Part shown: piece by piece, positions 1-2,782 of the stretch
How positions within the stretch are numbered: position 1 is the first letter of the stretch
Layout of the letters: each line of letters begins with the position of its first letter
From: Naegleria gruberi
Lineage: Eukaryota
NCBI GenBank assembly: GCA_000004985.1
Contig: GG739244.1
Length of the DNA stretch: 2,782 nt
Direction: 5' to 3' (one strand)
Translations under genes and position numbers: made by a program
Notes under the pieces: generated by a model
What the model was told of the DNA's origin: nothing
Databases searched by the model: none
The model's input: only the letters and a program-made list of their open reading frames with translations

Positions 1-237
1 ATCAAAATTTATAGAGCTGTCAAAAAGGTTAATTTTGTTGATGAGATGGGTTGTGTATATCAGGCAGATCTGAAAGTGGATGTTTCGTCCATGAGTATTG
101 GAGATATATTTAGAGTGAGATTGTCTTTGAGTGCTGCTAATGCTTTGAGAGTGGATGTTATACCAACAGATGCAACAAAGCAAGTAACAACCACTGTCAC
201 CTTTATGACTCACATGGCTGTCAATCATTTCGAATAA
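1..237 (+). CDS. 3' end of a protein-coding gene of unknown function (C-terminal 78 aa, TAA stop at 235-237). The frame is open to the left window edge, so the gene is 5'-partial. Translation: IKIYRAVKKVNFVDEMGCVYQADLKVDVSSMSIGDIFRVRLSLSAANALRVDVIPTDATKQVTTTVTFMTHMAVNHFE*
   Basis: Frame 1 is open from base 1 to the stop at 235-237. The track ORF 46..237 is just the first internal Met. Codon usage (aga, ttg, gct, caa, cca) matches the other two genes. No - strand ORF covers this region. I do not recognise a domain. Confidence 0.5.
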   Translation: MKIYRAVKKVNFVDEMGCVYQADLKVDVSSMSIGDIFRVRLSLSAANALRVDVIPTDATKQVTTTVTFMTHMAVNHFE

Positions 238-239
238 CC

Positions 240-245
240 TTTATT
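240..245 (-). promoter_or_regulatory. AATAAA hexamer overlapping the stop codon of the 291-aa gene (TAATAAAGG on the - strand). Candidate 3' end signal.
   Basis: Plus-strand TTTATT at 240-245. It sits exactly between the two convergent stop codons. Confidence 0.25.
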
Positions 246-1119
246 AGAAATATTTAGAATAAATGCTATCGACTATTACTCTATTGGCAGCCATTATTCC
301 TGGGCAGATACACTCCATTCCTGCTTTAGACGAACCCCACTCCATTCTAATCTTTGGAATTCGTGACTGTTCACATAAATCACTAATTCTTTGACAATTC
401 TTCAAAATTTCAAAGAATTTGTCTTTGTAAACTTTGTTTTCTATTAATAATTTGTAGCAGTTTGGTAAACGTTTCATAATTGAGGAGTTAAACTTATCCC
501 ATGCCATGCTAATTTGCTGTCTTTCATCAACAGGTTCTAATTTGTAAACAGATTTTGATAGGAGAGAAATGAATAGTTCAGATTCGGAATCATTCTCATT
601 TGGAATAATCTCAAGCATGTAATTAAAAATCATATCTTGATTTCTGGCAGATAAGTTAGTAATCTCATTAAGGATTAGTTCAGTTTTTGAATCAGTAACT
701 TCCATTGATTCTCTATTTCTGAAAGAGGCCAGTTCCAATTCTAACTTTCGAATAAGTTCATCACTCTTGTTCTGCTTCTCTTCAAGCTCTCTGATTCTTC
801 CCAACAGATCAACTTTTTCTTGTCTCAAAGTTTCGTTTTCAGAAAGAAGTTTCTCTTCAGCAATGGAATTCCTTCTCTTTTCCCTGTCTACAGTTTCTAC
901 GAATAAGTCTGATGTGCTAGCTTTAGTTTGCAATGTTTTTCTGTTATTTTGACTGATTGTATTCTCACAATTACTTGCTCCACTCACCATCTTATTAACT
1001 CTTGAGGAATTATTCGACATTTTGCAGTTTGTATCACCAAATCTATTCAGGCTACTGTTACTATTCTTTGAAGTGGTAGTGGATGTGGTTGTTAAAGATC
1101 TGCTATTGCTTATTGGCAT
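244..1119 (-). CDS. 291-aa protein. It has a Ser/Thr/Asn-rich low-complexity N-terminus (aa 7-70), a central leucine-heptad coiled coil (aa ~78-136) and a C-terminal ~150-aa region of unknown function containing Cys residues. Function unknown.
   Basis: Complete ORF with ATG at 1117-1119 and TAA at 244-246. There is an A-rich context before the ATG (caaaaaaATG on the - strand). The coiled coil shows as REKRRNSIAEEKLLSENETLRQEKVDLLGRIRELEEKQNKSDELIRKLELELASFRNRE with Leu at a 7-residue spacing (L91, L98, L105, L112). Codon usage is consistent with the neighbouring genes. Confidence 0.75.
   Translation of the reverse strand: MPISNSRSLTTTSTTTSKNSNSSLNRFGDTNCKMSNNSSRVNKMVSGASNCENTISQNNRKTLQTKASTSDLFVETVDREKRRNSIAEEKLLSENETLRQEKVDLLGRIRELEEKQNKSDELIRKLELELASFRNRESMEVTDSKTELILNEITNLSARNQDMIFNYMLEIIPNENDSESELFISLLSKSVYKLEPVDERQQISMAWDKFNSSIMKRLPNCYKLLIENKVYKDKFFEILKNCQRISDLCEQSRIPKIRMEWGSSKAGMECICPGIMAANRVIVDSIYSKYF
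258..263 (+). promoter_or_regulatory. AATAAA hexamer 21 nt downstream of the + gene stop codon. Candidate polyadenylation-type 3' end signal.
   Basis: Read directly from the sequence: TAAcctttattagaaatatttagAATAAAtg. Chance occurrence in AT-rich DNA is plausible. Confidence 0.25.
712..888 (-). other. Predicted coiled coil (~59 aa) with a four-heptad leucine repeat in the 291-aa protein.
   Basis: The charged/hydrophobic heptad periodicity is visible in the translation. Leu occurs at residues 91, 98, 105 and 112, followed by LIRKLELELASF. Confidence 0.6.
910..1101 (-). other. Ser/Thr/Asn-rich low-complexity N-terminal region of the 291-aa protein (SRSLTTTSTTTSKNSNSSLNRF...NNSSRVN...).
   Basis: Compositional bias is visible in the translation. 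This is typical of eukaryotic disordered regions and a possible O-glycosylation or phosphorylation substrate. Confidence 0.6.
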
Positions 1120-1153
1120 TTTTTTGTATGGAGAAACAACTTGTAGTTGATTT

Positions 1154-1159
1154 TTTATT
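1154..1159 (-). promoter_or_regulatory. AATAAA hexamer 20 nt downstream of the stop of the HSPA12-vWA gene, inside the 60-bp spacer that precedes the 291-aa gene. Candidate 3' end signal and/or part of the downstream gene's promoter or leader.
   Basis: The - strand spacer reads TAAtttcgtctactttcttttgtAATAAAaaatcaactacaagttgtttctccatacaaaaaaATG. Confidence 0.25.
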
Positions 1160-1179
1160 ACAAAAGAAAGTAGACGAAA

Positions 1180-2782
1180 TTAGTTTGCAACTGGGTGATT
1201 AGCAATTTCTTGATAGATTCCAGCTAAACTAGCAGAATCGTTTGCTCTCTTGAATTGACCTCTTCCTGTAGCTGCCATTTGTCTGAGACCAGTATTATCT
1301 GATGATCCACCAAGTTGAATTGTATGAAGAATAATATCATGAGATGAAACTAGTTGACCAGTAATACTAACGGCCTCATCTGCTGAATCTTCACCATCAG
1401 ACATGAATAAGACAACAATTTTGTATGATTGATGGTTTGGATAAGTAGACGAAATTAAAGACGAAACTGATTGCATGGCATTGGTAAAGCTTGTTCCACC
1501 ACCAGCAACGTAGGATGACATGGTGCTGACTAAACTTGTGGAAAGAGGATTTGTAGTGAAGCAATTATATGCAGAATGATCATACATGATACAAGAAACA
1601 AGATCACTTGATCCATCTCTAACCTCTAAGAACTTTTCACAAGATTCGAATAATGCTCCAAGTCTGTCATTACTGTACTTTGAGGAAGTTGGTCTTGCAT
1701 CTGATCCTCCCATTGATCCTGACTTGTCATTGACAAAGATAAAGTGAAAAACTTCTGAAGAAATTTGTGGACCAGGTGGAGGTGCATTATTAATCAAATG
1801 TCTTTCAAAGTCAACTGATGCCTTAAAACTCTTTTTAGAAGTCAAGTCAATGGCATGTATTTCAATAGCACTTTTACCAAAGAACATTTCAACTTGAACA
1901 ATTCTGTCCATGCCTCTTGTTCCCTTCATGTCAATAAGAATCTCACCACATTTCTTTACGAAACTTTCAGTGACAAATCTTGTGTTTGGAATTGGTGACA
2001 GGTACAATTCCAAAATCATTGATTCTTGACTCTCACTGGTTACACCATATTCTCTCACAACAACCTGATCATATCTAACTTCATCATTCACATCAACATA
2101 AATGTCAAAGCAATCTTTACAATATGGCTCATTTCTTCCTTTGAGTTTAATCTTTTTCTTTTCATCATGAACATTGGGAATGAATTTCTTGTAAGAGGTC
2201 ACTCCATAACTTCTTCTCATTCTTCTGGTAACGATTAAGGATGGATCTCTTCCAAGCATGACAGCTCCCTTTACAATAGCTCCACCAGGGCTTGGAGGAA
2301 CCACAACTTTACAAATTGGACTTTGGAACTTTTGAGTTAGTCTACTTTGTAGTACCTTTGATTCACCAAAACCACCCACTACAAATATATAGTTGAACTC
2401 CCTACTGGAATCGTTAAAATTATCTCTCATTTGAATTAGTTCTTTTTGGACATGACTTTCAATTTCAGTGAGAACGCCTTCGAATATTTTATCTAGACAA
2501 TTGGTGGTAAGAATGATTCTTCCAAGTCTGAAATGAGTCTTGACTAGTTGATTGGTCAAATCTGCATGAGTGGTAAAGAATTCTTTAAGAAGGCCATCAA
2601 TTTGAATAAACTGTTGAGTAGAGATGTTTTCAATGCTAACTTTCTTCTTCTCCCACAAACTCATCAATTCTTCAAATTGAGCTGGTTTGCTAATTTTCAA
2701 TTCGTGCATAAAATCTTGACCAAATATATCTGACATTACTTGAATAAACTTGGCATCTAAATAGGAAGAACCACATGCACCA
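1180..2782 (-). CDS. Atypical Hsp70/actin-fold ATPase of the HSPA12 type, fused to a C-terminal von Willebrand factor A (vWA) domain with an intact MIDAS motif. The gene is 5'-partial. The N-terminal part of the ATPase domain lies beyond the right window edge. Stop codon TAA at 1180-1182.
   Basis: The track ORF 1180..2736 starts at an internal Met. The same frame stays open through 2737-2781 (GACGSSYLDAKFIQV upstream of that Met) with matching codon usage. Only ~116 aa precede the adenosine motif, too few for a whole ATPase domain. The adenosine motif is IFVVGGFGESKVLQ (cf. Hsp70 VLVGGSTRIPKVQ and HSPA12 GGFAES). The connect-2 segment is PGGAIVKGAVMLG (cf. Hsp70 DEAVAYGAAVQA). HSPA12-like distal blocks are RRMRRSYGV, VKKCGEILIDMKGTRG and AIEIHAIDLTSKKSFKASVDF, recalled from memory of the family. 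A linker NNAPPPGPQ follows. The vWA domain has beta1 FHFIFVNDKSGSMGG (DxSxS), GGGTSFTNAM (MIDAS Thr) and IVVLFMSDGEDS (MIDAS Asp). Confidence 0.85.
   Translation of the reverse strand, partial: GACGSSYLDAKFIQVMSDIFGQDFMHELKISKPAQFEELMSLWEKKKVSIENISTQQFIQIDGLLKEFFTTHADLTNQLVKTHFRLGRIILTTNCLDKIFEGVLTEIESHVQKELIQMRDNFNDSSREFNYIFVVGGFGESKVLQSRLTQKFQSPICKVVVPPSPGGAIVKGAVMLGRDPSLIVTRRMRRSYGVTSYKKFIPNVHDEKKKIKLKGRNEPYCKDCFDIYVDVNDEVRYDQVVVREYGVTSESQESMILELYLSPIPNTRFVTESFVKKCGEILIDMKGTRGMDRIVQVEMFFGKSAIEIHAIDLTSKKSFKASVDFERHLINNAPPPGPQISSEVFHFIFVNDKSGSMGGSDARPTSSKYSNDRLGALFESCEKFLEVRDGSSDLVSCIMYDHSAYNCFTTNPLSTSLVSTMSSYVAGGGTSFTNAMQSVSSLISSTYPNHQSYKIVVLFMSDGEDSADEAVSITGQLVSSHDIILHTIQLGGSSDNTGLRQMAATGRGQFKRANDSASLAGIYQEIANHPVAN
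1207..1749 (-). other. von Willebrand factor A (vWA) domain with a complete metal-ion-dependent adhesion site (MIDAS: D337-x-S339-x-S341 ... T415 ... D447).
   Basis: DKSGS is encoded at nt 1714-1728 (checked codon by codon: gac aag tca gga tca). GGGTSF and MSDGED lie at the positions expected for the MIDAS Thr and Asp. The hydrophobic beta-strand patterns FHFIFV, IVVLFM and IILHTI alternate as in a Rossmann-like vWA fold. Confidence 0.85.
1801..2782 (-). other. HSPA12-like Hsp70/actin-superfamily ATPase region. This is the C-terminal part of the nucleotide-binding fold plus the family-specific distal segment (aa up to ~312 of the visible ORF).
   Basis: The adenosine motif VVGGFGES is encoded at nt 2359-2388. 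Connect-2 follows about 30 aa later. The blocks RRMRRSYGV, VKKCG..GTRG and AIDLTSKKS resemble vertebrate HSPA12A/B as I remember them. Confidence 0.7.

What the first reader, a model, noticed from the sequence alone, without database searches (positions are those of the whole stretch)
244..1182. Coiled-coil protein immediately downstream of the HSPA12-vWA gene, in the same frame and separated only by a single TAA plus a 20-codon open spacer
The 291-aa ORF starts 60 bp after the TAA of the ATPase-vWA gene, on the same strand. The ATG at 1117-1119 is in the same frame as the stop at 1180-1182, and all 20 intervening codons are open (FRLLSFVIKNQLQVVSPYKK).

This could be coincidence; I estimate the chance very roughly at 10%. 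It could also reflect stop-codon readthrough or a recent nonsense mutation splitting one longer ATPase-vWA-linker-coiled-coil protein. A third option is two co-expressed partners.

The spacer contains the window's only CGT Arg codon and an AATAAA. Both favour a non-coding spacer.

The downstream protein has a disordered S/T/N-rich N-terminus, a four-heptad leucine coiled coil and a C-terminal region with Cys spacings CQRISDLC and CIC. It resembles no family I recognise.
Basis: partly seen in the sequence, partly recalled or inferred. Interest (0 to 1): 0.55.

Follow-up and report, generated by a model that had tools for sequence, protein, structure and literature searches.

The report
Hsp70-like ATPase and its coiled-coil partner
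Two separate neighbouring genes of the amoeba Naegleria gruberi, an HSPA12-type Hsp70-vWA ATPase and a small coiled-coil protein, share a reading frame only by chance, but the same pairing recurs in other amoebae and in bacteria, so the small protein is probably the ATPase's cofactor.

Summary
The sequence facts hold. On the minus strand there is a TAA at 1182-1180, a 60-nt stop-free spacer, then an ATG at 1119-1117 opening a 291-codon ORF. The window is a 2.8-kb Naegleria gruberi scaffold.

The shared frame is coincidence, with a chance of about 0.07. In a close relative (L001):
- the ATPase-vWA protein ends at the same residue (…ANHPVAN*);
- the spacer is 77 nt, so the frame differs;
- the read-through frame stops after 13 codons.

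No fused homologue was found, so read-through and a split gene are rejected.

The adjacency itself is meaningful. The 291-aa protein belongs to a small family seen only in Naegleria and Willaertia. It has a disordered N-terminus, a leucine-heptad helix, a helical bundle and a short β C-terminus. Family members flank Hsp70-vWA or HSPA12-like genes in three genomes.

All five bacterial HSPA12-like Hsp70 genes I examined are followed directly by a coiled-coil gene. One of these passes Pfam MIEAP and weakly matches GrpE. Profile comparison links the amoebal family to these bacterial partners suggestively, not conclusively.

Best reading: a cofactor of the ATPase, possibly GrpE-like, in an operon-like arrangement.

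The parts
1180..2781 (-). 3' part (533 codons plus TAA) of an HSPA12-type Hsp70-like ATPase fused to a C-terminal vWA domain. The 5' end runs off the scaffold.
   Evidence: Pfam VWA E=4.5e-8. 79% identical to the full 814-aa L001 protein, which hits Pfam HSP70 and VWA. Annotated as N. gruberi predicted protein P0004.
1210..1740 (-). vWA domain. It has an intact MIDAS pattern: DKSGS at 1714-1728, then GGGTSF, then SDGED.
   Evidence: Pfam VWA covers residues 348-524 of the partial protein. The motif residues are read directly from the translation.
1120..1179 (-). 60-nt intergenic spacer, stop-free in the frame shared by both ORFs. It contains AATAAA at 1154-1159.
   Evidence: The 5' part is poorly conserved and carries indels of 3 and 14 nt relative to L001.
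1110..1136 (-). 27-nt block TTTCTCCATACAAAAAAATGCCAATAA, identical in N. gruberi and L001. It spans the first ATG (1117-1119). It is a candidate core promoter, 5' leader and start-codon context.
   Evidence: Alignment. The 18-nt core occurs only once in L001. The function is inferred.
244..1119 (-). 291-codon ORF plus TAA: the coiled-coil partner protein. The public model starts at the second in-frame ATG (1018-1020, 258 aa).
   Evidence: Its orthologue P0002 (57% identity) lies in the same position in L001.
916..1119 (-). Disordered S/T/N-rich N-terminus (aa 1-68), poorly conserved.
   Evidence: pLDDT below 50 for residues 1-68. Alignment.
709..915 (-). Long helix (aa 69-137) with a leucine heptad: L91, L98, L105, L112, S119, L126, F133. 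Predicted dimerising coiled coil.
   Evidence: AlphaFold2 helix 69-137, with 10-residue block means of pLDDT from 63 to 92 across it and a peak near 92. Heptad register.
367..690 (-). Helical bundle (aa 144-251). It contains the family-conserved V[ST]DSKTE helix, the acidic loop PNENDSESE (N174 and D177 invariant) and a W..F motif.
   Evidence: Models (pTM 0.76 for the C-terminal domain alone). Family alignments.
247..366 (-). C-terminal β segment (aa 252-291): IPKIRMEW … CICPGIM … NRVIV. This is the part that aligns with the C-terminal β region of the bacterial Hsp70-partner proteins.
   Evidence: Strands 257-262, 269-277 and 280-283, at low confidence. hhalign register and permutation controls.
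240..245 (-). AATAAA overlapping the stop codon of the 291-aa ORF.
1..237 (+). Last 78 codons plus TAA of a convergent HSPA12-like gene. Its stop is 6 nt from the stop of the 291-aa ORF.
   Evidence: tblastn E=2e-7 to the C-termini of both Willaertia HSPA12-like proteins that flank the Hsp70-vWA gene.

Best explanation

The shared reading frame and the stop-free 60-nt spacer are coincidence. The TAA is a genuine, conserved stop.

The 291-aa protein is a diverged member of a class of coiled-coil proteins that are the genomic partners of HSPA12-like Hsp70 ATPases. In bacteria they sit immediately downstream in the same operon, and one of them is recognisable as Pfam MIEAP and weakly as GrpE.

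Inferred mechanism: the protein dimerises through its leucine-heptad helix. Its helical bundle and short β C-terminus dock on the nucleotide-binding domain of the neighbouring ATPase and tune its ATP/ADP cycle, as GrpE does for DnaK. The MIDAS-bearing vWA domain holds the target.

The head-to-tail arrangement with a short spacer mirrors the bacterial operon and probably serves co-expression.

Shown: gene separateness, orthologue comparison, family membership and recurrent adjacency.
Inferred: homology to MIEAP/GrpE-like partners, physical interaction and nucleotide-exchange role.
For: Separate genes:
- The stop and the last residue of the ATPase-vWA are conserved.
- The L001 spacer is 77 nt, so the frame differs, and the read-through frame has a stop after 13 codons.
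- The spacer 5' half is unalignable and has non-triplet indels.
- No fused homologue appears among the 70 hits.
- The chance of the in-frame open spacer is about 0.07.

Family:
- An exhaustive HMM search finds only the protein itself and the N. gruberi paralogue P0073.
- Further members are P0002, P0076, L001 2..1048, L001 1058..2512, and Willaertia P0075 and the 327-aa protein.

Linkage in amoebae:
- L001 reads P0076(-) / Hsp70-vWA(+) / P0002(+).
- Willaertia reads CC / Hsp70-like / HSPA12-like / Hsp70-vWA / HSPA12-like / CC.
- The window reads HSPA12-like(+) / CC(-) / Hsp70-vWA(-).
- More distant Hsp70-vWA genes (L003, L004) have adjacent coiled-coil genes ending …NPEKHE…PGL…V.

Linkage in bacteria:
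- Five of five bacterial HSPA12-like Hsp70 genes examined have a coiled-coil ORF starting between a 4-nt overlap and 91 nt downstream.
- The Tolypothrix partner hits Pfam MIEAP at E=2e-8, above the curated cut-off, and GrpE at E=2.5e-4 over 134 residues.
- The L009 partner hits GrpE at E=0.009.

Remote homology:
- The L003/L004 partners against the Tolypothrix partner: hhalign P=6.5e-5.
- The 291-aa family against the partners: the same register in every trimming, scores 15.5-21.4.
- Column-permuted nulls have means of 7-10 and maxima of 12-15.4. None of 835 usable permutations reached the observed score. Reversed controls score 7.5-13.2.

Architecture matches GrpE in outline: disordered N-terminus, long helix, helical region, small β C-terminus.
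Against: - The 291-aa protein and its close relatives give no Pfam MIEAP or GrpE hit even at E<=10.
- hhalign P-values for the link to bacterial partners are only 0.003-0.08, with HH probability at or below 12%.
- The β C-terminus is modelled at low confidence.
- The p291 subfamily lacks the F[ND]P..H segment that is the most GrpE-like part of the partners.
- Two family members in L001 (2..1048 and 1058..2512) are not next to an Hsp70 gene.
- Synteny between two close Naegleria genomes alone proves little.
- The number of loci is small.
- There are no expression or interaction data.
Confidence: 0.55

Rival explanations
1. Functional partner, but not a nucleotide-exchange-type cofactor. On this reading the coiled-coil protein is a scaffold, adaptor, substrate or effector recruited by the vWA (MIDAS) domain or the ATPase. 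One possibility is that its invariant acidic loop (N174, D177) binds the MIDAS metal. Another is that it forms assemblies, as human Mieap does.
For: - The same linkage evidence applies as for the best explanation.
- The MIDAS motif DKSGS…T…D is intact.
- N174 and D177 are invariant in the family.
- Human Mieap is described as a protein with intrinsically disordered regions that drives biomolecular condensates (PMC10845071). It is not described as a co-chaperone.
- No GrpE signal is seen for this subfamily.
- The bacterial loci lie among defence-like genes: TIR-WD40, AIG1 GTPases, SLFN/AlbA, patatin and toxin-antitoxin genes.
Against: - The bacterial partners occur with Hsp70 genes that have no vWA domain. 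The partnership is therefore with the ATPase, not the vWA.
- One partner does match GrpE over 134 residues.
Confidence: 0.25
2. The two genes are unrelated neighbours. The adjacency is inherited synteny in a compact genome and has no functional meaning.
For: - Only one true orthologous locus (L001) is available, and it is close: the ATPase is 79% identical.
- N. gruberi-type genomes pack genes tightly. Gaps of 9-242 nt are seen in L001.
- Two family members in L001 are not next to an Hsp70 gene.
Against: - Family members are again next to the Hsp70-vWA/HSPA12-like cluster in Willaertia, in a different order and orientation and on both sides.
- L001 has a member on each side of the ATPase gene.
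- Analogous coiled-coil genes accompany distant Hsp70-vWA genes and five bacterial HSPA12-like genes.
Confidence: 0.13
3. There is one translational unit. Either programmed read-through of the TAA, or a recent nonsense mutation in a formerly fused gene, yields an ATPase-vWA-linker-coiled-coil protein.
For: Same strand, same frame and 20 open codons in N. gruberi.
Against: - The frame is not conserved: the L001 spacer is 77 nt, and the read-through frame there stops after 13 codons.
- The C-terminal residue and the stop are conserved.
- The spacer is not conserved as codons and has 3- and 14-nt indels.
- No homologue has the fused architecture.
- From general knowledge, TAA is the least leaky stop codon.
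- The chance probability of about 0.07 is unremarkable.
- AATAAA lies in the spacer.
Confidence: 0.02
4. Both ORFs are carried on one dicistronic mRNA and translated separately. The downstream gene would then have no promoter of its own in the 60-nt spacer.
For: - The spacer is very short.
- The promoter-proximal motif AACGTGA is enriched upstream of four L001 gene starts: 10 copies against 1.2 expected.
- That motif is absent upstream of P0002 and from the whole window.
- The arrangement copies the bacterial operon.
Against: - AATAAA lies in the spacer.
- A perfectly conserved 27-nt block sits just at the first ATG, as expected for a dedicated core promoter or leader.
- Many L001 genes also lack AACGTGA.
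- No polycistronic transcription is known to me in Naegleria.

This rival concerns transcription only and is compatible with the best explanation.
Confidence: 0.15

Closest known systems
GrpE (Pfam PF01025), the nucleotide-exchange factor of DnaK/Hsp70
   Same: - Encoded next to an Hsp70-family ATPase.
- Similar overall layout: disordered N-terminus, long dimerising helix, helical region and small C-terminal β part.
- A bacterial protein in the equivalent genomic position matches the GrpE profile over 134 residues at E=2.5e-4.
   Different: - No detectable GrpE similarity for the 291-aa protein itself.
- It has five helices after the long helix rather than GrpE's two.
- The F-D-P-x-x-H segment is missing.
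- The partner ATPase is HSPA12-like and fused to vWA. It is not a canonical DnaK.
MIEAP domain (Pfam PF16026; human Mieap/SPATA18)
   Same: - The Tolypothrix protein encoded directly after an HSPA12-like Hsp70 passes the MIEAP curated cut-off: 34.8 bits against 27.
- That protein, the L003/L004 partners and the 291-aa family share a coiled-coil N-terminal half and a C-terminal pattern of hydrophobic strand with W, then h-h-x-P-[GAS]-h-h, then [ND]-[KR]-V-[VI].
- Human Mieap also combines disordered regions and coiled coils (PMC10845071).
   Different: - The 291-aa protein gives no MIEAP hit.
- The link is by profile comparison with permutation controls only.
- Human Mieap is studied as a condensate-forming mitochondrial quality-control factor. 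I found no paper connecting it with HSPA12.
HSPA12A/B-type atypical Hsp70s (the neighbouring gene)
   Same: - The upstream protein's relatives include animal 'heat shock 70 kDa protein 12A-like' and fungal and bacterial 'Hsp70 family' or 'actin-like ATPase' proteins.
- The full-length L001 orthologue has intact DFGTSRSG, DAGGGTVD and VGGFGES ATPase motifs.
   Different: - The heterolobosean proteins carry a C-terminal vWA domain with an intact MIDAS motif.
- The function of HSPA12 itself is described as unknown (PMC13580251).
Chaperone-ATPase plus vWA plus third-component systems (MoxR-vWA 'ternary' conflict systems, Kaur et al. 2020, PMC7159879)
   Same: - A chaperone-type ATPase, a vWA domain and an additional linked protein.
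- That paper also notes HSP70 with GrpE in some GTPase-centred systems.
- Several bacterial loci here sit among defence-like genes.
   Different: - The ATPase is Hsp70-like, not AAA+ MoxR.
- The vWA is fused to the ATPase.
- No PADLOC model matches beyond weak coiled-coil similarity.
- The host here is a eukaryote.
Programmed stop-codon read-through or split genes
   Same: In-frame downstream ORF with an open spacer in N. gruberi.
   Different: The frame, the spacer length and the openness are not conserved in the orthologue, and no fused form is known.

Membership tests
Programmed read-through / split fusion gene | Downstream ORF in the same frame in orthologues | tested here: not met
   The L001 spacer from the stop to the conserved ATG is 77 nt, which is 2 mod 3.
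Programmed read-through / split fusion gene | Stop-free inter-ORF segment conserved as codons | tested here: not met
   The L001 read-through frame stops after 13 codons. The spacer alignment has 3- and 14-nt indels and low identity outside the 27-nt block.
Programmed read-through / split fusion gene | Existence of fused homologues | tested here: not met
   The full-length Hsp70-vWA proteins recovered are 777-814 aa (786 aa in Willaertia) and all end at the vWA domain.
GrpE (PF01025) | Match to the family profile at or above the curated threshold | tested here: not met
   No GrpE hit for the 291-aa protein or its seven relatives at E<=10. hhalign against three GrpE sequences shows no relevant alignment.
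GrpE (PF01025) | Long N-terminal helix forming a dimeric coiled coil, followed by a helical bundle and a C-terminal β domain | tested here: inconclusive
GrpE (PF01025) | Binds the Hsp70 nucleotide-binding domain and accelerates ADP release | not testable with these tools
   This needs biochemistry or a complex prediction.
MIEAP domain (PF16026) | Match to the family profile at or above the curated threshold | tested here: not met
   No MIEAP hit for the 291-aa protein or its relatives. Only the Tolypothrix partner passes, at 34.8 bits against 27.
MIEAP domain (PF16026) | Profile-level similarity to bona fide members | tested here: inconclusive
   hhalign of the family against the partner set that includes the MIEAP-positive protein gives P of 0.003-0.08 in a consistent register. 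The observed scores of 15.5-21.4 exceed all 835 usable column permutations (maxima 12-15.4) and the reversed controls (7.5-13.2).
Genomic partner of HSPA12-like Hsp70 ATPases (class proposed here) | Encoded adjacent to an HSPA12-like Hsp70 gene | tested here: met
   Seen in the window, L001 and Willaertia, in L003 and L004, and in five bacterial loci.
Leucine-zipper-type coiled coil | Leucine or another hydrophobic residue every seventh position in a continuous helix | tested here: met
   L91, L98, L105, L112, (S119), L126, F133 within predicted helix 69-137.
   Of the four Cys, only the one before I-x-P is kept in 5 of 6 members. The others vary to S, F, A, V or I.
HSPA12-like Hsp70 + vWA (upstream gene) | Hsp70/actin-fold ATPase motifs and a vWA domain with MIDAS | tested here: met
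   Pfam VWA hit in the window. HSP70 and VWA hits in the full-length orthologue. DKSGS…T…D and VGGFGES are read directly from the sequence.

The most novel reading that the evidence does not exclude
HSPA12-type Hsp70 ATPases, whose function is still described as unknown, have an ancient dedicated cofactor: a coiled-coil protein with a MIEAP/GrpE-like C-terminal domain. It is encoded directly downstream in bacteria, and the pair persists as an operon-like unit in heterolobosean amoebae. If that is so, the 291-aa Naegleria protein is a diverged member of the class. The MIEAP domain of animal Mieap/SPATA18 would then be predicted to act on HSPA12A/B as a GrpE-like regulator.
Probability: 0.3. Interest if true: 0.7.

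Novelty: new variant of a known kind. Interest (0 to 1): 0.4.

Why it matters
The specific oddity that was flagged, two ORFs in one frame across a single TAA, is a coincidence and does not matter.

What may matter is the gene pair. HSPA12-type Hsp70s are widespread and massively expanded in bivalves. A 2026 review states that their function is unknown (PMC13580251).

A recurrent, physically linked coiled-coil partner gives a concrete, testable hypothesis for a dedicated co-chaperone of this Hsp70 branch. The partner is recognisable in one bacterium as MIEAP-like and GrpE-like. The same hypothesis would cover the biochemical role of the MIEAP domain.

The pair is also an example of a eukaryotic gene pair that keeps the layout of a bacterial operon.

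Tried and rejected
Searches on the 291-aa protein and its family:
- Pfam scan of the protein and seven relatives: only weak coiled-coil noise.
- PDB sequence search with family profiles: nothing.
- The afdb50 fold library was unavailable.
- PADLOC: nothing relevant.
- Rfam on the window: no match.

Attempts to enlarge the families:
- The exhaustive representative search found only the protein itself, one paralogue and a repeat artefact, P0074.
- The word-indexed profile search added only known members.
- Genome contigs and metagenome-contig scans gave nothing new.
- The plasmid tblastn with the Tolypothrix partner was empty.

Look-ups that failed:
- Exact-protein look-ups of the N. gruberi and N. 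fowleri proteins (the window protein, P0009, P0073, P0008) returned no contig. The neighbourhoods of the N. gruberi paralogues therefore could not be inspected.

Ideas rejected:
- A zinc-binding role for the cysteines: they are not conserved.
- An intron joining the two ORFs: there is no good donor before the TAA, and the C-terminus is conserved.
- Direct GrpE membership: there is no signal for this subfamily.

Literature: no paper links Naegleria with HSPA12, MIEAP with HSPA12, or (meaningfully) Mieap with GrpE.

Full report
**Source and anatomy**

The window is a 2,782-bp scaffold of the amoeboflagellate Naegleria gruberi. The 291-aa ORF matches the public 'predicted protein [Naegleria gruberi]' P0001 at 100% identity. 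The longest contig recorded for P0001 is 2,782 bp. The upstream ORF matches P0004.

All relevant genes are on the minus strand:
- The 3' 533 codons of an Hsp70-like ATPase with a C-terminal vWA domain (2781..1183), ending in TAA at 1182-1180. Pfam VWA gives E=4.5e-8.
- A 60-nt spacer (1179..1120).
- A 291-codon ORF (1119..247) ending in TAA at 246-244.

On the plus strand, 1..237 encodes the last 78 residues of a convergent gene. These match the C-termini of two HSPA12-like proteins of Willaertia magna (tblastn E=2e-7). Its stop lies 6 nt from the stop of the 291-aa ORF.

**Checking the observation**

Coordinates, frame and spacer translation (FRLLSFVIKNQLQVVSPYKK) are exactly as described. 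So are the AATAAA in the spacer, the S/T/N-rich N-terminus and the Cys strings. The leucine heptad runs L91, L98, L105, L112, S119, L126, F133.

One detail is wrong. The spacer CGT is not unique, because the 291-aa ORF contains one CGT and two CGA.

The chance of an in-frame, stop-free 60-nt spacer is about 0.07. That is 1/3 for the frame, multiplied by 0.21 from base composition or 0.22 from shuffling the spacer.

**Is it one gene or two?**

A 33-kb contig assembled from run ERR1598038 (locus L001) carries the orthologous pair. It comes from a close relative of N. gruberi, whose ATPase is 79% identical. The evidence for two genes is as follows.

- The ATPase-vWA proteins of both species end at the same residue, …IANHPVAN, followed by TAA.
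- More distant Hsp70-vWA proteins from Willaertia, L003 and L004 also end at the close of the vWA domain.
- In L001 the distance from the stop to the conserved ATG is 77 nt, so the frames differ.
- Reading through the L001 stop meets another TAA after 13 codons.
- The 5' part of the spacer aligns poorly and carries 3- and 14-nt indels.
- None of the 70 homologues of the ATPase has a coiled-coil extension.

Read-through and a recent nonsense split are rejected, and the in-frame spacer is coincidence.

L001 shows how easily this arises with short gaps. Two other same-strand ORF pairs there have in-frame, open gaps of 9 and 18 nt. The 18-nt gap comes from an unmodelled intron.

**The start of the downstream gene**

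A 27-nt block, TTTCTCCATACAAAAAAATGCCAATAA (window 1136..1110), is identical in the two species and is embedded in otherwise diverged sequence. It contains the first ATG in the A-rich context typical of gene starts in L001.

The second in-frame ATG (1020-1018) is the start of the public 258-aa model. It is also conserved as AAAATGTCGAAT.

In L001 the first ATG opens only 23 codons before a TAA, yet stays in frame with the second ATG. A 63-nt GTAAGT…TATTAG intron would remove that stop. Four other apparent introns in L001 can be read from the flanks printed. By my count three are about 43-47 nt, and a fourth may be only about 15 nt with an unclear 3' boundary.

I cannot decide between three readings:
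- an N-terminal extension;
- an upstream ORF;
- an intron.

If the second ATG is the true start, the intergenic gap is 159 nt.

**What the 291-aa protein is**

Standard tools find nothing:
- no Pfam family;
- no PDB relative by sequence;
- no PADLOC model.

An exhaustive profile search of 1.84 billion representatives returned only three hits: the protein itself, one N. gruberi paralogue (P0073, NAEGRDRAFT_79393) and a repeat artefact.

Local searches of the fetched loci added further members:
- P0002, the orthologue;
- P0076, 307 aa, divergently adjacent to the L001 ATPase gene;
- two tandem paralogues at L001 2..1048 and 1058..2512;
- two near-identical Willaertia genes, P0075 (313 aa) and a 327-aa ORF.

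The family shares this layout:
- a variable N-terminus;
- a coiled coil;
- a V[ST]DSKTE helix;
- an acidic loop with invariant N174 and D177;
- W..F;
- [IV]PK[IF][KR]..W;
- C[IL].P[GAS].

AlphaFold2 with this shallow alignment gives the following:
- a disordered 1-68;
- a long helix 69-137;
- a five-helix bundle 144-251, with pLDDT about 75-90 and pTM 0.76 for the domain alone;
- three short, low-confidence strands.

**Genomic association**

Members of this family sit beside Hsp70-vWA or HSPA12-like genes in three heterolobosean genomes, in different arrangements.

| Genome | Gene order |
|---|---|
| N. gruberi window | HSPA12-like(+) / CC(-) / Hsp70-vWA(-) |
| L001 | CC(-) / Hsp70-vWA(+) / CC(+) |
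| Willaertia | CC(-) / Hsp70-like(-) / HSPA12-like(-) / Hsp70-vWA(+) / HSPA12-like(-) / CC(+) |

Two more distant Hsp70-vWA genes, on contigs L003 and L004, are each followed by a convergent coiled-coil gene. L003 carries a second such gene. The C-termini of these proteins read …[FY]NP[ED]KH[EQ]…PGL…V.

**The bacterial counterpart**

The ATPase has bacterial relatives at about 30-35% identity. In all five bacterial loci I could inspect, the Hsp70 gene is followed on the same strand by a coiled-coil ORF of 221-312 aa. The gap ranges from a 4-nt overlap to 91 nt.

| Locus | Source | Partner | Pfam result for the partner |
|---|---|---|---|
| L005 | Tolypothrix | 266 aa | MIEAP E=2.1e-8 (34.8 bits, cut-off 27); GrpE E=2.5e-4 over 134 residues (21.2 bits, cut-off 25.8) |
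| L009 | metagenome contig | 312 aa | GrpE E=0.009 |
| L010 | metagenome contig | 221 aa | none |
| L013 | Streptomyces plasmid | 236 aa | none |
| L014 | Streptomyces plasmid | 244 aa | none |

The Streptomyces proteins end …W[DG][FY]…[SA]PAY[VL]V.GR.YGRQ.VYTV.

The profile comparisons are as follows.

- The L003/L004 partners align with the Tolypothrix protein over the last 68 residues: hhalign P=6.5e-5, probability 64%.
- The amoebal family aligns with the partner set in the same register whichever way the sequences are trimmed. IPKIR.EW pairs with PPGRLVW, and CI.PG… pairs with MHPGY…
- HH P-values for this second comparison are modest, 0.003-0.08.
- The observed scores (15.5-21.4) exceed every one of 835 usable column-permuted controls. 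Those controls have means of 7-10 and maxima of 12-15.4.
- The observed scores also exceed the reversed-sequence controls, 7.5-13.2.

Column permutation is a lenient null, so I treat this as suggestive homology at roughly 60%. The amoebal family shows no direct similarity to GrpE.

**Most likely mechanism**

The pair looks like an Hsp70-type ATPase with its dedicated cofactor, kept in the head-to-tail layout of the bacterial operon.

Steps that are shown:
- the genes are separate;
- the stop is conserved;
- the family exists;
- the adjacency recurs.

Steps that are inferred:
- the 291-aa protein dimerises through the heptad helix;
- it binds the nucleotide-binding domain of the neighbouring ATPase;
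- it regulates nucleotide exchange in the manner of GrpE;
- the vWA MIDAS site (DKSGS…T…D, intact) engages a target.

The main rival keeps the partnership but makes the protein a scaffold, a substrate or a ligand of the vWA domain. The invariant acidic loop and the condensate-forming behaviour reported for human Mieap (PMC10845071) fit that rival.

The defence-like neighbourhoods of several bacterial loci hint at a conflict-system role. They contain TIR-WD40, AIG1 GTPases, SLFN/AlbA, patatin, toxin-antitoxin and Tn7-like genes. This is reminiscent of the chaperone-vWA systems of Kaur et al. (PMC7159879).

**Novelty and score**

As flagged, the finding is ordinary: a chance frame coincidence between two annotated genes.

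The by-product is more interesting. I found no paper connecting MIEAP-like or GrpE-like proteins with HSPA12-type Hsp70s. A 2026 review calls the function of HSPA12 unknown (PMC13580251).

The evidence for the link is comparative and thin: ten loci and weak profile statistics. I therefore rate the overall interest as moderate.

Noticed in passing
window 1-237 (+) and 238-246: This is the C-terminal end of a convergent HSPA12-like gene. Its TAA (235-237) is only 6 nt from the TAA of the 291-aa ORF (244-246), so the two 3' UTRs must overlap. AATAAA on the minus strand (245-240) overlaps the 291-aa ORF's stop.
   Followed up: partly
window 1110-1136 (-); L001 9876-9902: A 27-nt block around the first ATG of the coiled-coil gene is identical in the two species, while the rest of the spacer has diverged. 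It may be a core promoter, leader and start context. Its function is untested.
   Followed up: partly
L001 9893-10003: In the relative, the conserved first ATG opens only 23 codons before a TAA, yet it is in frame with the second ATG (10001). This could be an upstream ORF. Alternatively a 63-nt GTAAGT…TATTAG intron starting at 9961 would remove the stop. N. gruberi has a continuous ORF at this position.
   Followed up: partly
L001 930, 1024, 3915, 3938, 7383, 7396, 7515, 10927, 10986, 11007: The motif AACGTGA occurs 10 times against 1.2 expected, clustered 30-130 nt upstream of four gene starts. It is a likely promoter element. The palindromic pair at 7383/7396 lies inside the called 5' end of the Hsp70-vWA ORF, so the true start there is probably M33 (MAHIQK…). 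That would make the gap to the divergent gene P0076 a bidirectional promoter. The motif is absent upstream of P0002 and from the whole window.
   Followed up: partly
L001 2-1048 and 1058-2512: Two paralogues of the coiled-coil family lie in tandem, separated by 9 nt (TAA ACA GAA AAA ATG). They are again in the same frame with an open spacer. The AACGTGA motifs for the second gene lie inside the coding 3' end of the first. This is a second 'in-frame neighbour' case, which shows how common the pattern is with short gaps.
   Followed up: partly
L002 1569-11599 (Willaertia magna JBEGDK010000065.1): A roughly mirror-symmetric cluster: coiled-coil gene / Hsp70-like / HSPA12-like / Hsp70-vWA / HSPA12-like / coiled-coil gene. 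The two outer coiled-coil genes are near-identical in their C-terminal 200 residues, which suggests a recent duplication or gene conversion.
   Followed up: no
L005, L009, L010, L013 (bacterial loci): The bacterial HSPA12-like Hsp70 and coiled-coil pairs sit among defence-like or mobile genes. L005 has patatin, a kinase and HipA. L009 has AIG1-type GTPases, TIR-WD40 and SLFN/AlbA. L010 has Tn7-like TnsA and TniQ. L013 has RelE/Phd. L009 and L010 also have an unannotated 459-493-aa ORF directly upstream of the Hsp70 gene.
   Followed up: no
L007 3231-8251 (JGI 3300037860): Two tandem HSPA12-like genes are followed by a 131-aa vWA fragment resembling the Naegleria vWA domain, then a 241-aa ORF with a coiled-coil N-terminus. 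This is probably another Hsp70-vWA locus, split by an intron or a frameshift. The neighbours include HECT and poly(A) polymerase domains, which suggests a eukaryotic or giant-virus origin.
   Followed up: no
P0074: An 1,810-aa tandem-repeat protein scored E=2.6e-11 against the two-sequence profile through eight repeated stretches. It is a repeat artefact, not a relative.
   Followed up: yes

Follow-up and report, generated by a model that had tools for sequence, protein, structure and literature searches.

Does Naegleria gruberi encode a single protein in which an HSPA12-type Hsp70 ATPase is joined to a vWA domain with a MIDAS, as proposed in an earlier note on this DNA, and what might such a protein do? 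The window, i.e., the whole stretch of DNA analysed here (2,782 nt), is an entire N. gruberi scaffold of 2.8 kb.

Integrity of the gene on a short scaffold

Over the stretch occupied by the fusion ORF, the remaining two frames hold 29 and 56 stops; the 533-codon frame is thus not a product of chance in DNA of 35% GC. All sequence blocks quoted in the earlier note were located in this frame, with nucleotide coordinates (Table 1). The 5' end of the gene, about 280 codons, is cut off at the scaffold end (2782). The 533-aa fragment is 100% identical to the NCBI entry 'predicted protein [Naegleria gruberi]' (P0001), a truncated public model that begins at the internal Met16 of the frame (nt 2736).

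Table 1. Positions in the 2,782-nt window of the fusion gene fragment, its domains and its motifs
Feature	Residues (aa)	Position (nt)	Strand	Remark
HSPA12-like Hsp70-vWA fusion CDS fragment, 533 codons		1183..2781	-	stop-free translation
Stop codon TAA		1180..1182	-	directly after the 533-codon frame
Distal Hsp70 nucleotide-binding domain (IIB helices and C-terminal IIA)	1-182	2236..2781	-	
Adenosine motif VVGGFGES	134-141	2359-2382	-	
Connect-2 PPSPGGAIVKGAV	162-174	2260-2298	-	
Hsp70 substrate-binding beta domain	183-325	1807..2235	-	no alpha-helical lid after it
HSPA12-type block RRMRRSYGV		2200-2226	-	within SBD-beta
HSPA12-type block VKKCGEILIDMKGTRG		1912-1959	-	within SBD-beta
HSPA12-type block AIEIHAIDLTSKKSFKASVDF		1807-1869	-	within SBD-beta
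Flexible linker ERHLINNAPPPGPQISSE, 18 residues	326-343	1753..1806	-	low pLDDT, low conservation
Pro-rich linker core NNAPPPGPQ		1765-1791	-	
vWA domain, 190 aa	344-533	1183..1752	-	
MIDAS D352-K-S354-G-S356	352-356	1714-1728	-	
MIDAS T430, in GGGTSF	430	1492-1494	-	
MIDAS D462, in SDGED	462	1396-1398	-	

On an orphan 2.8-kb scaffold, a gene truncated by the scaffold end and a public model shortened to an internal Met are what one might expect of an artefact, whether from faulty assembly, contamination, read-through between two adjacent genes or a pseudogene in decay. However, the frame is unbroken through the Hsp70/vWA junction, and in a second Naegleria-like genome, a 33-kb contig of 78% nucleotide identity has the same fusion junction and the same downstream gene. 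In addition, the same architecture is found in genomes and transcriptomes of other genera. All three modules are under purifying selection, with dN/dS against the Naegleria orthologue of 0.205 for the NBD part, 0.135 for SBD-beta and 0.164 for vWA; values stay at 0.13-0.21 across all parts of the gene, linker included. Given the second contig with the same junction and the low dN/dS, an artefact or pseudogene origin was rejected; it is effectively refuted and, in our judgement, extremely improbable. The locus is eukaryotic and has an actin gene among its neighbours. At the left end of the window, a separate 78-aa fragment resembles SBD-beta in a profile search and gave no significant BLASTP match against the orthologue P0002.

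The Hsp70 part and its HSPA12-type relatives

An HMM check of the fragment, suggested in the earlier note, succeeded for one half of the protein: the VWA model scored above its cut-off, whereas Pfam HSP70 gave no match at E<=1 on the 533-aa fragment alone. Since Pfam HSP70 misses the fragment itself, the Hsp70 identity rests on orthologues, PF00012-bearing relatives and fold. PF00012 is matched by the full-length orthologues, its bearers among the relatives match the fragment with E 6e-39, and fold comparison likewise agrees with the NBD assignment; the claim of an Hsp70/actin-fold half was therefore upheld. VVGGFGES and PPSPGGAIVKGAV align with the VGGFxxS and P..AVV.GA columns of at least 25 PF00012-bearing relatives. 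An NCBIfam scan returned weak DnaK/HscA and CLCA-type vWA matches only.

Two full-length orthologues, P0002 (814 aa, 79% identical) and P0003 of Willaertia magna (786 aa; identity 49-52%, varying with the alignment), each carry PF00012 and PF00092, and their N-termini have no obvious hydrophobic signal sequence by inspection. The phosphate-1 and phosphate-2 motifs, which the earlier note advised seeking beyond the window, are missing from it because the scaffold ends at 2782 (the equivalent of residue 281); they were found in P0002 and P0003, whose phosphate/catalytic motifs read AVDFGTSRSG, EPEAAA and DAGGGTVD. We infer from these orthologues that the window gene probably possesses the same N-terminal catalytic motifs. 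DFGTS, EPEAAA, DxGGGTxD and VGGFxxS are kept in full-length relatives, including nearly all fusions.

That the two domains sit on one chain, as predicted, is evident from the single frame, the full-length orthologues and the full-length model (pLDDT 88.4, pTM only 0.70). The best PDB match of this model is ATP-bound open DnaK (4b9q, E 1.8e-27), and fold comparison supports both the Hsp70 assignment and the Rossmann-like alpha/beta fold of the vWA domain. The NBD is followed by a substrate-binding beta-sandwich, the first residues of which, (S)LIVTRR, sit at the interdomain-linker position. After SBD-beta, the alpha-helical lid (SBD-alpha) is absent: residues 605-624 of P0002, between SBD-beta and vWA, comprise one 4-residue helix and disordered linker only. 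HspA12 is lidless too (PMC13580251).

The HSPA12-type set considered here consists of vertebrate HSPA12A/B, bivalve HSPA12-like expansions and fungal 'actin-like ATPase domain-containing' proteins. Although accepted as derivatives of Hsp70, HSPA12A/B and their extensive expansions in invertebrates act by a mechanism that is not known (PMC13580251). The closest named VWA-less relatives of the fusion are mollusc "HSPA12A-like" proteins: that of Mercenaria matches the 533-aa fragment with E 1.3e-16 over 61%, and the NBD+SBD profile has its top match in that of Mya arenaria (781 bits, inflated because the protein contains two Hsp70 stretches). The same profile also matched a Rhizoctonia protein named 'HSPA12A'. 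These mollusc and fungal named relatives, rather than vertebrate HSPA12A/B, support the assignment of the fragment as an HSPA12-type Hsp70. HSPA12-type proteins share with the fusion the NBD motifs DFGTS/T, FKM, TVPAIW, EPEAAA, DxGGGTxD and VGGFxxS, as well as a lidless SBD-beta with RRMRxxYG and a terminal beta-strand block; RRMRxxYG, GxIxIxM and FGxxEI..A are blocks common to both. As the earlier note had stated of canonical HSPA12 proteins, aligned VWA-less relatives, Mercenaria HSPA12A-like included, end 0-5 residues past the last SBD-beta strand. Unlike them, the fusion protein continues into the linker and a 190-aa vWA/MIDAS domain.

The vWA domain and a proposed mode of action

Orthologues differ most from one another in the linker, the equivalent of which in P0002 (residues 608-622) is the sole internal segment of the full-length model with pLDDT <50. 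Beyond it, aa 348-524 match Pfam VWA (PF00092) with 34.0 bits (cut-off 23.8; E 4.5e-8), and the 533-aa fragment also matches VWA_2 (30.7 bits). Five MIDAS residues are in register with the vWA domain of CLCA1; Pfam, this alignment and the fold all bear out the proposal of a vWA half with every MIDAS residue. The MIDAS is complete and would presumably allow metal-dependent ligand binding. DxSxS/GGT/SDGE is kept in nearly all fusions; in the N. gruberi paralogue P0027 and in P0033, GGN replaces the MIDAS Thr motif, and MIDAS chemistry may thus not be essential in every member.

Alongside the observed domain identities and their order on the chain, the conserved ATPase and MIDAS residues, purifying selection and recurrence, we propose, with about even confidence, that the fusion is a cytosolic, single-chain, three-module protein acting as an ATP-driven remodeller of the Hsp70 type that captures its partner through the MIDAS face. 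The first module is an HSPA12-type Hsp70 ATPase domain, the second a canonical-fold Hsp70 beta domain without a lid, and the third a MIDAS vWA domain on an 18-residue Pro-rich tether, placed where the lid would begin. The beta domain would dock and undock as is usual in Hsp70, powered by the binding and hydrolysis of ATP in the NBD. Through its bound Mg2+ or Mn2+, the vWA domain would take hold of an acidic side chain on a specific partner. In this scheme, the vWA domain would be an inbuilt adaptor, either recruiting a defined partner to the ATP-driven module or fixing the module to that partner, a division of labour like that in midasin and in MoxR-vWA pairs.

Midasin (Rea1) is a eukaryotic intracellular single-chain ATPase, the C-terminal MIDAS of which, on a flexible linker, docks onto substrate proteins, and in this it is like the fusion. 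It differs in being an AAA+ ring of the dynein-like type, about 5000 aa in size, with a role in ribosome biogenesis, and is not known to have an Hsp70 fold or a sequence relationship to the fusion protein. That an ATPase can work together with a vWA co-chaperone is established from MoxR-vWA systems (PMC7159879). In such pairs (RavA-ViaA, CbbQ-CbbO, NorQ-NorD, and ternary conflict systems; Kaur et al. 2020, PMC7159879), an NTP-driven engine is combined with a MIDAS vWA thought to hold the target, as proposed for the fusion. However, MoxR-vWA systems are AAA+ hexamers, usually of separate polypeptides encoded in prokaryotic operons, whereas the fusion is an actin-fold Hsp70 on one chain, and Pfam and NCBIfam scans of the fragment and its orthologues found no AAA+ family. 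The resemblance to MoxR-vWA systems and midasin is one of functional logic only. The lack of a demonstrated foldase cycle for HSPA12 proteins (PMC13580251) counts against the remodeller model.

The vWA domain might instead serve in anchoring or localisation only: it would mediate self-association or tether the protein to a fixed structure of the cell (e.g., the cytoskeleton, a membrane or the contractile vacuole) and select no client, and the Hsp70-like part would behave like VWA-less HSPA12 proteins. Intracellular vWA domains are often stable assembly modules, and the structural neighbours of this one in the fold comparison include TFIIH Ssl1, Rpn10 and Sec23/24-like ArnB; a long flexible linker also suits a tether. 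By analogy, the Dictyostelium vWA alpha-kinase vWKa, which localises to contractile vacuoles and the Golgi (PMC2827801), may be a guide, and Anaeramoeba fusions are auto-annotated after the vWKa alpha-kinase family. Yet all five MIDAS residues are strictly kept in most members. This favours binding of a ligand through the metal, a feature more typical of docking that is regulated and reversible, and we hold a purely anchoring role to be unlikely.

Spread of the fusion and its links to other NTPase-vWA proteins

SBD-beta is directly followed by vWA in 28 of the 283 retrieved proteins, giving at least 28 fusions from Heterolobosea, Amoebozoa, Anaeramoeba and environmental eukaryotes. Flabellula and Arcella transcriptome-derived ORFs bear both domains. 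Among the retrieved proteins, the fusion is confined to amoeboid protists and recurs in several of their lineages; we regard it as an elaboration of the HSPA12 family restricted to these lineages rather than as a housekeeping chaperone of general use. When prokaryotic genomes were scanned with the SBD-beta+vWA profile, 149 patterns matched, none of which tblastn confirmed; absence of the fusion from prokaryotes is thus only weakly supported. Pfam scans detected no partner domains in the N-terminally extended HSPA12-like proteins P0071, P0087, P0126, P0128 and P0057 or in an 847-aa Acrasis protein.

Two further proteins, P0045 and P0139, look unfused because short introns (GTAAGT...TAG) interrupt them; with these spliced out, both are fusions. 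The scattering of fused among unfused forms, suggested by a neighbour-joining tree of NBD+SBD-beta, was rejected for the main clade, these two being intron-split fusions; the tree has long branches and no bootstrap support, and the fusion may have arisen once or several times across Arcella, Anaeramoeba and others. The earlier note had also raised the novelty of the architecture. It is not unique, being present in these proteins in public databases under generic labels only (e.g., 'chaperone protein', 'VWFA domain-containing protein', 'alpha kinase/elongation factor 2 kinase'), but our search of the literature on HSPA12/Hsp70 with vWA, Naegleria, amoebae and conflict systems found no published description of an Hsp70-vWA fusion. 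In that search, HSPA12 together with von Willebrand returned endothelial-marker papers only, and HSPA12 in Naegleria returned no papers. The architecture is thus undescribed rather than unseen.

The company kept by these domains suggests another reading, which we consider possible but doubtful, namely an immune-like or conflict NTPase switch. Here, the fusion would be no folding chaperone but part of a protist 'NTPase + vWA' surveillance, in which a pathogen or danger ligand on the vWA domain or SBD-beta triggers a conformational change or oligomerisation. The best non-fusion vWA matches to the profile are the C-termini of giant GBP/URGCP-like, dynamin-superfamily GTPases of protists, e.g., Gefionella P0043 (SAM+GTPase+vWA), P0058, P0061, P0083 and P0086 (the last with an additional kinase domain). 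Like the fusion, these uncharacterised proteins are NTPases that end in a vWA domain of this subtype, but they differ from it in their dynamin-superfamily engine, their length (1300-2600 aa) and their SAM or kinase additions. Anaeramoeba has many paralogues, and VWA-less and vWA-fused paralogues occur in tandem. HSPA12-type genes have expanded lineage-specifically in bivalves (PMC13580251), and immune expansions in oyster fuse HSP70 domains to TRADD-N/Death-type modules (PMC8195603). In bacteria, the CoCoNuT type III McrBC operons combine Hsp70-like NBD/SBD proteins (CnuD/CnuCD) with TerY-like vWA genes (PMC11090510). These are, however, separate genes in defence operons with a McrB GTPase and HEPN, and their ATPase motifs are degenerate, in contrast to a single eukaryotic protein from a family with conserved ATPase motifs. 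The reading rests purely on association: the fusion lacks an effector, Death, TIR or nuclease domain, PADLOC gave 0 matches for the fragment, P0002, P0005 and P0006, and a dN/dS of about 0.17 between the two Naegleria orthologues denotes ordinary purifying rather than diversifying selection. It is more improbable still that the vWA domain took the structural place of the Hsp70 lid and that the fusions, the adjoining VWA-less paralogues and the GTPase-vWA giants together form an unrecognised NTPase-vWA, innate-immunity-like surveillance system of amoeboid protists.

Few NTPase folds (AAA+, GTPases) have been joined to vWA domains in evolution, and with this fusion Hsp70 becomes one of them. Culturable N. 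gruberi or Willaertia provides an experimental handle, since MIDAS point mutants and pull-downs are feasible there. Were the vWA domain only a localisation tag, the finding would be a modest addition to catalogues of protist domain architectures; if the wider surveillance system of amoeboid protists were real, it would point to animal HSPA12 proteins being nucleotide-gated sensors or adaptors rather than foldases. The conserved HSPA12-MIDAS fusion is a small 'Rosetta-stone' clue to HSPA12 function: engines of the HSPA12 type may have a specific partner, bound by a metal-dependent contact, on which they act or by which they are positioned.

Reading frame and maintenance of the fusion

The Hsp70-vWA fusion is genuine and maintained. 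The window comprises one small Naegleria gruberi scaffold of 2782 bp in its full length. Within the window, the junction between the two parts is read through in a single open frame (stops in the two alternative frames over the same interval number 29 and 56), and all sequence blocks quoted in the earlier note were found in its translation, each at the position assigned to it. Because the frame runs off the right scaffold end, approximately 280 N-terminal codons are absent from the window. The scaffold end also accounts for the internal start, at Met16, of the NCBI model P0001 ('predicted protein [Naegleria gruberi]', 518 aa, 100% identical to the window product), and the database entry therefore appears vWA-only, with its Hsp70 half hidden.

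The orthologous locus L001, from a Naegleria-like genome, displays 78% DNA identity to the window, an identical junction arrangement and the same downstream gene (57% identical, E 3e-101). Nei-Gojobori dN/dS between the two orthologues amounts to 0.205 (NBD part), 0.135 (SBD-beta), 0.134 (linker) and 0.164 (vWA domain), and the three-module chain (Hsp70 NBD, lidless SBD-beta, tethered vWA/MIDAS) is shown to be under purifying selection. Collectively, the unbroken frame, the shared junction and dN/dS of 0.134-0.205 across the modules exclude an artefact.

Features of the fusion gene, its neighbours and related loci
Feature	Position	Strand	Remark
Fusion open frame	window 2781..1183	-	533 codons
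TAA stop	window 1182..1180	-	
MSDIFGQ	window 2716-2736	-	start of P0001, Met at nt 2736
VVGGFGES	window 2359-2382	-	quoted block
PPSPGGAIVKGAV	window 2260-2298	-	quoted block
RRMRRSYGV	window 2200-2226	-	quoted block
VKKCGEILIDMKGTRG	window 1912-1959	-	quoted block
AIEIHAIDLTSKKSFKASVDF	window 1807-1869	-	quoted block
NNAPPPGPQ	window 1765-1791	-	quoted block
MIDAS D352/S354/S356	window 1714-1728	-	translated frame
Conserved segment, aa 357-372	window 1666-1713	-	right after DxSxS
MIDAS T430	window 1492-1494	-	translated frame
MIDAS D462	window 1396-1398	-	translated frame
Downstream ORF	window 244-1119	-	291 aa
Convergent gene, cut by left scaffold end	window 1-237	+	78-aa C-terminal end
Orthologue of downstream ORF	L001 8631-9440		
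Tandem pair	L003 3231-7294		environmental eukaryote contigs, JGI 3300037860 / Logan SRR12689282 (L003 + L005)
Tandem pair	L005 2112-6542		sources as in the line above

The Hsp70 half and its relatives

The Pfam HSP70 model did not match the 533-aa fragment alone, a result to be expected of so divergent a region as the distal half of an HSPA12-type NBD. However, two full-length orthologues, P0002 (814 aa, 79% identical to the window product, recovered by database search on the 33-kb L001 contig of a public sequencing run) and P0003 of Willaertia magna (786 aa; 49% identity by BLASTP, 52% in a MAFFT alignment), have the same layout, each with PF00012 plus PF00092. Their N-termini carry the phosphate motifs that the earlier note had proposed to look for in the missing part: phosphate-1 AVDFGTSRSG and phosphate-2 DAGGGTVD, together with the catalytic EPEAAA, all in textbook form. 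Nearly every fusion member retains these ATPase motifs.

Sequence, motifs and the lidless SBD-beta place the window protein in the HSPA12-like branch of Hsp70s. The next-best database matches, 560-620-aa metagenomic Hsp70-like proteins and proteins annotated 'heat shock 70 kDa protein 12A-like' from Mercenaria, a clam, are devoid of vWA. The top match of the NBD+SBD profile was an HSPA12A-like protein of Mya arenaria, its score inflated by two Hsp70 stretches; the profile also recovered Rhizoctonia 'HSPA12A', one cyanobacterial Hsp70-family protein, many 'actin-like ATPase domain-containing' proteins of fungi and many 'hsp70 family' paralogues of Anaeramoeba. In agreement with the earlier note, according to which canonical HSPA12 proteins end shortly after the AID..SKKS block, the aligned VWA-less relatives stop 0-5 residues past AIEIH...VDF. 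Unlike these relatives, the window protein continues past SBD-beta, and therein lies its novelty.

The Hsp70 half has some of its closest VWA-less relatives (~30% identity) on a bacterial-looking 12.4-kb ENA metagenome scaffold, L002, in which three HSPA12-like genes (P0005, P0183 and one of 547 aa) alternate with genes for a 420-aa coiled-coil protein and an FHA/TonB_C protein; no vWA domain was found in this cluster. Different C-terminal extensions occur in the HSPA12-like Acrasis kona 'HSP70' P0179 (847 aa), whose ~250-aa tail is not a vWA by profile or Pfam, and in the chytrid Nowakowskiella protein P0265 (969 aa), with a sub-threshold TIR_2 match (E 1e-3), pointing tentatively to the C-terminus as a general fusion point in HSPA12-like proteins.

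The vWA domain and distribution of the fusion

The proposed vWA domain was borne out by Pfam matches above curated thresholds (VWA, 34.0 bits; VWA_2, 30.7 bits) and by a phmmer alignment with the solved CLCA1 vWA domain, in which GGT and DGED line up. All five MIDAS residues are kept in nearly every fusion protein; only P0027, an N. gruberi paralogue, and P0033 differ, with GGN for GGT. Fusion-type vWA domains have in common a further conserved stretch, M-x-x-x-D-x-x-P ... N-R-(L/V)-G-A-L, which is missing from the nearest stand-alone vWA proteins (P0019-P0023) and could, for example, form a loop near the MIDAS.

Searched exhaustively with HMMER against 1.84 billion cluster representatives, a profile of SBD-beta, linker and vWA yielded 2139 matches, with about a dozen 50%-identity clusters covering both parts. 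Pfam and cluster look-ups assigned these to a second N. gruberi paralogue (XP_002679444.1/D2V8K0, 'chaperone protein', 782 aa), Naegleria fowleri, Willaertia, the amoebozoans Flabellula baltica and Arcella intermedia (UniRef 'VWFA domain-containing protein'), Anaeramoeba flamelloides (two proteins auto-named 'alpha kinase/elongation factor 2 kinase') and environmental eukaryotes. With our own profiles, SBD-beta is directly followed by vWA in 28 of the 283 fetched proteins. P0045 and P0139, at first taken for unfused relatives, proved otherwise: their contigs encode a vWA just downstream, behind short introns (GTAAGT...(C)TAAC...TAG) immediately before the vWA beta-1 strand. Thus, as far as seen, the fusion is a small family confined to amoeboid protists; a pattern-limited scan of prokaryotic genomes revealed nothing comparable. 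A neighbour-joining tree without bootstrap support is compatible with one or several origins.

Outside the family, the vWA domain finds its best relatives at the C-termini of giant GBP/URGCP-like GTPases from other protists (P0043, P0058, P0061, P0083 and P0086; 1359-2644 aa), which carry the same subtype and appear uncharacterised. Their sources include Gefionella okellyi (SAM+GTPase+vWA), 'Eukaryota sp. TZLM3-RCL' and an MMETSP transcript; some have an additional N-terminal SAM or, in one protein, a C-terminal protein kinase. This vWA subtype is therefore a protist module joined to different NTPase engines. An immune-like NTPase switch could be envisaged by analogy with these GTPases, with HSPA12 expansions (PMC13580251) and HSP70-TRADD-N fusions (PMC8195603) in bivalves, and with CoCoNuT operons pairing Hsp70-like with TerY-vWA genes (PMC11090510), but all of this support is association and we regard such a role as rather doubtful.

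Neighbouring genes and proposed mechanism

The downstream ORF, with a Ser/Asn-rich N-terminus, a coiled-coil-like middle and no significant Pfam match, starts only 60 bp after the stop of the fusion gene. In L001 its orthologue follows P0002 at the equivalent place, and the two genes therefore form a conserved pair. The ORF's own stop is 6 bp from that of the convergent gene, whose fragment weakly matches positions 90-153 of 155 of the HSPA12 SBD-beta profile (11.7 bits, E 8.8e-6, single-target search). Since it ends 8 residues past the last block, this gene is probably a VWA-less HSPA12-like paralogue; the fragment had no significant BLASTP match to P0002 and no counterpart in L001. At two environmental loci, L003 and L005, the fused HSPA12-vWA gene is immediately preceded by a VWA-less HSPA12-like gene of 553-568 aa with 28-31% identity to it. 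There, short GTAAGT...TAG introns led the gene caller to overlook the vWA part of the second gene; the intron is placed at the junction of the domains, exactly before vWA beta-1, where N. gruberi has none.

Inspection of P0002 and P0003 revealed no obvious hydrophobic N-terminal signal sequence, and the fusion protein is thus probably cytosolic. The NBD would run an Hsp70-type ATP cycle, repositioning the beta domain, while the vWA metal ion would capture a specific partner by one of its acidic residues, making the vWA a built-in adaptor or a stand-in for the Hsp70 lid. That it is purely a localisation tag seems unlikely. The adaptor or lid-replacement mechanism, the most likely of the readings considered, would share its logic with midasin and MoxR-vWA pairs. 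MoxR-vWA proteins are chaperone/co-chaperone pairs built on ATPase and vWA (PMC7159879). Despite the similar working logic, the window protein has no AAA+ domain and hence is not a member of the AAA+ class that includes MoxR-vWA and midasin.

PADLOC gave no match for the fusion protein, and literature searches, along with the most relevant papers, brought up no account of Hsp70 or HSPA12 fused to vWA; the sequences are already public under generic names. The fusion does not amount to a new kind of system, and the mechanism given here is a proposal. For a protein family whose function is unknown, it nevertheless provides a clean and conserved Rosetta-stone hint that lends itself to experiment.
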